Source: Candidatus Nomurabacteria bacterium (GTDB lineage Bacteria > Patescibacteriota > Minisyncoccia > Phycocordibacterales > UBA9973). From it: a stretch of 64,000 nt of DNA. The position numbers and the translations under genes were made by a program. Location of the stretch: the NCBI GenBank assembly GCA_023267435.1, contig JAHFNH010000004.1:1236-65235 (forward strand). The letters run 5' to 3'. The number at the start of each line of letters is the position of its first letter. Position 1 is the first letter of the stretch. Below are positions 1 to 64,000 of the stretch, piece by piece. Below the pieces are notes generated by a model. The model had not been told where the DNA came from and did not search any database. It was given only the letters and a program-made list of their open reading frames with translations.

Positions 1-204
1 GCTCGTGGAATAATTCAATTTGAAAAATGTCCCAATCCTAATTTATTAGGATTGTGGGCCTCGCCTCAAGCGAGGTTCAAAGAAATTTAATTTATTAAAC
101 TTCTGGATTTATTGAGTCGGTATTGTGTCGCTCAATTGACGACACAATAGTTTGCTTGAACTTAAAACAATCTGACAAGCGTGGAAAGACATGCACCAAA
201 AAAG

Positions 205-237
205 TTTCCGCCTCTACGGCGGATCAGCCGATGAGGC
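205..237. repeat. GC-rich hairpin repeat (HR family) copy 1: tttccgcctctacggcggatcagccgatgaggc
   Basis: Near-identical to 32726-32758 and the reverse complement of 53834-53866. Folds as a nested stem-loop gcctc/gaggc with an inner cggcg/cgccg stem. Confidence 0.7.
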
Positions 238-280
238 TGAAAGGAACGAAACAAAACAAAGCACAGCAAACTCCTAAAAA

Positions 281-310
281 ACCACCAAGAAATTGGTGGT
301 TTTTGTGTTT
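281..310 (+). terminator. Rho-independent terminator (accaccaagaaattggtggt followed by a T-run)
   Basis: 8-bp perfect stem followed by tttttgtgtttt. Confidence 0.55.
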
Positions 311-395
311 TCAGGTTACTATTGACTTTATATTAAAATATAGTATTCTAATATAGAAAATAATTAATAGTACAAATAATTTAAAAAATAATAAT

Positions 396-575
396 ATGAA
401 AATACCATTTTTGATTATCGGAGTCTTATGTGCTATTTCTATAGAAATAGGCATTTGTTTTTCATTCCCAGCAGTTGATAAATTTCTTACGTTTGGGATT
501 GGCGTTTTTGTTGTAGTAATAATTTATTTACTGGCTTGTATAGTAGATTATCTGCAAAAAATTGCTAAAAAATAA
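396..575 (+). CDS. small hydrophobic membrane protein (59 aa), hypothetical
   Basis: ATG at 396, stop TAA at 573-575. Translation MKIPFLIIGVLCAISIEIGICFSFPAVDKFLTFGIGVFVVVIIYLLACIV... shows two hydrophobic helices. Followed by a terminator. It is just below the track length cutoff, so it is not in the ORF track. Confidence 0.3.
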   Translation: MKIPFLIIGVLCAISIEIGICFSFPAVDKFLTFGIGVFVVVIIYLLACIVDYLQKIAKK

Positions 576-594
576 AAATTTACAAAAGTTTTCA

Positions 595-629
595 AAAACC
601 GTCTCAATATTGAGGCGGTTTCTTTTTAT
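595..629 (+). terminator. Rho-independent terminator
   Basis: aaaaaccgtctcaatattgaggcggtttcttttt: hairpin with a T-run. Confidence 0.55.
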
Positions 630-636
630 CAATTTG

Positions 637-647
637 TGTGTTATAAT
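637..647 (+). promoter_or_regulatory. extended -10 promoter (TGtgTTATAAT) for uvrA
   Basis: TGnTATAAT-like element about 80 nt upstream of the uvrA ATG. Confidence 0.45.
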
Positions 648-726
648 AGTCTCATAATTTAATAGTTACCCCTAAGCGCAAGCGGTGGGGATGTTTGCGT
701 ATTTGAGCTATTTTTAAAATAATTTT

Positions 727-3327
727 ATGAATAAAAAACAAACAACAGAAGGAGTAATAAGAGTTAAAGGAGCAAGAACTCACAATCTGAAAAATATCAG
801 TGTGGAAATGCCACGCGGTAAAATGATCGCCTTTACTGGACTTTCAGGTTCCGGCAAGAGTTCTTTGGCTTTCGATACTATATTTGCGGAAGGGCAGAGA
901 CGTTATGTGGAATCTTTGTCTTCTTATGCGCGTCAGTTTTTGAAACAGATGGCCAAGCCAGATGTGGATGAGATCGAAGGTTTGAGTCCAGCAATTTCCA
1001 TCGATCAAAAATCTCGTTCCAATAATCCTCGTTCGACAGTGGCGACTATCACAGAAATATACGATTATCTGCGTGTTCTTTATGCGCGCGTCGGTCGCCC
1101 GTACTGTCTGATTTGCGGAGATGAAATTAAAAAACTTTCTAATGAAGAAATAATCAGATTCGTAATGGAAAAGATTTCTAAACTTTCTAGTCCAAAGAAA
1201 AAAGTGATGGGTGTGGAATTCGACGATACTCCAATCCAAATATTTGCTCCGGTGGTACGAGGAAGAAAAGGTGAGTACTATCAGCTTCTTTATGATTTAC
1301 TCGGTAAAGGTTATGCGAAAGTGCGCGTAGACGGTGTGATGAAGAACTTGCGTGAACGCGTAGAACTCTCCAAAACTAAAAAACACGATATAGATGTATT
1401 AGTAGATGAATTTTCTGCGCACGAATTTGCAGTGAAAGATATGAAAGACATCGAGCTTCGTTTAGCTGAGTCTGTCGAACGAGCGCTTCTTGAGTCTGAC
1501 GGTTTGGTAAAAGTAGTCATTAATAAAGAAGAGTCGCTTTTGTCTGCGAAATTTTCTTGCCCGAAAGACGGCTTTTCATTTCCAGAAATAGAACCTCGTC
1601 TATTTTCTTTCAACTCTCCGCACGGAGCATGTCCGACTTGTCATGGTCTCGGCACGAAACATATGTTTGGAGATGATGCTTGTGATGAATGTCAGGGTAA
1701 AAGATTGCGTCCGGAAGCACTGCATGTGTACCTAGGTCACGGAGGAGAAAATAAAAATGGCATTAGTATCGTCGACTTCACTGCACTTTCCATCGAAGAC
1801 GCGGTCGAATATTTTAATAAACTAAAATTGACTCCTCAGGAAAAAGAAATTTCTGCGGTACTTTTGCGCGAGATCGAGTCTCGCCTGGAATTTTTGATGA
1901 ACGTCGGTTTGGAATATTTATCTCTCGATCGGAGGGCGAATACACTCTCGGGTGGAGAAGCGCAAAGAATTCGTCTCGCGTCTCAGCTCGGGTCTCGACT
2001 TGTCGGTGCACTTTATGTGTTAGATGAGCCGACGATTGGTCTTCATCAGCGCGACAATGAAAAACTCATCAAGACTCTTACCAACCTCCGAGATTTAGGA
2101 AATACGATTATTGTCGTCGAACACGATGAGGATACGATTTACTCTTCCGACTATATTGTGGACATCGGTCCGAAGGCGGGAGTGCATGGAGGAGAAATTA
2201 TTGTTGCCGACTATTTAGACAAATTACTCACCGCTCCGAAGAATACTTCGAAGTCTCGCACACTCGCATATTTGCGTGGAGAAGAAAAAATTCCCATTCC
2301 AGAAAAAAGGAGAGAAGGAGAGAAGGGGAGTTTGAAAGTTGTCGGTGGAAAAATTTTCAGTATAAAAAATTTGAATGCAGAAATTCCTCTCGGACGATTG
2401 GTCTCGATCACCGGAGTTTCTGGTTCCGGGAAATCTTCCTTCATGTACGAGATACTCCACAAAAATTTACAAGCGAAGTTCGAAAGAAAATACCGCAGTG
2501 CGCAAATTTTTAATTGCGCATCTTTTTCCGGTTCCGAATATTTACAGAGAGTCGTGCTCATCGACCAGTCACCGATCGGAAGAACTCCTCGCTCAAACAT
2601 CGCGACATACACCGGAGCGTTCGTGCATGTTCGTGATCTTTTTTCGGCGACCGAAGAGTCTCGTTTTCGTGGTTGGGGTCAGAGCAGATTTTCTTTCAAT
2701 GTGAAAGGCGGACGATGCGAAGCTTGTGAAGGAAATGGAGAGATAGCAGTCGAGATGCATTTCTTGCCGACAGTGTATGTGACATGCGATGTGTGTAATG
2801 GAAAAAGATTTGATAAAGAAACTTTGAAAGTAAAATATAAAAAGAAAAATATTTTTGAAGTTTTAGAAATGACAGTCGAAGAAGGTTTTACTTTTTTTGA
2901 AGACATACCTGCGATTTATGACAGACTAAAAACTTTGATGGATGTCGGACTCGGTTATGTGAAACTCGGACAAAGTGCGACGACACTTTCTGGCGGTGAA
3001 GCGCAACGTGTAAAAATTTCTAGTGAACTTTTCAGACCATACTTAGAAAAAACAATTTATCTTTTAGACGAGCCGACAGTCGGATTACATTATGATGATG
3101 TTCAGAATTTAATAAATGTTTTAGACAAGCTCGTGAACAAAGGAAACAGTGTTGTTGTCATCGAACACAATATGGATCTCATAAAATGCAGTGACTATAT
3201 ATTGGACTTTGGACCTGAAGGGGGAGACAAAGGTGGTACGTTAGTAGCGAAGGGAACTCCGGAAGAAGTCGCCAATCATCCTAAGTCTTTTACGGGTAAG
3301 TATCTTAAGAAAGTCTTGAGAAAATAA
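727..3327 (+). CDS. uvrA: excinuclease ABC subunit A (UvrA), compact 866-aa form
   Basis: Two ABC ATPase modules (GLSGSGKSSLAF and GVSGSGKSSF Walker A, LSGGEAQR signatures). Zinc-finger Cys clusters CPTCHG, CDEC, CEAC, CDVC. Confidence 0.92.
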   Translation: MNKKQTTEGVIRVKGARTHNLKNISVEMPRGKMIAFTGLSGSGKSSLAFDTIFAEGQRRYVESLSSYARQFLKQMAKPDVDEIEGLSPAISIDQKSRSNNPRSTVATITEIYDYLRVLYARVGRPYCLICGDEIKKLSNEEIIRFVMEKISKLSSPKKKVMGVEFDDTPIQIFAPVVRGRKGEYYQLLYDLLGKGYAKVRVDGVMKNLRERVELSKTKKHDIDVLVDEFSAHEFAVKDMKDIELRLAESVERALLESDGLVKVVINKEESLLSAKFSCPKDGFSFPEIEPRLFSFNSPHGACPTCHGLGTKHMFGDDACDECQGKRLRPEALHVYLGHGGENKNGISIVDFTALSIEDAVEYFNKLKLTPQEKEISAVLLREIESRLEFLMNVGLEYLSLDRRANTLSGGEAQRIRLASQLGSRLVGALYVLDEPTIGLHQRDNEKLIKTLTNLRDLGNTIIVVEHDEDTIYSSDYIVDIGPKAGVHGGEIIVADYLDKLLTAPKNTSKSRTLAYLRGEEKIPIPEKRREGEKGSLKVVGGKIFSIKNLNAEIPLGRLVSITGVSGSGKSSFMYEILHKNLQAKFERKYRSAQIFNCASFSGSEYLQRVVLIDQSPIGRTPRSNIATYTGAFVHVRDLFSATEESRFRGWGQSRFSFNVKGGRCEACEGNGEIAVEMHFLPTVYVTCDVCNGKRFDKETLKVKYKKKNIFEVLEMTVEEGFTFFEDIPAIYDRLKTLMDVGLGYVKLGQSATTLSGGEAQRVKISSELFRPYLEKTIYLLDEPTVGLHYDDVQNLINVLDKLVNKGNSVVVIEHNMDLIKCSDYILDFGPEGGDKGGTLVAKGTPEEVANHPKSFTGKYLKKVLRK

Positions 3328-3346
3328 GCTTTTAACAAATAAAAGT

Positions 3347-3371
3347 CCCACTTCTGGTGGGGTTTTTATTT
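3347..3371 (+). terminator. Rho-independent terminator after uvrA
   Basis: cccac-ttctg-gtggg hairpin followed by gtttttattt. Confidence 0.6.
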
Positions 3372-3707
3372 CTGGTTGCATGTATGAGTTCATTTAATTT
3401 TAATACTTATCCACAGTATAGTTATGTATTCTATTTACACTATATATACAGATTGATACAATATATGCACATACGTAGTTGTATGTTGTTTAGAAAGTTT
3501 TCGCGGAGTTGTTGCCCGGAAACAAAGTTAATTTTGGTTTTAAAAACCAATTTATTTTTTGTTTTCTGTTTGTTCGTTATTATTTATTAGTGTTTATTAT
3601 TAGTCGATTTGTTTTTATTAATAATTAGAGCTTTAATAATAAAAATTAAAGCCTAGCAAATTGCGCCGCGTTTCAATGGATAACGTTGCATGATTTAACA
3701 AAATCAT

Positions 3708-6700
3708 ATGTTTAAAAAAATATTTGTTTCTTCTTTTATTATCGTCGCATTAACTGTCGGCGCTTTTGGCATTTCACATAGTGTCGCTGCCGCTCAGACT
3801 TCTTTGTGGCAAGTTGCTCAGCAACAAGTCGGAGCAGGAGCATCATCCGATGCACTTGTTTCAGCTACAAAAAATCTTGCTACTAAGCACGATATAAAGA
3901 TCCCAGAATGGAGTTGGAATCTTTCTGGAAAATTTGATGTTCGAAAATTATCTTTGTCATTTTTGAAATCAATTGCATCTCTCGCTTCTTTTGGTAAATC
4001 AAATGTTGCGCAAGTAGTTCCCACTACTCCTACTTATACTTACCAATATAGTTTTGGAAGTGCTGGCCTTGGTAATGGACAACTTCGTTATACTCAGAAT
4101 CTTACCTCTGATTCAGACGGTAATATTTATGTTGCCGATGCTTACTACAATCGTCCACGTATTCAAAAATTTGATCAAAACGGAACCTTTCTATTAGGTT
4201 GGGGAGGTTACGGTACAGGTGACACTCAATTTGTTGACATAAGCAGTTTAACTTTCTTTAAAGGACAAATTTATGTTTCTGAAGTAAATGTTGATGATAT
4301 AAAAGTTTTTGATACTTCAGGAAATTTTGTTAGAAAAATAGCATTGAGTGTTTCTGGAGAAAGACAATATTTTGTGGCTAAGATAGCATTAGATTCAAGA
4401 GGTAACATTTATGTTCTTAGTAACAATACTACAAACGTTGTATATAAATTTACAAATTCTGGTACTTATGTTTCTTCTTTCCCTGTTGAGAATCCAAACT
4501 CTGCAAATGCCTTACAAGGCATCACAGTTGATTCCAATAATAATATTTATGTAACTGGATACAACTTTATTCGAGAATTTGATTTAAATGGTACTCTTGT
4601 AAAATCTTTTAATGTCAGTAGTTTATTCGGTTTTTATGGTATAACCGTTGATCTTTCTGGTTACGCTTTTGTTGGTGATAATAGTTACCAACAAGTGGAT
4701 GAATTTGACCCATCTGGAAATTATTTAGCAAGCTTTAAGAATCCAAGTGGTGCTGCAATTTATGGTGTGACTCGAATAGGTAATGGTAATATTTATGCTG
4801 CTGATTTTCCTAGTCAAGTAGATGTATTTATACCTTCTACTCCTTCTACAATTCCACCAATTATAACAATTAATGATCCACTTTATCCTACTGTTGTGAG
4901 TACTGGTCAGCAAATGGTTTTTGCTACTGCATTTACAAACGCAAGTGGTGCTGATATGGGAACTTGTTCATTTATATCAGGAGATGGAAGTATGGTTCCT
5001 ACATATATTGCTAAAGACAATAATCAGAATGATGTATTAGCTGCAAATTATACATATCTAAAAGATGGAACATTTTCAGCTTTATTTGAGTGTGTTTCTC
5101 CTCTCGCTGGTACTATTAGTAATACGCCTACTTCTATTATAGCTAGCACTTTAGACACAACTCCTCCAACAGTTGCTTCTACAAGTCCAACAGATTTATC
5201 TACAAATGTTTCTATTAATACAACCATTGAAGCAACCTTTAGTGAAGCGATAGATTGGAAAACTGCCAATAGCCAAAATGTTGTTCTTCTTGATCCGAAC
5301 GGTAATCAAGTTGAAGCAACCCTTTCTTCTAATAGTTCTATAGTAGGTGTTCTTTCTCCATCAGTACCACTAAATTACAACACAACTTATACAGTGATAA
5401 TTAAAAGAAATTTTAAAGATTTGGTTACAGGTGGCGTAGTAGCTGGTTTAACTGATCTAGCTGGAAATGAGATATCTGCTGATTTTGTTTGGTCATTTAC
5501 CACTGAAGCTAATCCAGTATCTGTAACAATTGGCGCAGTTCTTCCTACGGATACCACAGTCAATACAGCAACAGTATTTACTGCTAGTGTTACAAATCCA
5601 ACTGGCGTTGATTTAGGATCTTGTTATTTCTATGTAGGAATAAAATCTGTAGGTAATATACCTGCAACCTATGATGTGAAAGCTGGACAAGTCAGTGCAA
5701 CTTATACTTATGATACAGCTGGAGTTTATAATACCCAATTCTCTTGCAACGGTAGTCTTATAAGTGTTTCTGGTATTCCAACAGATGTAACTGTGACTAG
5801 TACTGTTCCTTCACCTTGTTCTATAACAATGGACAAAGCAAACCCAGATTTCGCTACATCATTAGGAACCATTTCTTTCGGTGGAGACGTTCTTGTTTCT
5901 TCCAACCCTAATTTATTATTCTCTTCAGATAACGGTGTTAAAAATGCTTGGAATAGTAAATATGATTTAAACTTGAATTCACCTACAGTCTACATGTTTG
6001 ACAAAGCAACAGGAGCGACTCTTCAGTTGACCAATGCCGCTTACGACGCAAAAACTCCTAGCTTTACATTCGACAAGCCAGCAGTAAATGTATTACTCTC
6101 AAAAGCAGCAGGTACTATGTCATACAAGTTTGATAATGGTGGAACAATCACCTTCGATGGTGGCGCCCTTGTTACATTTGCCGGACTAGAAGCATCTTTC
6201 GATGGTGGAACAACTTGGGTAACTTCTTACAAGACTGATCCTTATCCAAAAACATTCATTGTAAGAGATCCAAAAACACTAACAACTACAGACATCACAA
6301 ACGTATTACTTGATTCAAAAGCAGGAGCATTCTCTTTCTCAATAGCTCCAGTTTGTGTTGTTCCTCCTCCACCTTGTTCAACAACTACAACTCTTAACAA
6401 AGCAAACCCAGATTTCGCTACATCATTAGGAACCATTTCTTTCGGTGGAGACGTTCTTGTTTCTTCCAACCCTAATTTAGTAATGTCTGTAGACAATTCT
6501 CTTTGGGAAGGAAAACTTGATTTAAACCTTGTAGCCAAAACAAATATTGTTTATCTATGGGACAAACAAACAGGAGCTACTCTTCAGTTGACCAATGCCG
6601 CTTACGACGCAAAAACTCCTAGCTTCTCATTTGATAAACTACCTACAACAACTGTAGTTGAGTTATCAAAAATGAATACTACTTACACAGCATCAAATGG

Positions 6701-9059
6701 CGTAGTATTAACTTTTGATCCAAGTACATTCTCTTTAACTATCTTAAATGGATTAATGTCTGTAGATAATACAAAATTTGTAACCAGTCTAGGTAAAGCT
6801 GAATTATTAAAGTTCTCTACTTTGTATGTACAAGGTAAGTCAGGAGTAGTTACACCAGTAACTATGAAAGCTGATTCAAATCTAGGAATAATAGACTTTA
6901 CATTTACTACAGCAGATACTTGTGGAGTTTCTGATACAGTTGCACCAGTTACAACACTTACAAATGTTCCTGCAGTTGTAGACGGACAAAATGGTTGGTT
7001 TATAACTTCACCGGTTGTCGGCACACTTACTTGTGCTGATCTTCCAGCAGACAAAACTTCTTCCGGTTGTAACCAGACATTCTACACTCTTGATAAAGAC
7101 AGTGAAGTTTCAGGAGTCGCTCCAATAGATTTCAAAATGTACGACGGTATTCATTCTGTCTCTTATTACTCAAATGATAAAGCTGGAAATACAGAAGTTG
7201 CTCAAAGTGCTTCTTTCTACATAGATTCAGTTGCTCCTTCAACCAATGTTACTTTGATTGACAAGGACGCAGATAAGTTTATCGAAGCTGTTCAGGTTGA
7301 TGCAAAAGACGAAACTTCAGGTGTTGCTTATATGAATTATGTAGTCAGCCTAGGTGGAGTTGATGTTTACAAATCTGATCTTATAAAAGGATCATCCATA
7401 GCTATAGATCTTTCTCTTTGGACTAAAGCAGGTAAATCAATAACCATTACTTATTTCGCAACAGACAATGCTGGTAATACATCTAAAGATCAAGCTGTTG
7501 TTGCAAATTACGATATTTGTCCAGGAGTAGCAGGTCAATATCAAGGTTGTGGTAATAAGAATCATGTTATATCAATCGTTCATAATGTTAATAAAATTGC
7601 AAAATATGATGACAACGATGAATATAAGGGTGATCGAGCAAATTGCGGAATTACTACAGGTAAAGATGGAAAGAAATCAGTTACCGCAGAATGCGACAAA
7701 AATGTTTCAGGTGTAGTTGTTAAAGCCTTCCCATTTACTGTTGCTCAGAATATATTAAAGCCGATTAATGGTTGGGACGAAAATAATGATGGACAGCCTC
7801 GCCAGACATCTCTTGCTGCTCTCTATGCTTCAGGAGCTGAATCAAACTCATGTACTACTATTTCAGGTTCATGTGACATGGGTCTTCCAGTAGGAAAAGG
7901 TGTAGGTCAATTTACTAAATTCATTGATGTTGCTTTGTATACAGTTAAAGATCCATCTTCTGGTAAGAAGATTGATCTTTATCAATCAAAGGTAAAGAAT
8001 TTCATGGGTAAAGACCACGAGGATAATAAATCTGTTAGAGAAAGAGATGATAATCACAAGAGTTACTATAATTGTGACTCAAGTAGTAAATATCCTAACT
8101 TCAGTTCTGATGACTTAAGTAGAGAAAAAGTTTGTCAACAAGAAATTAATGACATGCATGGTACAAACGATGATAGTACAAACATAAATACTATCGTTAC
8201 TAAGACTTTCCGTTTCTTGAATCTTGTAAGTAAGGATTCAAATGGTAAAGAAAAAGATGAACCTTCTACAGCTGGTATTAAGAAAAATTCAGGATCAGAA
8301 CTAGATGTTATTTATCCAGAATATACTATTTGGGACGGTACAACAGCTCTTTATCCTTTCATTATGACTTCAGATTCTGATTGGACTACAGACGTATGTC
8401 TCCAAGTTCCAACAGGATATCAGATCTCGGCTGTTTATGATCAGGAAGGAAATATTATCTCAACTGATCAATGTCAACAGACATTTATCTCTGGTGAAAC
8501 TAAGACAGTTCTATTTTCAGTTAGCGATGTTGGTTCACCTGAACCTGATTTCACATTTTCTCTTCAAACCAAGCACCAAGAAGTTCAAACAGGAGGTGGA
8601 ACAGCACTTCAGCAAACTAACCAGACTCTTAGTGTAGGTGGTATCAGACAAGCAACTAAGGATGTTGTAGACACTCAGATAGCTCAAGCTATTGCTCCTG
8701 TAATCGCTCAGATTAATGCTGACAAGCAGGCTCAATTAGCTCAAGCTGTTCAAGTTCTAGCACCAGCTGTTAGTCCAGTTGTTATTGCTCAAGCTCCTAC
8801 ACCAATCAGCCAGGTTCAAGCAATAAACTTCTCTAATAATTTGAAATTAGGAAAGAAGGGAACTGATGTTAAGGCTCTTCAAGAATACCTTAACAATCAC
8901 GGCTTTGAAGTTTCCAAGTCAGGTGCAGGTTCAAATGGTATGGAATCTGAATACTTTGGAGGAAAAACAAAAGCTGCAGTCGTTAAATTCCAAAAGGCCA
9001 ACAAGCTTCCAGCTACTGGCTTCGTAGGAACAATGACTCGCTCGCTATTGAATAGATAA
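3708..9059 (+). CDS. giant secreted cell-surface protein (1783 aa): signal peptide, NHL-type beta-propeller repeats, Big_5-like Ig domain, duplicated internal domain, C-terminal PG_binding_1-like domain
   Basis: N-terminal hydrophobic signal. Repeated GNIYV(A/T)D/NxIxKF blades typical of NHL repeats. The TPPTVASTSPTDLSTNVSINTTIEATFSEAID segment matches the Big_5 pattern. The C-terminal LKLGKKGTDVKALQEYLNNHGF...VVKFQKANKLPATGFVG matches the peptidoglycan-binding domain pattern. Confidence 0.75.
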   Translation: MFKKIFVSSFIIVALTVGAFGISHSVAAAQTSLWQVAQQQVGAGASSDALVSATKNLATKHDIKIPEWSWNLSGKFDVRKLSLSFLKSIASLASFGKSNVAQVVPTTPTYTYQYSFGSAGLGNGQLRYTQNLTSDSDGNIYVADAYYNRPRIQKFDQNGTFLLGWGGYGTGDTQFVDISSLTFFKGQIYVSEVNVDDIKVFDTSGNFVRKIALSVSGERQYFVAKIALDSRGNIYVLSNNTTNVVYKFTNSGTYVSSFPVENPNSANALQGITVDSNNNIYVTGYNFIREFDLNGTLVKSFNVSSLFGFYGITVDLSGYAFVGDNSYQQVDEFDPSGNYLASFKNPSGAAIYGVTRIGNGNIYAADFPSQVDVFIPSTPSTIPPIITINDPLYPTVVSTGQQMVFATAFTNASGADMGTCSFISGDGSMVPTYIAKDNNQNDVLAANYTYLKDGTFSALFECVSPLAGTISNTPTSIIASTLDTTPPTVASTSPTDLSTNVSINTTIEATFSEAIDWKTANSQNVVLLDPNGNQVEATLSSNSSIVGVLSPSVPLNYNTTYTVIIKRNFKDLVTGGVVAGLTDLAGNEISADFVWSFTTEANPVSVTIGAVLPTDTTVNTATVFTASVTNPTGVDLGSCYFYVGIKSVGNIPATYDVKAGQVSATYTYDTAGVYNTQFSCNGSLISVSGIPTDVTVTSTVPSPCSITMDKANPDFATSLGTISFGGDVLVSSNPNLLFSSDNGVKNAWNSKYDLNLNSPTVYMFDKATGATLQLTNAAYDAKTPSFTFDKPAVNVLLSKAAGTMSYKFDNGGTITFDGGALVTFAGLEASFDGGTTWVTSYKTDPYPKTFIVRDPKTLTTTDITNVLLDSKAGAFSFSIAPVCVVPPPPCSTTTTLNKANPDFATSLGTISFGGDVLVSSNPNLVMSVDNSLWEGKLDLNLVAKTNIVYLWDKQTGATLQLTNAAYDAKTPSFSFDKLPTTTVVELSKMNTTYTASNGVVLTFDPSTFSLTILNGLMSVDNTKFVTSLGKAELLKFSTLYVQGKSGVVTPVTMKADSNLGIIDFTFTTADTCGVSDTVAPVTTLTNVPAVVDGQNGWFITSPVVGTLTCADLPADKTSSGCNQTFYTLDKDSEVSGVAPIDFKMYDGIHSVSYYSNDKAGNTEVAQSASFYIDSVAPSTNVTLIDKDADKFIEAVQVDAKDETSGVAYMNYVVSLGGVDVYKSDLIKGSSIAIDLSLWTKAGKSITITYFATDNAGNTSKDQAVVANYDICPGVAGQYQGCGNKNHVISIVHNVNKIAKYDDNDEYKGDRANCGITTGKDGKKSVTAECDKNVSGVVVKAFPFTVAQNILKPINGWDENNDGQPRQTSLAALYASGAESNSCTTISGSCDMGLPVGKGVGQFTKFIDVALYTVKDPSSGKKIDLYQSKVKNFMGKDHEDNKSVRERDDNHKSYYNCDSSSKYPNFSSDDLSREKVCQQEINDMHGTNDDSTNINTIVTKTFRFLNLVSKDSNGKEKDEPSTAGIKKNSGSELDVIYPEYTIWDGTTALYPFIMTSDSDWTTDVCLQVPTGYQISAVYDQEGNIISTDQCQQTFISGETKTVLFSVSDVGSPEPDFTFSLQTKHQEVQTGGGTALQQTNQTLSVGGIRQATKDVVDTQIAQAIAPVIAQINADKQAQLAQAVQVLAPAVSPVVIAQAPTPISQVQAINFSNNLKLGKKGTDVKALQEYLNNHGFEVSKSGAGSNGMESEYFGGKTKAAVVKFQKANKLPATGFVGTMTRSLLNR
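5833..5915 (+). repeat. intragenic repeat copy A (83 nt identical to 6397-6479)
   Basis: Exact nucleotide identity. Encodes KANPDFATSLGTISFGGDVLVSSNPNL. Confidence 0.9.
6397..6479 (+). repeat. intragenic repeat copy B (tandem domain duplication, ~564 nt periodicity)
   Basis: Exact identity to 5833-5915. A second shared block (caggagc.actcttcagttgaccaatgccgcttacgacgcaaaaactcctagctt) lies at 6010 and 6571. Confidence 0.9.
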
Positions 9060-9087
9060 TTATCCTTCTAGGATTCTTATTGCAAAA

Positions 9088-9120
9088 ACACTCCGACTTT
9101 CGTCGGAGTGTTTTTGTTTT
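9088..9120 (+). terminator. Rho-independent terminator after the giant surface protein gene
   Basis: acactccgac-tttc-gtcggagtgt hairpin followed by ttttgtttt. Confidence 0.7.
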
Positions 9121-9146
9121 AATTTTATGTTAATATTAAAACTATT

Positions 9147-10130
9147 ATGCCAGAAAAATTAGCCAAAAGGTTTATCGCAATATCTTTGATTTTAGTCGCA
9201 GTTTCTTTAGCTGTTGGTGTATATTTTGTTAAGCAAACATTTGATAATATTTTTAACAACATTAATACCGAAGTGGGACAGTCGGCTCGAGCAGTTGCAT
9301 TTGAGCAACAGAGTTGGGTACAGCGCAATCATCAATTAGCAGATGTTCTTTCAGTCCTTCCAGAAGTAGTTGGTAATGATATGACAAAATGTTCAAAAGT
9401 ATTATCGGATATTTTAAAGGCTTATCCGCAATATACAAATTTTGGAGTTGTAGACCTCAATGGTAATGTCATATGTTCTGGATTGCCTTACACTTCAAAA
9501 ATAAACTTTAGTAATGAATCGTGGTTTAAAAATGCAATTTCAAATAACAATTTTTCTATAGGTGATTTTCAAATTGGGCCAATTTCCAAGAAACCGATAA
9601 TTATTTTTGGTCATCCTATTTATGACAGTTCGTTGACTAGCGGAGGAAAAATAAAAAGAGTGATATCAATCGGACTTGATTTGAATTGGATTCATGATTT
9701 GCTTTCAAATATTGATATGAAACAAGGCGAAGTAGCTTTTGTGATAGATCGTAATGGCATTATATTAGCTGGTTTTCCAGATCAATATAATAGTGTTGGT
9801 AAGAACTTTACGGGAGGAGCATTTTTAGATCAAGTTATAAACAATGGCGCACATACTTTTAATATTATAGGCAGTGACGGTGTTCGTCGTATTTATGCTT
9901 CTACTCCTTTATCTGGAGAGGGAGAAAATGATTTATATTTTATATTTGGTGTTCCTGTAACTAGTATCATTACTCAGACGACTAAGGTTTCTATTCCGTT
10001 TATAATTATTTTTATGATTGGAATCTTTATTTTACGCGATGTTTTTCATCACCATCGAAAAGAAGCCATAATAAAAGAAGAAACAAAGGAAGAACCTAAA
10101 GAAGAACCTAAAGAAGAGAAACTAAGTTAA
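9147..10130 (+). CDS. bitopic membrane protein with a large extracytoplasmic (Cache-like?) domain and a C-terminal KEEPKEEPKEE tail; hypothetical
   Basis: N-terminal TM (IAISLILVAVSLAVGVYFV) and C-terminal TM (IPFIIIFMIGIFIL) flank a ~250-aa soluble domain. Tandem gaagaacctaaa repeat near the 3' end. Confidence 0.4.
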   Translation: MPEKLAKRFIAISLILVAVSLAVGVYFVKQTFDNIFNNINTEVGQSARAVAFEQQSWVQRNHQLADVLSVLPEVVGNDMTKCSKVLSDILKAYPQYTNFGVVDLNGNVICSGLPYTSKINFSNESWFKNAISNNNFSIGDFQIGPISKKPIIIFGHPIYDSSLTSGGKIKRVISIGLDLNWIHDLLSNIDMKQGEVAFVIDRNGIILAGFPDQYNSVGKNFTGGAFLDQVINNGAHTFNIIGSDGVRRIYASTPLSGEGENDLYFIFGVPVTSIITQTTKVSIPFIIIFMIGIFILRDVFHHHRKEAIIKEETKEEPKEEPKEEKLS

Positions 10131-10142
10131 TATATTTTTTAA

Positions 10143-11387
10143 ATGCAAACTCAAGAGTTAAAAAAATATAAAATTCCGGATAAGCCTGGAGTATATTTTT
10201 TCCTTAAAAATAAGGATATTTTTTATATTGGCAAAGCGACATCTTTAAAAGATAGAATAAAAAGTTATTTTAGTAATGATTTGTTTAATATGCGCGGACC
10301 TTTATTGGTGGATATGATAACCAAAGCGACAAGTATTAAATGGGTTGAAACTGATTCTGTTTTGGAAGCTCTGATTCTTGAGGCAAATTTTATCAAGAAA
10401 CATCAACCGATTTACAATACCAAAGAAAAGAGTGATAAGAGTTTCAATTATGTTTGTATTACAAGGGACACCTTACCTAAGGTAATTGTTGTTCGAGGAA
10501 AAGATTTAAATAAAAAACAAAAGAATTTTGGAGCCTTCGCCCTCGGAGGCATAAGGCAGGGAACCCACGACTCTGAAAATTCTTTTGTTTTTTACGATAA
10601 AGTTTTCGGCCCATATCCCAATGGTTCACAATTAAAAGAAGCACTAAAAATAGTGCGTCGCATTTTTCCATTTTTAGATGAAAAGAGTAAAAATAATTAT
10701 GAATTTTATAGACAATTAAAACTTGTTCCTGATGAGGGTAACTATAAGAAAAACATAAAAAATATAAAGTTATTTTTTGAAGGTAAAAAGAATAAAATCT
10801 TAAAAAATTTGGAAAAAGAAATGAGGGATTGTGCAAAAAGACATGAGTTTGAGAAAGCAGGGGAAATAAAAAAACAAATTTTTGCATTAAAACATATTCA
10901 AGATATTTCTTTAATTAAAGAAGATAAGATTACTAAAGAATTTTCTAAAGAAAATTTTCGCATTGAAGCTTATGACATAGCGCATATGAGCGGGGAAAAT
11001 ATGGTTGGCGTGATGGTGGTCATTGAAGATGGGGAAGTGAATAAAAAAGAATACCGGAAGTTTAAGATAAAAAATTACTCAAGTTCCAATGACGTTGGTG
11101 CATTAAAAGAAGTATTAGAGCGCAGGTTTGCTCATACAGAATGGATATACCCTAAACTAATGGTGATAGACGGAGGTAAGGCTCAGTTGAATATCGTTAA
11201 AAAATTCCAAAATGAAGTTGGTTTAGCAATACCAGTTGTGTCTGTGGTGAAAGACGAAAGACATAGGCCTAAAGCTATTTTAGGTGTTTCATCTGGTATC
11301 TCAGAGTCTTTGATACTTTTAGCTAATTCTGAAGCTCATAGATTTGCAATTTCGTATCATAGGAAATTACGTGGGAAGATTATATAA
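10143..11387 (+). CDS. uvrC: excinuclease ABC subunit C (UvrC), truncated form lacking the C-terminal HhH domain
   Basis: GIY-YIG motif (GVYFFLKNKDIFYIGKATSLKDRIKSYF). UvrBC-interaction motif (FEKAGEIKKQIFALKHIQ). RNase H-like endonuclease domain (RIEAYDIAHMSGENMVGVMVV...EAHRFAISYHRKLRGK). The ORF ends right after this domain. Confidence 0.8.
   Translation: MQTQELKKYKIPDKPGVYFFLKNKDIFYIGKATSLKDRIKSYFSNDLFNMRGPLLVDMITKATSIKWVETDSVLEALILEANFIKKHQPIYNTKEKSDKSFNYVCITRDTLPKVIVVRGKDLNKKQKNFGAFALGGIRQGTHDSENSFVFYDKVFGPYPNGSQLKEALKIVRRIFPFLDEKSKNNYEFYRQLKLVPDEGNYKKNIKNIKLFFEGKKNKILKNLEKEMRDCAKRHEFEKAGEIKKQIFALKHIQDISLIKEDKITKEFSKENFRIEAYDIAHMSGENMVGVMVVIEDGEVNKKEYRKFKIKNYSSSNDVGALKEVLERRFAHTEWIYPKLMVIDGGKAQLNIVKKFQNEVGLAIPVVSVVKDERHRPKAILGVSSGISESLILLANSEAHRFAISYHRKLRGKII
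10518..10587. repeat. palindromic element (AT-rich inverted arms caaaagaatttt, GC-rich core) inserted in frame in uvrC
   Basis: Arms caaaagaattttggag / ctctgaaaattcttttg are inverted complements. The core gccctcggaggc is itself a perfect palindrome. Related copies at 40132-40219 and 60207-60268. Confidence 0.75.
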
Positions 11388-11395
11388 TATTATAT

Positions 11396-12319
11396 ATGTC
11401 TCAAGATATTACTAATAAAATAAGAGTTGGAGTGTTGAGGGGTGGTGTGGATTCATGCTATAAAAAATCTTTAACAGAAGGCGGAAACGTTATAGCTCAC
11501 ATTCTTGAAAATTTATCGGATAAATATAAACCCGTTGATATTTTAATTGACACAAATGGTATCTGGCATGTGAATGGTGTCCCAATCGAACCAGAAGGAA
11601 TTGCGGGCAAAGTTGATGTTATTTGGAACACGTTACATCCTAATTTATCTAAAGTTTTTAAAGATTTATCTATTCCTATAGTTGGTGTAAATTATTTAAA
11701 TTTTTTATCACCAGATAATCGAGTTATGTTAGAAAAACACATGAAAGAAATTAATGTAAAAATGCCCAGGCATTTGATTCTTCCTTTATACAAAGAAGAC
11801 ATTGATGGAACAAAAGAAAAATATGCGACACAAAAAGCAAAAGATGTTTTTGAAAAGTTTTCTTCACCTTGGATAGTAAGGCCTTTAGTCTCTGATGTTA
11901 GTATGGGTGTTCATATAGCAAACACTTTTCCAGAATTAGTTAATGCTATAATGGATGGTATAAAACATAATCATGGAATTGTGGTTGAAGAATTAATAAT
12001 TGGAAAGTTTGCTTCGGTGCATACACTCGCTGGTTTTAGAAATAAAGATATATATTCTTTTCCAATTATTGAAAAGTTTTCTTCATTGGAAAAAGAAAAA
12101 CTTATATTTATTGCACAAAAAATATATGAACATATTGATACTAATGATTATTTGAAGACAGATTTAATTTTACATCCAACTAAAGGAATTTATCTTTCAG
12201 ATATTTCATCTTACCCTAGTTTAAGTGAAGATTCTCATTTGAATCAGTCTTGTGAATCTGTGGGTGCCAAAACTCATCATGCACTAGCTTCTATACTAGA
12301 AGCTAGTTTTAGCGAGTAA
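11396..12319 (+). CDS. ddl: D-alanine--D-alanine ligase-like ATP-grasp enzyme
   Basis: The N-terminal KIRVGVLRGGVDSCYKKSL resembles the Ddl N-terminus. ATP-grasp-sized (307 aa). Lies upstream of a secA-murE-murD-murC cluster. Confidence 0.55.
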   Translation: MSQDITNKIRVGVLRGGVDSCYKKSLTEGGNVIAHILENLSDKYKPVDILIDTNGIWHVNGVPIEPEGIAGKVDVIWNTLHPNLSKVFKDLSIPIVGVNYLNFLSPDNRVMLEKHMKEINVKMPRHLILPLYKEDIDGTKEKYATQKAKDVFEKFSSPWIVRPLVSDVSMGVHIANTFPELVNAIMDGIKHNHGIVVEELIIGKFASVHTLAGFRNKDIYSFPIIEKFSSLEKEKLIFIAQKIYEHIDTNDYLKTDLILHPTKGIYLSDISSYPSLSEDSHLNQSCESVGAKTHHALASILEASFSE

Positions 12320-12368
12320 AATATAGCTTTAATAATTAGAATATTTAACTAGCTGTTCTTTGTTTTTG

Positions 12369-12377
12369 TGATATAAT
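12369..12377 (+). promoter_or_regulatory. extended -10 promoter (TGaTATAAT) of a putative small-RNA unit
   Basis: Perfect TGnTATAAT in the intergenic region after ddl. Confidence 0.45.
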
Positions 12378-12383
12378 TTTAAA

Positions 12384-12519
12384 CGTAGAATTGTTTTTAT
12401 CTGTGGCGGGTTATCGCACTCACATAGGCACATATGTTGGAGGTTAGCCATAACCCGCCTCAAATGAAAGCAATTTTTAAAAAAACTACATTAAAGTAAA
12501 ACTTAATGTAGTTTTTTTA
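12384..12519 (+). ncRNA. candidate small RNA (~135 nt) with a 10-bp long-range stem (ggcgggttat...ataacccgcc) and an intrinsic terminator
   Basis: The promoter-to-terminator unit has no ORF. The inverted repeat at 12406-12460 encloses a 35-nt loop. Terminator ctacattaaagtaaaacttaatgtag plus T-run at 12486-12519. Confidence 0.35.
12486..12519 (+). terminator. Rho-independent terminator
   Basis: ctacattaaagt-aaaa-cttaatgtag followed by a 7-T run. Confidence 0.7.
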
Positions 12520-12774
12520 TTTTTTATCAAATATATGTTTGATGAAAAAGTTTTTATGATTTTTTATAAAAAATAAAATTATAGAGTTATCCACAGTTTT
12601 TGTTTTAAAAATGTTGTCTTATGGTTTGATATGCGCGATAATTAAATTAGTTCTCCGCAATAATTATTTTGAAAATGTTTTTTACTAAATATTTTTGAGG
12701 TCGTGATTATTGCAAACCAAATTAAAAATTTAATTTTCGCGAAATCTGTTTTTACAGATACAGCGACAAATAAT

Positions 12775-12846
12775 ATGGCAGCAAAAAAGAAAGCAAAGAA
12801 AGTGGCAAAGAAGGCCGCAAAGAAATCAGCAAAAAAGAGAGCTTAA
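12775..12846 (+). CDS. 23-aa lysine/alanine-rich micro-ORF (MAAKKKAKKVAKKAAKKSAKKRA)
   Basis: ATG at 12775, TAA at 12844. Followed by a hairpin plus T-run (12860-12890). Lies ~115 nt upstream of secA. Confidence 0.25.
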   Translation: MAAKKKAKKVAKKAAKKSAKKRA

Positions 12847-12893
12847 TACTCTTTTAAAAAATCTCTCGATGAAAATCGGGGGATTTTTTTATT

Positions 12894-12927
12894 GTGCATC
12901 TTCGGCACATCCGCCGTCGAGGCGGAT
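12894..12927 (+). promoter_or_regulatory. two GC-rich hairpins in the secA leader (tgtgc-atcttcg-gcaca; atccgcc-gtcga-ggcggat), related to the HR hairpin family
   Basis: ccgccgtcgaggcgg resembles ccgcctctacggcgg of the HR repeat. Located 36 nt upstream of the secA ATG. Confidence 0.4.
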
Positions 12928-12962
12928 TTATAATTAATGAAAATTATGTTATTATAGGGGTT

Positions 12963-15404
12963 ATGACATTATTCAGCAAAATTTTCGGGGATACGAGCTC
13001 AAAGTTCATAAAAGATGCTCAAAATATAGTGGAAAAAGTAAATGCCTGGGAGGCTGAAATTTCAAAGTTGCAGGATTTAGATTTTCCAAAAAAAACGCAA
13101 GAGTTTAAAGACAGACTCTTAAAAGATGAAACTTTAGATGATATTTTACCGGAAGCTTTTGCTTTAGTTCGTGAAGCAGGAAAGAGGTGTTTAAACGAGA
13201 GACATTATGATGTTCAGCTTGTTGGAGGCTTGGTTTTACATAAAGGAAAGATTTCTGAGATGAAAACAGGTGAAGGTAAAACTTTAGTTGCAACTTTGCC
13301 AGCATATCTAAATGCATTAACGGGTCTTGGTGTGCATATTGTTACAGTCAATGATTATCTTTCACGCAGAGATGCGGTTTTGATGGGTCAAGTATATAAT
13401 TTTCTCGGTCTTTCTGTTGGCGTTATAAATTCTCAAAATGTTTCTTATTTATATGACGCTAGTCATATTGAAGAAGACAAGGAACGTGACATTATTGGAG
13501 AATTTAAAATTTTTTATGATTTCTTAAAACCATGTTCACGACAGCAAGCTTATGCTGCAGACATTACCTACGGGACAAATCATGAATATGGCTTCGATTA
13601 TTTAAGAGATAATTTAGCGACATCAATAAATGATCTTGTTCAAAGAGAACACAATTTTGCAATCGTTGACGAAGTGGACTCTATTTTAATAGATGAAGCT
13701 CGTACTCCGCTTATTATTTCTTCTGCTTCCGGAGATTCTGAAGATTTTTATGTTAGATTTTATGAAATTGCCAAACAGCTCAAAAGAGATGTTGATTATA
13801 ATGTAGATGAAAAATTAAAGGCGATAACTTTGACTGACGAAGGTATAACTAAAGCAGAAAATTTGCTCGGTATTGAAAATATTTATACCGAAAAGGGTAT
13901 TAAATATGTGCATCATCTAGAGACTGCGGTAAAAGCTCAGGCTATTTTTGAACGTGATAAGGATTATGTTGTGAAAGAAGGTGAAGTGATTATAGTTGAC
14001 CCTTTTACTGGACGTCTTCAACCAGGCAGGCGCTGGTCTGAAGGAATTCACCAGGCTATTGAGGCGAAAGAAGGCGTAAAAATTGAAAAGGAAACACGTT
14101 CGTCTGGATCTATAACTTTCCAAAACTATTTCAGATTTTATAAAAAGTTATCAGGTATGACTGGTACAGCTTTGACTTCCGCGGAAGAATTTTTGAAAGT
14201 TTACGGTTTAGATGTAGTGGTGGTCCCAACTAATCGACCTGTTGTCCGTGCTGATCATTCAGATCTTATTTTCCAGACAGAAAAGGGAAAATTCCAAGCT
14301 ATTGCTAAAAAAGTAAAAGAGTTAAATAGTAAAGGTCAGCCAGTTCTTATTGGTACTATTTCCATTGAAAAGAATGAACTTTTGTCTGTTTACTTAAAAC
14401 AGGAAGGCGTGCCCCATACAATTTTAAATGCAAAAAATCACGAGAGAGAAGGTGAAATTATTGCTCAAGCTGGAAAAAGAGGCGCAGTGACTATTGCTAC
14501 AAACATGGCTGGTCGCGGAATCGACATAAAACTAGGTGGTAATCCAATGATTAAAGAAGAATGTGAAATTGTTAAAGATGCCGGTGGTCTTTTTGTTCTC
14601 GGTACTGAAAGACATGAAGCTCGAAGAATAGACAATCAGTTGAGAGGACGTGCAGGTCGTCAGGGAGATCCTGGTGAAACCCAGTTTTATGTTTCTCTTG
14701 AAGATGATTTGATGCGTATTTTCGGTTCTGAAAGAATAAAAACAATGATGGGACGTTTTGGTATTCCAGAAGAGCAGCCTATAGAGAATCGTTTTATCAA
14801 TAGAACCTTAGAAGGCGCACAAGCTAAAATCGAAGGTTTTCACTTTGATTCTCGTAAAAGTACTCTTGAATATGATGATGTTCTTAATCATCAAAGAGAA
14901 TCTATTTACGAGAGAAGGAGAAAAATGATTCACGCAGACAAGATGGAGATTGAGAATTTACTTCAAAAACTCACAGAAGAAAGAGAAGGTTCAGAAAAAA
15001 CAATAAAAGATAAAAGGGAAAAATTAGGAGACGAGGCTTTCCTTGAGACAGTACGAAGAATTGCATTGTATAGTACAGACGCGCTTTGGATGGAGCATTT
15101 GGAAGCGATGGATTATTTACGTTCATCTGTGAACTTAAGAGCTTACGGTCAGCGTGAACCTATTGTTGAGTATAAAAAAGAAGGGCTTAAAATGTTCAAG
15201 GAAATGGAAGAGGTCTTTGAAGATCAAGTTCTTTCATTAATTGAAACTATTACAGAGCCAGCTAAGCCTGAGAGTGCAGAACCTAAAGAAGTTCTAATCA
15301 CAAGCCATAATGAACCTTCTGAATTTTCTGATACTGAAGCAGGCAGAAATGATCCATGCCCTTGTGGAAGCGGTAAAAAATTCAAGAAGTGTCACGGGCA
15401 GTAA
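12963..15404 (+). CDS. secA: preprotein translocase ATPase SecA
   Basis: MTLFSKIFGD start. DEAD-like motor motifs. C-terminal zinc-binding CPCGSGKKFKKCHG. The track ORF begins at 12894, but the conserved SecA N-terminus starts at Met 12963. Confidence 0.92.
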   Translation: MTLFSKIFGDTSSKFIKDAQNIVEKVNAWEAEISKLQDLDFPKKTQEFKDRLLKDETLDDILPEAFALVREAGKRCLNERHYDVQLVGGLVLHKGKISEMKTGEGKTLVATLPAYLNALTGLGVHIVTVNDYLSRRDAVLMGQVYNFLGLSVGVINSQNVSYLYDASHIEEDKERDIIGEFKIFYDFLKPCSRQQAYAADITYGTNHEYGFDYLRDNLATSINDLVQREHNFAIVDEVDSILIDEARTPLIISSASGDSEDFYVRFYEIAKQLKRDVDYNVDEKLKAITLTDEGITKAENLLGIENIYTEKGIKYVHHLETAVKAQAIFERDKDYVVKEGEVIIVDPFTGRLQPGRRWSEGIHQAIEAKEGVKIEKETRSSGSITFQNYFRFYKKLSGMTGTALTSAEEFLKVYGLDVVVVPTNRPVVRADHSDLIFQTEKGKFQAIAKKVKELNSKGQPVLIGTISIEKNELLSVYLKQEGVPHTILNAKNHEREGEIIAQAGKRGAVTIATNMAGRGIDIKLGGNPMIKEECEIVKDAGGLFVLGTERHEARRIDNQLRGRAGRQGDPGETQFYVSLEDDLMRIFGSERIKTMMGRFGIPEEQPIENRFINRTLEGAQAKIEGFHFDSRKSTLEYDDVLNHQRESIYERRRKMIHADKMEIENLLQKLTEEREGSEKTIKDKREKLGDEAFLETVRRIALYSTDALWMEHLEAMDYLRSSVNLRAYGQREPIVEYKKEGLKMFKEMEEVFEDQVLSLIETITEPAKPESAEPKEVLITSHNEPSEFSDTEAGRNDPCPCGSGKKFKKCHGQ

Positions 15405-15407
15405 AAT

Positions 15408-16637
15408 ATGAGAGGATTGATAAAAAATCTTAAAATAAAAAGACGGGCGATCTCAACTCTAGCGGCGTTGCATTTTTATGGTAATCCATCAGCTAAATTA
15501 AAAATAGTCGGAGTGACAGGTACGAATGGTAAGACGACGACAGCGACACTTTTATATAAAATTGCTACTAGTTTAGGATATAAAGCAGGACTTATTGGAA
15601 CAGTAGAAAATATTTTGGTAGATGAAATTAGGCCATCGACACATACGACACCTGGGCCTATTCAACTCAACAAACTTCTTTCAGAAATGGCAGACAGGAG
15701 ATGCGAGTACGTTTTTATGGAAGTGTCTTCACATGCCATAGATCAAAAGCGCATTGCGGGAGTAAATTTTGTCGGAGGTATTTTTACAAATCTTACTCAT
15801 GATCATTTGGATTATCATAAGAGTTTCGAAAATTATTTTTTAGCTAAGAAGAAGTTTTTTGAGCATCTTCCTAAAGATTCTTTTGCTCTTTCAAATATGG
15901 ACGATGAACACGGTAAGGCGATGATTGAAAGTATTTCAGCTAGAAGATTTTTCTATGGATTTAATGGAGGCGAAGATTTTCATGGAGAAATTAATAAATT
16001 AGATTCTAAGGGATTAGAACTTATTTTTAATGAGGAAAAAATTAAGGTAAAACTTTTAGGTAAATTTAATGCCTATAATTTACTTTCAGTTTGGAGCACT
16101 GCAAAACTTTTAGGTTTTGATATGGAAAAGGTTAAAACAATTTTGGAAGATATTGATCCTCCAAGAGGTAGGTTTGATCATTTTATGTCTCCAAATGGTG
16201 TTTTAGTTGTTGTTGATTATGCTCACACTCCGGATGCATTAGAGAAGATACTTTTAGCGGTATTGGAATTAAAAATAGAAAAGGGCAGGATTATTTCGGT
16301 GTTTGGTTGCGGGGGAGATCGAGATCCTTTAAAACGAAGGATTATGGGAAAAATCGGAGTGACACTTTCTGACATAGCTATTTTTACATCGGACAATCCA
16401 AGGAGTGAAGATCCTGAAAAAATTCTTATTGAAATGAAAACTGATTTGTCTATTGCTGATTCAAAAAAAGTAAAAAAGATTTCAAACCGTCGTGAAGCAA
16501 TTCTTGAAGCAGTTCATTTAGCAAAGGAAGGGGATATAATTTTATGCGCCGGCAAGGGTCATGAAGATTATCAGGAAATAAAAGGAGTGAAGCATCATTT
16601 TAATGATTTAGAAGAACTTAAAAATGCCTTTAAATAA
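15408..16637 (+). CDS. murE: UDP-N-acetylmuramoyl-tripeptide synthetase (MurE-like Mur ligase), compact
   Basis: GVTGTNGKTTTA P-loop, DYAHTPDALEK and TSDNPRSEDP motifs typical of MurE. Confidence 0.75.
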   Translation: MRGLIKNLKIKRRAISTLAALHFYGNPSAKLKIVGVTGTNGKTTTATLLYKIATSLGYKAGLIGTVENILVDEIRPSTHTTPGPIQLNKLLSEMADRRCEYVFMEVSSHAIDQKRIAGVNFVGGIFTNLTHDHLDYHKSFENYFLAKKKFFEHLPKDSFALSNMDDEHGKAMIESISARRFFYGFNGGEDFHGEINKLDSKGLELIFNEEKIKVKLLGKFNAYNLLSVWSTAKLLGFDMEKVKTILEDIDPPRGRFDHFMSPNGVLVVVDYAHTPDALEKILLAVLELKIEKGRIISVFGCGGDRDPLKRRIMGKIGVTLSDIAIFTSDNPRSEDPEKILIEMKTDLSIADSKKVKKISNRREAILEAVHLAKEGDIILCAGKGHEDYQEIKGVKHHFNDLEELKNAFK

Positions 16638-17964
16638 TTACAAGAAAATCTTTAAGAATAAAAAAATAACAGTCATGGGATTGGGTATTTTAGGGCGGGG
16701 TCTTGGATATACTAAATTCTTGGCAGAATGCGGAGCGGATTTGATTGTGACGGACTTGAAAACAAAAAAACAATTAATAACTTCAGTGAAAGCTCTTTCT
16801 AAGTTTAAAAATATAAAATTTATCTTAGGTGAGCATAGACTGGAAGATTTTAGAGATAGAGATATGATTATCAAGGCAGCCGGTGTACCATTTGATTCTA
16901 TTTATATAAATGAAGCTAGAAAAAACAATATTCCAATTGAGATGGATGTTTCTCTTTTTGCTAAAACTGCACCGAAAGTAATGATTGTCGGCGTGACTGG
17001 CACGAGAGGGAAGTCAATGACGACAACTTTGATTTATGAAATTCTTAAAAAGAATGAAAAGTTCTTGAAAAGAAATGTTTTTATAGGAGGTAATCTTCGT
17101 GGTGTAGCTACATTGCCTTTATTAAAAAAGGTTAAAGCTGGCGATATTATAGTTTGTGAACTTGATTCATGGCAATTGCAGGGTTTTGGCGAAGCAAAAA
17201 TTTCTCCGCATATTTCTGTCTTTACTACTTTTATGCCGGATCATATGAATTACTATAAAAATAGTATGAAAAAGTATTTTGATGATAAAGCAAATGTTTT
17301 TAAATATCAGAAAAAAGAAGATACTTTAATTGTGCGTCCTGATATGAAGAAATTAATTCCGAAAGGTATTAAATCAAAATTAATAGTAGTAAACAAAAAA
17401 GATGTTTTAGGTTGGAAATTTAACGTGCCGGGGGAGCATCATCGAGAAAATTTGGCGTGTGCTGTGGCTGTGGCTAAAAATTTAGGAATTCCAGAAGTTA
17501 AAATTATCAAAGCTGTTGCTGATTTTAAAGATTTAGAAGGCCGCCTCCAGCTTTTGAAAGTGTATAAGGGTGTAAAAATATATAATGATAATAATGCCAC
17601 GACTCCCGAAGCGACTATTGCTGGAATTGAGGCATTAAAAAACGACAAGAAAAATATTGTTTTAATTTGTGGCGGAGCAGATAAAAAGCTTGATTTAACC
17701 AACTTTGTGAAAGTAGTAAATAAATACTGTAAGGCTGTGATACTAATACCTGGCACTGGAACAGATGTTTTATTAAATAACTATAAACTAAAAGTACCCA
17801 ATGAAGTTGGTAAAGATTTAAAAGATATAATAAAAAAGTCTTTAGGTCTTGCCTCAAGAGGAGATATTATTCTTTTCTCTCCAGCTTTTGCTTCATTTGG
17901 AATGTTTAATAATGAATACGAAAGAAATGATTTGTTTATGAAGATAGTTAAAAAGTTAAAGTAA
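16624..17964 (+). CDS. murD: UDP-N-acetylmuramoylalanine--D-glutamate ligase (MurD)
   Basis: N-terminal Rossmann-like ITVMGLGILGRGL, GVTGTRGKSMTT P-loop, Mur ligase architecture. Confidence 0.75.
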   Translation: MPLNNYKKIFKNKKITVMGLGILGRGLGYTKFLAECGADLIVTDLKTKKQLITSVKALSKFKNIKFILGEHRLEDFRDRDMIIKAAGVPFDSIYINEARKNNIPIEMDVSLFAKTAPKVMIVGVTGTRGKSMTTTLIYEILKKNEKFLKRNVFIGGNLRGVATLPLLKKVKAGDIIVCELDSWQLQGFGEAKISPHISVFTTFMPDHMNYYKNSMKKYFDDKANVFKYQKKEDTLIVRPDMKKLIPKGIKSKLIVVNKKDVLGWKFNVPGEHHRENLACAVAVAKNLGIPEVKIIKAVADFKDLEGRLQLLKVYKGVKIYNDNNATTPEATIAGIEALKNDKKNIVLICGGADKKLDLTNFVKVVNKYCKAVILIPGTGTDVLLNNYKLKVPNEVGKDLKDIIKKSLGLASRGDIILFSPAFASFGMFNNEYERNDLFMKIVKKLK

Positions 17965-17965
17965 T

Positions 17966-19288
17966 ATGCAACTAGATTTATCAAAAATTAAAAATGTTCA
18001 CTTTATTGGTATCGGTGGTATCGGTATTTCGGCTATTGCTCGAATGATGCTTCATGATGATAAAAATGTTACAGGTCAAGATATGCAAGAAGGTGAGGTT
18101 GTTAGAGAGCTTCGTAAAATAGGTGTTGATGTTATCATAGGCCAGTCATATGAAAATATCCCAAAAGATGTAGATTTGATTGTTTATACTATTGCAATAG
18201 ATAATTACGACCCCGAACTAGCTGAAAAAATAAAAAACCAAGATAAGATTCCCGTCAGGTCATATCCACAAATGCTTGGAGAAATAACTAAAAATAAATA
18301 TACTATCGCAATTTGTGGAACTCATGGAAAAACGACAACTACTGGAATGATTGCAAAAGTCTTATGTGATGCAAATAAAAAACCAACAGTAATTATTGGA
18401 AGCTTGTTAGCTGGAAAGACTAATTTTATTTCGGGTGAAGGTGATTTATTTGTCGTAGAAGCTTGCGAATACCGCAGATCATTTTTAAATATTAATCCAA
18501 AGATTTTAGTTGTTACAAATATTGATGAGGATCATTTAGACTATTACAAAGACATAGAAGATATTAAAGATGCATTTCGTGAGATGGCGATGAAAGTCCC
18601 AATTGATGGGTTTGTTGTCTGTAACCCAAATGATCCGAATATTACTGATGTACTAAAAAATATAAATGCTCAAGTAATAAACTATCACGATTTTTTTGAT
18701 GATCATTTGAAATTAAAAATTCCTGGTATCCACAATAGAAAAGATGCAGCCGCAGCTCAGGCGGTGGCAAATATTTTAGAAATTTCAAAAGAAGACTCAC
18801 AAAAATCTGTGGCTCAGTTTCCTGGGACTTGGAGGAGATTTGAACATAAAGGGGAGATTAAAGAGAGGGCGCAAGTTTACGATGATTATGCTCATCATCC
18901 AACAGAGATATCTGCGACCTTGGAGGGCTTTCGCGAACTTTATCCTAAAGAAGCCGGCTGGAATATAACCGTAATTTTTCAACCGCATCTTTTTAGTCGC
19001 ACAAAGCTATTATTGAATGAATTTGCTCAGAGTTTTGTCTTGGCTGACAACATTCTTTTGTTGCCGATTTACTATGCTCGAGAGGAAGATGATGGCACTA
19101 TTTCGTCAAAAATACTTTCCTATGAGATTAATAAATTTCAGAACAATCAAAACTCTCAAGCCTTTAATAGTTTTGAAGAGGCTGAAAAAGCTTTAAAACA
19201 AAGGGTCTTTACAGATAAAGATATTATTGTGACGATGGGAGCAGGGGAAGCTTTTAAGATTGGTGATGATTTGCTCAAATCTCAGTAA
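17966..19288 (+). CDS. murC: UDP-N-acetylmuramate--L-alanine ligase (MurC)
   Basis: VHFIGIGGIGISAIARMM N-terminus, CGTHGKTTTT P-loop. Confidence 0.85.
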   Translation: MQLDLSKIKNVHFIGIGGIGISAIARMMLHDDKNVTGQDMQEGEVVRELRKIGVDVIIGQSYENIPKDVDLIVYTIAIDNYDPELAEKIKNQDKIPVRSYPQMLGEITKNKYTIAICGTHGKTTTTGMIAKVLCDANKKPTVIIGSLLAGKTNFISGEGDLFVVEACEYRRSFLNINPKILVVTNIDEDHLDYYKDIEDIKDAFREMAMKVPIDGFVVCNPNDPNITDVLKNINAQVINYHDFFDDHLKLKIPGIHNRKDAAAAQAVANILEISKEDSQKSVAQFPGTWRRFEHKGEIKERAQVYDDYAHHPTEISATLEGFRELYPKEAGWNITVIFQPHLFSRTKLLLNEFAQSFVLADNILLLPIYYAREEDDGTISSKILSYEINKFQNNQNSQAFNSFEEAEKALKQRVFTDKDIIVTMGAGEAFKIGDDLLKSQ

Positions 19289-19412
19289 AACCTTGCATTT
19301 TAAGCTGAATATGACCATATTTAAGCCTTATTTGTCAAGGAGTATAGTGTAAAATACCCTTATTTTACAAGCTACTTTTCATTTGACAGATGACAAAAAT
19401 GTTGTTTAACTA

Positions 19413-19441
19413 TTGACTTTTGAACCCGGACATGCTAGTAT
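19413..19441 (+). promoter_or_regulatory. sigma70-type promoter TTGACT-17-TAGTAT
   Basis: Consensus-like -35 with a 17-nt spacer, upstream of the 19543 gene. Confidence 0.5.
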
Positions 19442-19542
19442 GTACGAGTATCCTTATTGAAGTCTAAAAAGACTTATCAATAAGTGATCTTCAGTCACAG
19501 CTGAATACAGATATATGGTTGGCGGAGCAAAATCGCCTTACT

Positions 19543-20166
19543 ATGCAAAATAAAAAATTAATACGGTTTGTGGAGGCGGTTATTCTTATGCCTATGATGT
19601 CAGTATCAATGTCTTCTGGAAATGTTCCAAAAGGACCAGTGATTACTGAAACTCCCCAGGTTGTATTATCACAACAAATGAATAAAGGTTTTAATGGTCT
19701 TTTAGCTTTTAACCAAGCTGAAGATCAAAAAGCCGACAAAACTCTTGAAGCTCAAGCGAAAGCCATTGATGCATATTTCAAGGCTCATGATATGCCTTTA
19801 GAAGGCACAGGTATGAAAATGGCTGTTGAGGCTCAAAAGAACAATATTGATTGGCGTCTTTTGCCAGCTATTGCCGCTCGTGAGTCAACTGGTGGCAAGC
19901 ATGCTTGTAAGAAAGTAGCTCATAGTTTTATGGGTTGGGGTTCTTGTAAGATTAGCTTTAAATCAGACGAAGAGGCGATTGAAATCGTGGCAAATAATTT
20001 AGGAGGTAATAATCCAAACACTGATCAGCATTATGCTGGTAAAACCACAAAAGAAATTCTCCGTAAGTATAATTCCGTAATACCAAAATATGTCACTCAG
20101 GTTATAACCATAATGGATGAAATAGGTGATGAAACAATTAATGTAGACCAAAAAGCCCAGGCGTAG
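19543..20166 (+). CDS. hypothetical protein (possible cell-wall-acting enzyme)
   Basis: The ORF track starts at TTG 19519; the first ATG in frame is 19543. No confident family assignment. Confidence 0.4.
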   Translation: MQNKKLIRFVEAVILMPMMSVSMSSGNVPKGPVITETPQVVLSQQMNKGFNGLLAFNQAEDQKADKTLEAQAKAIDAYFKAHDMPLEGTGMKMAVEAQKNNIDWRLLPAIAARESTGGKHACKKVAHSFMGWGSCKISFKSDEEAIEIVANNLGGNNPNTDQHYAGKTTKEILRKYNSVIPKYVTQVITIMDEIGDETINVDQKAQA

Positions 20167-20188
20167 CCGCTCGGGCTTTTTGTTTTTT
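20154..20188 (+). terminator. Rho-independent terminator overlapping the stop codon
   Basis: agccc...gggct hairpin followed by ttttgtttttt. Confidence 0.55.
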
Positions 20189-20246
20189 AGTGTATACTTA
20201 AGATATTAAAATTTAACTGTAATTAATTATTAATTTAAAAAACAAT

Positions 20247-21164
20247 ATGAAAAACAATAAAGGTTTTACGATGGTTGCGATAGCTCTGATTATGTTAGCT
20301 GTTTTTGTTGTGGGTGGCAGTGTTATTTATTTGATTACAAAAGGTTCAACACCTTCTTCACAAAATACAAACACATCAGTAAATAATTCTCCACAAGTGA
20401 ACCAGAACAGTGTTACAAATACAAATACACCTGTTCAAAATAATCCAGTTTCTAACAATCCAGCACCGACTGTCATAGGTAGTAATGCAGATATAAGTAA
20501 ACCTAAAACAGACTGTTTACCAACAACTACTCCTTCAATAACAGTTCTTTATCCAAATGGTGGAGAGGCATTTACTGTTAATCAAAAGATCATAATCAAG
20601 TGGTCGAGTTGTAATGTAAATAATGTAAATATTGCTTTACTAAGTGGAGGAAAAGATTTTGGAAATTTAACAATGACACCCATTTCTGCATCACCAGGTT
20701 CATTCCAATGGATGGCTTCGAATCCTGCTCAGGCTTTTACTCAATCAGGTACTAATAACTATCAGATTGGTATTACAAGTCAGTCACCTAATGTTCTGGT
20801 AAAAAGTAATACATTTACAATTCAACCTCAAGTTCAAACACAACCAATCACATTAATACAACCATTAGATCAAGTTGTGTGGACTGGCGGAAATCAATAC
20901 GATATAAGCTGGATTGCAGGTACAGGAAATGTAGCATTATCTGCTTGCAGTACAAACTATACAAATACAGGATATTCTCCTCAGCAATGCGTGCCTATCG
21001 TAAGCAACCTATCTTCTAGTGGTAGTTATAATTACAGTCTTCCTTCCAGTACCAGTTCGAATTCCGGTTTTGTAGAAATAAAAGCGACAGATTCAACAAG
21101 CACTTATGATAGTCATATTGTGAAAGTAAATAACTCTTCAATATTACCTTTAATAGGTGAGTAA
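20247..21164 (+). CDS. secreted pilin-like paralog 1 (prepilin-like N-terminus MKNNKGF...)
   Basis: Short basic leader ending in G then F plus a hydrophobic helix (class-III-signal-like, but no Glu at +5). Conserved DCLPTTTPS...PNGGEAFTVNQKIIIKWSSCN module shared with the next two genes. Confidence 0.55.
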   Translation: MKNNKGFTMVAIALIMLAVFVVGGSVIYLITKGSTPSSQNTNTSVNNSPQVNQNSVTNTNTPVQNNPVSNNPAPTVIGSNADISKPKTDCLPTTTPSITVLYPNGGEAFTVNQKIIIKWSSCNVNNVNIALLSGGKDFGNLTMTPISASPGSFQWMASNPAQAFTQSGTNNYQIGITSQSPNVLVKSNTFTIQPQVQTQPITLIQPLDQVVWTGGNQYDISWIAGTGNVALSACSTNYTNTGYSPQQCVPIVSNLSSSGSYNYSLPSSTSSNSGFVEIKATDSTSTYDSHIVKVNNSSILPLIGE

Positions 21165-21176
21165 TAATTAATTTTT

Positions 21177-21782
21177 ATGAAAAAATATTCAAAAGGATTT
21201 AGTAGTATTACGCTCATTGTTTTAATTGTACTGGTAGTAGGTTTTTATTATTTTTCAACAATAAAAACGAATACAAATACGAACCAAGTAAATAAAAATA
21301 TTGTTACAAATAATTCTGTAAATAGTGCAGACAGTAATGCAGAAATAAATAAACCTAAAACAGGTTGTTTATCTTCAACAACTCCCTGGATTAAGATTTT
21401 GTCCCCAAACGGTGGAGAGATATATTCTGTTGGTCAGCAGATTACAGTAACCTGGACGAGTTGTAATATACCTTCGAATTCTCTAATTTCATTTCGTCTT
21501 TATTTTAACAATAGTAGTACTATACTTGAAAATTCACTCACAGGTCCTGGTCCTGGAAATGCTGTAAATAATGGAATAAAAAATATTATTATTCCTAATA
21601 TTACAAATAACCCAACACATGGTTTAAACATTATGTGGTCTGGATGGAGTTTAGGCGGGTCTTATTTTAAAATTAAAGCATTTGTAGTTGCACCTATTTC
21701 TGTTAATGGTACTATTGTTGGCACTCCTACTTCTTCTGGAATAGAGGATTTATCTGATAATACGTTTACAATAAATCCTTAA
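21177..21782 (+). CDS. secreted pilin-like paralog 2
   Basis: MKKYSKGFSSITLIV... N-terminus. Shares the KPKTGCLSSTTPWIKILSPNGGEIYSVGQQITVTWTSCN module. Confidence 0.55.
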   Translation: MKKYSKGFSSITLIVLIVLVVGFYYFSTIKTNTNTNQVNKNIVTNNSVNSADSNAEINKPKTGCLSSTTPWIKILSPNGGEIYSVGQQITVTWTSCNIPSNSLISFRLYFNNSSTILENSLTGPGPGNAVNNGIKNIIIPNITNNPTHGLNIMWSGWSLGGSYFKIKAFVVAPISVNGTIVGTPTSSGIEDLSDNTFTINP

Positions 21783-21875
21783 TTAATTTATCTAGATTGT
21801 CTTTTTAATAGGTGAGTAAGATTATAAGTGTGTTATTACTAAATAAGTTATTAATAGTTAATAAAAAAATTTTAA

Positions 21876-22946
21876 ATGAAAAACAATAAAGGTTTTATAG
21901 GTATGGGTTTGATATTAGCAATTATTGCTGTATTAATTATCGGTGGCTGTGCGTATTACGTAGGAAAGAATTCGAATACTACTTCTAAAAATACAAATGT
22001 AAATAATTCTCAACAGGAAAATCAAAATACTGTTACAAATACTCCTGTGCAAAATAATTCAACATCTGTTGTTGTGGGTGGTGCACAAATTAATACTAGC
22101 ACTTCTTCATCACAGCCATGTGCGAAAGGTGATACACCTTGGATAAAAGTTATTTCTCCAAATGGTGGGGAAACATTTACTGCTGGTCAACAAATTACTG
22201 TAAAGTGGACGAGTTGTAATGTAACACCACCAGTTAGTCTTATGCTTGTTAAACACGATTCATCTGTAGCATATACACAAAGTGAAGGACAAAGTGATTA
22301 TGCAGGGTTTACTCTTGGTGGTTTTAATTCTAACACTGGAACACCAGATGATGGTATTCAACAAATAACATTACCTAGTAGTTTAAATACTAATTTAACA
22401 TTAGGTCAGCATTATTTTATTATAGTTGCTGGTCAAGACAATCCATCTTTCGGACCAGGATTTAGTCCAAGAGATTTGTCGGACAATTTATTTACAATAA
22501 ATAATTCAATAAAGGATGAACCGAAGATAAAACCATTTGGAGGAGTTTCTGCTCTTGCACCAGTGGTTATTTATAAGCCAAAGAACAATAATTATGCTAA
22601 TTTGGTTTGGGTTAATTTAGATTCTAGTAAAACACAAATAACATCTTTTCCTGGTCCAGGTGATGTAAGAAGTCCAGTCTCTTTACATGGTGGTTATTTT
22701 GTTAAGAGTTTTGGTGGAAAGGATTCAGTTCCTTTAAATTTAATAATTTCAACATATGCCACGTATACTTCCACTTTATCTCTTGCACAGATGTTTAATT
22801 TAATTTTGGATATGAATCCAATACTTGAATTATATGATTGTACAAATAGTTACCACCAAGATTTTATTGCAGAGGATGTTAAGGCTTCTAATTTAAATAC
22901 CTATATTGATAACAATCAACTATCTGTTAAGTGTGTACAATATTAA
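21876..22946 (+). CDS. secreted pilin-like paralog 3
   Basis: First 24 nt identical to paralog 1 (atgaaaaacaataaaggtttta). Shares the PWIKVISPNGGETFTAGQQITVKWTSCN module. Confidence 0.55.
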   Translation: MKNNKGFIGMGLILAIIAVLIIGGCAYYVGKNSNTTSKNTNVNNSQQENQNTVTNTPVQNNSTSVVVGGAQINTSTSSSQPCAKGDTPWIKVISPNGGETFTAGQQITVKWTSCNVTPPVSLMLVKHDSSVAYTQSEGQSDYAGFTLGGFNSNTGTPDDGIQQITLPSSLNTNLTLGQHYFIIVAGQDNPSFGPGFSPRDLSDNLFTINNSIKDEPKIKPFGGVSALAPVVIYKPKNNNYANLVWVNLDSSKTQITSFPGPGDVRSPVSLHGGYFVKSFGGKDSVPLNLIISTYATYTSTLSLAQMFNLILDMNPILELYDCTNSYHQDFIAEDVKASNLNTYIDNNQLSVKCVQY

Positions 22947-22996
22947 CTAATCAAATTAAAAAACCACCCGTATGGGTGGTTTTTTAATTTGATTAG
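22947..22996. terminator. bidirectional Rho-independent terminator (perfect 50-nt palindrome)
   Basis: ctaatcaaattaaaaaaccaccc-gta-tgggtggttttttaatttgattag between convergent genes. Confidence 0.8.
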
Positions 22997-23004
22997 TATT
23001 TAGA

Positions 23005-24093
23005 TTATTCTAAATACATCAATGTCATTTTGTGATCTTTTGGTTCGAACAATGTGATCTGGAAGTTGTAGGTCTTACCAAGTTCCAATTTTTCACGAAG
23101 TTTTGCTTCAGATCCAAAGGTTGAGTTGTGGACAAGTCCAGCTACTCCTTCTTTGATTGAAACTAATGCACCGTGCTTGTTGTATTTAATAACTACGCCT
23201 TTGATGATATCGCCCTTCTTTAATTTGTCTTCGTACTCTTTCCATGGGTTTTCTTTTAGAGCTTTGATAGAAAGGGAAATCTTACCATCTTTTATTTCAA
23301 TAACCTTAGCACGAACAGGATCGCCAACTTTGAATAGGGTACGAGGATCTTCTACGAGACCCCAATCAAGTTCAGAGATGTGTACGAGACCTTCTAGACC
23401 ATCTTCAAGTTTCAAGAATACTCCGAAGTCGACAAGACCTGCGACTGTACAATCTAGATCATCACCAACATTGTATTTACTTAGGATTTCTTTTTTTTCT
23501 TCAGGATTGTTGTCTTTTTCAGAGAAGATTAGTTTACCTTCTTTTGGAAGAGTAGAAATAATCATAACTGAAATTTTCTGGCCAATGAGTTTCTTTAATT
23601 CTTTTAATATTTTATCTTTATCAGAATCTAGAACGCGAGGGTAGTGATCTGCTTTAAGCTGGGAAGCTGGTAGGAATCCTTGGATACCTTGCCATTCCAA
23701 AATAAGTCCGCCTTTGTTTGCATCCTTGATTTCCAAATCCATGACAGTCTTAGCCTTGATTGCTTTCTCGGCTTCGCTCCATGTGAGGGCTTGTTTAGCT
23801 TCCTTTAGAGAAAGTTCTACATAACCGTCTTCGTTTTCTATGTCAACAACTTTTGCTTTGATAATATCACCAAGATTTATTTTCTTGATTATATCTTTTG
23901 CGTTGATAAATTCTCGTCCGTAAATAATACCTGTTCTGAAAGGTGACAAATCAACAAAGACTGATGATTTTTGGATAAGAATGACAGGACCTTCCACAAG
24001 AGAATCGACTTCCAATTTACTGGAACTTCGATCGACGATAGATTTTAAAACTGGGTTTTCTATTACTTCTACGATTGCTTCTTCTTTTTTCAT
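23005..24093 (-). CDS. rpsA: 30S ribosomal protein S1 (four S1 domains)
   Basis: Repeated S1-domain signatures (GDIIKAKVVDIE..., GDDLDCTVAGLVDFGVFLKL, VGDPVRAKVIEIKDGKISLSIK). Confidence 0.85.
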   Translation of the reverse strand: MKKEEAIVEVIENPVLKSIVDRSSSKLEVDSLVEGPVILIQKSSVFVDLSPFRTGIIYGREFINAKDIIKKINLGDIIKAKVVDIENEDGYVELSLKEAKQALTWSEAEKAIKAKTVMDLEIKDANKGGLILEWQGIQGFLPASQLKADHYPRVLDSDKDKILKELKKLIGQKISVMIISTLPKEGKLIFSEKDNNPEEKKEILSKYNVGDDLDCTVAGLVDFGVFLKLEDGLEGLVHISELDWGLVEDPRTLFKVGDPVRAKVIEIKDGKISLSIKALKENPWKEYEDKLKKGDIIKGVVIKYNKHGALVSIKEGVAGLVHNSTFGSEAKLREKLELGKTYNFQITLFEPKDHKMTLMYLE

Positions 24094-24110
24094 ATTATTT
24101 GCAACTTAAT

Positions 24111-24135
24111 AAAAAAATCCGCCAATAAAGCGGAT
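24111..24135 (-). promoter_or_regulatory. hairpin plus U-tract in the rpsA leader (possible attenuator or translational operator)
   Basis: On the minus strand, atccgctttattggcggat is followed by ttttttt, 17 nt before the rpsA ATG. Confidence 0.3.
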
Positions 24136-24254
24136 ATTAGGCTTAGGTTCTCTAAGATCGAAATCTTTGGAGGGTTACCCTAAATCCATGCTTTTAATAA
24201 ATATTTAAGTTGTACCAACATACTACTACAAAACCATAAAAATGCAACCTTTAC

Positions 24255-24322
24255 CTTGTCTATTTTGCATCCCACCCGCCTCACCCCTGACCCCTCTCCA
24301 AAATAAGATTTTAGAGAGGGGA
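24255..24322. repeat. GC-rich repeat A flanking the DUF559 cassette (…ttgcatcccacccgcctcacccc…cccctctcc-N13-gagagggg)
   Basis: About 80% similar to the left arm of 24975-25064. Contains an internal inverted repeat. Confidence 0.55.
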
Positions 24323-24394
24323 GAAATACAACCTCTTGACGTGCAGAGAGAGAGAGTATTATGAGGGTATTATTATTTTAAATAAAAAATATAT

Positions 24395-24610
24395 ATGGAA
24401 AATGCACCTGTTTCTTTAGAACAAAAAAGAAAAGATATTATCAATAATGCCAAGGGTCTGTTCGCGACTGCTCTCGATGAACTTGGGTCTACGTATGGGA
24501 CACCGATGAAAGGTATGGAAGATGACCAAAAGAATATGATAGAAATGCGTTTGAAAAATTTGGAATCTCTCATAAAAATGATAAACGAAAAACTAAAAGA
24601 GGTTTCTTGA
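24395..24610 (+). CDS. hypothetical small protein (71 aa)
   Basis: ORF with an upstream TTGACG...TATTAT promoter-like element and an (ag)5 run. No family recognised. Confidence 0.35.
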   Translation: MENAPVSLEQKRKDIINNAKGLFATALDELGSTYGTPMKGMEDDQKNMIEMRLKNLESLIKMINEKLKEVS

Positions 24611-24625
24611 TCTAATTAAAATTTT

Positions 24626-24979
24626 TTAAGAGGTATATTTTTTAATTTTCTCCAATGATTTATCTAAGTCTTTTTCTATTTCTGAATTCCAAAATCGGAT
24701 GACTTGGATATTCTTTGATTTTAAATATTCCGTGCGTGCTTTATCGTACTCTTTATTTTCTTTATGAATAGAGCCGTCTAATTCAATGGCGAGTTTTATT
24801 TTTGGTGCATAAAAATCAAGAATGAATTTCTCTATTGGGTGTTGCCTGCGAAATTTTACTCTGAGTTTATTGTTTCGTAGTTCTTTCCAAAGAATTTTTT
24901 CTGCTTCTGTTTCTTCTTTTCTGAGATAACGAGCTTTTGTTATTGATTGTAATTTTGGCATAAGATAATTATACCTCAC
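24626..24979 (-). CDS. DUF559 (Vsr/restriction-endonuclease-like) domain protein
   Basis: FRRQHPIEKFILDFYAPKIKLAIELDGSIHKENKEYDKARTEYLKSKNIQVIRFWNSEI matches the DUF559 endonuclease-domain pattern. Confidence 0.7.
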   Translation of the reverse strand: MRYNYLMPKLQSITKARYLRKEETEAEKILWKELRNNKLRVKFRRQHPIEKFILDFYAPKIKLAIELDGSIHKENKEYDKARTEYLKSKNIQVIRFWNSEIEKDLDKSLEKIKKYTS

Positions 24980-25064
24980 CCTGTCTGCTTCGCATCCACC
25001 CTCCCCATTTTTTTAAAAAAATGGGGAGGGGAAAGGGGTGGGGTGCATTTGTTTTCCTGTCTGG
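24975..25064. repeat. GC-rich palindromic repeat B (gcatccaccctcccca-T7A7-tggggagggg...ggggtggggtgc), flanked by cctgtctg direct repeats
   Basis: Near-perfect hairpin in an AT-rich context. Related to the in-frame palindrome in mnmA (60679-60724) and to repeat A. Confidence 0.65.
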
Positions 25065-25085
25065 TTTTGTTATAATATATCAACG

Positions 25086-25712
25086 ATGATAATCACATAT
25101 TTCGGCAAGCAATTTTTTAAGATAACCCAGGGCGAGATGGTTTTAGCCTTTAATCCTGTTAGCAAGAATTCCAAGTCTGGCATTTCAGCTCACTTCGGTG
25201 CAGATATAGCATTAATTACGACTAATCATCCCGACTACAACGGCATAGACCAACTTTCTCACGGAGAGAGGGAACCTTTTGCTATTAAAGGTCCAGGAGA
25301 TTATGAAGTAAAAGAAATTTTTGTTAAAGGTGTTATGTCTGAGACAACATTGTCTGGTAAAAATTATATCAACACTATTTATGCGCTTTCAGTTGATAAT
25401 ATAAATATCGCTTTTTTAGGAGCGTTATCAAATGCAGAAATTTCAAAAGAAGCGCGTGAAGCAGTCGGCGAGCCGGATATTCTTTTTGTGCCAGTCGGTG
25501 GAAATGGTTTGCTTGATACAAAACAATCCGCAAAACTCGCTTTGTCTTTCGAACCAAAAATGATTATACCGATGGATTATGATAGTGCATCGCTTAAAGC
25601 TTTCTTAAAAGAAATTGGAGAAGAAAAAGCTGAAGCAGTAGACAAGCTCACACTTAAGAGAAAAGATTTAGAAGGCAAGGAAGGGGATGTTGTAGTTTTA
25701 AAATATGATTAA
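25086..25712 (+). CDS. MBL-fold metal-dependent hydrolase (UPF0173-like)
   Basis: ITYFGKQFFKI...LITTNHPDYNG...ILFVPVGGNG... pattern of the small MBL-fold hydrolases. The track ORF starts at 25038, inside repeat B; Met 25086 is the more likely start. Confidence 0.5.
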   Translation: MIITYFGKQFFKITQGEMVLAFNPVSKNSKSGISAHFGADIALITTNHPDYNGIDQLSHGEREPFAIKGPGDYEVKEIFVKGVMSETTLSGKNYINTIYALSVDNINIAFLGALSNAEISKEAREAVGEPDILFVPVGGNGLLDTKQSAKLALSFEPKMIIPMDYDSASLKAFLKEIGEEKAEAVDKLTLKRKDLEGKEGDVVVLKYD

Positions 25713-25977
25713 TTATACTAAAACAAAAGTTAAAAAAGCAGTCCATCATTTGAGACGTCAGCCAGAAGAAACTAGAAGGCACATTTCTCATGTCATTACA
25801 GCCATAGCAGCTGTTATCATGATAATTTTGTGGACCTATTCTTTAGGCAGGAGTTTGAGTAATCCTGAAAAAAAGGTTCAAATAAAAAATGATTTGCAGC
25901 CGTTTTCAGTTTTGAAAGATAATTTAGTTGGTGGGTATAATAGTATTTCAGTACCAAGTGGTAATGTGGTAAGATAA
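25705..25977 (+). CDS. small membrane-anchored protein, hypothetical
   Basis: Single TM ([15 protein letters not shown]), immediately upstream of gyrA. Confidence 0.35.
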
Positions 25978-25982
25978 TTTTT

Positions 25983-28445
25983 ATGGCAAAGAAACCTGTA
26001 GCACCAGTTGAAGAAACACCTCGCACAGACGGAATCCTTCCAGTCAATATTGTGACAGAAATGAAAGAATCGTATTTGGCATATGCCATGTCGGTTATCA
26101 CTGCGCGTGCCTTGCCAGATGTCAGAGACGGATTGAAGCCAGTGCATAGAAGAATTCTTTTCGCTATGAATGAAATGGGCTTGACTTCTTCTTCACGTTT
26201 CAGAAAATCTGCAGCAGTAGTGGGAGATGTGTTGGGAAAATATCATCCTCATGGAGACGTCGCTGTGTATGATTCGATGGTGAATATGGCGCAAGAATTT
26301 TCTTATCGTTATCCTTTGATTTTAGGACAAGGAAATTTCGGTTCGATAGATGGCGATAACGCCGCGGCGATGCGTTATACCGAAGCCAAGATGTCAAAGA
26401 TTTCCTCTGAACTTCTACGAGATTTAGAAAAAGAAACCGTTGATTTTAGACCAAACTACGACCAGACTCGCAAAGAACCCATTGTGCTTCCTTCAGCTGT
26501 TCCAGCGCTTCTTTTGAACGGTACATTGGGTATTGCTGTCGGTATGGCGACAAATATCCCTTCACATAATTTAGCGGAGGTAATAGACGCCACAACTCAT
26601 TTAATCGATAACGAAGATGCAACCACCGAAGATTTAATGCAATTTGTGAAAGGTCCCGATTTCCCAACAGGCGGAATAGCTTATGGATACAAGGATATGC
26701 TTCATGCGTACTCGACAGGGCGCGGAGGGGTTGTTTGTCGTGGAGAAGCAGAAATCATAGAGCAAAAAGGCGGATTATTCCAAATAATAATTACGTCAAT
26801 TCCTTTCCGTGTTAATAAAGCCAATTTAATAATGGCTATTGCTGAATTGGTTCAAGAAAAGAAACTGGAAGGCATAAAGGGTTTGCGAGATGAATCTACG
26901 AGAGATATTAGAGTTGTGATTGATTTGAAGTCTGGCGCGCACCCTGAAAAAGTTTTAAATTATATTTATAAAAATACCCAGCTTGAATCAAATTTCAATT
27001 TTAATATCGTGGCCTTGGTAGATGGCGTGCCTCAGACACTCTCACTCAAATCAATTCTTTCTGAATTTATTTCACACAGAAAGGAGGTTGTAAAAAGGAG
27101 ATTACAATACGATTTACGCAGAGCAGAAGAGCGTGAGCATATTTTGCTTGGCTTGAAAAAGGCGCTCGATAAGATAGATAAAGTTATCAGTATTATTCGT
27201 GCATCCAAAGATGCAGGGCTTGCAAAACTTAATTTAATAAAAGAATTTAAATTCTCTGATTTACAAGCGACTGCAATTCTTGAAATGAAGTTGCAGAAAT
27301 TGGCAGGCCTTGAGAGGAAAGCAGTTGAGAATGAATTGGCAGAAAAGCAGAAATTCATAAAAGAAGTAAAAGAACTTTTAGCAAATGCAAAGAAGATGTT
27401 GAAAGTTATTTCAGATGAATTAAAAGAAATTCGCGATAAATATGCCGATGAAAGAAGAACCAAGATAGTGAAAGGCGGAATAAAAGAAATTTCCGACGAA
27501 GATTTAATTCCAGAAAAAGAAACAATGCTGGTGTTTACTGCGGGCGGTTATGTAAAACGCACAGATCCTTCTGAATACCGCTCACAAAAAAGAGGCGGTG
27601 TTGGAGTTGTTGATCTTGAAACAAAAGAAGAAGATTTTGTGACGATGTTGGTCAGTGGTTCTACTCATAGTGATTTATTATTTTTTACCAATTTAGGTAA
27701 AGCTTATCAGATAAAAATGTATGACATTCCAGAAGGTCGCCGTGCGACAAAAGGCAAGTCGATTATGAATTTCCTTTCACTTTCAGGCGATGAAAAAGTG
27801 ACTTCTATTTTGCCAATGCCAAAGGAACTTAAAAAATCCCCAATCTCATTGATGTTGGTTACAAAAAATGGAACAGCTAAAAAAATGTCTGGAGAGAGTT
27901 TTAAAGATGTACGCCGAAGCGGAATTATTTCTATTCGCTTGGATAAGGGCGATGAGCTTTCAACTGCTCTTTCTGTAGATAAAGGTGATGAAGTTATGAT
28001 TGCGACTGAAAATGGACAATCTATCAGATTTAAAGAATCAGATATTCGTGAAATGGGACGCACAGCCGGAGGTGTCAGAGGAATAAATCTTGGAAAAGGT
28101 GATACTGTTATCGGTGTGGATGTTGTTAAAAAAGAAAACAAAGCTGGAGCATTTTTGACAATGAGTGCAAACGGCTTGGGTAAGAAAACAAAACTTTCTG
28201 AATACAAAGTCCAGAAGCGCGGAGGTTCTGGTATTAAGACAGCGAAAGTTACTCCTAAAACAGGAAAGTTAATCGTTTCCAAAGTTCTAACAGGCGAGGA
28301 GGAAGAAATCATCGCTATGTCCAAAAAAGGACAAGTCATCAGAACAGCTCTAAAAGATATTCCATCTCTCGGCCGTCAGACACAAGGTGTTACCATAATG
28401 CGTCTACGCGGTGGCGATGGTATTGCATCTATCGCTTGTGTTTAA
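25983..28445 (+). CDS. gyrA: DNA gyrase subunit A
   Basis: [31 protein letters not shown], and GyrA box-like C-terminal repeats. Confidence 0.95.
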
Positions 28446-28473
28446 AAAGCTTTTTTAGTGTTATTATATAAAT

Positions 28474-29007
28474 ATGTTTGCCGATCCGGAAAAAATTTTA
28501 AAGCAAATTGGTATTCAGGATAATATGATTGTCGCGGACTTGGGCGCTGGTTCAGGCTTTTATTCTATTTTGGCTGCGCAAATGGCGTCAAACGGAAAAG
28601 TCTACGCTGTTGAAATACAGAAAGATTTTTTGACGACAATTAAAAATAAAGCAAACGATGCGCATTTGAATAATTTGGAAACTATTTGGGGAGATGTTGA
28701 GCAAGTTGGAGGTACAAAATTAAAAGATGAAATTATAGATAGAGTAATCGCTTCAAATGTTTTATTTCAAATCGTAAATAAACAGAAATTTATAGATGAA
28801 GCTTTTAGAATTTTAAAACCGGAAGGGAAGATACTTCTGATTGATTGGACAGATGCAATGGAAGTTTTGAGACCAAAAAAAGAGGTTATTATAAACAAAG
28901 AACAAGCCCGTGAAATGTTTGAGAAAAAAGGTTTTGTTTATGAGCGGGATATTGATGCTGGAATGCACCATTATGGTATGATATTAAAGAAGGTTGTAAA
29001 TGCGTAG
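28474..29007 (+). CDS. class I SAM-dependent methyltransferase
   Basis: VADLGAGSGFYSILAA motif I, short Rossmann-fold MTase. Confidence 0.6.
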   Translation: MFADPEKILKQIGIQDNMIVADLGAGSGFYSILAAQMASNGKVYAVEIQKDFLTTIKNKANDAHLNNLETIWGDVEQVGGTKLKDEIIDRVIASNVLFQIVNKQKFIDEAFRILKPEGKILLIDWTDAMEVLRPKKEVIINKEQAREMFEKKGFVYERDIDAGMHHYGMILKKVVNA

Positions 29008-29014
29008 ATAATAT

Positions 29015-30301
29015 ATGAAAGGAAATTTTCAAATAATACTTTTAATAGTTTTTGTTGCCGCAGCTGTTTTAGGACTTTTGGTGTTTTCAGGAGCGATACC
29101 ACTTGGTAAAAATAGCAACACAGCCGGTGGGCAGGGCACTGTCGTTTTATGGGGCACTGTTGGTCAGCAATTTATATCCAAACCCCTCGATATTCTAAAT
29201 CGTGCCAATCCAAGCTTTGTTGTGAAATATGTTCAAAAAGATCCAGCGACATTTGATCAGGATTTACTCGAAGCTTTGGCTTCAGGCAACGGTCCTGATT
29301 TATTTTTCTTGCCTGATAATTTAGCATTTCATTATAGTAATAGAATATCTGTCATACCATACGCCAGTTTTTCTTTGGCATCTTTTAAGAATTATTTTGC
29401 CGGAGCGGGCGAGGTTTTTTTAACCTCAAAAGGCATTCTTGCTTTTCCTATGTTTATTGATCCGATGGTTATGTATTACAACCGAAGCATTTTAGATTCA
29501 AACAACATAGTCAATCCTCCTGCATCTTGGGATGAATTACAAAATATGGCTCAAACTTTAACTCAAAAAGATCAGGGTAAAAAAATCATCCAGAGCGCGG
29601 TTGCTATGGGACAATTTTCAAATATAACTCATGCTAAAGACATTATCTCCACTCTTTTCATGCAAGCTGGTAATCCTATAACAACTGAAAAAAACGGTTT
29701 GTTTTCTTCGGCTTTGAAAGATACAGCTGATTTAGGTCCCGTTCTTAAGTTCTACACAGATTTTTCCGATCCATTGAATCCTGTTTATTCTTGGAATAAA
29801 TCTTTACCTCCATCCATAAATGTTTTTAGTTCTGGAGATCTGGCTTTTTATTTCGGCTATGCGAGCGAGTTACCATCTTTGATAAATCGCAATCCAAATG
29901 AAAACTTCTTGGCTGCACCTATGCCTCAATTAAAAAATTCAAATACAAAAATCACATCTGCCAGAGTCACCGGTATCGCTATTTCATCTTTTTCAAAAAA
30001 TCCGACAGCTGCTTTCACTGTGATGGGTCTTATCGCGACAGGAGATTTTGCTAAAGATCTCGCTAATGCACTTTCTACCGTACCAGCGAGACGCGATCTT
30101 TTAGCAACGAAACCAACCGATGCTTATTTCCCGATTTTTTATTCCTCCGCTCTTTTTGCTAAAAGTTGGATCGATCCATCTCCGTCAGATACTGATGATA
30201 TTTTTAGAGGAATGGTTGATAAAGTTCTTTCCAACGATATGTCACCTAGCAATGTAGTCAGCGACGCATCTGCTAAATTAGGACTTTTATTAGCTAGATA
30301 A
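29015..30301 (+). CDS. membrane-anchored extracellular solute-binding-like protein (SBP family 1-like)
   Basis: N-terminal TM anchor. PDLFFLPDN, FIDPMVMYYNRSIL and PASWDELQ resemble MalE-type SBP motifs. Confidence 0.4.
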   Translation: MKGNFQIILLIVFVAAAVLGLLVFSGAIPLGKNSNTAGGQGTVVLWGTVGQQFISKPLDILNRANPSFVVKYVQKDPATFDQDLLEALASGNGPDLFFLPDNLAFHYSNRISVIPYASFSLASFKNYFAGAGEVFLTSKGILAFPMFIDPMVMYYNRSILDSNNIVNPPASWDELQNMAQTLTQKDQGKKIIQSAVAMGQFSNITHAKDIISTLFMQAGNPITTEKNGLFSSALKDTADLGPVLKFYTDFSDPLNPVYSWNKSLPPSINVFSSGDLAFYFGYASELPSLINRNPNENFLAAPMPQLKNSNTKITSARVTGIAISSFSKNPTAAFTVMGLIATGDFAKDLANALSTVPARRDLLATKPTDAYFPIFYSSALFAKSWIDPSPSDTDDIFRGMVDKVLSNDMSPSNVVSDASAKLGLLLAR

Positions 30302-30305
30302 AATT

Positions 30306-31799
30306 GTGCCAAACATGATTTTGGTAAATCAAATGAAAAATTTAAAGAAAAAAATATTATTAATAAGCACACTTTCAATATTATTTTTTTCTTTTTTGTT
30401 TACTAATTATGCTTTTGCAAATGTTGCACTTACTAAAACATTTTCTGGATCAACCAAGGTTACAATAAAAGCAACAGGTCTTTTTTCTGGTGGAGATTAC
30501 AGTTTGGCTGTTCATAGTTCTTCTGCTTCAACTCCCGCATACAATAAAACTTTACAGCTTAAAGCAGACAGCGCTGGCATGGTTCAAGGGGATTTTATCG
30601 ACTTAGCTCCAAATGGTAGCTACTCAGCTTTCGTTATGATATATGACTCTACCAGCAGTAATGTTCAACCAGCGCTCGCTACGATTGATTTCACAGCACC
30701 AATAGCCGGTTCGGGTTCTGTTGTCATCACCACTTCATCTATAACGCAAACCTCTGCCATATTTAGGGTTTCAGGTCTTATTCCTCACAATCAATATACG
30801 ATAGGGGTTTATAATACCGATTCATCTACGCCTGCATATAACCAGCAAGTACATTTTACCGGAGCTAGCAATGACAGAATAATTTCTATTCCAAATTTAA
30901 CTCCTGATGGTCACTATACGGCTTACATAACTCCTTTTGATAATACCAGTAATGTGCAACCCAGAATTGCTACGGTTGATTTCGCGACGCTCACAAGCAA
31001 TATCACCGCTCCGAAAATTACTGCGAGTGTTTCAGAAATAACTTCAACCAGTGCAAAGATTACCGTAAACATAGAACAATTTGATCCATCTTTATTTCCA
31101 ATCAGACTCGGTTTGGCTTCCGGCAAGACCGGCGGAACAGTTTCTGTTAGATCTTTTAATACAGAAAATTTAATTCCTACTGACATTCCTCATAGCGTGG
31201 ATATCACTTTAACTTTAGATCCAGGTTCTGATTATTCATTTAGAATTATAAAATTAGGTAGCAATGCTCCTTACACAGATATTCAGACTTTCTCAACTCC
31301 AGCCACAGTCGTTACTACTCCGCCAAACAATACTCCACCAGACAATACCACTACGACAAATACTTACACTCCTCCGGCTATTTATGAACCAGTTGGCGGT
31401 CTAGTGCCATGCGGTACTGCTCGCTATAAAGCAGGAGACGTCGCTCCTAATGGAAAGGTAATTCCAAAAGATAGGCCTACAAATGATCAAGCACTTTTAG
31501 ATACTTATGCATATTTAGGACAAGTAAAAAATCCTTGTGATTTTAATTATGCTCTTACTTTGATAAATAATGTTGTTAAGTTTATTCTTTTCGGTTTAGC
31601 CATACCTCTTGCTGCGATTATGTTCATGTATGCCGGATTTGAAATGGTGACAGCTGGCGGAAGCGAGGAAAAGGCAGGGAAGGCAAGGAGAATATTCACC
31701 AACGCTGTCATAGGTTTAGCACTCGCAGCTGCTGCATGGCTTATCGTAGAGTTAATATTAACAACACTCGGGTACGACGGGTCTTGGATTGGATTTTAA
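30306..31799 (+). CDS. fusion protein: signal peptide + three ~95-aa Ig/FN3-like repeats + Pro/Thr linker + C-terminal two-helix TrbC/VirB2-like (T4SS-pilin-like) domain
   Basis: Repeats each carry ...TPAYN...NVQP(A/R)(L/I)ATxDF. The C-terminal VVKFILFGLAIPLAAIMFMYAGFEMVTAGGSEEKAGKARRIFTNAVIGLALAAAAWLIVELIL aligns with the four small proteins downstream. Confidence 0.55.
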   Translation: MPNMILVNQMKNLKKKILLISTLSILFFSFLFTNYAFANVALTKTFSGSTKVTIKATGLFSGGDYSLAVHSSSASTPAYNKTLQLKADSAGMVQGDFIDLAPNGSYSAFVMIYDSTSSNVQPALATIDFTAPIAGSGSVVITTSSITQTSAIFRVSGLIPHNQYTIGVYNTDSSTPAYNQQVHFTGASNDRIISIPNLTPDGHYTAYITPFDNTSNVQPRIATVDFATLTSNITAPKITASVSEITSTSAKITVNIEQFDPSLFPIRLGLASGKTGGTVSVRSFNTENLIPTDIPHSVDITLTLDPGSDYSFRIIKLGSNAPYTDIQTFSTPATVVTTPPNNTPPDNTTTTNTYTPPAIYEPVGGLVPCGTARYKAGDVAPNGKVIPKDRPTNDQALLDTYAYLGQVKNPCDFNYALTLINNVVKFILFGLAIPLAAIMFMYAGFEMVTAGGSEEKAGKARRIFTNAVIGLALAAAAWLIVELILTTLGYDGSWIGF

Positions 31800-32180
31800 A
31801 TGATGTATAATATAGGAATGAATAAAAAACTTTCGAAATTAATGCTTTTGGCTGTTGTGTTTTTAATGCCAGTTATTTCTTTTGCCGATGTCATAGGTGG
31901 TGCACCTGCTGATCTTTCAGGTAAAATAGTGAATCCTATAAGCTCTAGCACTTTAAATGATTTTATACAACTAATACTTAAAGGTGCCATAAAAATCGGC
32001 ATACCGATCATAGCATTAGCCATCATTTACTGTGGTTTTCTTTTTGTGAAAGCTCGTGGTAATCCGGGAGAAATAGAAGTGGCTAAAAAATCTTTGACTT
32101 ATACTATTATCGGAGCAGCGATACTTCTAGGCGCATGGGCTATCGCTCAGCTCGTGGCTAATACAATTTTAGCACTTTAA
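31800..32180 (+). CDS. TrbC/VirB2-like (T4SS-pilin-like) small protein, paralog 1
   Basis: Signal peptide (…VISFA), two hydrophobic helices separated by KARGNPGEIEVAKKS. 126 aa. Confidence 0.5.
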   Translation: MMYNIGMNKKLSKLMLLAVVFLMPVISFADVIGGAPADLSGKIVNPISSSTLNDFIQLILKGAIKIGIPIIALAIIYCGFLFVKARGNPGEIEVAKKSLTYTIIGAAILLGAWAIAQLVANTILAL

Positions 32181-32211
32181 TTTTTATTAATTTTAAACAC
32201 TATTTAAATAC

Positions 32212-32649
32212 ATGAAAAATTTTAAAAAATTTATTTACTCACTTTTAATATTATCTATTTTTATTTTACCAGCAATTTCTTTGGCTCAATATACAGGTGG
32301 TCCAGGTGGTGGCAGTGCTTCTTCAAATGTAGTCAGTTCTTCTTGTTCCTTTCCAGCCAGTCCCACATTTGGAACTTTTGTAGATTTTATTACTTGCAAT
32401 ATTAATAAATCAATTCTTCCTCTTTTGTTTACTTTAGCTTTTGCAGCTTTTGTCTGGGGAATAGTGCAGTATGTCATTCTAGGTGCTGAAGAAGAGGCGA
32501 AAAGGGAAAAAGGCAGGCAGTTTATGATTTGGGGTATTATCGCTTTGGCCGTGATGATCTCAGTTTGGGGTATTGTTAATATATTCACTAATACTTTCGG
32601 TATAAAAAACACCAGTGTTCCCATTATTCCACAGCTTCCGACGCACTAG
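32212..32649 (+). CDS. TrbC/VirB2-like small protein, paralog 2
   Basis: Signal (…AISLAQ). Helix-loop-helix with GAEEEAKREKGRQFMIWGIIALAVMISVWGIVNIFTNTFGI. Confidence 0.5.
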   Translation: MKNFKKFIYSLLILSIFILPAISLAQYTGGPGGGSASSNVVSSSCSFPASPTFGTFVDFITCNINKSILPLLFTLAFAAFVWGIVQYVILGAEEEAKREKGRQFMIWGIIALAVMISVWGIVNIFTNTFGIKNTSVPIIPQLPTH

Positions 32650-32670
32650 TGTTTGTTTCCAAGGGTTTTA

Positions 32671-32679
32671 TGTTATAAT
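32671..32679 (+). promoter_or_regulatory. extended -10 promoter (TGtTATAAT) for the 32787 pilin-like gene
   Basis: Perfect extended -10. The predicted TSS places the HR hairpin in the 5' UTR. Confidence 0.45.
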
Positions 32680-32725
32680 TAAGTCACCTATAAATATTTA
32701 GGAAATTATTATTAACAGGTCGTTT

Positions 32726-32758
32726 TTCCGCCTCTACGGCGGATCGCCGATGAGGCGA
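32726..32758. repeat. HR hairpin repeat copy 2 (ttccgcctctacggcggatcgccgatgaggcga) in the 5' UTR
   Basis: Stem gcctc/gaggc with inner cggcg-gat-cgccg. Lies 28 nt upstream of the ATG at 32787. Confidence 0.7.
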
Positions 32759-32786
32759 TATTATTAATTAGGTTTTATAAAATTAT

Positions 32787-33182
32787 ATGAAAAAGAAATT
32801 CGCTTCATTAGTCGGTTTAGGTCTAGTTATGTCAGCTCCATTATTAGCTTTCGCTCAAAGTCAGCTTCAAACTACTTGTAGTAATGCGACAGGAACAATC
32901 CAGGGAATAATTTGCGATATCAGTAAAATTCTAAATACTGTTATCCCAGTTATCATCGTCTTGGGTGTTGTTTATTTCGTTTGGGGTGTTGTTACTTATG
33001 TTATCTCCAGTGAAGAGGAAGCAAAAGCAGCTGGTAAAAACAGAATGATTTGGGGAATCATCGGTCTTGTTGTTATTGTATCAATGTGGGGCTTGGTAAA
33101 TATTGTTGTTAATACTTTCGGATTACAGAGTTCTTCCATCCAAGTAAACGTCCCTTGTATTACCGGCACACCTGGCTGTTAA
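32787..33182 (+). CDS. TrbC/VirB2-like small protein, paralog 3
   Basis: Signal (…LLAFAQ). SSEEEAKAAGKNRMIWGIIGLVVIVSMWGLVNIVVNTFGL. Confidence 0.5.
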   Translation: MKKKFASLVGLGLVMSAPLLAFAQSQLQTTCSNATGTIQGIICDISKILNTVIPVIIVLGVVYFVWGVVTYVISSEEEAKAAGKNRMIWGIIGLVVIVSMWGLVNIVVNTFGLQSSSIQVNVPCITGTPGC

Positions 33183-33186
33183 TCTT

Positions 33187-33564
33187 ATGAATTTTTTATT
33201 TACCAATGTCGCTTATGCAGCCAATGCAGCGAGTGGTGAAAGTTTGGATAAGTTCATTCAGAATGTAAACAAGCTCATCATCAATCCGCTCATCATGTTG
33301 TTGTTCGCTTTGGCTCTAGTTTATTTTGTTTATGGACTTGTTCAGTTTATTGCAAATGCTGAAAACGAAGAGGAAAGATCAACAGGCAAGAAGCATATGA
33401 TTTGGGGGGTGATTGGTTTGACTATCATGCTGGGAGTTTGGACTCTTATAGCAATCATTACGAATACTTTAGGTATATCTTCATCAGATATAAATCCTCA
33501 AACAGGTACGGTAGATCTAAAGAATTATACTCCACCTCCAGGAAGCGGATTGTTAAATTTTTAA
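33187..33564 (+). CDS. TrbC/VirB2-like small protein, paralog 4
   Basis: ANAENEEERSTGKKHMIWGVIGLTIMLGVWTLIAIITNTLGI, same topology. Confidence 0.5.
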   Translation: MNFLFTNVAYAANAASGESLDKFIQNVNKLIINPLIMLLFALALVYFVYGLVQFIANAENEEERSTGKKHMIWGVIGLTIMLGVWTLIAIITNTLGISSSDINPQTGTVDLKNYTPPPGSGLLNF

Positions 33565-33624
33565 TTAGAAAATAAAAAGACCATTCACAATGTGTGAATG
33601 GTCTTTTTGCATCGGGCAATGCGA

Positions 33625-34530
33625 TTATACGCCCTCTTTGATCTCTACAACTTTGAATACTTTAGCCCAAACACTCGGTTTGTTTTCATTGTTGGAAGTT
33701 ATGACAGCATTTCCAGAAAGATAATTCGGAGGAACGTTAATTTCTCCTTTTCCTGAATATGCTACCGGATCTCTTATTCCCTGTAGTTTTACATTAATAG
33801 GTTCTCCATCTGTTTGGATGTGGAACGCGTATTCAATATCAACTGTAAGGGGAGTCCATCCTTCCTGCATAAGTACCAGAGCTGTCGGAACTTTTTCTGT
33901 CTTTTTTGTACTGTTATCAGCCTTGTTGCCGCTTTGAGATAAGTCTTTCATAAACTCTTTCATTTCTTTTGAAAGCTCATCTTTTTTTGCAGCGCTAGTG
34001 CTGGATGGGTATGAAAAATTTAAAAAAATAATTGCTACCATCGCACTTACAGCAAGTTTCCATGACTCTTTAAAGGCAAACAAAACAATGACAACGATAA
34101 CATTTGTGATCCAGAATAATTCCGCAGGGTTGTTCCACGCTTCCCAAATTCTTGGGAATTGTGTATATATGAGCCGTAGGCTTAATACATATATAGCAAA
34201 CGCTGCGATTCTTTTAACTAAATTACCTTGTTCCACTTTTCCGTTAAAAAAATCAATTACTCCAAAGTAAATCTTTAGTATTAAAGAACTTAAAAGCATG
34301 AAAGCTGTTATGTCGAATATAACCGCATTCATAGCGCTAAAAACATGTAATCCTTCTTCCTTTCCTTTGAATGATTCTGAAATTACAGGATAGGAATCAG
34401 CTGCTATAAATAACCAGATGTGCCAATTAAAGATGATTGATTCAGCAAGTTCTTTTAGCTTTTCTGCGCTACTCATCGCTCCCTTTATTCTTTTAAGGAA
34501 GTTGATGAATTTTTCAAACAATTTTTTCAT
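33625..34530 (-). CDS. polytopic membrane protein with a C-terminal beta-rich soluble domain (NfeD-like partner of an SPFH protein?)
   Basis: Four to five TM helices, then a ~90-aa C-terminal domain. Overlaps the upstream SPFH-like gene by 4 nt. Confidence 0.3.
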   Translation of the reverse strand: MKKLFEKFINFLKRIKGAMSSAEKLKELAESIIFNWHIWLFIAADSYPVISESFKGKEEGLHVFSAMNAVIFDITAFMLLSSLILKIYFGVIDFFNGKVEQGNLVKRIAAFAIYVLSLRLIYTQFPRIWEAWNNPAELFWITNVIVVIVLFAFKESWKLAVSAMVAIIFLNFSYPSSTSAAKKDELSKEMKEFMKDLSQSGNKADNSTKKTEKVPTALVLMQEGWTPLTVDIEYAFHIQTDGEPINVKLQGIRDPVAYSGKGEINVPPNYLSGNAVITSNNENKPSVWAKVFKVVEIKEGV

Positions 34531-35663
34531 TTTCGTGTCCTCCTTTTAGGTTTAGTTTTTTTACCATCAACACTTGTTGTGGCCATTACTTTAACATCAG
34601 ATGATGCTCCTCCTCCATAGCTTAGTAATTCAGTATCCTTTACTTGTTCCAGTTTCATAAACTCTGCAAGTTGAGGATTATTTTTCATTACTTTACCCAT
34701 TGAGTTAAAATAAGCTCCATCTGCATCTGCATCAATTAAACGAGCTTCTCTTCTTTTTTCAGCTGTTTTAACCAAAGCAGAACCTTCATTCTCTGCTATA
34801 AGTTTGGCAACTTGAGATTTCTCCACCTCTGCATTTGCGGGGCTCTTAACCATTTCATAGAATTTAAGCTCTACAAGATGAACTTTGATACCGAGCGCTT
34901 TTTCTGTAACAGCATCCACAGCTTCTATGATTGTTGTAGCAAGCTTAGAATTTTGGTCAAGCTTTCCCATATTTTGAAAAGTTTCCCAATCTTGATCGTT
35001 TGCAAAATCTTCAAAAGCTGTTTCTACGGCAGTTGAGGCTTGAGTAAAAATGATTCCCTGAGGGGGAACTTTAAAGATAACTTTAATAATGTTCATTACT
35101 TGAAATGTAACAATTAGAACAGCATTAATTTTAATAGTACCTTCATCTTTACCATCAACATTTTTACTAGCACCTTTTTTGCTTCTTGTGGCAGTTTTTT
35201 TAGCAGGTTTTGATTTCATTGCTTTCATTTCTACATCTGTAATTTCTACAGCGTGGGCATAAAAGCGGCTAAAAGAAGTACAATCTTCTTTTTCTTCCAA
35301 TTTTATGAAAGATTTTGCTTCAGGTGTTCTGTTTTCTACAAACTCACACCAAGAACGTTTGAAATGCATAATGCTAAAAATAGGACTTAAACCGATGTCA
35401 GTTATTCCAAGAAAGTTGAATAAACGACCTAATTTTTGTTTTTCACCAGGTTTCCAATCACCATGTTCGTCATAATGACCATCTTCTGAGTTAAATAATA
35501 TTTTTACAACATTTTCTCCTTTTACGACAACTTTCCCAGTTTCTGGTGCAAGTTGTGTATAGTTCCAGTCTCTTTTTGCCCAAGCTTTTAAAACTTGTAT
35601 AATAATAACAACTACTGTCATTATTCCAAAAAGAATGCTAAATGTAATAATGTGCGTTTCCAT
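34527..35663 (-). CDS. SPFH/band-7 (stomatin/HflC-like) membrane protein
   Basis: N-terminal TM. Central beta/alpha SPFH-like region and a C-terminal coiled coil (AKLIAENEGSALVKTAEKRREARLIDADADGAYFNSMGKVMKNNPQLAEFMKLEQ). Confidence 0.4.
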   Translation of the reverse strand: METHIITFSILFGIMTVVVIIIQVLKAWAKRDWNYTQLAPETGKVVVKGENVVKILFNSEDGHYDEHGDWKPGEKQKLGRLFNFLGITDIGLSPIFSIMHFKRSWCEFVENRTPEAKSFIKLEEKEDCTSFSRFYAHAVEITDVEMKAMKSKPAKKTATRSKKGASKNVDGKDEGTIKINAVLIVTFQVMNIIKVIFKVPPQGIIFTQASTAVETAFEDFANDQDWETFQNMGKLDQNSKLATTIIEAVDAVTEKALGIKVHLVELKFYEMVKSPANAEVEKSQVAKLIAENEGSALVKTAEKRREARLIDADADGAYFNSMGKVMKNNPQLAEFMKLEQVKDTELLSYGGGASSDVKVMATTSVDGKKTKPKRRTRK

Positions 35664-35705
35664 TGTTTGTTTCTCCTTTTTATTTTAGGTTAGTTTATTA
35701 TTTTT

Positions 35706-35762
35706 AGTTATGTTCAGCTAAATGCTCAAAATGAATTGAGCTACTTGGCTGAACATAACTAT
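35706..35762. repeat. nested inverted repeat (agttatgttcagc ... gctgaacataact, enclosing ctcaa-aatgaa-ttgag)
   Basis: 13-bp perfect outer stem with an inner 5-bp hairpin. Intergenic, upstream of the SPFH gene. Confidence 0.6.
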
Positions 35763-35816
35763 TTTTCTAACCAGTTTTCAAATAACTTATTACGCTTAAA
35801 GTATATCATAAACAAA

Positions 35817-35850
35817 CAAAAAAGTCAAGCCTTTCGGCTCGACTTTTTTG
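35817..35850. terminator. bidirectional-type terminator (A-run, gtcaagcc-tttc-ggctcgac, T-run)
   Basis: Hairpin flanked by A6 and T6, downstream of the minus-strand IPT gene. Confidence 0.5.
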
Positions 35851-35867
35851 TTATATTTTATAGCTTT

Positions 35868-36596
35868 TTAAGCGTGTTTTGGATGCAGTTCTTGTTTGGG
35901 TTTTTCTTGGGCGAAAGCCTTTCGAGCCAATATTACTATCAAGAGAATTAGGGCCAAAAGCAGTAACCATTGAGTCAAAGTTGTAGGCATTAAACCATTT
36001 GCTCCGAAGAGTGCGCCTGCAGCAAGACTGTTGCCGGTATTAGTTGATTTAGTTGGTGTACTTTTAGTGGTTGCAGCTGGAGGTGTTTTCTTTGGAGTTG
36101 TAGTTGTTGCAGTAGTAGTTGGTTTGTTTAAATGAAACAAAGCTGCGTTTGACATTCCGCCTCCTGGTTGAGGGCTTAATACAGTTACTGAGTAAGCACC
36201 TACACCCGCCATATCTGATGTGGTAAGAGTCATGGTAAGAGTGTTTGAATTTATAAAAGTTGTAGCTCTTTCTGCACTATTCCATCTAGCCATAGATCCA
36301 GGTACAAAGTTTGCTCCAGTGATCACTACGGTTACAGGATTACTTGTTGTATTTGCAGAATTTGGACTGATTGAATAGATAACTGGAGTAGGGTTGCTGT
36401 AAGTTGGTGTTGGGTTTGTAACAGGAGGATAGGAAGGATTTGGATTGGTAGGATTAGATGGTGCTGAAGTTCCACTACCTGCAGAATAGAAGCCTGCATT
36501 AGCATGCATAGGCAAGACAAACATAACACTGAAAATAGAAACAGCCAGTATCCCCAAGGCGTTTAATATTAAGTTGTTATTTGTTTTAGTTTTCAT
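35868..36596 (-). CDS. cell-surface protein with an IPT/TIG-like domain and C-terminal membrane anchor
   Basis: Signal peptide. Pro/Thr/Asn-rich linker. IYSISPNSANTTSNPVTVVITGANFVPGSMARW is IPT-like. The C-terminal TTLTQWLLLLALILLIVILARK resembles a sorting-signal/TM anchor. Confidence 0.5.
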   Translation of the reverse strand: MKTKTNNNLILNALGILAVSIFSVMFVLPMHANAGFYSAGSGTSAPSNPTNPNPSYPPVTNPTPTYSNPTPVIYSISPNSANTTSNPVTVVITGANFVPGSMARWNSAERATTFINSNTLTMTLTTSDMAGVGAYSVTVLSPQPGGGMSNAALFHLNKPTTTATTTTPKKTPPAATTKSTPTKSTNTGNSLAAGALFGANGLMPTTLTQWLLLLALILLIVILARKAFAQEKPKQELHPKHA

Positions 36597-36652
36597 ACAG
36601 AAAGTATATCATATATAAATACAAAAGTCAAGCCTTACGATAACCTATTTTG

Positions 36653-36734
36653 TGCCGGGAGGGAGACTCGAACTCCCAAGGGTTGCCCCACTAGTTCCTA
36701 AGACTAGCGCGTATACCAATTCCGCCATCCCGGC
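36653..36734 (-). tRNA. tRNA-Leu (anticodon TAG)
   Basis: Cloverleaf read manually: acceptor GCCGGGA/TCCCGGC, anticodon stem CTAGT/ACTAG, loop CTTAGGA, long variable arm, T-arm GGGAG-TTCGAGT-CTCCC. Confidence 0.8.
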
Positions 36735-36737
36735 AAT

Positions 36738-36916
36738 GTATTAAACTCTAACATTAAAACAGTGCTTACGCACTCCGTCTCGCACAAGGATATTGTGGTC
36801 ACAAGTATTTTTCTACTGAAAAATCTCGCGAAGCCTATCGTATTAATAGGCACCTGTAGACGGCCCGCTCTCGGCACCGTCGTGCCTGCGGCTCGCACAA
36901 AGCATCCCATGCTTTG
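36738..36916 (-). ncRNA. 179-nt highly structured spacer between tRNA-Lys and tRNA-Leu (candidate small RNA)
   Basis: On the minus strand: GCACAAAGCAT-GGG-ATGCTTTGTGC, GGCAC-GACG-GTGCC, CCTAT-TAATACG-ATAGG hairpins. GC-rich relative to surroundings. Confidence 0.3.
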
Positions 36917-36989
36917 TGCGCCCACCAGGGATCGAACCTGGGACATTCTCCTTAAGAGGGAGCTACTCTACCAGCTGAGTTATGGGCGC
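36917..36989 (-). tRNA. tRNA-Lys (anticodon CTT)
   Basis: Acceptor GCGCCCA/TGGGCGC, D-stem ACTC/GAGT, anticodon loop CTCTTAA, T-arm CCAGG-TTCGATC-CCTGG. 73 nt. Confidence 0.8.
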
Positions 36990-37036
36990 ATGAAATATTC
37001 AGTTATCGGCGTATAAAAACAAAACTTAAACACCGG

Positions 37037-37118
37037 TGCCCGGAGTGGGGGTCGAACCCACATCCCTTGCGAGACACGATTTTAAGTCGTGCGCGTATAC
37101 CAATTCCGCCATCCGGGC
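37037..37118 (-). tRNA. tRNA-Leu (anticodon TAA)
   Basis: Acceptor GCCCGGA/TCCGGGC, anticodon stem CACGA/TCGTG, loop CTTAAAA, long variable arm. Confidence 0.8.
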
Positions 37119-37166
37119 AATTTTTAAATTATAATTCAAAACTATTCTTTTCTCAAATTACAATTG

Positions 37167-37238
37167 AGGCCTGGGGCGGAATTGAACCGCCGCATAGAGA
37201 TTTTGCAGATCTCTGCCTTACCACTTGGCTACCAGGCC
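37167..37238 (-). tRNA. tRNA-Cys (anticodon GCA)
   Basis: Acceptor GGCCTGG/CCAGGCC, anticodon stem GAGAT/ATCTC, loop CTGCAAA, T-arm GGCGG-TTCAATT-CCGCC. Confidence 0.8.
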
Positions 37239-37268
37239 TAATATTATATTTATACTAACCAACTCATC

Positions 37269-37592
37269 TTACTTTTCTCTCAGCAATTCGTCAATTTTTT
37301 GTCTGTTCTTTTCTCCGCGATCTATCTCAATATCAATAAAAGGAATTGTCTTTACTTCCATATTCTTTTTTAAATAATCTCGCAAGTCTGCTCTTTTGCG
37401 TTTTGCGAAGTCTAATGCATCGTGTTCTTTTGATTCTGGCAGGACTGTGATAAATATAGTTGCGCGTTTCATATCAGGAGAGGTATTACAAGAGGTGACG
37501 GTGATGAGTGAAGTTCTATTATTTTCACGTGCTAAAAATTGAGCTGCGAGCTCTTTGACATATTGCGCTATTTTTTCATTTCTTGGAATCAT
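37269..37592 (-). CDS. rbfA: ribosome-binding factor A
   Basis: RNEKIAQYVKELAAQFLARE...SLITVTSCNTSPDMKRATIFITVL pattern of RbfA. The track start at 37631 overlaps infB; Met 37592 fits the family. Confidence 0.7.
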   Translation of the reverse strand: MIPRNEKIAQYVKELAAQFLARENNRTSLITVTSCNTSPDMKRATIFITVLPESKEHDALDFAKRKRADLRDYLKKNMEVKTIPFIDIEIDRGEKNRQKIDELLREK

Positions 37593-37593
37593 A

Positions 37594-39099
37594 TTATTTT
37601 TGTGTGATTGAGAACGATTCAAGAATATCACCGGATACTATTTCGATCTTTGATTCGATCATAGTACCGAATTCAGATCCTTCTTCGACTTTGCTTGTTT
37701 TCTGTTTACTCTTTTCAAGATTTACTATTTTACCTTTGCCTATTTCGAATTCTCGGCGAATTATTTTTACAGTTTCACCCAGAGAGATGCTTCCTTCGGT
37801 GACTTTTCCGCCGACAACTTGTCTTTCTTTTGTACGACTGAACGCTTTGATTATTTTTGCTCGTCCGGTCGTTTCAACTGTTTCCACTCTTGGGCGTCTT
37901 TTTTCCATTTCTTCTGCAAGCCACTCGGTCATTTTATAAATAATATCAAAGAAAAGAACCGGTATGTTTTGTTTTAACGCTAGGTCATTTGCACCTTTGT
38001 CAGCTTTGACATTGAAACCGATTACGATAATGTCTGAACTTCCTTGAGATGATTTTATATCAGATTCATTGATAGGCCCGACACCTTTTTGAATTATTTT
38101 GAATTCTGCACCATCACTTTTGATTTTACCTATTTCTTTTTCAATCGCTTCAATGGATCCCATGACGTCTGCACGTAAAATTATCGGAATGATTTTTTTA
38201 TCGCTTACTTCTCTTTTTTCAGTTTTTGTTATTTTTCCAGTTAGTATGTCTTTTGCATATTCTTCCGCATCACTTTTCTTTTCAAAAGATTTAAACATTG
38301 CTCCAACTTTGGGAACTTTATTAAAACCAACGAGTCGGACAGGGGAGGAAAATGTAGCATCGTTAACCATCTTACCTAAAAAGTTTTCCATGATGCGGGT
38401 AGAACACAAAGCATCTTCCACTGCCACAGTCATTCCTTTTTTGAGTTTTCCATCCTTGATTACTAAAGTTGCTTGAACTCCACGTTTTGAATCCAAATTT
38501 GCTTCTATCACATAACCACTTGCTCCTTCTTCAGTGTTTGCTGTGAAATTTTCCATCTCAGCAAGTAAAAGAATAAGAGTTAAAAGATTATCTACACCAG
38601 TGCCTACTTTGGCAGATATTTCTGCGACAGGTGTTTTACCTCCATAACCCTCAATATATATTTCATTTTCTGCGAGCTCCATTTTTGTTTTTTCAATATT
38701 GGCTGCTGGTCTGTCGATTTTATTAATAGCAACGATAAATGGAATCTTGCTTTCCAGAATTGTTTTGTAAGCTTCCACTGTTTGTGGTTTTACTCCGTCT
38801 TCAGCTGAGACGACTAAGATAGCAATATCAGCAGCTTCTGCTCCGCGTTCGCGCATTTTGGAAAAAGCTTCGTGACCGGGAGTATCTAGGAATGTTATTT
38901 TTTTATCTTTGCCGTGCTCATCTTTATGAACAACTTCATAAGCGGAAATATGCTGGGTAATTCCTCCAGCTTCACGGTCTACTATATTTGTCTTTCGAAT
39001 ATAATCCAACAATGTAGATTTACCGTGGTCGATATGACCCATAACCACCACGATTGGCGGACGCTCTGTTATATTTGTTTTTTCTTTTGAATCTTTCAT
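37594..39099 (-). CDS. infB: translation initiation factor IF-2 (short form lacking the N-terminal domains)
   Basis: G-domain GHIDHGKSTLLD, DTPGHEAF, NKID. C-terminal beta-barrel domains. 501 aa. Confidence 0.9.
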   Translation of the reverse strand: MKDSKEKTNITERPPIVVVMGHIDHGKSTLLDYIRKTNIVDREAGGITQHISAYEVVHKDEHGKDKKITFLDTPGHEAFSKMRERGAEAADIAILVVSAEDGVKPQTVEAYKTILESKIPFIVAINKIDRPAANIEKTKMELAENEIYIEGYGGKTPVAEISAKVGTGVDNLLTLILLLAEMENFTANTEEGASGYVIEANLDSKRGVQATLVIKDGKLKKGMTVAVEDALCSTRIMENFLGKMVNDATFSSPVRLVGFNKVPKVGAMFKSFEKKSDAEEYAKDILTGKITKTEKREVSDKKIIPIILRADVMGSIEAIEKEIGKIKSDGAEFKIIQKGVGPINESDIKSSQGSSDIIVIGFNVKADKGANDLALKQNIPVLFFDIIYKMTEWLAEEMEKRRPRVETVETTGRAKIIKAFSRTKERQVVGGKVTEGSISLGETVKIIRREFEIGKGKIVNLEKSKQKTSKVEEGSEFGTMIESKIEIVSGDILESFSITQK

Positions 39100-39146
39100 T
39101 TGATTTATTTTATAGCCTAGCTACGAATTTACTAATTCGAATCACG

Positions 39147-39620
39147 CTAGGCGTGAACTTCTGCTCTTTTAAGAGTTTCTTTTTCTTCCGCCGTTAATTC
39201 ATATTCTGATTTTCCTTTTTTAACAGGCTTGGCGAATACACTCATGCGTTCACGGGAATATAAACTTGAAATAACCACACCATCGCCTTCTTCGTTTAAT
39301 AATCCAATTGCAAAACTTTGATTACTGCCTTGGTCAGGGAATGGATTGAAGCGCACAGTCTCAAGTCCGCGAATACTTTTCTTGAGTTTTGAATTTATTA
39401 AGACTAACTCTTTCTCGTGTTCTTCTTTTGATTTTTTTAACTTAGCAATGTCACTCTCTAGAGCAATAATAGTATCTTCCAAATCTTTAGCCTTTTTGCC
39501 GATAAAAAATCTTTTCAAGCGTTTTTCGGTTTTAATAACCCAAATAACGCCGACAATGATGGCGATCCCAGTTAAAACAAAAAAAGCCAAGAAAATAATA
39601 TTGTCGAGCTTTATATTCAT
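39147..39620 (-). CDS. membrane-anchored protein, DUF4446-like
   Basis: N-terminal TM, coiled coil, RFNPFPDQGSNQSFAIGLLNEEGDGVVISSL motif. Confidence 0.3.
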   Translation of the reverse strand: MNIKLDNIIFLAFFVLTGIAIIVGVIWVIKTEKRLKRFFIGKKAKDLEDTIIALESDIAKLKKSKEEHEKELVLINSKLKKSIRGLETVRFNPFPDQGSNQSFAIGLLNEEGDGVVISSLYSRERMSVFAKPVKKGKSEYELTAEEKETLKRAEVHA

Positions 39621-39644
39621 GCCTTTTCAATATATACTATTTTT

Positions 39645-40868
39645 ATGGTTAAATCAAACAAAATATATATGGATTACGCCAGTGGCGCTTGTTCAGATCC
39701 AGCCAACCCGGGGGCTATCCATGAATTTGGAGTAAAAGCAAAGAAAAGATTGAATGAAGCAAGAGAAGAAATTGCTGGAATTTTAGGCGCGCATTCTGAT
39801 GAAATAATTTTTACCTCTGGAGCAACTGAAAGTAACAATTTGGTGATTTTAGGTGTTTTGAAAAAGTATCTTCAAAATTTTTCCCATTTGCCACACATTG
39901 TAACTACCAACATAGAACACGCATCCGTATTGGAAGTTTGTAAATATTTAGAGAAAACAAAACAAGCAGAGATAACTTTTGTGCCAGTTGAATCAAACGG
40001 AATAGTTTCTCCAGAAAAAATAAAAAAAGCGTTGAAAAAAAATACTATTTTAGTTTCTGTGATGTATGCGAATAATGAAATTGGCACAATCCAACCAATA
40101 CGAGAAATTGCAAAAGAAATTAGGCACTTTAGGAAAACGAAAAATTCAGCAGAATTTTCTCGGGTCCTCGGAAGGGGGTCAGCCAGACCACTCGAAAATT
40201 CTCTGAATTTCTCGTTTCCCATTTTTCATACTGATGCTACTCAGGCGATAAATTATTTGCCGATCAATGTCGAGAAGCTCGGTGTTGATTTGTTATCCTT
40301 CAATGGATTAAAAATTTACGGACCGAGCGGTGTTGGAGTTTTGTATGAAAAAAGGAATACGCCCATCAGTAGTATTATGTTTGGTGGTGATCAAGAAAGA
40401 GGATTGAGACCCGGAACAGAAAATATTAATGGAATTATTGCTTTGGCTAAAGCTTTGAAAATTACTGAACAAATAAAAGATAAAGAAGTAAAACGCTTAA
40501 CCAAGCTTCGAGATTATTTTACTAAAAAATTATTAAAATTTAATTTTGTTGTTAATGGTAGTTTGGAAAATAGATTACCCAATAATATAAATATCACTAT
40601 TCCAAAAACCCCGAGTGATCTTTTAGTAATAGAACTTTCAGCAAAGGGAATTATGGCTTCTGTAAAAAGCGCTTGTAAGTCTGGCGATGAAAAATCTTCT
40701 CATGTCATACAAGCTATTCGTGAAGCGAAAACAGGGAAGTCTTTGTTGGATAAAGAAGTAGACGGATCTATTAGATTTTCTCTGGGCAGACAGACGACTA
40801 AGGCTGATATTGATTACACAGTTAAAGCTTTGTCTCAAATTTTGACTAAACTAAAAAAATGGTACTAA
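39645..40868 (+). CDS. cysteine desulfurase (IscS/NifS, class V aminotransferase) with an internal palindromic-element insertion
   Basis: TSGATESNN, HASVLE, FHTDATQA, SFNGLKIYGP (PLP-Lys) motifs. An extra ~30-aa segment (FRKTKNSAEFSRVLGRGSARPLENSLNFSFP) sits between the conserved EIRH and FHTDATQ. Confidence 0.8.
   Translation: MVKSNKIYMDYASGACSDPANPGAIHEFGVKAKKRLNEAREEIAGILGAHSDEIIFTSGATESNNLVILGVLKKYLQNFSHLPHIVTTNIEHASVLEVCKYLEKTKQAEITFVPVESNGIVSPEKIKKALKKNTILVSVMYANNEIGTIQPIREIAKEIRHFRKTKNSAEFSRVLGRGSARPLENSLNFSFPIFHTDATQAINYLPINVEKLGVDLLSFNGLKIYGPSGVGVLYEKRNTPISSIMFGGDQERGLRPGTENINGIIALAKALKITEQIKDKEVKRLTKLRDYFTKKLLKFNFVVNGSLENRLPNNINITIPKTPSDLLVIELSAKGIMASVKSACKSGDEKSSHVIQAIREAKTGKSLLDKEVDGSIRFSLGRQTTKADIDYTVKALSQILTKLKKWY
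40132..40219. repeat. palindromic element (arms ggaaaacgaaaaattcagcagaattttctcg / cgaaaattctctgaatttctcgtttcc, GC-rich core) in frame inside the cysteine desulfurase gene
   Basis: 27 of 31 arm positions are complementary. The core cctcggaag...ccactcgaaaattct resembles the uvrC copy. Confidence 0.75.
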
Positions 40869-40890
40869 AGTACTGCGATTTCTACAATCC

Positions 40891-40919
40891 TTGAGGGATT
40901 AAGAAATCGGGAGTATAAT
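40891..40919 (+). promoter_or_regulatory. promoter TTGAGG-17-TATAAT, 7 nt upstream of the ATG (leaderless mRNA likely)
   Basis: The -10 ends at 40919; the ATG is at 40927. Confidence 0.45.
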
Positions 40920-40926
40920 TAAAACT

Positions 40927-41736
40927 ATGGACATTCAAGATTTAAATAAAACACAACTAATACTATTAGCTTTACTTTTAAGTTTCGTTACTTCGATCGC
41001 GACAGGTATAACGACTGTGACTTTAATGCAACAAGCTCCAGCATCCGTGACTGTGCCTATTAATAGAATTATCAGACAAACAGTTGAAAAGATTGTGCCA
41101 GCAGAAATAGGAAAGCCAGCAGTGCAGACAATAGTCATAAAAGAAGAAGATTTAGTGGTGGATGCAATTGCAAAAAATCAATCCGCTATTTTTTCAATAA
41201 TCAAAGAGACGACCGATGGGTCTGGTCTTGTTACTGAAGTTTCTGCCGGTAGAGGATTTGTTATTTCAACTGACGGTATGATTGTAGCCGATGCGGCATT
41301 GGTGCCGGATAAGGAGGTCTATTACGTAAGCAATGATTCAGGAAAATTTAAAGCAGATTTTGTTTCTGCTAAAGATGGATTTTCATTTTTAAAAATAGGC
41401 GCACCGTTGGATGAAAAAAATAAAGTGTCGTTTGCAGTGCCAACTTTCGGTGATATTAAAAATATGAAAATAGGACAAAAAGTGATAACACTAGGGAGTT
41501 CGATATCTTCATTTATTTATGACGGATCGAAAGATCTTAAATTGAATGTTACAAAATCAAATGCAGGAGGCATGATACTCGACCTTGATGGAGATGTTCT
41601 TGGCATTGCTTTGTCTGGTGAGACTGCATCCTTTGCTTCAATTTCTACTATTACTGATGCGTTAAAAACAGCAACGATAGTAACACCAGTATCAACAGGC
41701 GCAGCGGCAGCGATAGAGGCTCCAAAAGTACAGTAG
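40927..41736 (+). CDS. membrane-anchored trypsin/HtrA-like domain protein with a degenerate catalytic triad (pseudo-protease)
   Basis: GRGFVISTDGMIVADAALV aligns with the GSGFII.dGyIlTNaHVv of HtrA but lacks the His. NAGGMILDLDGDVLGIAL sits in the place of GNSGGPL, with the Ser replaced. Confidence 0.4.
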   Translation: MDIQDLNKTQLILLALLLSFVTSIATGITTVTLMQQAPASVTVPINRIIRQTVEKIVPAEIGKPAVQTIVIKEEDLVVDAIAKNQSAIFSIIKETTDGSGLVTEVSAGRGFVISTDGMIVADAALVPDKEVYYVSNDSGKFKADFVSAKDGFSFLKIGAPLDEKNKVSFAVPTFGDIKNMKIGQKVITLGSSISSFIYDGSKDLKLNVTKSNAGGMILDLDGDVLGIALSGETASFASISTITDALKTATIVTPVSTGAAAAIEAPKVQ

Positions 41737-41737
41737 C

Positions 41738-41765
41738 TTGACATTTAGTCTGTTTATTTTATTAT
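41738..41765 (+). promoter_or_regulatory. sigma70-type promoter TTGACA-16-TATTAT for clpB
   Basis: Consensus -35. Overlaps the stop codon of the upstream gene. Confidence 0.5.
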
Positions 41766-41782
41766 CTAGTATCTAAAAACAT

Positions 41783-44479
41783 ATGCCACCATTAACCAGA
41801 TTTACAACTAAAGCTAAAGATGCGATAAAAAAAGCTCACGAGCTGGCTATTGAACGCGGGCAAAATCACGTTTCTTCAATGCATTTACTAGCGGCACTCT
41901 TATTACAAGAAGAAAGCATGGTGAATTCTATTTTAGATAAAATGGAAATAGATACTATGCTTTTGACTGATTCCGTATTAGAAGCGATTGAATCACCTGA
42001 AGCACAGACAACGATGTCTGCTTCGTATCAGATTTATCTCAATCCTGACTTGGCTCAGTCTATCGAGCATTCAGTGAAAATGGCGGAATCTTTAAAAGAT
42101 GAATTTGTTTCAACTGAGCATCTTTTTATTGCTATGCTCGATGTGCCCAGCGAGGCGCGCGAGACTTTAGCGAGATTTAGAATTCATAAAGATTTAGTGA
42201 TGAAGATTTTGGAAGAACTTCGCAGTCAAAATATTACCGACACGACAGAGACAAAAAAGTTTCGTTTACTTTCGAAATATACTCGCAATTTAACCAAACT
42301 TGCGAAAGAAGATAAGCTTGATCCAGTCATTGGGCGTGATAATGAAATTATGCGCATAATGCAGATTTTATCTCGACGAACAAAAAACAATCCTATCTTG
42401 ATAGGCGAAGCGGGGACTGGTAAGACTGCTGTCGTAGAAGGACTAGCGCAGAGAATTGCTAAGAATGACGTTTCTGAATCTTTGAAAGAAAAAGAACTTG
42501 TTTCTCTTGACTTAGGTTCACTCATTGCCGGTACAAAATATCGCGGAGAATTTGAAGAAAGATTGAAGGGTATTATGAAAGAAATAGAAAGGGCTGATGG
42601 AAAAATAATTCTTTTTATTGATGAGATACACACCATCGTCGGTGCTGGAGGTGCAGAAGGAACGATGGATGCTTCAAATATGTTAAAGCCCGCACTGGCT
42701 CGTGGAGAATTGCGTGCTATTGGAGCGACGACCTTAAAAGAATATCAGAAACATATTGAAAAAGATCCAGCCTTGGCTCGTCGTTTTCAGCCTGTTTATA
42801 TAGATGAACCTTCGTTGGAAGATACGATTGCTATTTTGCGCGGACTGAAAGAAAAATATGAACTTTTTCATGGTGTGCGCATTACTGATGACGCGATACT
42901 TTCAGCTGTTAATTTGAGCACTCGATATATTACAAATAGATTCTTGCCGGATAAAGCTGTCGATTTGATCGATGAAGCTTCTTCTTCATTGAAAATAGCT
43001 CTTGAAAATAAGCCTCCAGTTTTAGAAGAAGCTCATAGAAAAATAATGCGTTTGGAAATTGAAAAAGAAGCATTAAAAAAGGAAAGTGAAGAAAATAAAG
43101 ATGCTAAAATTAGAGTGAAAGATATCGATAAAGAAATAGGAAATTTGCGTGAGAAAACAAAAGAGCTTGAATTAAAATGGCAGAATGAAAAAAATATTGT
43201 TATTGAAATACGTTCTATTAAAAAAGAACTTGAAACTTTACGTTTAGAAGCGGAGAGTGCTGAAATGCGCGCGGATCTTTCTCGTGCGGCAGAAATACGT
43301 TATGGCAAAATTCCTAGTTTGAAAAAAGATCTTGAAACAAAACTTACTCGTTTAAAAAAATTACAGAAGTCTCGCAGAATATTAAAAGAAGAAATTAACG
43401 CTGAGGATATTGCAGAAGTTGTCGCACGTTGGACGGGTATACCACTTGCGAAAATGCTAGAAGAAGAACGCGCGAAGTTGGAAAAAATGGAAGAAGAATT
43501 GCGAAAGCGTGTCATTGGACAAGATGAAGCTATCAAGCGCGTGGCAGATGTTATACGCCGTTCACGAGCTGGAATTTCTGATCCAAATCGTCCGATCGGT
43601 TCCTTCATTTTCTTGGGTCCGACGGGTGTCGGGAAAACAGAGCTTACCAAAGCTTTGGCACAATTTATGTTTAATGATGATAAGGCTCTTATCCGAGTGG
43701 ATATGTCAGAATATATGGAACGTCATTCTATTTCAAAACTTATTGGTTCTCCACCAGGATATGTCGGTTATGATGAATCTGGTCAATTAACAGAATCAGT
43801 CAGACATCGTCCTTATGCGGTGATACTTTTTGATGAAGTTGAAAAAGCGCATCCGGAAGTTTTCAATATGCTTTTGCAAGTTCTTGATGAAGGCAGATTG
43901 ACCGATGGAAAGGGTAGAGTGGTTAATTTCAAAAATACAATTATCATTCTTACATCAAACATCGGTTCTCAATTTATCGATAAGATGGAGTCTATTGGAT
44001 TTTCCAATAATTCAGATAAGCAAAATTACAGCAATATGAAAGAAAAAGTAATGGAAACATTAAAGGACCATTTTCGTCCGGAGTTTTTGAATCGTCTGGA
44101 TGAAACTATTGTCTTCGATGTTTTGCCTGAAGAAGCAATCAGAGAAATTGTGAACTTAAGAATTAAAGTTGTGAAAGAGCGCTTAGCTTCTAAAGATATC
44201 GGATTGGAGATTTCAAATGAAGCTCTCGATTATCTGGCAAAGGAAGGATACAATCCGCATTACGGTGCAAGACCATTAAATCGTCTGATTCAAAATAAAA
44301 TTCTAAATCCTGTAGCCTCATATATTCTTTCTAGTGGAGCAAAGAAAGGTGATGTTGTTCATGTTTCGGTAAAAGCGAGAGAGCTTTTGATTGAAACTAA
44401 AAAAGGGAAAAGCTCGTCCCGCCCTGGCGGGGTAAAAAGTTCTGTGCGAGTTCGGGCTAGTTCTGGAGCTAGGTCATAA
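41783..44479 (+). CDS. clpB: ATP-dependent chaperone ClpB with a ~25-aa basic/Ser-rich C-terminal extension
   Basis: N-domain, two AAA+ modules ([24 protein letters not shown]), long middle coiled coil. The C-terminal [26 protein letters not shown] is encoded by a GC-rich stretch. Confidence 0.92.
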
Positions 44480-44567
44480 ATTTTTACAGTAAAAAAGATG
44501 CAAAAATAATAATTTTATGCTATTTTATAGTCTATGGAAGGTGATCAGTAAATAAATAAAAACTAAT

Positions 44568-44650
44568 GCGTCGGTGGTGGAGTGGTCTATCACAACAGAC
44601 TGTAAATCTGTCGGCTTCGGCCTTCGAAGGTTCGAATCCTTCCCGACGCA
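44568..44650 (+). tRNA. tRNA-Tyr (anticodon GTA)
   Basis: Acceptor GCGTCGG/CCGACGC, anticodon stem ACAGA/TCTGT, loop CTGTAAA, long variable arm. T-arm GAAGG-TTCGAAT-CCTTC is near-identical to E. coli tRNA-Tyr. Confidence 0.85.
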
Positions 44651-44772
44651 CAATTGACAAATAAACTTAATAATGCTATTATTTTAATGTAATAATAGTT
44701 CTTTGATATTTGTTTTTATTGGTTTCCAGAGTAGGTTTATACCTTTTATGGTAACTAATAAAAACTATTCAT

Positions 44773-45264
44773 ATGAAGAAAATTATATGTTTGTTAATTC
44801 TTTGTTTTAATTTTTTATGTGGCCAGTCACAAATTTATGTGACAAAAACAAAAACTTCATCAAATAATAATGGTGATAATTTACATAAAATAGCAAATGA
44901 ATTTTCTAAAGAAGTCGGGAATAAATTAAAAGAATTATATCCCGCTAAGATAAATAATATTTCAGTCAAACTCAAAGTAGTTAATGGAATGTTGAGTCTA
45001 ACTTACATAGCACAAATAATAAAGTGCAATAAACAGGAAGCTCAATATTATTTTGATCACCGAGGAGCATTAAGTGCAAGCAATAAAAAATTAAATGCCC
45101 TTAATAATGCAAAAAGTCGTGTTGAACAACAAAAAACAGAGGTTGTTTTTGAGTTTAAAAAATTTTATAACAACGTGACTGTTGTTTCTCAAAATATTGA
45201 TCAAATAGAATATTCAGGTATGTTTTGGGTAATAAATGAATTATTTATAGCAAGTAGTAAATAA
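44773..45264 (+). CDS. secreted hypothetical protein (very AT-rich)
   Basis: Signal peptide MKKIICLLILCFNFLCGQSQ. No family recognised. Confidence 0.35.
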   Translation: MKKIICLLILCFNFLCGQSQIYVTKTKTSSNNNGDNLHKIANEFSKEVGNKLKELYPAKINNISVKLKVVNGMLSLTYIAQIIKCNKQEAQYYFDHRGALSASNKKLNALNNAKSRVEQQKTEVVFEFKKFYNNVTVVSQNIDQIEYSGMFWVINELFIASSK

Positions 45265-45289
45265 AACAATAATTTTAAAATCACAAATC

Positions 45290-45508
45290 ATGGGAAAGAA
45301 AAATAAAAATTTTCTAAAGGAAATACAAAAAGACCCTGAGCTTTTAGGAATCTATGAAGCCAGAGTAAATGAAAAAGGATCAGTAGAAAAATCATTCAAA
45401 CAGGAAATGAATGATTCTATTAAGCCGACGGATTGGATGAGAGTGAGTAAGTTTGAGTTTGAATTTAACAATTCCGGTTTTACAGGAAAATGCAGATCAG
45501 CAATGTGA
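45290..45508 (+). CDS. hypothetical small protein (72 aa)
   Basis: ORF followed by a strong terminator. Confidence 0.3.
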   Translation: MGKKNKNFLKEIQKDPELLGIYEARVNEKGSVEKSFKQEMNDSIKPTDWMRVSKFEFEFNNSGFTGKCRSAM

Positions 45509-45521
45509 CAAAATTATTATA

Positions 45522-45556
45522 AAAGAGCGACGTAATATTATGTCGCTCTTTTTTAT
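45522..45556 (+). terminator. Rho-independent terminator
   Basis: aagagcgac-gtaatattat-gtcgctctt followed by tttt. Confidence 0.7.
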
Positions 45557-45596
45557 ATACTAACGTTTTTTTTCTAGTCTATGTTATTATGTTTTA

Positions 45597-46454
45597 GTGA
45601 AAAAGTTTTTAATTATAATTTTATTGCTGATAGCCGTCTTAATAATAGGATTTCCAGCTCATACTGTTGAAACACTTAAGACGACAGAAGGTTTTCCAGA
45701 TTATCTTAAAGGTTTACCGAAAGAGCTTTCTGTACAAGAAATTCCATCTAATGAAAAAGTATCAAGTCATTCTATAAGAGTGCCTATTTTGGTTTATCAT
45801 AGTATTAGGCCAGAACGTCCGACTGATACCGATTTTATTAAAAGTTTTAATACCGAGCCTCAATCTTTTGAAAAACAAATGCAATATTTAAAAGATAATG
45901 GCTACTCAGTTGTTTCTTTAAACGATCTTTACGACGCTTTGACTGCCGGTAAAAAATTACCAGAAAAATCAGTTATTCTAAATTTTGATGATGGTTGGCA
46001 AGATCAATACGACAACGCTTTTCCTATTTTGAAAAAATTTAATTATACTGCCACATTTTTTATTTTTTCTAGTGCGCCTGAACATAAATATTTTATGACT
46101 TGGGATGAAATAAAAGAGCTGGATGCTGCTGGTATGACGATAGGCAGTCATACATTGAATCATCCATATCTTGAAAAAATAACCGACGAAAAAGAATTAG
46201 AAAAACAGATTTTTTATGGTAAAAAATCTTTAGAAAAGCATATCGGCAAAACTGCTGATTTATTCGCTTATCCTTTCGGTGAATATAATGATCAAATAAT
46301 AAGTGTGGTAAAAAGTGCCGGTTTTAAAATGGCCAGAAGTATTCACAATGGCAGATATCATAGTTTAGAGGATCTTTATACTATCAAGGCCATTATTACC
46401 AATAGCGATTACAATAGATTTGTAAGAGAATTGGAAAAAGTTACTAAATCGTAA
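45597..46454 (+). CDS. polysaccharide deacetylase (NodB-homology domain), secreted
   Basis: ILNFDDGWQDQYDNAFPILKKFNYTATFFIF...MTIGSHTLNHP NodB motifs. N-terminal signal/TM. Confidence 0.7.
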   Translation: MKKFLIIILLLIAVLIIGFPAHTVETLKTTEGFPDYLKGLPKELSVQEIPSNEKVSSHSIRVPILVYHSIRPERPTDTDFIKSFNTEPQSFEKQMQYLKDNGYSVVSLNDLYDALTAGKKLPEKSVILNFDDGWQDQYDNAFPILKKFNYTATFFIFSSAPEHKYFMTWDEIKELDAAGMTIGSHTLNHPYLEKITDEKELEKQIFYGKKSLEKHIGKTADLFAYPFGEYNDQIISVVKSAGFKMARSIHNGRYHSLEDLYTIKAIITNSDYNRFVRELEKVTKS

Positions 46455-46476
46455 ATATATAGCATATAATATAACT

Positions 46477-49104
46477 ATGAATTGGCTTCGGCATATTTTT
46501 CTAAAAATCAAAGAAGGAGGAGATGAAACAAATTCTTCTAAAAAAGAGTTTTTGGATAAATTGTTGGAATTTGCAAAAAATGATTCTAATTTTGCATTAG
46601 ATAGATTGGATTCTCGAGTAAATGGATTAAACGATGAAGAAGTAAAAAAAAGAATAAAAACTTTTGGCTTCAATGATTTAAATGGTGAGAAAAAAACAAA
46701 CCATCTTTTAAGATTATTAATAATTTTAAAAAATCCGTTAAATTTACTTTTGTCTATTTTAGCGATAGTTTCTTTGTTTGTCGGTGATGTTAAAGCAGCT
46801 ATCATTGTGGTGGTGATGGTATTACTCAGCGTAGTTTTGAATTTTTATCAAGAAACAAAAGCTGAAATAGCTGCGGATAAATTAAAATCAATCATTCATG
46901 CGAAAGCTACCGTTATAAGAAATGGAATTAAAAATGAAGTTCTTTTAAGAGATGTTGTTCCGGGAGATATTGTGTCTCTATATTCTGGAACGATTATACC
47001 GGGTGATGTAAAAATACTTTCTTCAAAAGATTTATTTATAAACCAAGCGATGCTGACTGGTGAATCAATGCCGGTAGAAAAACATGTTCTCGATGCTGAT
47101 TTAGAAAATAAAAGTATAATAGAATTTAATAATTTGTGTTTCTTGGGAACCAGTGTCGAGAGCGGTATGGCGATGGCCCTTGTTTTAAGCACTGGAAAAA
47201 ATACTTATCTAGGCAGTATTGCTTCTGATATTAATAAAAACGATCATGTTTCTGATTTTAATAAAGAACTGCAGCAATTTGTAATTTTGATTTTGAAGTT
47301 TATGGCCGTGATGGTGCCGGCAGTATTTTTATTGAACGGAATTTTTAAAGGGAATTGGTTTGAAGCATTTTTGTTCGCATTGGCTGTGGCTGTCGGCATG
47401 GCTCCAGAAATGATTCCGACGATTGTAGCTGTGAATTTATCAAAAGGAGCTTTAGCTTTGGCAAAAAATAAAGTAATTGTAAAACATTTGGAAGCGATAG
47501 AAAATCTAGGTGTGATGGACGTATTGTGTACAGACAAGACTGGTACCTTAACAGAAGGGAAGATTGTTTTGGAAAAACACTTGGATATTAATGGTAAAGA
47601 AAGCACTGAAGCATTACATTACGCTTTTTTAAATAGTTATTTTCAGACGGGTCTTTATGACATTATTGATGACGCTATTTTGAAACACGAAGAAATAAAA
47701 GAAAAATCAGAAATATCAAATTATAAAAAAATAGATGAAATTCCTTTTGATTATGACAGGAGAAAAATGTCAGTAATAGTATCAAATAACGTGGATAAGC
47801 ATTTATTTGTTTGTAAGGGAGCTGTGGAGGAAATTTTCAATTCTTGTACAAGTGTCTTGGTTGATAATAAAAAAGTTACCTTGAGTAATTTCAGTGAAGA
47901 TAAAAAAATACTAATAGAAAAAGAATTAAACAAAGAAGGTTTTCGAGTTATTGCTGTCGCTTATAAGGAAGTTGATAAGAATAAAAAAGTTTTTACAGTT
48001 GATGATGAAGAGGGTCTGACTTTTGTCGGATTTTTAGCTTTTTTTGATCCTCCGAAACAAAGTGTCACTGAAACGATAGAAGATTTGAAAGAATTAGGTG
48101 TGACGGTAAAAATTTTAACAGGGGACAATGAGATAGTTACCAATAAGATATGTGAGGAAGTCGGTATGCATGTTGACAGAATTCTTTTAGGCAAAGATAT
48201 AGAACATATGACTGATGAGGAACTGGCAAAAGAAGTAGAACTAGTGTCAATTTTTGCAAAACTTTCTCCTTATGATAAAGAAAGAATTATAAAAACTTTG
48301 CGTAAGAATAATCATATTGTCGGTTTCTTAGGAGACGGTATCAACGATTCTCTTTCTTTGATTGCGGCGGATGTCGGTATATCTGTCGACACTGCGGCAG
48401 ATATTGCCAAAGAATCTTCCGACATGATTTTGCTCGAAAAAAGCTTATTGGTTCTAAAAGATGGAATAAAAGAAGGAAGAAGAATTTTCGACAATATAAT
48501 CAAATATATAAAGATGGCGGCTAGTTCGAATTTTGGAAATATGTTTAGTGTTGTCGGTGGTAGTATTTTCTTACCATTTTTGCCTATGTTGCCGGTGCAA
48601 ATTTTGACCAATAATATGCTTTATGATTTTTCTCAGATGACCATACCGACGGATAATGTAGATGAGGAAAGATTGTTGAAACCTAAAAAATGGGATTTTA
48701 AAAATATCAAAAGATTTATTTTATTCTTTGGTCCGATAAGTTCCTTGTTTGATTATGCTACATTTTTCGTAATGCTTTATGTATTTCATGCTTGGGGTAA
48801 TCCAGAACTTTTCCATACTGGTTGGTTCGTAGAATCGCTTCTTACTCAGACTTTGATCGTGCATATTATCAGAACGAGCAAGATCCCATTTTTCCAAAGT
48901 ATGGCGAGCTGGCCACTCGTTGTCTCGACTTTGTGTGTGATTGGAGTTGGAATTTATCTACCATTTTCACCATTTGCGGGAGCATTTAAAATGGTCGCAT
49001 TACCGCCATTGTATTTCTGTTTGTTGTTTATCGGTCTTGTTTTGTATTTCTTAATAACTCAATTCCTAAAAATGTGGTTTATTAAAAAATACGAGTGGAT
49101 ATAA
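46477..49104 (+). CDS. mgtA: P-type ATPase, Mg2+-importing MgtA-like
   Basis: DKTGTLT phosphorylation site, TGDN, GDGINDSL hinge. N-terminal LLRLLIILKNPLNLL typical of MgtA. Confidence 0.7.
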   Translation: MNWLRHIFLKIKEGGDETNSSKKEFLDKLLEFAKNDSNFALDRLDSRVNGLNDEEVKKRIKTFGFNDLNGEKKTNHLLRLLIILKNPLNLLLSILAIVSLFVGDVKAAIIVVVMVLLSVVLNFYQETKAEIAADKLKSIIHAKATVIRNGIKNEVLLRDVVPGDIVSLYSGTIIPGDVKILSSKDLFINQAMLTGESMPVEKHVLDADLENKSIIEFNNLCFLGTSVESGMAMALVLSTGKNTYLGSIASDINKNDHVSDFNKELQQFVILILKFMAVMVPAVFLLNGIFKGNWFEAFLFALAVAVGMAPEMIPTIVAVNLSKGALALAKNKVIVKHLEAIENLGVMDVLCTDKTGTLTEGKIVLEKHLDINGKESTEALHYAFLNSYFQTGLYDIIDDAILKHEEIKEKSEISNYKKIDEIPFDYDRRKMSVIVSNNVDKHLFVCKGAVEEIFNSCTSVLVDNKKVTLSNFSEDKKILIEKELNKEGFRVIAVAYKEVDKNKKVFTVDDEEGLTFVGFLAFFDPPKQSVTETIEDLKELGVTVKILTGDNEIVTNKICEEVGMHVDRILLGKDIEHMTDEELAKEVELVSIFAKLSPYDKERIIKTLRKNNHIVGFLGDGINDSLSLIAADVGISVDTAADIAKESSDMILLEKSLLVLKDGIKEGRRIFDNIIKYIKMAASSNFGNMFSVVGGSIFLPFLPMLPVQILTNNMLYDFSQMTIPTDNVDEERLLKPKKWDFKNIKRFILFFGPISSLFDYATFFVMLYVFHAWGNPELFHTGWFVESLLTQTLIVHIIRTSKIPFFQSMASWPLVVSTLCVIGVGIYLPFSPFAGAFKMVALPPLYFCLLFIGLVLYFLITQFLKMWFIKKYEWI

Positions 49105-49118
49105 GCCGGTTTATTTTT

Positions 49119-50285
49119 CTAATGATGATGTTCATAATGTTCTAAATTTTCTTTTTCTTTTTCCAACATTGAATTATTTTCCGATTTTTTTATTTTAACT
49201 AATATAAAAGTCGCTAAAAGTGTTGTGATTGGAACGGCAAGTACTAATCCTATGCTTCCAATTAGTATTCTTATTATCTCTGTAGCAAAGATTTCTCTAT
49301 TCATAGTCATTAATATATTAATTGGCGGAGTTGAAAAGAAAAGAAGAAGTGGTAATGAAGCACCTACATATGCAATAGCCAATGTATTCACTAAAGCCCC
49401 AATATGTTCTCGTCCCATCCTCATTGCTCTTTTGAAGATTATTTTTCTTGGAATATGGGGAGCAATATGATGAAGTTCTTCTACTGAAATTGCCTGTCCA
49501 ATAGCCACATCATATAAAACACCCAAAAGACCAATCATTATTCCACCAATTAATACTCCAACTAAATTAATATTTCCATGAGTATTTAAATTTAAATAAA
49601 CCGCCTCTTCGCTTGCAAAACCACTAAATTCTGACATATGCACAGCTGAGTAAGCCATAATTCCAGTAAAAATAACTGTAATAATCATTCCAATAACGGC
49701 AGAAGAAGTTGTCTTGTTAAATCCATGTGTTACATACGATCCTAAAATTATAATAAAAGAAGAAACAGCAATACTTATTAATACCGGCGAATAACCATGA
49801 AGAATGCCTGGTAAAAGAACATACATAATCAATACAAAACTTCCTGCTAAACTGATAAGCCCACGGATTCCCTGTATGCCACCAATCAATAAAACTAGAA
49901 CAACAAACAATATAGCAAAAAAATAAATTACTGGCAGACGATAAGTATCTTCTACGTTGTAATAGGTTTCACCCGTATCTGCTGATACGGTATAGTTTAA
50001 ATAAAAAATATCACCCTTTTTAAGCTGAGTAAAGTCATTATTAAATGTTGCTGTTTCTCCTTCTTTTTCTCCTTCTAAAATTTGTGCTGTAATTATTTGA
50101 CTAGTACTCGGTACATCTAATACAGGTATATTTTCTGTACCTTTAGCTTGTACTTCTAAAACTTTAGCTTTGACTATGTCAGTTTTGTCTGGGACTATTT
50201 CTGAAGCTTTTACTTGGTAAGGAACAAGTAAGGAGTATAAAAAGATGGAAAAAAGTATTAATGAAAATATTTTTAATTTTGTCAT
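49119..50285 (-). CDS. YibE/F-family polytopic membrane protein
   Basis: N-terminal extracytoplasmic segment, then ~7 TM helices with YibE/F-like pattern (…GIQGIRGLISLAGSFVLIMYVLLPGIL…AYVGASLPLLLF). His-rich C-terminus. Confidence 0.5.
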   Translation of the reverse strand: MTKLKIFSLILFSIFLYSLLVPYQVKASEIVPDKTDIVKAKVLEVQAKGTENIPVLDVPSTSQIITAQILEGEKEGETATFNNDFTQLKKGDIFYLNYTVSADTGETYYNVEDTYRLPVIYFFAILFVVLVLLIGGIQGIRGLISLAGSFVLIMYVLLPGILHGYSPVLISIAVSSFIIILGSYVTHGFNKTTSSAVIGMIITVIFTGIMAYSAVHMSEFSGFASEEAVYLNLNTHGNINLVGVLIGGIMIGLLGVLYDVAIGQAISVEELHHIAPHIPRKIIFKRAMRMGREHIGALVNTLAIAYVGASLPLLLFFSTPPINILMTMNREIFATEIIRILIGSIGLVLAVPITTLLATFILVKIKKSENNSMLEKEKENLEHYEHHH

Positions 50286-50322
50286 TATAAATTTATAACA
50301 TATTTAATATACTAATACTAGT

Positions 50323-50337
50323 TGCAAATCATTTGCA
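50323..50337. promoter_or_regulatory. perfect 7-1-7 palindrome TGCAAATcATTTGCA: candidate Fur/Zur-family operator in the divergent promoter region
   Basis: Located 20 nt upstream of the Fur-family gene start, between divergently transcribed YibE/F and the fur-znu operon. Confidence 0.45.
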
Positions 50338-50356
50338 TTTATGATAAATTTTATTC

Positions 50357-50755
50357 ATGAGAAATTTATTAAAAGGTAAGGGATATAAGGCTACGCCAGC
50401 AAGGATTGAAATACTTGATATTTTAAACAAAAGTAAGAAGCCACTTAATGCAGAATTGGTGTACCAAAAAATAAAAAATAAAAATATCAACAAAACAACT
50501 GTGTATCGAACCCTCTCTTCTCTTTCAGAATCTGAAATTTTGAAAATAGTTGATTTACATAAAGATTCTGTATTTTTTGAACTGCAAAACAAGCACCATC
50601 ATCATATAATTTGCACCGACTGTGATTTGGTGGAAGACATAGAAAACATAGAGGTGGAAAAAGTATTATCAAAAATTAAAATAAGCTCGTCGAAATTTAA
50701 AAACATTAAAGAACATTCATTGGAATTTTTTGGAATTTGCAAAGAGTGTTCGTAA
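50357..50755 (+). CDS. Fur-family metalloregulator (probably Zur-like, given the linked transporter)
   Basis: The winged-helix N-terminus ATPARIEILDILN..VYRTLSSL is Fur-like. HHHH and CxxC...CxxC metal sites. Confidence 0.65.
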   Translation: MRNLLKGKGYKATPARIEILDILNKSKKPLNAELVYQKIKNKNINKTTVYRTLSSLSESEILKIVDLHKDSVFFELQNKHHHHIICTDCDLVEDIENIEVEKVLSKIKISSSKFKNIKEHSLEFFGICKECS

Positions 50756-50766
50756 GATTAAAAAGT

Positions 50767-51696
50767 ATGAATATTAATAAAAAATATATTATTGTTGGGG
50801 TTTTAATTGTTCTAGTTATTTTTATTTTAGCTTTTTCGTTGCGCGGGCAAAAACAAATATCAAATCAATCTGGTAAGTTACAAGTTGTTACGAGTTTTTA
50901 TCCTTTGTATTTTTTCTCTTCAGTAATTGGCGGAGATAAGGCAGATGTTAAAAACATTACACCCTCTGGCACTGAACCTCATGATTATGAACCTACTTCC
51001 GGTGATATTGCTAACATAGAAAATAGTAAACTTCTTATATTACAAGGTACCGGTCTTGAAGCGTGGGGAGACAATATAAAAAAAAATATTAATCCGAATC
51101 ATACAACCGTTGTTGTTGCAGGACAGGAATTTATGAATCTCTCTATTTTAGAGAATGGTGTAACTATCACCGACCCGCATGTGTGGCTCTCTCCGCCACT
51201 CGCAGAAAAAATGGCAGATAAGATACTTGCTGGATTTATAGCTGTTGATCCTTTAAATGCGACTTATTATACAATTAATGAAACAAAACTAAAGACAGAT
51301 TTGTCTGCGCTTGATTCTGAGTATAAACAGGGACTAGCAACCTGCGCTTCAAAAGATATTATTACTTCTCATGCCGCCTTTGGGTATCTAGCGACAACTT
51401 ACGGGCTTAATCAAGTATCAATTGCCGGACTTTCTCCCGATGCCGAGCCGTCACCGAAACAATTGGTAGATATTGTAAATTTTGCTAAACTTAATAATGT
51501 TAAGTATATATTTTTCGAGAGTCTGGTCAGTCCGAAATTATCAGAGACAATAGCCAATGAAATAGGCGCGCAGACGAGTGTATTGAATCCAATTGAAGGT
51601 TTGACTACAAATGAATTAGCACAAGGCAAAGATTATTTTTCTGAAATGGAAAATAATTTATTAAACTTAGAAACAGCTTTACAATGCAAAAAGTAG
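50767..51696 (+). CDS. metal (Zn/Mn) ABC transporter substrate-binding protein (ZnuA/TroA family)
   Basis: VVTSFYPLYFF...PHDYEP...DPHVWLSP cluster-9 SBP motifs. Start taken as Met 50767 (the track ORF starts at 50737, overlapping fur). Confidence 0.65.
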   Translation: MNINKKYIIVGVLIVLVIFILAFSLRGQKQISNQSGKLQVVTSFYPLYFFSSVIGGDKADVKNITPSGTEPHDYEPTSGDIANIENSKLLILQGTGLEAWGDNIKKNINPNHTTVVVAGQEFMNLSILENGVTITDPHVWLSPPLAEKMADKILAGFIAVDPLNATYYTINETKLKTDLSALDSEYKQGLATCASKDIITSHAAFGYLATTYGLNQVSIAGLSPDAEPSPKQLVDIVNFAKLNNVKYIFFESLVSPKLSETIANEIGAQTSVLNPIEGLTTNELAQGKDYFSEMENNLLNLETALQCKK

Positions 51697-52454
51697 ATCA
51701 TACAAAAAATATTATCGAAGTTAATGATATTTCATTTTCTTACAATAAAGAAAAGGTTTTAAAAAACATTACGCTGGGCATACACCAAGGCGACTATCTT
51801 TGTCTTGTCGGTCCGAACGGAGCAGGGAAGACAACATTATTGAAAATAATGCTTGGGCTTCTTTCTAGTGAAACTGGATCGGTTAAATTATTTAATCAAG
51901 ATATAAAAGATTTCAAAGATTGGCAGAGGATAGGTTATGTTCCGCAAAAAGCTACGAGTTTCGATATCAATTTTCCAGCGACAGTGAAAGAGGTAGTACT
52001 AATGGGCAGATATGCGCACGCGGGACTTTTTCATAGAATGACGGAAAAAGATTTAGAATTGGTTAAAAAATCTTTAGAACAAGTTGAAATGTGGGAATAT
52101 CGAGACAGGCTTATCGGAGATCTTTCCGGTGGACAGCAACAGCGCGTATTTATAGCACGAGCGCTTGTCACGGAGCCAGAAATTATTTTTCTAGATGAGC
52201 CGACAGCTGGTGTTGATGAAAAAACTCAAAATGAATTTTATGCGCTTCTGAAAAAATTAAATCAGGAATTTTCTTTGACGCTTGTTTTGATATCGCATGA
52301 CATAGAAAGAATTACTAAAGAGGTGATGCACATAGCTTGCATCGATAAGACTTTGGTTTGTCATACCTCACCGGAAGAATATTTAAAAGATAGTCATTCA
52401 CTAGATATATCCGGTCAGCCAGTAAAAATTATTACTTCACATCATCACAATTAA
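51684..52454 (+). CDS. metal ABC transporter ATP-binding protein
   Basis: GPNGAGKTTLL Walker A, LSGGQQQRV signature, ILDEPT Walker B. Confidence 0.75.
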   Translation: MQKVDHTKNIIEVNDISFSYNKEKVLKNITLGIHQGDYLCLVGPNGAGKTTLLKIMLGLLSSETGSVKLFNQDIKDFKDWQRIGYVPQKATSFDINFPATVKEVVLMGRYAHAGLFHRMTEKDLELVKKSLEQVEMWEYRDRLIGDLSGGQQQRVFIARALVTEPEIIFLDEPTAGVDEKTQNEFYALLKKLNQEFSLTLVLISHDIERITKEVMHIACIDKTLVCHTSPEEYLKDSHSLDISGQPVKIITSHHHN

Positions 52455-52457
52455 TAT

Positions 52458-53261
52458 ATGTTAGAAAATCTTTTACAATATGGTTTTGTGGTCAGGGGAT
52501 TGGAAGCTGGTATTATCGTGGCTATTATTGCTCCACTTATTGGTATTTTTCTAGTGCTTAGACGCTACTCACTCATTGCTGATACTCTCGCTCATGTATC
52601 ACTCGCAGGTATTGCTGTTGGATTACTCTTTGGTTGGAACCCAGCAGTGACTGCATTGGGTTCGACCCTTTTGGCTTCATTCGGTATAGAAAGACTTAGA
52701 AATTCTAAAAAAGTATATGGCGAATCTGCCTTGGCTTTATTTCTTTCCGGTAGTTTAGCTTTAGCTATCGTTTTGCTCAGTCTCTCTCATGGTTTGAATG
52801 CAAATCTTTTTAATTATTTATTTGGTAGTATTGTGACAGTAACTTCAAATGATGTATTATCTATTGCGTTGGTAGCTATTCTGGTAGTTGTAACTTTATT
52901 TAGTTTTTATAAAGAGCTTGTCTATGTTTCTTTTGACGAAGAAGCTGCGAAGGTGAGTGGTATTCCTGTTCGTTTTATAAATACAGTTCTTATTTTCTTA
53001 ACTGCCCTCACTGTTTCTCTGGCAATACCGATCGTTGGAGTTCTACTTATTGCTGCATTGATAGTCGTTCCAGTGGTCACCGCGCTTCAGTTGAAAAAAA
53101 GTTTTATTAAAACAATTTTCTGGGCGGAAATAATTTCTATTTTTTCAGTTATTTCAGGAATTATAATTTCTTTTTATCTCAACCTTGCTACAGGTGGAAC
53201 AATAGTTCTCCTAATGCTTTCAATTTTCTCTATTGTTTTTTTCCTAAAGCGTAATAATTAG
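52458..53261 (+). CDS. metal ABC transporter permease (ZnuB-like)
   Basis: Eight hydrophobic helices. ABC-3 family pattern (…DTLAHVSLAGIAVG…). Confidence 0.65.
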   Translation: MLENLLQYGFVVRGLEAGIIVAIIAPLIGIFLVLRRYSLIADTLAHVSLAGIAVGLLFGWNPAVTALGSTLLASFGIERLRNSKKVYGESALALFLSGSLALAIVLLSLSHGLNANLFNYLFGSIVTVTSNDVLSIALVAILVVVTLFSFYKELVYVSFDEEAAKVSGIPVRFINTVLIFLTALTVSLAIPIVGVLLIAALIVVPVVTALQLKKSFIKTIFWAEIISIFSVISGIIISFYLNLATGGTIVLLMLSIFSIVFFLKRNN

Positions 53262-53419
53262 CTATTGACTTTTTAGATAAAACGTTATAAACTGTTGAAT
53301 AGTAATTGTTATTTGAAATTAGTGATTTTAATTTATATTTGTTTGAGTTATTTTGTATTTCTCTATGTTGGAATTCAAGATAATTCAAATAAATAGTAAT
53401 AATCTAAAAATCACAAAAA

Positions 53420-53713
53420 ATGAAAAAGCCTATTTCACATCAAGCTAAATTTGGTATAACCTTATTGCTTGCAGTTATCATCTTCTCTACATCTTGTGAG
53501 AAAAGACGCCCAACAACAATTTATGACAATCGATATCAGAATGCTAATGTAATAATTAATGATACATCAAGAAGTAGAATTGACACTTCTTCAGATGGAA
53601 ATATTACAGTTTATGATAATACAAGACAAAACGCTAATGTTATTATTAATCAACCGCAGGTAAATAATATTGATATTGATTCTAATGGAAAGATTGTAAC
53701 ACGGCGAAAATAA
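53420..53713 (+). CDS. small secreted/lipoprotein-like protein with two internal repeats (YDN(R/T)xQNANVIIN)
   Basis: Signal peptide with Cys (…IFSTSC). Duplicated 25-aa module. Confidence 0.4.
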   Translation: MKKPISHQAKFGITLLLAVIIFSTSCEKRRPTTIYDNRYQNANVIINDTSRSRIDTSSDGNITVYDNTRQNANVIINQPQVNNIDIDSNGKIVTRRK

Positions 53714-53726
53714 AAAATAAGTTTTT

Positions 53727-53763
53727 TAAAAACCTTACTTAATATTAAAAGTAAGGTTTTTTT
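53727..53763 (+). terminator. Rho-independent terminator
   Basis: aaaaaccttactt-aatattaaa-agtaaggttttttt. Confidence 0.7.
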
Positions 53764-53785
53764 ATTTGCTGTTTTATAAAAAGTA

Positions 53786-53794
53786 TGCTATTAT
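53786..53794 (+). promoter_or_regulatory. extended -10 promoter (TGcTATTAT) for typA
   Basis: TGn-TATTAT about 100 nt upstream of typA. Confidence 0.4.
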
Positions 53795-53833
53795 GGATCT
53801 ATTCGAATGAAGCCCTTGGGCTTTTTTTGTTTA

Positions 53834-53866
53834 TCGCCTCAACGGCGATCCGTCGAAGAGGCGGAA
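53834..53866. repeat. HR hairpin repeat copy 3 (reverse orientation) in the typA leader, preceded by a hairpin plus T-run (53808-53830)
   Basis: tcgcctcaacggcgatccgtcgaagaggcggaa is the reverse complement of copy 2 with a few mismatches. Lies 28 nt upstream of the typA ATG. Confidence 0.65.
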
Positions 53867-53893
53867 TTATTATTTTAAAAGAAATATACAAAA

Positions 53894-55708
53894 ATGGAAA
53901 TCAGAAATATCGCAATCATAGCTCACGTGGACCACGGCAAGACGACCTTGACCGACGCTTTAATGAAGCAAAATGGAGGACTTCAAGATGAAGGAATATC
54001 AATGGACTCAAACGCCCTAGAAAAAGAGCGCGGTATTACTATTTATTCAAAAAATACTTCGATCAATTACAAGGGAACAAAGATAAATATCGTTGATACG
54101 CCAGGGCACGCTGATTTCGGTTCTGAAGTTGAACGCGTTTTAAGAGCGATTGATTCTGTGCTTCTTTTAGTTGACGCTGTTGAAGGACCTATGCCTCAAA
54201 CTAGATTCGTTTTGAAGAAATCTTTAGAGTTAGGTTTGAAGCCAATCGTTGTTATCAATAAAATTGATAAGCCAGCTGCTGATCCGCATAGAGTTCATGA
54301 TGAAGTCTTGGAATTATTTTTCGAGCTTGGTGCTAATGAAGATCAGGCAAATTTCGAAACAGTCTATGCTATCGGGCGCCAAGGTCTAGCGAAGAAAAAA
54401 CTTACAGATGAATCTTCTGACCTTTCTCCTTTGTTAGATGTAATTTTAGAAAAAGTTCCGCCGGCTTCCGTCAACGAAGAAGGAAAAATGTCTGCGCAGG
54501 TTTTCAATCTTGGTTATGACAACTTCTTAGGCAGAATGGCTGTCGCTAGAATTTACTCTGGAAAAATGACACAAGGAAGCCAGCTTTTTATAAAAGGTGA
54601 GAATGGTACAAGAACAGGAAAGATAACGAAACTTTTCACTTTTGAAGGAATAAACAGAAAAGATGTTTCAGAAGCGACGTCAGGTGATATCGTGCTTCTT
54701 GCCGGTATTCCAGATATTTATATCGGTGAGACAATTTGCGGAGATGAGAGCGTTGAACCATTACCGCATATCGCGATCGATGAACCAACTATTTCGTTGA
54801 ATTTTTTAGTGAACGATTCTCCGTTTGCCGGTAAAGAAGGAAAATTTGTCACCTCCAGACAAATCAAAGAAAGATTAGAAAAAGAACTTGAAATAAACGT
54901 CGGACTTAAAGTTGATTTTTCTCCCGACCAAGGAGAGGCGAAGTTCGGTCCAAGCTTCTTTAAGATTTATGGAAGAGGCGAACTTCACATTGCAATACTT
55001 TTGGAAAATATGCGCCGAGAAGGATTTGAAATGCAGGTCTCTCAACCAGAAGTAATTATTAAAGAAGAAAACGGACAAAAGACGGAACCTTATGAAGAAT
55101 TAGTTATTGATGTTCCGATGGAATCTTCTGGAGGAGTTATTGAAAAAATCGGCAAGCGCCGAGGTATCATGAAAGACATGACAGAGAAGGAAGGCATAGC
55201 TAGAATTGTTTTTGATATACCGACACGCGGACTTCTGGGTTATCGCGGAGAATTTACTGTCGATACGAAAGGTGAGGGCATAATGTCTTCACGAGTTATC
55301 GGTTTTAAGGAGTATGCGGGAGAAATAAAGAAACGCGAATACGGTTCCATGACTTCCATGGTTTCCGGCAAGGCGGTGGCTTTTGCACTTGCAAATTTAC
55401 AGGAACGTGGTATTATGTATATTGAACACGGAACGGAGGTTTACGAAGGTATGGTTATCGGAAATGTTCTTAAAGGAGAAGATATGGCTGTGAACCCCAC
55501 AAAAGGCAAGCAGCTTACCAATATGCGAGCTTCGGGAACTGATGAAGCCTTATTTTTAAAGCCTGCTTTCATTTTAACCATTGAAAGAGGTCTTGAGGTT
55601 ATGAATGCCGATGAGTACCTAGAAATCACTCCAAAGTCAGTCAGACTCCGAAAAAAGTACTTAACAGAGCTGGATCGCATCAAAGCCGGACGAGGAGGCA
55701 AGAATTAA
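53894..55708 (+). CDS. typA: translational GTPase TypA/BipA
   Basis: [39 protein letters not shown]-like domains. 604 aa. Confidence 0.9.
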
Positions 55709-55820
55709 CACAATTATGTCAATAGTAAGTTTGACATCGAATTAAAAGAGTGTAATATATATAGTATAAAAAGAAATAAAGTTTTATTAAAAATCATTAT
55801 AAATTATTTTATCAAAAATT

Positions 55821-56849
55821 ATGTCAACAATATCATTTAAACCAAAACAAGTTACCAAAAAAATCACATCACATCTTCAAGACCGCGCCAGCGATGTCAT
55901 CATGAATCGTTTTGGTTTAACTTCCGAAGCTGAAAGAAAAACTTTGGAAGAGATAGGCAAGAAATACGGCATCACTCGAGAACGTGTCAGACAGATAGAA
56001 GACGCAGCTTTATCTTCGATCAAAAAATCTGATTCTTATAAAGCTGAACAAGCGATTTTTGATGAAATAAAACAATTGATAAATTCTTTAGGTTCAATCG
56101 TAGCAGAACACGAATTTTTGCCTAGCATCTCAAAAGACAAAGCTACTCAGAACCATATACATTTTTATTTGGTTTTAGGAGATGCTTTCAAGAAACACCG
56201 CGAAGACGATCATTTTCAGACACGATGGAGTGTTGATGATGAAATGGCAACCAAAGTCCATGATTCTTTGAAAAAACTTTACTCAAGTTTGAGTGATGTT
56301 GATCTTGTTCCTGAAAGTGAAATGATTAAAAGATTTTTTGATCAAATGAAAGATGTTTCTGATCAATACAGAGATGAAGAAGTTGCTCGAAGATGGCTTG
56401 CTATTTCTAAAAATATTTCTAAAAATCCTCTTGGTGAATGGGGTAAATCTACATCACCAAACGTTCACACGCGCGGAGTCAAAGATTACGCATTCTTAGT
56501 TATGAGAAAACACGGTTCTCCTATGCATTTCCGAGAAGTAGCTGATTCCATTTCTAAAACTTTCGGCAGAAAGACACATTATGCGACTTGTCACAATGAA
56601 CTTATTAAAGATCCTAGATTCGTTTTGGTTGGACGCGGAATGTATGCTCTAGCTGAATGGGGTTATAAGACAGGCATTGCACGTGAAGTTATTCGCGATA
56701 TTCTAAAAAGAGAAGGACCGCTTTCTAAAGAAGATGTGGTAGATCGAGTGATGAAAGAAAGATATTTCAAGAAAAATACTATTTTGGTAAATCTTCAGAA
56801 TCCAAAATATTTCAAGAAGAATAAAAACGGACTTTATACTTTAGCTTAA
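55821..56849 (+). CDS. protein with an N-terminal sigma-70 region-4-like HTH (TLEEIGKKYGITRERVRQIEDAAL) and an uncharacterised C-terminal domain
   Basis: The motif matches the sigma70 region 4 helix-turn-helix. No regions 2 or 3. Confidence 0.35.
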   Translation: MSTISFKPKQVTKKITSHLQDRASDVIMNRFGLTSEAERKTLEEIGKKYGITRERVRQIEDAALSSIKKSDSYKAEQAIFDEIKQLINSLGSIVAEHEFLPSISKDKATQNHIHFYLVLGDAFKKHREDDHFQTRWSVDDEMATKVHDSLKKLYSSLSDVDLVPESEMIKRFFDQMKDVSDQYRDEEVARRWLAISKNISKNPLGEWGKSTSPNVHTRGVKDYAFLVMRKHGSPMHFREVADSISKTFGRKTHYATCHNELIKDPRFVLVGRGMYALAEWGYKTGIAREVIRDILKREGPLSKEDVVDRVMKERYFKKNTILVNLQNPKYFKKNKNGLYTLA

Positions 56850-56855
56850 TTGATC

Positions 56856-56990
56856 ATGAAAGATAATAGGGGTATCGCTCATATTATTATAATAATAGTT
56901 GGTATCCTGGTTATCTTGGTGCTTTTTGGTTTTTTCTCTGTAAAGCGCGGATCAGGTTCTGGTCCCAGCTCTTTGCAAGCTGGACAATAA
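56856..56990 (+). CDS. 44-aa small membrane protein (MKDNRGIAHIIIIIVGILVILVLFGFFSVKRGSGSGPSSLQAGQ)
   Basis: ATG at 56856, TAA at 56988. One strong TM helix. Not in the ORF track (too short). Confidence 0.3.
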   Translation: MKDNRGIAHIIIIIVGILVILVLFGFFSVKRGSGSGPSSLQAGQ

Positions 56991-57045
56991 TAATCTGTCC
57001 CCAATTTATTTTGATTTACTTCTATTTTGTATTAAAATATAACCA

Positions 57046-58308
57046 ATGATTAATTCATTGGGTTTTTTTGTTTCTTATGTTTTTTCGGCAGTTTGGCCTG
57101 TCCTTGGATTGGCGTTTCTTGGCTATCTTGCTTGGCTTTTTTGGCATCATTATGTAGAACACGATTTTATTTCTGGAATTGATTGGGTCTTGCTTGAAAT
57201 AGTTCCTCCACGAGATGTGTTAAGGTCTCCCAAGGCAATGGAACTTTTTTTCACTAACGGTCTTTACCATTTGAGCAATAAGGGGTTTGTTGAAAAATAT
57301 TGGCTTGGAGCAGTTCAGTTGTGGTTCTCGCTTGAGATAGTTTCAATTGGCGGACAAGTTCATTTTTATATTAGAACACCTTCTCGTTTGAAAGGATTGA
57401 TTGAAACGCAGTTGTACGCGCAATATCCTCAAGCACAAGTAAAATTAGCCGAGGATTATACTTTAGCTGTAAATAATATTTCCCCTGAAAGCGGATGGGA
57501 TCTTTGGGGCTGTGAATTTACTTTGGCAAAACCTGATGCGTATCCGATAAAAACTTATGTTGATTTCGGTTTAGATAAAGATCCAAAAGAAGAATATAAA
57601 GTTGATCCTATTTCTCCGGTAATAGAACTTTTTGGTTCTATCGAAAAAGGTGAACAAGTATGGATGCAGATAGTCATAGCGCCTTCACAGAAAAAATATC
57701 ATACTCACGGCACATGGTTTGGACATCATGGATGGGTGGAAGAATCAGAGCATATGATGAAGGAGCTGACAGAAAAATATACAAAGAGTAAAGAAGCAGG
57801 TGAGGATGGTTTTGCTCAAATGTTACCAAAGTGGGTAAGTCCAGTTTTGGAAGGTATGAATACTAAAAGTACTAAAGCTGGATTTGATACTGGTATCAGA
57901 GTTTGTTATGTGGCAAAAAAAGAAAATTTTCAAAACAACAGCAAGCGTAATCTACGTTTGATTTTTCGACAATATGATATATCGACTCTCAATAGTTTCA
58001 AGCGTGTGAATACGACGAGCTTCAGTCATTTTTGGCAGTTTTCTCCATCTGCGCTTTTTAAATTGAAAGAAAGAATGCTTTTAGAATACAGAGAAAGAGC
58101 TTTTCTTTATCCTCCGCTTATTCATCATATTCCTATTCCGTTTCCTGTTTCATTATTTTTTCCAAAATATAATCATTCCAATATTAGCGTTCTAAACACA
58201 GAAGAGCTGGCTACGATTTTCCATTTCCCAGGTCAGATATTGAAAGTACCTACCCTCGAACGTATCGAGTCCAAAGAAGCTGCTCCTCCAACTAATTTGC
58301 CTATGTAG
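57046..58308 (+). CDS. hypothetical membrane protein (420 aa)
   Basis: Two N-terminal TM helices then a large soluble domain. No family recognised. Confidence 0.4.
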   Translation: MINSLGFFVSYVFSAVWPVLGLAFLGYLAWLFWHHYVEHDFISGIDWVLLEIVPPRDVLRSPKAMELFFTNGLYHLSNKGFVEKYWLGAVQLWFSLEIVSIGGQVHFYIRTPSRLKGLIETQLYAQYPQAQVKLAEDYTLAVNNISPESGWDLWGCEFTLAKPDAYPIKTYVDFGLDKDPKEEYKVDPISPVIELFGSIEKGEQVWMQIVIAPSQKKYHTHGTWFGHHGWVEESEHMMKELTEKYTKSKEAGEDGFAQMLPKWVSPVLEGMNTKSTKAGFDTGIRVCYVAKKENFQNNSKRNLRLIFRQYDISTLNSFKRVNTTSFSHFWQFSPSALFKLKERMLLEYRERAFLYPPLIHHIPIPFPVSLFFPKYNHSNISVLNTEELATIFHFPGQILKVPTLERIESKEAAPPTNLPM

Positions 58309-58311
58309 TTT

Positions 58312-59253
58312 ATGGAAACTTCTCCAACAAATAATCCAGTTATTTTTCCCGATAATAATTTTAACCAAGATAACTTTTTAAAGAAGGCGATCTTTTATGT
58401 TTTTGGAATAATTTTTGTTTTAATTTGTTTTTATTTTTTATTTTTCAGTGCACCTGGTAATTTTCCAGCAGGTCAAATATTAAACATCGAACAGGGAGCA
58501 AGCTTGAGACATATCTCCAAAGATTTTCAAGCAAAGCATATTATTACTTCCAGAATAGCTTTTGAAACCTTTGTTATTTTTTATGGAGGTGAAAAACATA
58601 TAGTGCCCGGAGATTATCTTTTTGAAAATAAAACTTCTGTTTTTGAAGTGGCTCGAAGAATTTCATACGGAGATCATCATTTATTGCCGAATAAAGTTAC
58701 AATTCCGGAAGGATTTAATGTTTCGGATATTAGTAATGCTATGTCTTTGAAATTGCCAAGTTTCAATAAAGATAAATTCTTGTCAGAGGCAAAACCTAAA
58801 GAAGGTTATCTTTTTCCAGACACTTATTTTTTCTTCTCCACAGCAAATGAAGGAGATGTTTTAAAAGCGATGAGTGATAATTTTGATAAAAAAATAAAAC
58901 CTATTTTGCCTGAAATTAATTCTTCCGGCAAGTCTGAAAAAGATATTATTACCATGGCATCAATCATTGAACGTGAAGCGAAAGGTGATGCGGACAGAGG
59001 AGTTATATCTGGTATTCTTTGGAATAGGTTGAGTAAAGACATGCCACTTCAGGTGGATGCTGCACCGGAGACTTACAAGACAAAAGGATTACCAAGTAGT
59101 CCGATTTCAAACCCAGGACTTGAAGCGATAAAGGCTGCAATTCATCCAGAAAATTCACCTTATCTTTTTTATCTACATGACAAAAATGGTATTATTCATT
59201 ATGCAGTTAATTTCACTGAGCATAAGAAAAATATTGCAAAATATCTCAAATAG
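58312..59253 (+). CDS. mltG: endolytic murein transglycosylase MltG (YceG-like)
   Basis: N-terminal TM. IIEREAKGDADRGVISGILWNRL...LQVDAAPETYKTKGLPSSPISNPG...HYAVNFTEHKKN matches the YceG pattern. Confidence 0.7.
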   Translation: METSPTNNPVIFPDNNFNQDNFLKKAIFYVFGIIFVLICFYFLFFSAPGNFPAGQILNIEQGASLRHISKDFQAKHIITSRIAFETFVIFYGGEKHIVPGDYLFENKTSVFEVARRISYGDHHLLPNKVTIPEGFNVSDISNAMSLKLPSFNKDKFLSEAKPKEGYLFPDTYFFFSTANEGDVLKAMSDNFDKKIKPILPEINSSGKSEKDIITMASIIEREAKGDADRGVISGILWNRLSKDMPLQVDAAPETYKTKGLPSSPISNPGLEAIKAAIHPENSPYLFYLHDKNGIIHYAVNFTEHKKNIAKYLK

Positions 59254-59258
59254 ATATC

Positions 59259-59789
59259 ATGAAAAAACACAACTTATCTTTTATTGATATAGAAACCACT
59301 GGGCTCAATTTAGTTGAAAATGAGATTATTGAAATTGGTTGTGTTATTGTGGATACTTCTTTAAATATAGTCGAAGAGTTTGAGTTAAAAATAAAACCAC
59401 TACATATTAAAACTGCTGATCCTGTATCTCTTAAAATAACTCACTATGATCCAAAAAATTGGGAAGAGGCTATTACCCTGAATGAAGCTATAAAAATTTT
59501 AGCTGATAAAACAGAGAACACTACATTGGTTGGACATAATATTTCTTTCGACGCTTCTTTTTTAGAAAAAGCTTTTTGTGATACTGGAATTAAAAAGAAA
59601 TTTTTCCATTATCATTTGCTTGATACTGTTTCGATTGCTTTTACTAAGTTGCATGACAAAAGTGATATTGAGAAACTTACTCTTCATGAATTATGTGAAT
59701 ATTTCAATATAAAAAATGAACATGAACACACCGCGCTTTCAGATGCTCGTGCAGACTTCGAGCTTTACAAAAAGCTGATGAACTTGTAA
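59259..59789 (+). CDS. DnaQ-like 3'-5' exonuclease (DEDDh, Pol III epsilon family)
   Basis: Exo I SFIDIETTGL, Exo II VGHNISFDASFL, Exo III HTALSDAR. Confidence 0.65.
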   Translation: MKKHNLSFIDIETTGLNLVENEIIEIGCVIVDTSLNIVEEFELKIKPLHIKTADPVSLKITHYDPKNWEEAITLNEAIKILADKTENTTLVGHNISFDASFLEKAFCDTGIKKKFFHYHLLDTVSIAFTKLHDKSDIEKLTLHELCEYFNIKNEHEHTALSDARADFELYKKLMNL

Positions 59790-59801
59790 AATCGAAACAT
59801 C

Positions 59802-60950
59802 TTGATAAAGCAAAAGAAAACTATATTTGTCGGTATGTCGGGTGGGGTGGATTCTTCTGTTTCCGCTGCTATTTTAAAAGACCAAGGATATGATGTCGTT
59901 GGGGTTTTTATTCGTACCTGGCATCCTGATTTTTTGGTTTGTAATGAAGAAGACGAACGCCGCGACGCTATGCGCGTCGCGGCGCATTTAGATATTCCAT
60001 TTCTGACTTTCGATCTTGCAGATGTATATAAAAAAGAAGTGGCTGATTATATGATTTCTGAATATAAGGCAGGACGCACTCCAAACCCAGATGTGATGTG
60101 TAATAAAGAAGTGAAGTTTGGCGCTTTTCTAAAAAAGGCACTAGAGATGGGTGCGGATTATGTGGCGACAGGGCATTATGCGCAGGTTTCATTAAATAAA
60201 AATTTAAAAGATTTTGGAGCCTTCGCCCTTGGAGAATTAAAGAGAGGGGGCTCTAAAAATCTTTCAAATTTTTCTTTAATTAAAGGCAAAGACCCTTCCA
60301 AAGATCAATGTTATTTTTTGTGGACATTAAAACAAGAACAACTAAAACATATTTTATTTCCAGTGGGACATTTAAATAAAACAGCTGTGAGAAAACTGGC
60401 GAAGAAATATAAATTACCAGTAGCAGAAAAGAAAGATAGTCAGGGTATATGTTTCTTGGGTGATATTGATTTGAAAGATTTTTTGAAACACTATATTAAA
60501 GAAAAAAGAGGGAAAATTTTGCTAGAAAATGGTGAAGAAATTGGATTCCATGACGGTGCGGTTTTCCATACTCTCGGTGAACGTCATGGTTTTACAATTA
60601 CCAAAAAAGGTCCGAATGATAGTGCGTATTATATTGTCGGAAAAGACGTAAAGAAAAATATTTTAGTTGTTTCGCAGAACCCCTCCCAACCCTCCCCTTA
60701 TCAAGGGGAGGGCGAGGGTGGGGTAATTAAAAAATTAGATAATGTGAATTTTATTTCAGGTATTCCAAATGAAAATAAAAATTATACAGCGCAGATAAGA
60801 TATCACGGAGAATTTTTAGATTGTAAAATTAAAATTACTGGAAAAACAACCGTTGAAGTAATTTTTGAAAAACCAGTATTAGTAGCGGGAGGTCAATCGG
60901 TAGTCTTTTATGATAAAGATATTTGTCTTGGCGGGGGAGTAATTATTTAG
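59802..60950 (+). CDS. mnmA: tRNA-specific 2-thiouridylase MnmA, carrying two in-frame palindromic-element insertions
   Basis: PP-loop VGMSGGVDSSV. CNKEVKFGAFL…ATGHYA, DPSKDQCYFL motifs. Extra segments FGAFALGELKRGGSKNLSNF and PSQPSPYQGEGEGG. Confidence 0.85.
   Translation: MIKQKKTIFVGMSGGVDSSVSAAILKDQGYDVVGVFIRTWHPDFLVCNEEDERRDAMRVAAHLDIPFLTFDLADVYKKEVADYMISEYKAGRTPNPDVMCNKEVKFGAFLKKALEMGADYVATGHYAQVSLNKNLKDFGAFALGELKRGGSKNLSNFSLIKGKDPSKDQCYFLWTLKQEQLKHILFPVGHLNKTAVRKLAKKYKLPVAEKKDSQGICFLGDIDLKDFLKHYIKEKRGKILLENGEEIGFHDGAVFHTLGERHGFTITKKGPNDSAYYIVGKDVKKNILVVSQNPSQPSPYQGEGEGGVIKKLDNVNFISGIPNENKNYTAQIRYHGEFLDCKIKITGKTTVEVIFEKPVLVAGGQSVVFYDKDICLGGGVII
60207..60268. repeat. palindromic element (arms aaaagattttggagcc / ggctctaaaaatcttt) in frame inside mnmA
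   Basis: Shares ttttggagccttcgccct with the uvrC copy. Inverted AT-rich arms around a GC-rich core. Confidence 0.75.
60679..60724. repeat. GC-rich palindrome (cccaaccctcccc-ttatcaa-ggggagggcgagggtgggg) in frame inside mnmA
   Basis: Same arm motif (accctcccc / ggggaggg..gggtgggg) as repeat B at 24975-25064. Sharp GC spike within an AT-rich gene. Confidence 0.7.
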
Positions 60951-60958
60951 AAATGAAG

Positions 60959-61001
60959 CATACGGAGGAAAATCCTCCGTATGTTGAGCTTGCTTTTTGA
61001 A
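60959..61001 (+). terminator. Rho-independent terminator after mnmA
   Basis: gcatacggagg-aaaa-cctccgtatg followed by a T-rich tract. Confidence 0.5.
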
Positions 61002-61069
61002 CTTTTTATGGTATACTTTTTGTAGATAGCAATATTGCTATTTGATAATTAAAAAAAGGAGGACAAACC

Positions 61070-61804
61070 ATGAAAAATGGAACCGATTCCCAAAAGCCGA
61101 GCCTGTCAGACAGAATACAGCAACTCGGATCACTTGCTGGATTTATCGTAGATTTTCTAGCAACAATTTTATCCTATGAACAAGTCAAATATTGGCTTGA
61201 ACATAAAACAGAATTAAAGAAAAATCTTATAGAAGCTTTTAAAATTGTAGATGAGTATGCTGATACCCGCGAAGAATGGCAAGAATTTTACAAAATAAAA
61301 TTTGGTTGGGATGTAGATTTTAGTCGAGTAATTATTCCAACAATGCCAATAGAAGGCAAATGGAGATTACTTATTCTTCCGAGAAGAATGGGACTCGATC
61401 TTGCTTTTGAAGCTTGCACAAAACTTTTTAAAACATGTAGGTATAATGATAACTTGGATGGTGCAGTTACAGAAAATATTCGCACAACTAGTGACCATTA
61501 TGCAGTGTGGGTACGAGATGAAATAGAACCCGATAAAGAATTTTTAGGAAAATCCACTCGTCAAGCGGATCCTGATATGAAAATCGGTGTTACTCTACTA
61601 GAAAGAATTATTTTTGAAATTAAGTATTTTACCGAAACAGGTAAGCATCTTGATGTAAAAGGATTAACTTTTTGTAGCGGTTCTCGGCCTTCCGTGGGTC
61701 TTGTGCCGTGCGCGGATTGGTACGGTGACAAGTTCAGGGTGGACTGGAGCGGCCTAGACAATTCTGATTCGGGCTACGGTATCCGTTCAGCAGTTGCTCT
61801 TTAG
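61070..61804 (+). CDS. hypothetical protein (244 aa), preceded by a canonical AAAGGAGG Shine-Dalgarno; GC-rich 3' end
   Basis: Only strong SD in the window (aaaaaaaggaggacaaaccATG). The 3' third is notably GC-rich. No family recognised. Confidence 0.5.
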   Translation: MKNGTDSQKPSLSDRIQQLGSLAGFIVDFLATILSYEQVKYWLEHKTELKKNLIEAFKIVDEYADTREEWQEFYKIKFGWDVDFSRVIIPTMPIEGKWRLLILPRRMGLDLAFEACTKLFKTCRYNDNLDGAVTENIRTTSDHYAVWVRDEIEPDKEFLGKSTRQADPDMKIGVTLLERIIFEIKYFTETGKHLDVKGLTFCSGSRPSVGLVPCADWYGDKFRVDWSGLDNSDSGYGIRSAVAL

Positions 61805-61825
61805 TTTTTTAACTTTTAATATTAG

Positions 61826-61860
61826 AACCGTTTGCAAAATTTGCAGGCGGTTTTTTCTTT
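61826..61860 (+). terminator. Rho-independent terminator
   Basis: aaccgtttgcaaaatttgcaggcggtt followed by ttttttcttttt. Confidence 0.6.
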
Positions 61861-61889
61861 TTGCATTCATTTTTGGCTTAAAGTATAAT
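61861..61889 (+). promoter_or_regulatory. sigma70-type promoter TTGCAT-17-TATAAT, 6 nt upstream of the mgtC ATG (leaderless)
   Basis: The -10 ends at 61889; the ATG is at 61896. Confidence 0.5.
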
Positions 61890-61895
61890 GGTTCT

Positions 61896-62366
61896 ATGTC
61901 TCAATATTTAATGCAAAATAGTGATTTAATTTTAAGGTTAGTGGTGGCTGTAGTGCTCGGTATGGTTATCGGAGCAGAAAGGCTTTTAGTGCACAAAGAA
62001 GCTGGAATGAAGACTCACGCGCTTGTTTCTATGGGTGCAGCGGTTTTTATGTTGGTCTCTGAAGCAATGGTAGTTAAATATATTAATCTTCCCGGTATGA
62101 ATCCAGTAATGATGCCTTCACAGATTATCGTCGGTATCGGTTTTCTTGGTGCTGGTTTAATTATTTTACAAGGCAATAGACTTATGGGCCTTACGACAGC
62201 TGGAGGGCTTTGGGTTACAGCTGGCATAGGTATGGCGGCAGGTTTCGGACTTTATAGTCTCGCAATTATTTCAACTATTTTGGTACTCTTTATTTTTATT
62301 GCTATGAATATTTTAGAGAAGCCACTCAGAAAAATTTCAGACGGTATGGAAAATCATTCTGATTAG
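61896..62366 (+). CDS. mgtC: MgtC/SapB-family membrane protein
   Basis: VVAVVLGMVIGAERLLVHKEAGMKTHALVSMGAAVFMLVS matches the MgtC N-terminal motif. The track ORF starts earlier, at 61794. Confidence 0.6.
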   Translation: MSQYLMQNSDLILRLVVAVVLGMVIGAERLLVHKEAGMKTHALVSMGAAVFMLVSEAMVVKYINLPGMNPVMMPSQIIVGIGFLGAGLIILQGNRLMGLTTAGGLWVTAGIGMAAGFGLYSLAIISTILVLFIFIAMNILEKPLRKISDGMENHSD

Positions 62367-62381
62367 ATAATCATCTTTTAA

Positions 62382-64000
62382 ATGGAATCAAAAAAGTTTT
62401 TGGATTATCTAAATAAAAAGTATTTTAATCTTCATAAAAATTACGAAGAACTTTTTTGGATTTCTTATATGGGTGATCATTCTGTCGACAATAAAAAAGA
62501 TGAAGCTCAAAAATTGCGCGATGAATTTAGGTCAGATCCAATACTTCTCGATAAGGTAAATATTTTTTTACGAAAAGACAATAATAAAGACAAGAAGCGC
62601 CTTTTGGCTTGGAAAATGTTTTTTGAAAGACACCAGACTCCGATAGAGCTCTTGAGTTTGAAAAATAAAATTATCAAATTAGAATCCGAAATAATGCGCA
62701 AAAGGGCTGCAAGAAAGGAAGGATATATCGAACCAAAAACAAAAAAATTCGTTAATGCATCCGAGAATGAAATGAGAATGATTAAGAGCACTCATTCGAA
62801 CGAAGATGTTCGCAAGGCCGCCTTTTATGCGATGGAGAACCTTGCTGTAACGTCTCTAAAAGAATATGTTCAATTGGTGGCATTGTTAAATCAATATGCC
62901 AAGAAAATGGGTTTTGAAGATTTTTATGCTTATAAGATAAACATAGAAGAAGGTTTAACTAAAAAAGAACTTTTTAAAATATTTGATGAGATTTTTGAAA
63001 AAACAAAATATGCCTATAAAGATATCAGAAAAATGGAAAAAAAAATACAAGGCTTGAGAAAGCCGTGGAATTTCAGTTATATGCTTTCGGGTGATTTTAC
63101 TAAAGAAGAAGATCCATATTTCCAATTTGAAGATGCGCTTATGAGATGGGGTCAATCTTTTTCAGCTTTAAATATAAAATATAGGGGCGGGGAATTGAAA
63201 CTTGATTTACTCGACCGCAAGGGAAAATGGAGTAATGGTTTTTGTCATTGGCCGAGGATAGTTTATTACGAAAATAATAAGAGATTTCCCGGTGCTTCGA
63301 ATTTTACTTGCAACGTTGTTTTTGGGCAAGTCGGTTCTGGTGCTCAAGGAATACACACTCTTTTCCATGAGGGCGGACATGCAGCACATCTTTTGAATTC
63401 TACTGAAACAGAATCATGTTTAAATCAGGAATATCCTCCAATGTCGACAGCTTGGGCTGAAACTCAAAGTATGTTTCTAGATACGCTTTTTTCAAGTATT
63501 GAATGGAAAACAAGATATGCTAAAAACAAAAATGGAGATCTTTATCCTTTTAGTTTATTTGAACGCAAAGCGAAAAAACTTTATCCTCTTTGGCCTCTCT
63601 CTATGAGAAGTATAATGTATGTCATGAATTTTGAGAAAGAAATTTATGAAGCGAAAAATTTAACTGAAGATAAAGTGAAGCTCATTTCTAAAAAGATTTA
63701 TAAAAAATATATGGATTTTACCGAAGACTCGCTTTCTATTCTCAATGTTCCGCATATTTATTCTTGGGAAAGTATTTGTTCTTATCATTCGTACGGTTTA
63801 GCTGAAATTTCTTTGTCACAATGGAGGGATTATTTTTATAAAAAATACGGATATATTGTAGATAATCCTAATGTGGGAAAAGAAATGACTAAAGTTTGGA
63901 AATTCGCGGCTTCAAAAAGTTATAAAGAAACAGTGAAGATTGCCACAGGGGAAAATCTTTCCGCGAAAAGTTATATAAATAATGTTACGATGAGTTTATC
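62382..64000 (+). CDS. M3-family oligoendopeptidase (PepF-like), 3'-partial (runs off the window)
   Basis: Open frame from ATG 62382 to the window end. HEGGHAAH zinc-binding HExxH motif at ~63365. Confidence 0.55.
   Translation, partial: MESKKFLDYLNKKYFNLHKNYEELFWISYMGDHSVDNKKDEAQKLRDEFRSDPILLDKVNIFLRKDNNKDKKRLLAWKMFFERHQTPIELLSLKNKIIKLESEIMRKRAARKEGYIEPKTKKFVNASENEMRMIKSTHSNEDVRKAAFYAMENLAVTSLKEYVQLVALLNQYAKKMGFEDFYAYKINIEEGLTKKELFKIFDEIFEKTKYAYKDIRKMEKKIQGLRKPWNFSYMLSGDFTKEEDPYFQFEDALMRWGQSFSALNIKYRGGELKLDLLDRKGKWSNGFCHWPRIVYYENNKRFPGASNFTCNVVFGQVGSGAQGIHTLFHEGGHAAHLLNSTETESCLNQEYPPMSTAWAETQSMFLDTLFSSIEWKTRYAKNKNGDLYPFSLFERKAKKLYPLWPLSMRSIMYVMNFEKEIYEAKNLTEDKVKLISKKIYKKYMDFTEDSLSILNVPHIYSWESICSYHSYGLAEISLSQWRDYFYKKYGYIVDNPNVGKEMTKVWKFAASKSYKETVKIATGENLSAKSYINNVTMSL

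What the first reader, a model, noticed from the sequence alone, without database searches (positions are those of the whole stretch)
60679..60724. Second, GC-rich palindrome family also in frame inside mnmA
A 46-nt GC spike (cccaaccctcccc-ttatcaa-ggggagggcgagggtgggg) forms a near-perfect hairpin. It is translated in frame as PSQPSPYQGEGEGG in the C-terminal domain of MnmA. The arm motif (accctcccc / ggggaggg..gggtgggg) matches the intergenic palindrome at 24975-25064. MnmA thus carries two unrelated palindromic inserts.
Basis: seen in the sequence. Interest (0 to 1): 0.7.

Follow-up and report, generated by a model that had tools for sequence, protein, structure and literature searches.

The report
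Translated mobile GC-rich hairpin inside mnmA
The GC-rich hairpin inside the tRNA-modification gene mnmA of this ultra-small (CPR/Nomurabacteria) bacterium is a translated, cargo-less copy of a mobile palindromic DNA element whose full-length form carries a DUF559 endonuclease gene, so it both extends "protein-coding palindromes" beyond Rickettsia and gives a lead on what DUF559 proteins do.

Summary
Window 60679-60724 is a 46-nt, 67% GC hairpin (18 bp, -34.8 kcal/mol, z = -4.6) in a 35% GC genome. It is read in frame as PSQPSPYQGEGEGG. It lies in the linker between the PRC-barrel and C-terminal barrel domains of MnmA, not inside the C-terminal domain.

Its arm words occur in only one other region of the 64-kb window, at 24279-24321 and 24974-25045. 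These two sites are the hairpin ends bracketing a DUF559 (Vsr-like PD-(D/E)XK) endonuclease gene.

The same layout, [outer C-arm, inner C-arm, loop, inner G-arm] – DUF559 – [inner C-arm, loop, inner G-arm, outer G-arm], surrounds DUF559 genes in 28 of 30 loci examined. These include other CPR genomes, diverse metagenomes, cyanobacteria, Deinococcus, Azospirillum, Neisseria and E. coli ycjD.

In 80 related Nomurabacteria loci, solo or cargo-less copies recur patchily at three sites:
- the MnmA linker
- one BipA/TypA surface loop, where 35 of 40 orthologues are empty
- one intergenic spacer

The element is therefore mobile, tolerated in frame at permissive loops, and works like Rickettsia palindromic elements. 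That DUF559 moves it is inferred, not shown. I found no prior description.

The parts
60679..60724 (+). Solo, cargo-less GC-rich palindromic element translated in frame as (N)PSQPSPYQGEGEGG(V). Outer C-arm 60679-60688, AA bulge, inner C-arm 60690-60697, loop TTATCAA 60698-60704, inner G-arm 60705-60712, CGA, outer G-arm 60716-60724.
   Evidence: A near-identical copy lies in an intergenic spacer of another genome (L054:6994-7036).
59802..60950 (+). mnmA (tRNA 2-thiouridine synthase), the host gene. The TTG start at 59802 restores the conserved N-terminus; the database protein P0001 starts at the ATG at 59835.
24974..25045 (.). Related element immediately upstream of the DUF559 gene. Outer C-arm CCTCACCC 24974-24981, 17-nt bulge tgtctgcttcgcatcca, inner C-arm CCCTCCCC 24999-25006, A/T loop 25007-25022, inner G-arm 25023-25031, AAA, outer G-arm GGGGTGGGGTG 25035-25045.
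   Evidence: (I6). The same 17-nt-bulged subtype is seen at L079:1177-1243.
24626..24979 (-). DUF559 / YcjD-like Vsr-fold PD-(D/E)XK endonuclease gene (probable ATG start at 24961), the cargo of the cassette.
   Evidence: Pfam PF04480 E=2.5e-34. PDB 3HRL 'endonuclease-like protein' E=5.5e-18. Motif DF..E.DG..H..D..R..R..N conserved across 24 homologues.
24279..24321 (.). Other end of the cassette. Outer C-arm CCTCACCCC 24279-24287, TGA, inner C-arm CCCCTCTCC 24291-24299, loop 24300-24313, short inner G-arm GAGAGGGG 24314-24321. No outer G-arm.
   Evidence: 93-100% identical words flank the DUF559 gene of L050 and occur in L074.
24395..24610 (+). Orphan 71-aa ORF lying between the DUF559 gene and the 24279 end. 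Either a passenger or unrelated.
   Evidence: only a sub-threshold PHAT hit; no relative in any fetched locus.
60187..60284 (+). The other, AT-rich palindromic insert in mnmA, encoding NLKDFGAFALGELKRGGSKNLSNF. It belongs to an unrelated family and is listed because the finding refers to it.
   Evidence: (I2).

Best explanation
The 46-nt hairpin is a solo, cargo-less copy of a family of GC-rich, two-tier palindromic mobile elements (outer C-arm, short bulge, inner C-arm, loop, inner G-arm, bulge, outer G-arm).

In its full-length form the family consists of two such hairpin ends in inverted orientation around a DUF559 (YcjD-like, Vsr-fold PD-(D/E)XK) endonuclease gene. One cassette of this kind sits at 24279-25045 in the same window.

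The solo copy landed in, and largely overwrote, the flexible linker between domains 2 and 3 of MnmA. A C-arm/G-arm palindrome reads C-rich then G-rich on either strand, so in an open frame it encodes Pro/Ser/Leu followed by Gly/Glu/Arg, which makes a disordered loop. An in-frame copy at a surface linker is therefore tolerated and is translated as part of MnmA. Selection removes copies elsewhere in genes, which is why the same few permissive sites are occupied again and again in related genomes.

Shown:
- The family relationship between the solo copy and the cassette ends.
- The cassette architecture and its cross-phylum association with DUF559.
- Presence/absence polymorphism at orthologous sites.
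- In-frame occupancy of two housekeeping proteins.
- Maintenance of arm complementarity across diverged subfamilies.

Inferred:
- The peptide is actually made.
- The DUF559 nuclease is what moves or copies the hairpins. Plausible routes are nicking or cutting the extruded hairpin or cruciform followed by repair-templated copying, or homing. This would be analogous to the RAYT transposase with REP/REPIN elements.
- Solo copies are non-autonomous derivatives of the cassette.
For: Hairpin and frame.

Same family next to DUF559 in the window.

The same architecture in a second Nomurabacteria genome. In L050 the outer arms CCTCACCCCTGCCCCCTCTCC and GGAGAGGGGAAGGGGTGAGG bracket a DUF559 gene that is 73% identical. 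That genome's own mnmA carries a solo copy with matching arms, GGAGAGGGG-CGA-AGGGGTGAGG. The window's solo copy likewise matches the window's cassette arm.

DUF559 association:
- 28 of 30 DUF559 loci have such a hairpin within 250 nt. These are 24 metagenome loci at 43-71% aa identity and 33-52% GC, plus Picosynechococcus, Pseudanabaena, N. gonorrhoeae, Azospirillum, Deinococcus and E. coli ycjD.
- Density is 2.60 per kb near the gene against 0.17 per kb further away (Poisson P about 3e-32), and 0.023 per kb in the 1.28 Mb of mnmA loci.
- The L050 cassette is an insertion into an alaS-to-ftsA-like spacer that is short and hairpin-free in about 55 other loci.

Mobility and polymorphism of solo copies:
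- BipA/TypA loop: 35 of 40 orthologues read AFKKLGDDSKDLSPLLD. L002, L024 and L052 have a 48-nt hairpin (LPLPNLPLxKGEEKGGG) in place of 18 nt. L037 has a double element and L013 another palindrome.
- Intergenic spacer after the 342-aa gene: occupied in L002, L037, L050 (left end, 23 nt, right end, no cargo), L052, L054 and L079; empty in about 50 others.
- MnmA linker: 14 of 120 orthologues carry P..P..GEG-type segments. Their closest relatives usually have none or a different family. For the window protein, the nearest relative P0002 (88% identical outside the linkers) has none.

Palindromy is maintained across subfamilies. Of 429 C-arm 7-mers with a G/A-rich 7-mer downstream, 226 have the exact complement, against 80 +/- 7 when partners are shuffled.

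Tolerated position:
- The segment is extra relative to solved MnmA structures.
- It falls in a stretch with pLDDT below 50 (aa 296-309) and no predicted secondary structure there.

Nuclease competence: the DF..E.DG..H..D..R motif is conserved in the window protein, and YcjD-like proteins are predicted Vsr-related PD-(D/E)XK nucleases (PMC1189080).
Against: - No target-site duplication or defined empty-site junction could be found, so the insertion chemistry is unknown.
- In both MnmA and BipA the element replaces host codons rather than simply adding to them. A simple cut-and-paste model does not predict this.
- No experiment or expression data show that the peptide is made or that DUF559 acts on the hairpins.
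- DUF559 genes could merely prefer to home into pre-existing hairpins that something else mobilises.
- The DUF559 loci are not all independent. L091-L097 and L100 are close relatives, and L084/L085 and L098/L099 are duplicate pairs, of which only one member was counted.
- I chose the hairpin-detection criteria after seeing the data.
- Only two Nomurabacteria genomes show both a cassette and a solo copy, so the within-genome arm match is anecdotal.
- The structure model is of modest quality (mean pLDDT 69.5).
- Only partial genomes were available, so copy numbers per genome are unknown.
Confidence: 0.72

Rival explanations
1. The hairpins are an independent REP-like repeat family, moved by some other enzyme or by recombination. 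DUF559 genes are selfish homing endonuclease genes that insert into these hairpins, so DUF559 is a parasite of the repeat rather than its engine. The mnmA copy is still a translated solo repeat.
For: - Solo copies far outnumber cassettes in the sampled DNA: about 40 hairpins against 2 DUF559 genes in 1.37 Mb.
- Vsr-like folds are used by bona fide homing endonucleases, such as the I-Bth0305I family (PMC3239194 and PMC2677866, listed).
- Arrays of end-hairpins without genes occur beside some cassettes (L087, L100, L106).
Against: - The L050 cassette sits in a spacer that has no hairpin in about 55 relatives, so a pre-existing hairpin target is not required there.
- Cassettes carry an extra inner hairpin on each side, which simple insertion into a hairpin loop would not create.
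- No other candidate mobilising enzyme was seen, although the window's genes were not all screened.
Confidence: 0.2
2. The Pro/Gly-rich segment is a selected protein feature, a flexible inter-domain linker of MnmA, and the DNA palindromy is incidental.
For: The segment is in a linker, is predicted disordered, and Pro/Gly-rich linkers are common in proteins (general knowledge).
Against: - The same DNA element occurs in non-coding spacers and next to DUF559.
- The arms remain complementary across subfamilies.
- The distribution among 120 orthologues is patchy and the nearest relatives lack the segment.
- The same element type also appears in BipA.
Confidence: 0.03
3. The hairpin now serves a nucleic-acid-level function inside mnmA. 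Examples would be a ribosome pause site that helps co-translational folding of domain 3, an mRNA stability or processing site, or a DNA cruciform used in recombination. In that case it is an exapted element rather than tolerated junk.
For: - The RNA hairpin is very stable.
- It sits exactly at a domain boundary.
- Intergenic solo copies sit just after stop codons and in front of T-rich tracts, where they would act as terminators (L052, L054, L079).
Against: - Most orthologues do without it, and many carry unrelated sequences at the same place.
- It matches no Rfam family.
- The mnmA copy has no T-tract and is not terminator-like.
Confidence: 0.1
4. The hairpin is an assembly or binning artefact (a chimeric join at a repeat), or an untranslated intervening sequence that is bypassed or removed, like the GC-rich 'byp' inserts of some yeast mitochondria.
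For: - The genome is a metagenome-assembled one, and repeats can cause mis-joins.
- Read coverage could not be checked.
- The source contig could not be retrieved.
Against: - The frame is preserved, there are no stops, and the downstream domain is intact.
- The identical protein is recorded from NCBI, ENA and Logan sources.
- Equivalent elements occupy the same linker in many independently assembled genomes.
- No matching take-off and landing codons flank the element.
Confidence: 0.03

Closest known systems
Rickettsia palindromic elements (RPEs; Ogata et al. 2000 and 2002, as summarised in PMC10969869)
   Same: - Palindromic repeats that insert in frame into unrelated housekeeping genes of a small, AT-rich genome.
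- They are translated as extra surface peptides compatible with the fold.
- They are also found in non-coding DNA.
- The transposition mechanism is unknown.
   Different: - RPEs are about 100-150 bp and not GC spikes; this element is 46 nt with C-run and G-run arms.
- No sequence relationship is expected and none was tested.
- The host is a CPR bacterium, not Rickettsia.
- This family has a gene-carrying form (DUF559), which RPEs lack.
REP/REPIN elements with their RAYT transposase (REPtrons)
   Same: - Short imperfect palindromes dispersed in many copies.
- A single-copy nuclease gene flanked by two such palindromes in inverted orientation.
- Arm sequence differs between lineages along with the associated gene.
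   Different: - The flanked gene is a Vsr-fold PD-(D/E)XK protein (DUF559), not an IS200/IS605-type HUH tyrosine transposase.
- REPs are extragenic by definition, whereas here copies are translated.
- The two-tier hairpin with C-only and G-only arms is unlike REP.
Yeast mitochondrial GC clusters (for example PMC4478555)
   Same: - Mobile GC-rich palindromic clusters of about 30-50 nt in a very AT-rich genome.
- Presence/absence polymorphism.
- Some lie in frame inside a protein gene (var1, from my own knowledge).
   Different: - They are mitochondrial and eukaryotic, with no associated endonuclease gene flanked by the clusters.
- Their sequences are unrelated.
MITEs, the non-autonomous derivatives of insertion sequences (PMC10969869)
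   Same: - Cargo-less forms exist, with both ends retained and a short spacer (L050:7001-7057).
- These stand beside gene-carrying forms and are scattered through genomes.
- They can make in-frame fusions.
   Different: - No target-site duplication was seen.
- The partner is not a DDE or other recognised transposase.
- The commonest form is a single hairpin rather than two terminal inverted repeats around a core.
Vsr-like (EDxHD / I-Bth0305I) homing endonucleases (PMC3239194, PMC2677866)
   Same: A small free-standing nuclease gene of the Vsr/PD-(D/E)XK fold behaving as selfish DNA.
   Different: - Those enzymes reside in introns or inteins, or between split inteins, and target unique conserved genes.
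- DUF559 here sits between its own hairpin ends, and the 'target' is a dispersed repeat.
- The relationship of DUF559 to that family was not tested.

Membership tests
Rickettsia palindromic elements (RPE) | Palindromic repeat inserted in frame in protein-coding genes and also present in non-coding DNA | tested here: met
   coding copies; non-coding copies.
Rickettsia palindromic elements (RPE) | Length of about 100-150 bp and membership of one of the RPE-1 to RPE-10 consensus families of Rickettsia | tested here: not met
   The element is 46 nt and the host is Cand. Nomurabacteria. Sequence comparison with RPE consensus sequences was not possible because none were at hand.
REP/REPIN-RAYT (REPtron) | A single-copy gene flanked by two inverted copies of the dispersed palindrome | tested here: met
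REP/REPIN-RAYT (REPtron) | The flanked gene is a RAYT (IS200/IS605-like HUH Y1 transposase) | tested here: not met
   The gene is DUF559 (PF04480, E=2.5e-34) with a Vsr-like fold.
REP/REPIN-RAYT (REPtron) | Repeats are extragenic | tested here: not met
   Copies in mnmA and bipA are in frame.
MITE | Terminal inverted repeats with flanking target-site duplications | tested here: inconclusive
   Inverted ends are present. No consistent duplication appears at filled versus empty sites, but the empty-site junctions are not sharply defined.
MITE | A parent insertion sequence encoding a recognised transposase and sharing the ends | tested here: not met
   The only gene found between shared ends is DUF559. 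The window was not exhaustively screened for transposases.
Intrinsic (rho-independent) terminator | GC-rich hairpin followed directly by a T/U tract | tested here: not met
   The mnmA copy is followed by TAATTAAAAAA and is not called by the scan. Some intergenic solo copies do precede T-rich tracts.
Known RNA families (Rfam 15) | Score at or above a family's gathering threshold | tested here: not met
   Only tRNAs pass in the window. The best hit on the hairpin scores 26.5 bits against a threshold of 71.
Homing endonuclease gene | The encoded nuclease cleaves the cargo-less allele and the gene is copied in by repair | not testable with these tools
   This needs biochemistry or genetics. Only a filled-versus-empty polymorphism at the alaS spacer was seen.
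DUF559 / YcjD-like PD-(D/E)XK nucleases (for the cassette gene) | Pfam PF04480 match above threshold and conserved D...E.D..H core | tested here: met

The most novel reading that the evidence does not exclude
DUF559/YcjD-like proteins are a very large family of unknown function that includes E. coli YcjD. Under this reading they are the dedicated nucleases of a previously unrecognised, cross-phylum class of two-tier GC-rich palindromic mobile elements. This would be a REPtron-like system built on a Vsr-fold PD-(D/E)XK enzyme instead of a HUH transposase. In CPR bacteria its cargo-less hairpins colonise coding sequences and repeatedly remodel the same surface loops of essential proteins such as MnmA and BipA.
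Probability: 0.4. Interest if true: 0.85.

Novelty: new variant of a known kind. Interest (0 to 1): 0.68.

Why it matters
Protein-coding palindromes have been treated as a Rickettsia peculiarity. This finding shows the same phenomenon in the Candidate Phyla Radiation. It also shows the same loops of essential translation-related proteins being hit repeatedly, by at least six palindrome families. That offers a natural experiment on which protein sites tolerate insertions and on how selfish DNA creates new peptide segments in minimal genomes.

It has a practical side as well. Such inserts inflate apparent protein divergence and length variation in CPR genomes. The GC spikes can also disturb assembly and gene calling.

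The larger point is the tight, cross-phylum bracketing of DUF559 genes by the same hairpin architecture. DUF559 is a widespread domain of unknown function, and this gives a concrete, testable hypothesis for it: a nuclease tied to a palindromic mobile element. The substrates to test are defined, namely each gene's own flanking hairpins, including those of E. coli ycjD and the crystallised Neisseria protein 3HRL.

Tried and rejected
- **Retrieving the source contig.** Exact-protein look-up failed twice, so read coverage and whole-genome copy number could not be addressed.
- **Strict hairpin scan.** A scan for 8-bp perfect stems found too few cases. I relaxed it to 5-7 bp with C/T-only arms.
- **Covariance model.** The MAFFT alignment of nine elements (A1) mis-aligned the G-arms because of G-run slippage and variable loops. 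I did not build a model and used an alignment-free arm-complement test instead.
- **Target-site duplications.** I looked at filled and empty BipA and intergenic sites and found none. The CTGTCTG words on both sides of the 24975-25064 element looked like a duplication. They are better explained as part of a 17-nt bulge motif shared with L079.
- **Rfam.** Both gathering-threshold and permissive searches gave nothing.
- **Terminator scan.** The mnmA hairpin is not terminator-like.
- **Viral contigs.** There are no DUF559 relatives of this protein.
- **The 71-aa ORF inside the cassette.** It has no relative in any fetched locus.
- **E. coli annotation.** Nothing but ycjD is annotated under the match to the ycjD 3' end and its downstream repeat region.
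- **Literature.** Searches for DUF559 or ycjD with repeats or palindromes, and for CPR/Patescibacteria with palindromic or in-frame elements, found no description.
- **Translational bypass and an intein- or intron-like reading.** Rejected because the element is open, in frame and short, and lacks matching flanking codons.
Full report
**1. The observation**

Window 60679-60724 reads A CCCCTCCC AA CCCTCCCC TTATCAA GGGGAGGG CGA GGGTGGGG T.
- As RNA it folds into 18 pairs at -34.8 kcal/mol, against -21.0 +/- 3.0 for 200 dinucleotide-preserving shuffles (z = -4.56). No shuffle folds as well.
- Its GC content is 67%, in a window of 35% GC.
- The motif CCCTCCCC-N(3-33)-GGGGAGGG occurs twice in 64 kb, at 24999-25030 and 60690-60712, with none in 100 shuffles.
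- The family's arm words occur at only three places in the window: 24279-24321, 24974-25045 and 60679-60724. The single other hit is a GGGTGGGG in the mnmA P-loop codons.

The hairpin is inside ORF 59802..60950 and is read as PSQPSPYQGEGEGG. The ORF is MnmA. It has the HUH... no: it has the HUP domain at aa 7-220, the PRC-barrel at 225-292 and the C-terminal barrel at 312-381. The peptide therefore lies in the inter-domain linker, and the downstream domain is still in frame.

**2. Organism and host protein**

The closest proteins and loci are Candidatus Nomurabacteria / Paceibacteria (CPR) metagenome-assembled genomes. The identical protein, annotated from an internal ATG, is recorded from NCBI, ENA and Logan sources on a 75.7-kb contig.

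Aligned to a solved MnmA (9hlv), the window protein has two extra segments. One is at aa ~136-155 and corresponds to the AT-rich palindrome at 60187-60284. The other is a small one at the GC hairpin. An AlphaFold2 model has mean pLDDT 69.5, so it is only modest. It gives pLDDT below 50 and no secondary structure at 135-155 and 296-309, which is consistent with both inserts being disordered loops.

**3. The MnmA linker is a recurrent landing pad**

In an alignment of 120 orthologues (66-100% identity) the linker after the conserved ILxVSQN varies from about 12 to about 50 residues. It contains several recurring peptide families:
- PLPNPSPL..NGEGRRGE and SPQPSPYKGEGE, the family studied here
- SPLLNKEGVGGGNSKNHHPALKGTPPQKGGE
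- SPLTRGRLGGGELKSTSPQSSPYQGEGEV, a composite form
- KDFGAFALGDIGQGTHDAKNLS, which is the AT-rich family that sits at a different site in the window's own MnmA
- STDIFLLKNSSCSRQSRSQASF
- QLLSHGSHSNLNVV..AYAEESTAL
- LRHSDTSPLIRGRRGGG

Fourteen of the 120 carry P..P..GEG-type segments. Their nearest relatives, judged outside the linker, mostly have no such segment or a different family. For the window protein, P0002 (88% identical) has none, P0018 (86%) has a different GC element and P0004 (83%) has none. Occupancy is therefore patchy, as expected from repeated gain and turnover rather than inheritance. The net length gain relative to these neighbours is only 3-5 codons, so the element mostly overwrites the older linker.

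**4. The same elements elsewhere in 80 related loci (1.37 Mb)**

A scan for C-arm / loop / G-arm hairpins found about 40 elements.

(a) An almost identical element lies in a non-coding spacer of another genome: L054:6994-7036, AACCTCTCCCAACCCTCCCCTGTCAGGGGAGGGCGAAGGGTGGGGTT.

(b) BipA/TypA.
- 35 of 40 orthologues, including the window's at 53891-55693, have the loop AFKKLGDDSKDLSPLLD.
- L002, L024 and L052 have a 48-nt hairpin encoding LPLPNLPLxKGEEKGGG in place of 18 nt.
- L037 has a double element and L013 an unrelated palindrome.
- This is a clear derived, in-frame occupation of a second housekeeping protein.

(c) The spacer after a conserved 342-aa gene ending KYFKKNKNGLYTLA*.
- It is empty in about 50 loci.
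- It holds a solo element in L052 and L054.
- It holds a 17-nt-bulged solo element in L079, the same subtype as window 24974-25045.
- It holds a cargo-less 'left end, 23 nt, right end' form in L050.
- It holds other variants in L002 and L037.
- No target-site duplication is visible.

Outside mnmA, most copies are intergenic, and the only clear in-frame ones are in that single BipA loop. This fits purifying selection leaving only permissive sites, although targeted insertion is not excluded.

**5. Palindromy is maintained**

Subfamilies differ in arm sequence: CCCTCCCC/GGGGAGGG, CCCCTCTCC/GGAGAGGGG, CCTCCCCC/GGGGGAGG and CCCCCC/GGGGGG. The two arms nevertheless change together. Of 429 C-arm 7-mers followed within 45 nt by any G/A-rich 7-mer, 226 are followed by their exact complement. 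When partners are shuffled among elements the figure is 80 +/- 7, with a maximum of 103 in 1000 shuffles.

Because a C-arm/G-arm palindrome reads C-rich then G-rich on both strands, either orientation encodes Pro/Ser/Leu followed by Gly/Glu/Arg.

**6. The 'intergenic palindrome' is one end of a DUF559 cassette**

At 24626-24979 on the minus strand lies a DUF559 gene. It matches Pfam PF04480 at E=2.5e-34 and PDB 3HRL 'endonuclease-like protein' at E=5.5e-18.
- The gene start abuts the element at 24974-25045.
- About 300 nt beyond the gene's stop, past an orphan 71-aa ORF, lies 24279-24321: CCTCACCCC TGA CCCCTCTCC, loop, GAGAGGGG.

In L050 a 73%-identical DUF559 gene is bracketed by CCTCACCCCTGCCCCCTCTCC-loop-GAGGGG on one side and CCCCTCTCT-loop-AGAGGGGAAGGGGTGAGG on the other. 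L050's own mnmA carries a solo copy whose arms match that cassette, GGAGAGGGG-CGA-AGGGGTGAGG. In the same way the window's solo copy, GGGGAGGG-CGA-GGGTGGGG, matches the window's cassette arm, GGGGAGGGG-AAA-GGGGTGGGG.

The L050 cassette is an insertion into an alaS-to-ftsA-like junction that is short and hairpin-free in about 55 other loci. The window's cassette sits at a different locus, between an S1-domain protein gene and an MBL-fold gene. The cassette is therefore itself mobile.

**7. The association is general and crosses phyla**

A metagenome scan with the window's DUF559 protein returned 24 loci at 43-71% aa identity and 33-52% GC. In gene orientation nearly all show two features:
- [outer C-arm, x, inner C-arm, loop, inner G-arm] 50-200 nt upstream
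- [inner C-arm, loop, inner G-arm, x, outer G-arm] 16-600 nt downstream

Some show tandem arrays of an end hairpin, for example L087 (four copies upstream) and L100 (four copies downstream).

DUF559 homologues in named genomes show the same pattern:
- Azospirillum lipoferum: CCCCTCACCCCAACCCCTCTCCC gcaa GGGGAGAGGGGC
- E. coli ycjD: CCCTCACCCCAACCCTCTCCC tgaaa GGGCGAGGGGGC
- Deinococcus
- N. gonorrhoeae
- Picosynechococcus and Pseudanabaena, with C5-6/G5-6 arms

Counting one member of each duplicate pair, 28 of 30 loci have a qualifying hairpin within 250 nt. Density is 2.60 per kb near the gene, 0.17 per kb further away in the same loci, and 0.023 per kb in the mnmA loci. The Poisson P is about 3e-32, with the caveat that some loci are related.

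The nuclease-type motif DF..E.DG..H..D..R..R..N is conserved in all 24 aligned homologues, including the window's. YcjD-like proteins were predicted long ago to be Vsr-related PD-(D/E)XK nucleases (PMC1189080).

**8. How it most likely works**

Shown:
- A family of two-tier GC-rich palindromes exists as solo hairpins, cargo-less end pairs and DUF559-carrying cassettes.
- All forms show presence/absence polymorphism at orthologous sites.
- Solo copies are read in frame in MnmA and BipA.

Inferred:
- The MnmA copy is translated into a disordered linker loop that is selectively tolerated.
- Solo copies are non-autonomous relatives of the cassette.
- The DUF559 nuclease provides the DNA break or nick that lets the hairpins be copied. 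This is analogous to RAYT with REP/REPIN, or alternatively DUF559 homes into the hairpins.

Host codons are replaced rather than simply interrupted (18 nt replaced by 48 nt in BipA), and there is no target-site duplication. Both points fit break-repair or template-switch copying better than cut-and-paste, but this is speculation.

**9. Alternatives**
- A purely protein-level linker is contradicted by the non-coding copies.
- A known RNA family or a terminator is excluded for the mnmA copy. Intergenic copies may well act as terminators.
- An artefact is unlikely, given the preserved frame and equivalent inserts in many independent assemblies. Coverage could not be checked.
- Bypass or removal is unnecessary, because the insert is open and in frame.

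**10. Comparison with what is known**

Functionally this is closest to Rickettsia palindromic elements, which are in-frame palindromes in housekeeping genes (PMC10969869). Compositionally it is closest to yeast mitochondrial GC clusters (PMC4478555). Architecturally it is closest to REPtrons. It is a member of none of these:
- The size and host differ from RPEs.
- The flanked gene is not a RAYT.
- The copies are not extragenic.
- No MITE-type duplication or transposase was found.

Searches of the held literature found no description of palindromes associated with DUF559 or ycjD, nor of in-frame palindromic elements in CPR. That library is incomplete, so prior description elsewhere cannot be ruled out.

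**11. Verdict**

The finding is a new variant of a known kind (protein-coding palindromic selfish DNA), in a new lineage. It comes with a previously unreported, well-supported association with DUF559 endonuclease genes, whose mechanistic meaning remains to be tested.

Noticed in passing
window 60187-60284 and 10498-10607: The AT-rich palindromic family (29-32-nt arms) is also translated in frame twice in this window. One copy is in mnmA (NLKDFGAFALGELKRGGSKNLSNF). The other is in a UvrC-like GIY-YIG gene, 10143..11387 (KKQKNFGAFALGGIRQGTHDSENSFVFY). In other genomes the same peptide family occupies the other MnmA site, the linker.
   Followed up: partly
window 59958-59984: A GC-rich perfect hairpin, CGCCGCGAC-GCTATGCGC-GTCGCGGCG, lies inside mnmA and encodes the conserved ERRDAMRVAAH. 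The DNA hairpin itself is conserved in many orthologues (L022, L052, L053, L055, L058, L070, L074). This is striking codon conservation in 30-40% GC genomes.
   Followed up: no
L054:10859-10927, L037:10862-10933, L031:9648-9720 (mnmA linkers): These are composite 'right end + left end' forms: inner C, loop, inner G, outer G, about 10 nt, outer C, inner C, loop, inner G. The two outer arms can pair to make a third, central stem. This is the arrangement expected at a junction between tandem or circularised elements.
   Followed up: partly
L087:2597-2777, L100:3557-3773, L106 (Pseudanabaena): Tandem arrays of 3-4 copies of one end-hairpin, with periods of 56-68 nt, lie next to DUF559 genes.
   Followed up: no
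L110 (E. coli ycjD), upstream of the gene: Upstream of ycjD is a perfect 17-bp palindrome, CACCTCATTCTGACAAG...CTTGTCAGAATGAGGTG, which begins and ends with the CCTCA/TGAGG words of the outer arms. Downstream are two C-arm/G-arm hairpins. Under the match, which covers the 3' end of ycjD and about 185 nt downstream, only ycjD is annotated; the upstream side was not queried.
   Followed up: partly
window 24250-24278, window 24982-24998 and L079:1177-1205: A shared ~17-nt motif, GTCTnnnnnGCATCC(A), sits immediately 5' of a C-arm in three elements. In two of them it forms a bulge between the outer and inner C-arms. Its role is unknown.
   Followed up: partly
window 24395-24610: An orphan 71-aa ORF lies inside the DUF559 cassette. 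It has no relative in any fetched locus and only a sub-threshold PHAT hit.
   Followed up: partly
window 59802 vs 59835: The database protein P0001 starts at the ATG at 59835. The TTG at 59802 restores the conserved N-terminal strand (consensus MKKKTVFVGLSGG), so the annotated start is probably 11 codons too short.
   Followed up: partly
L013:4680-4830 (BipA loop) and several spacers listed: Other, non-C/G palindromes are also present. Examples are the one encoding SPALPASGLRHGSNFSTPSG in the L013 BipA loop and the GCTGGGCTT...AAGCCCAGC hairpins in L026 and L052. They occupy the same BipA loop, MnmA sites and spacers, so several unrelated hairpin families share the same landing pads.
   Followed up: no
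window 36653-37238: A cluster of four tRNA genes lies on the minus strand, with one more tRNA at 44568-44650. This is ordinary.
   Followed up: no
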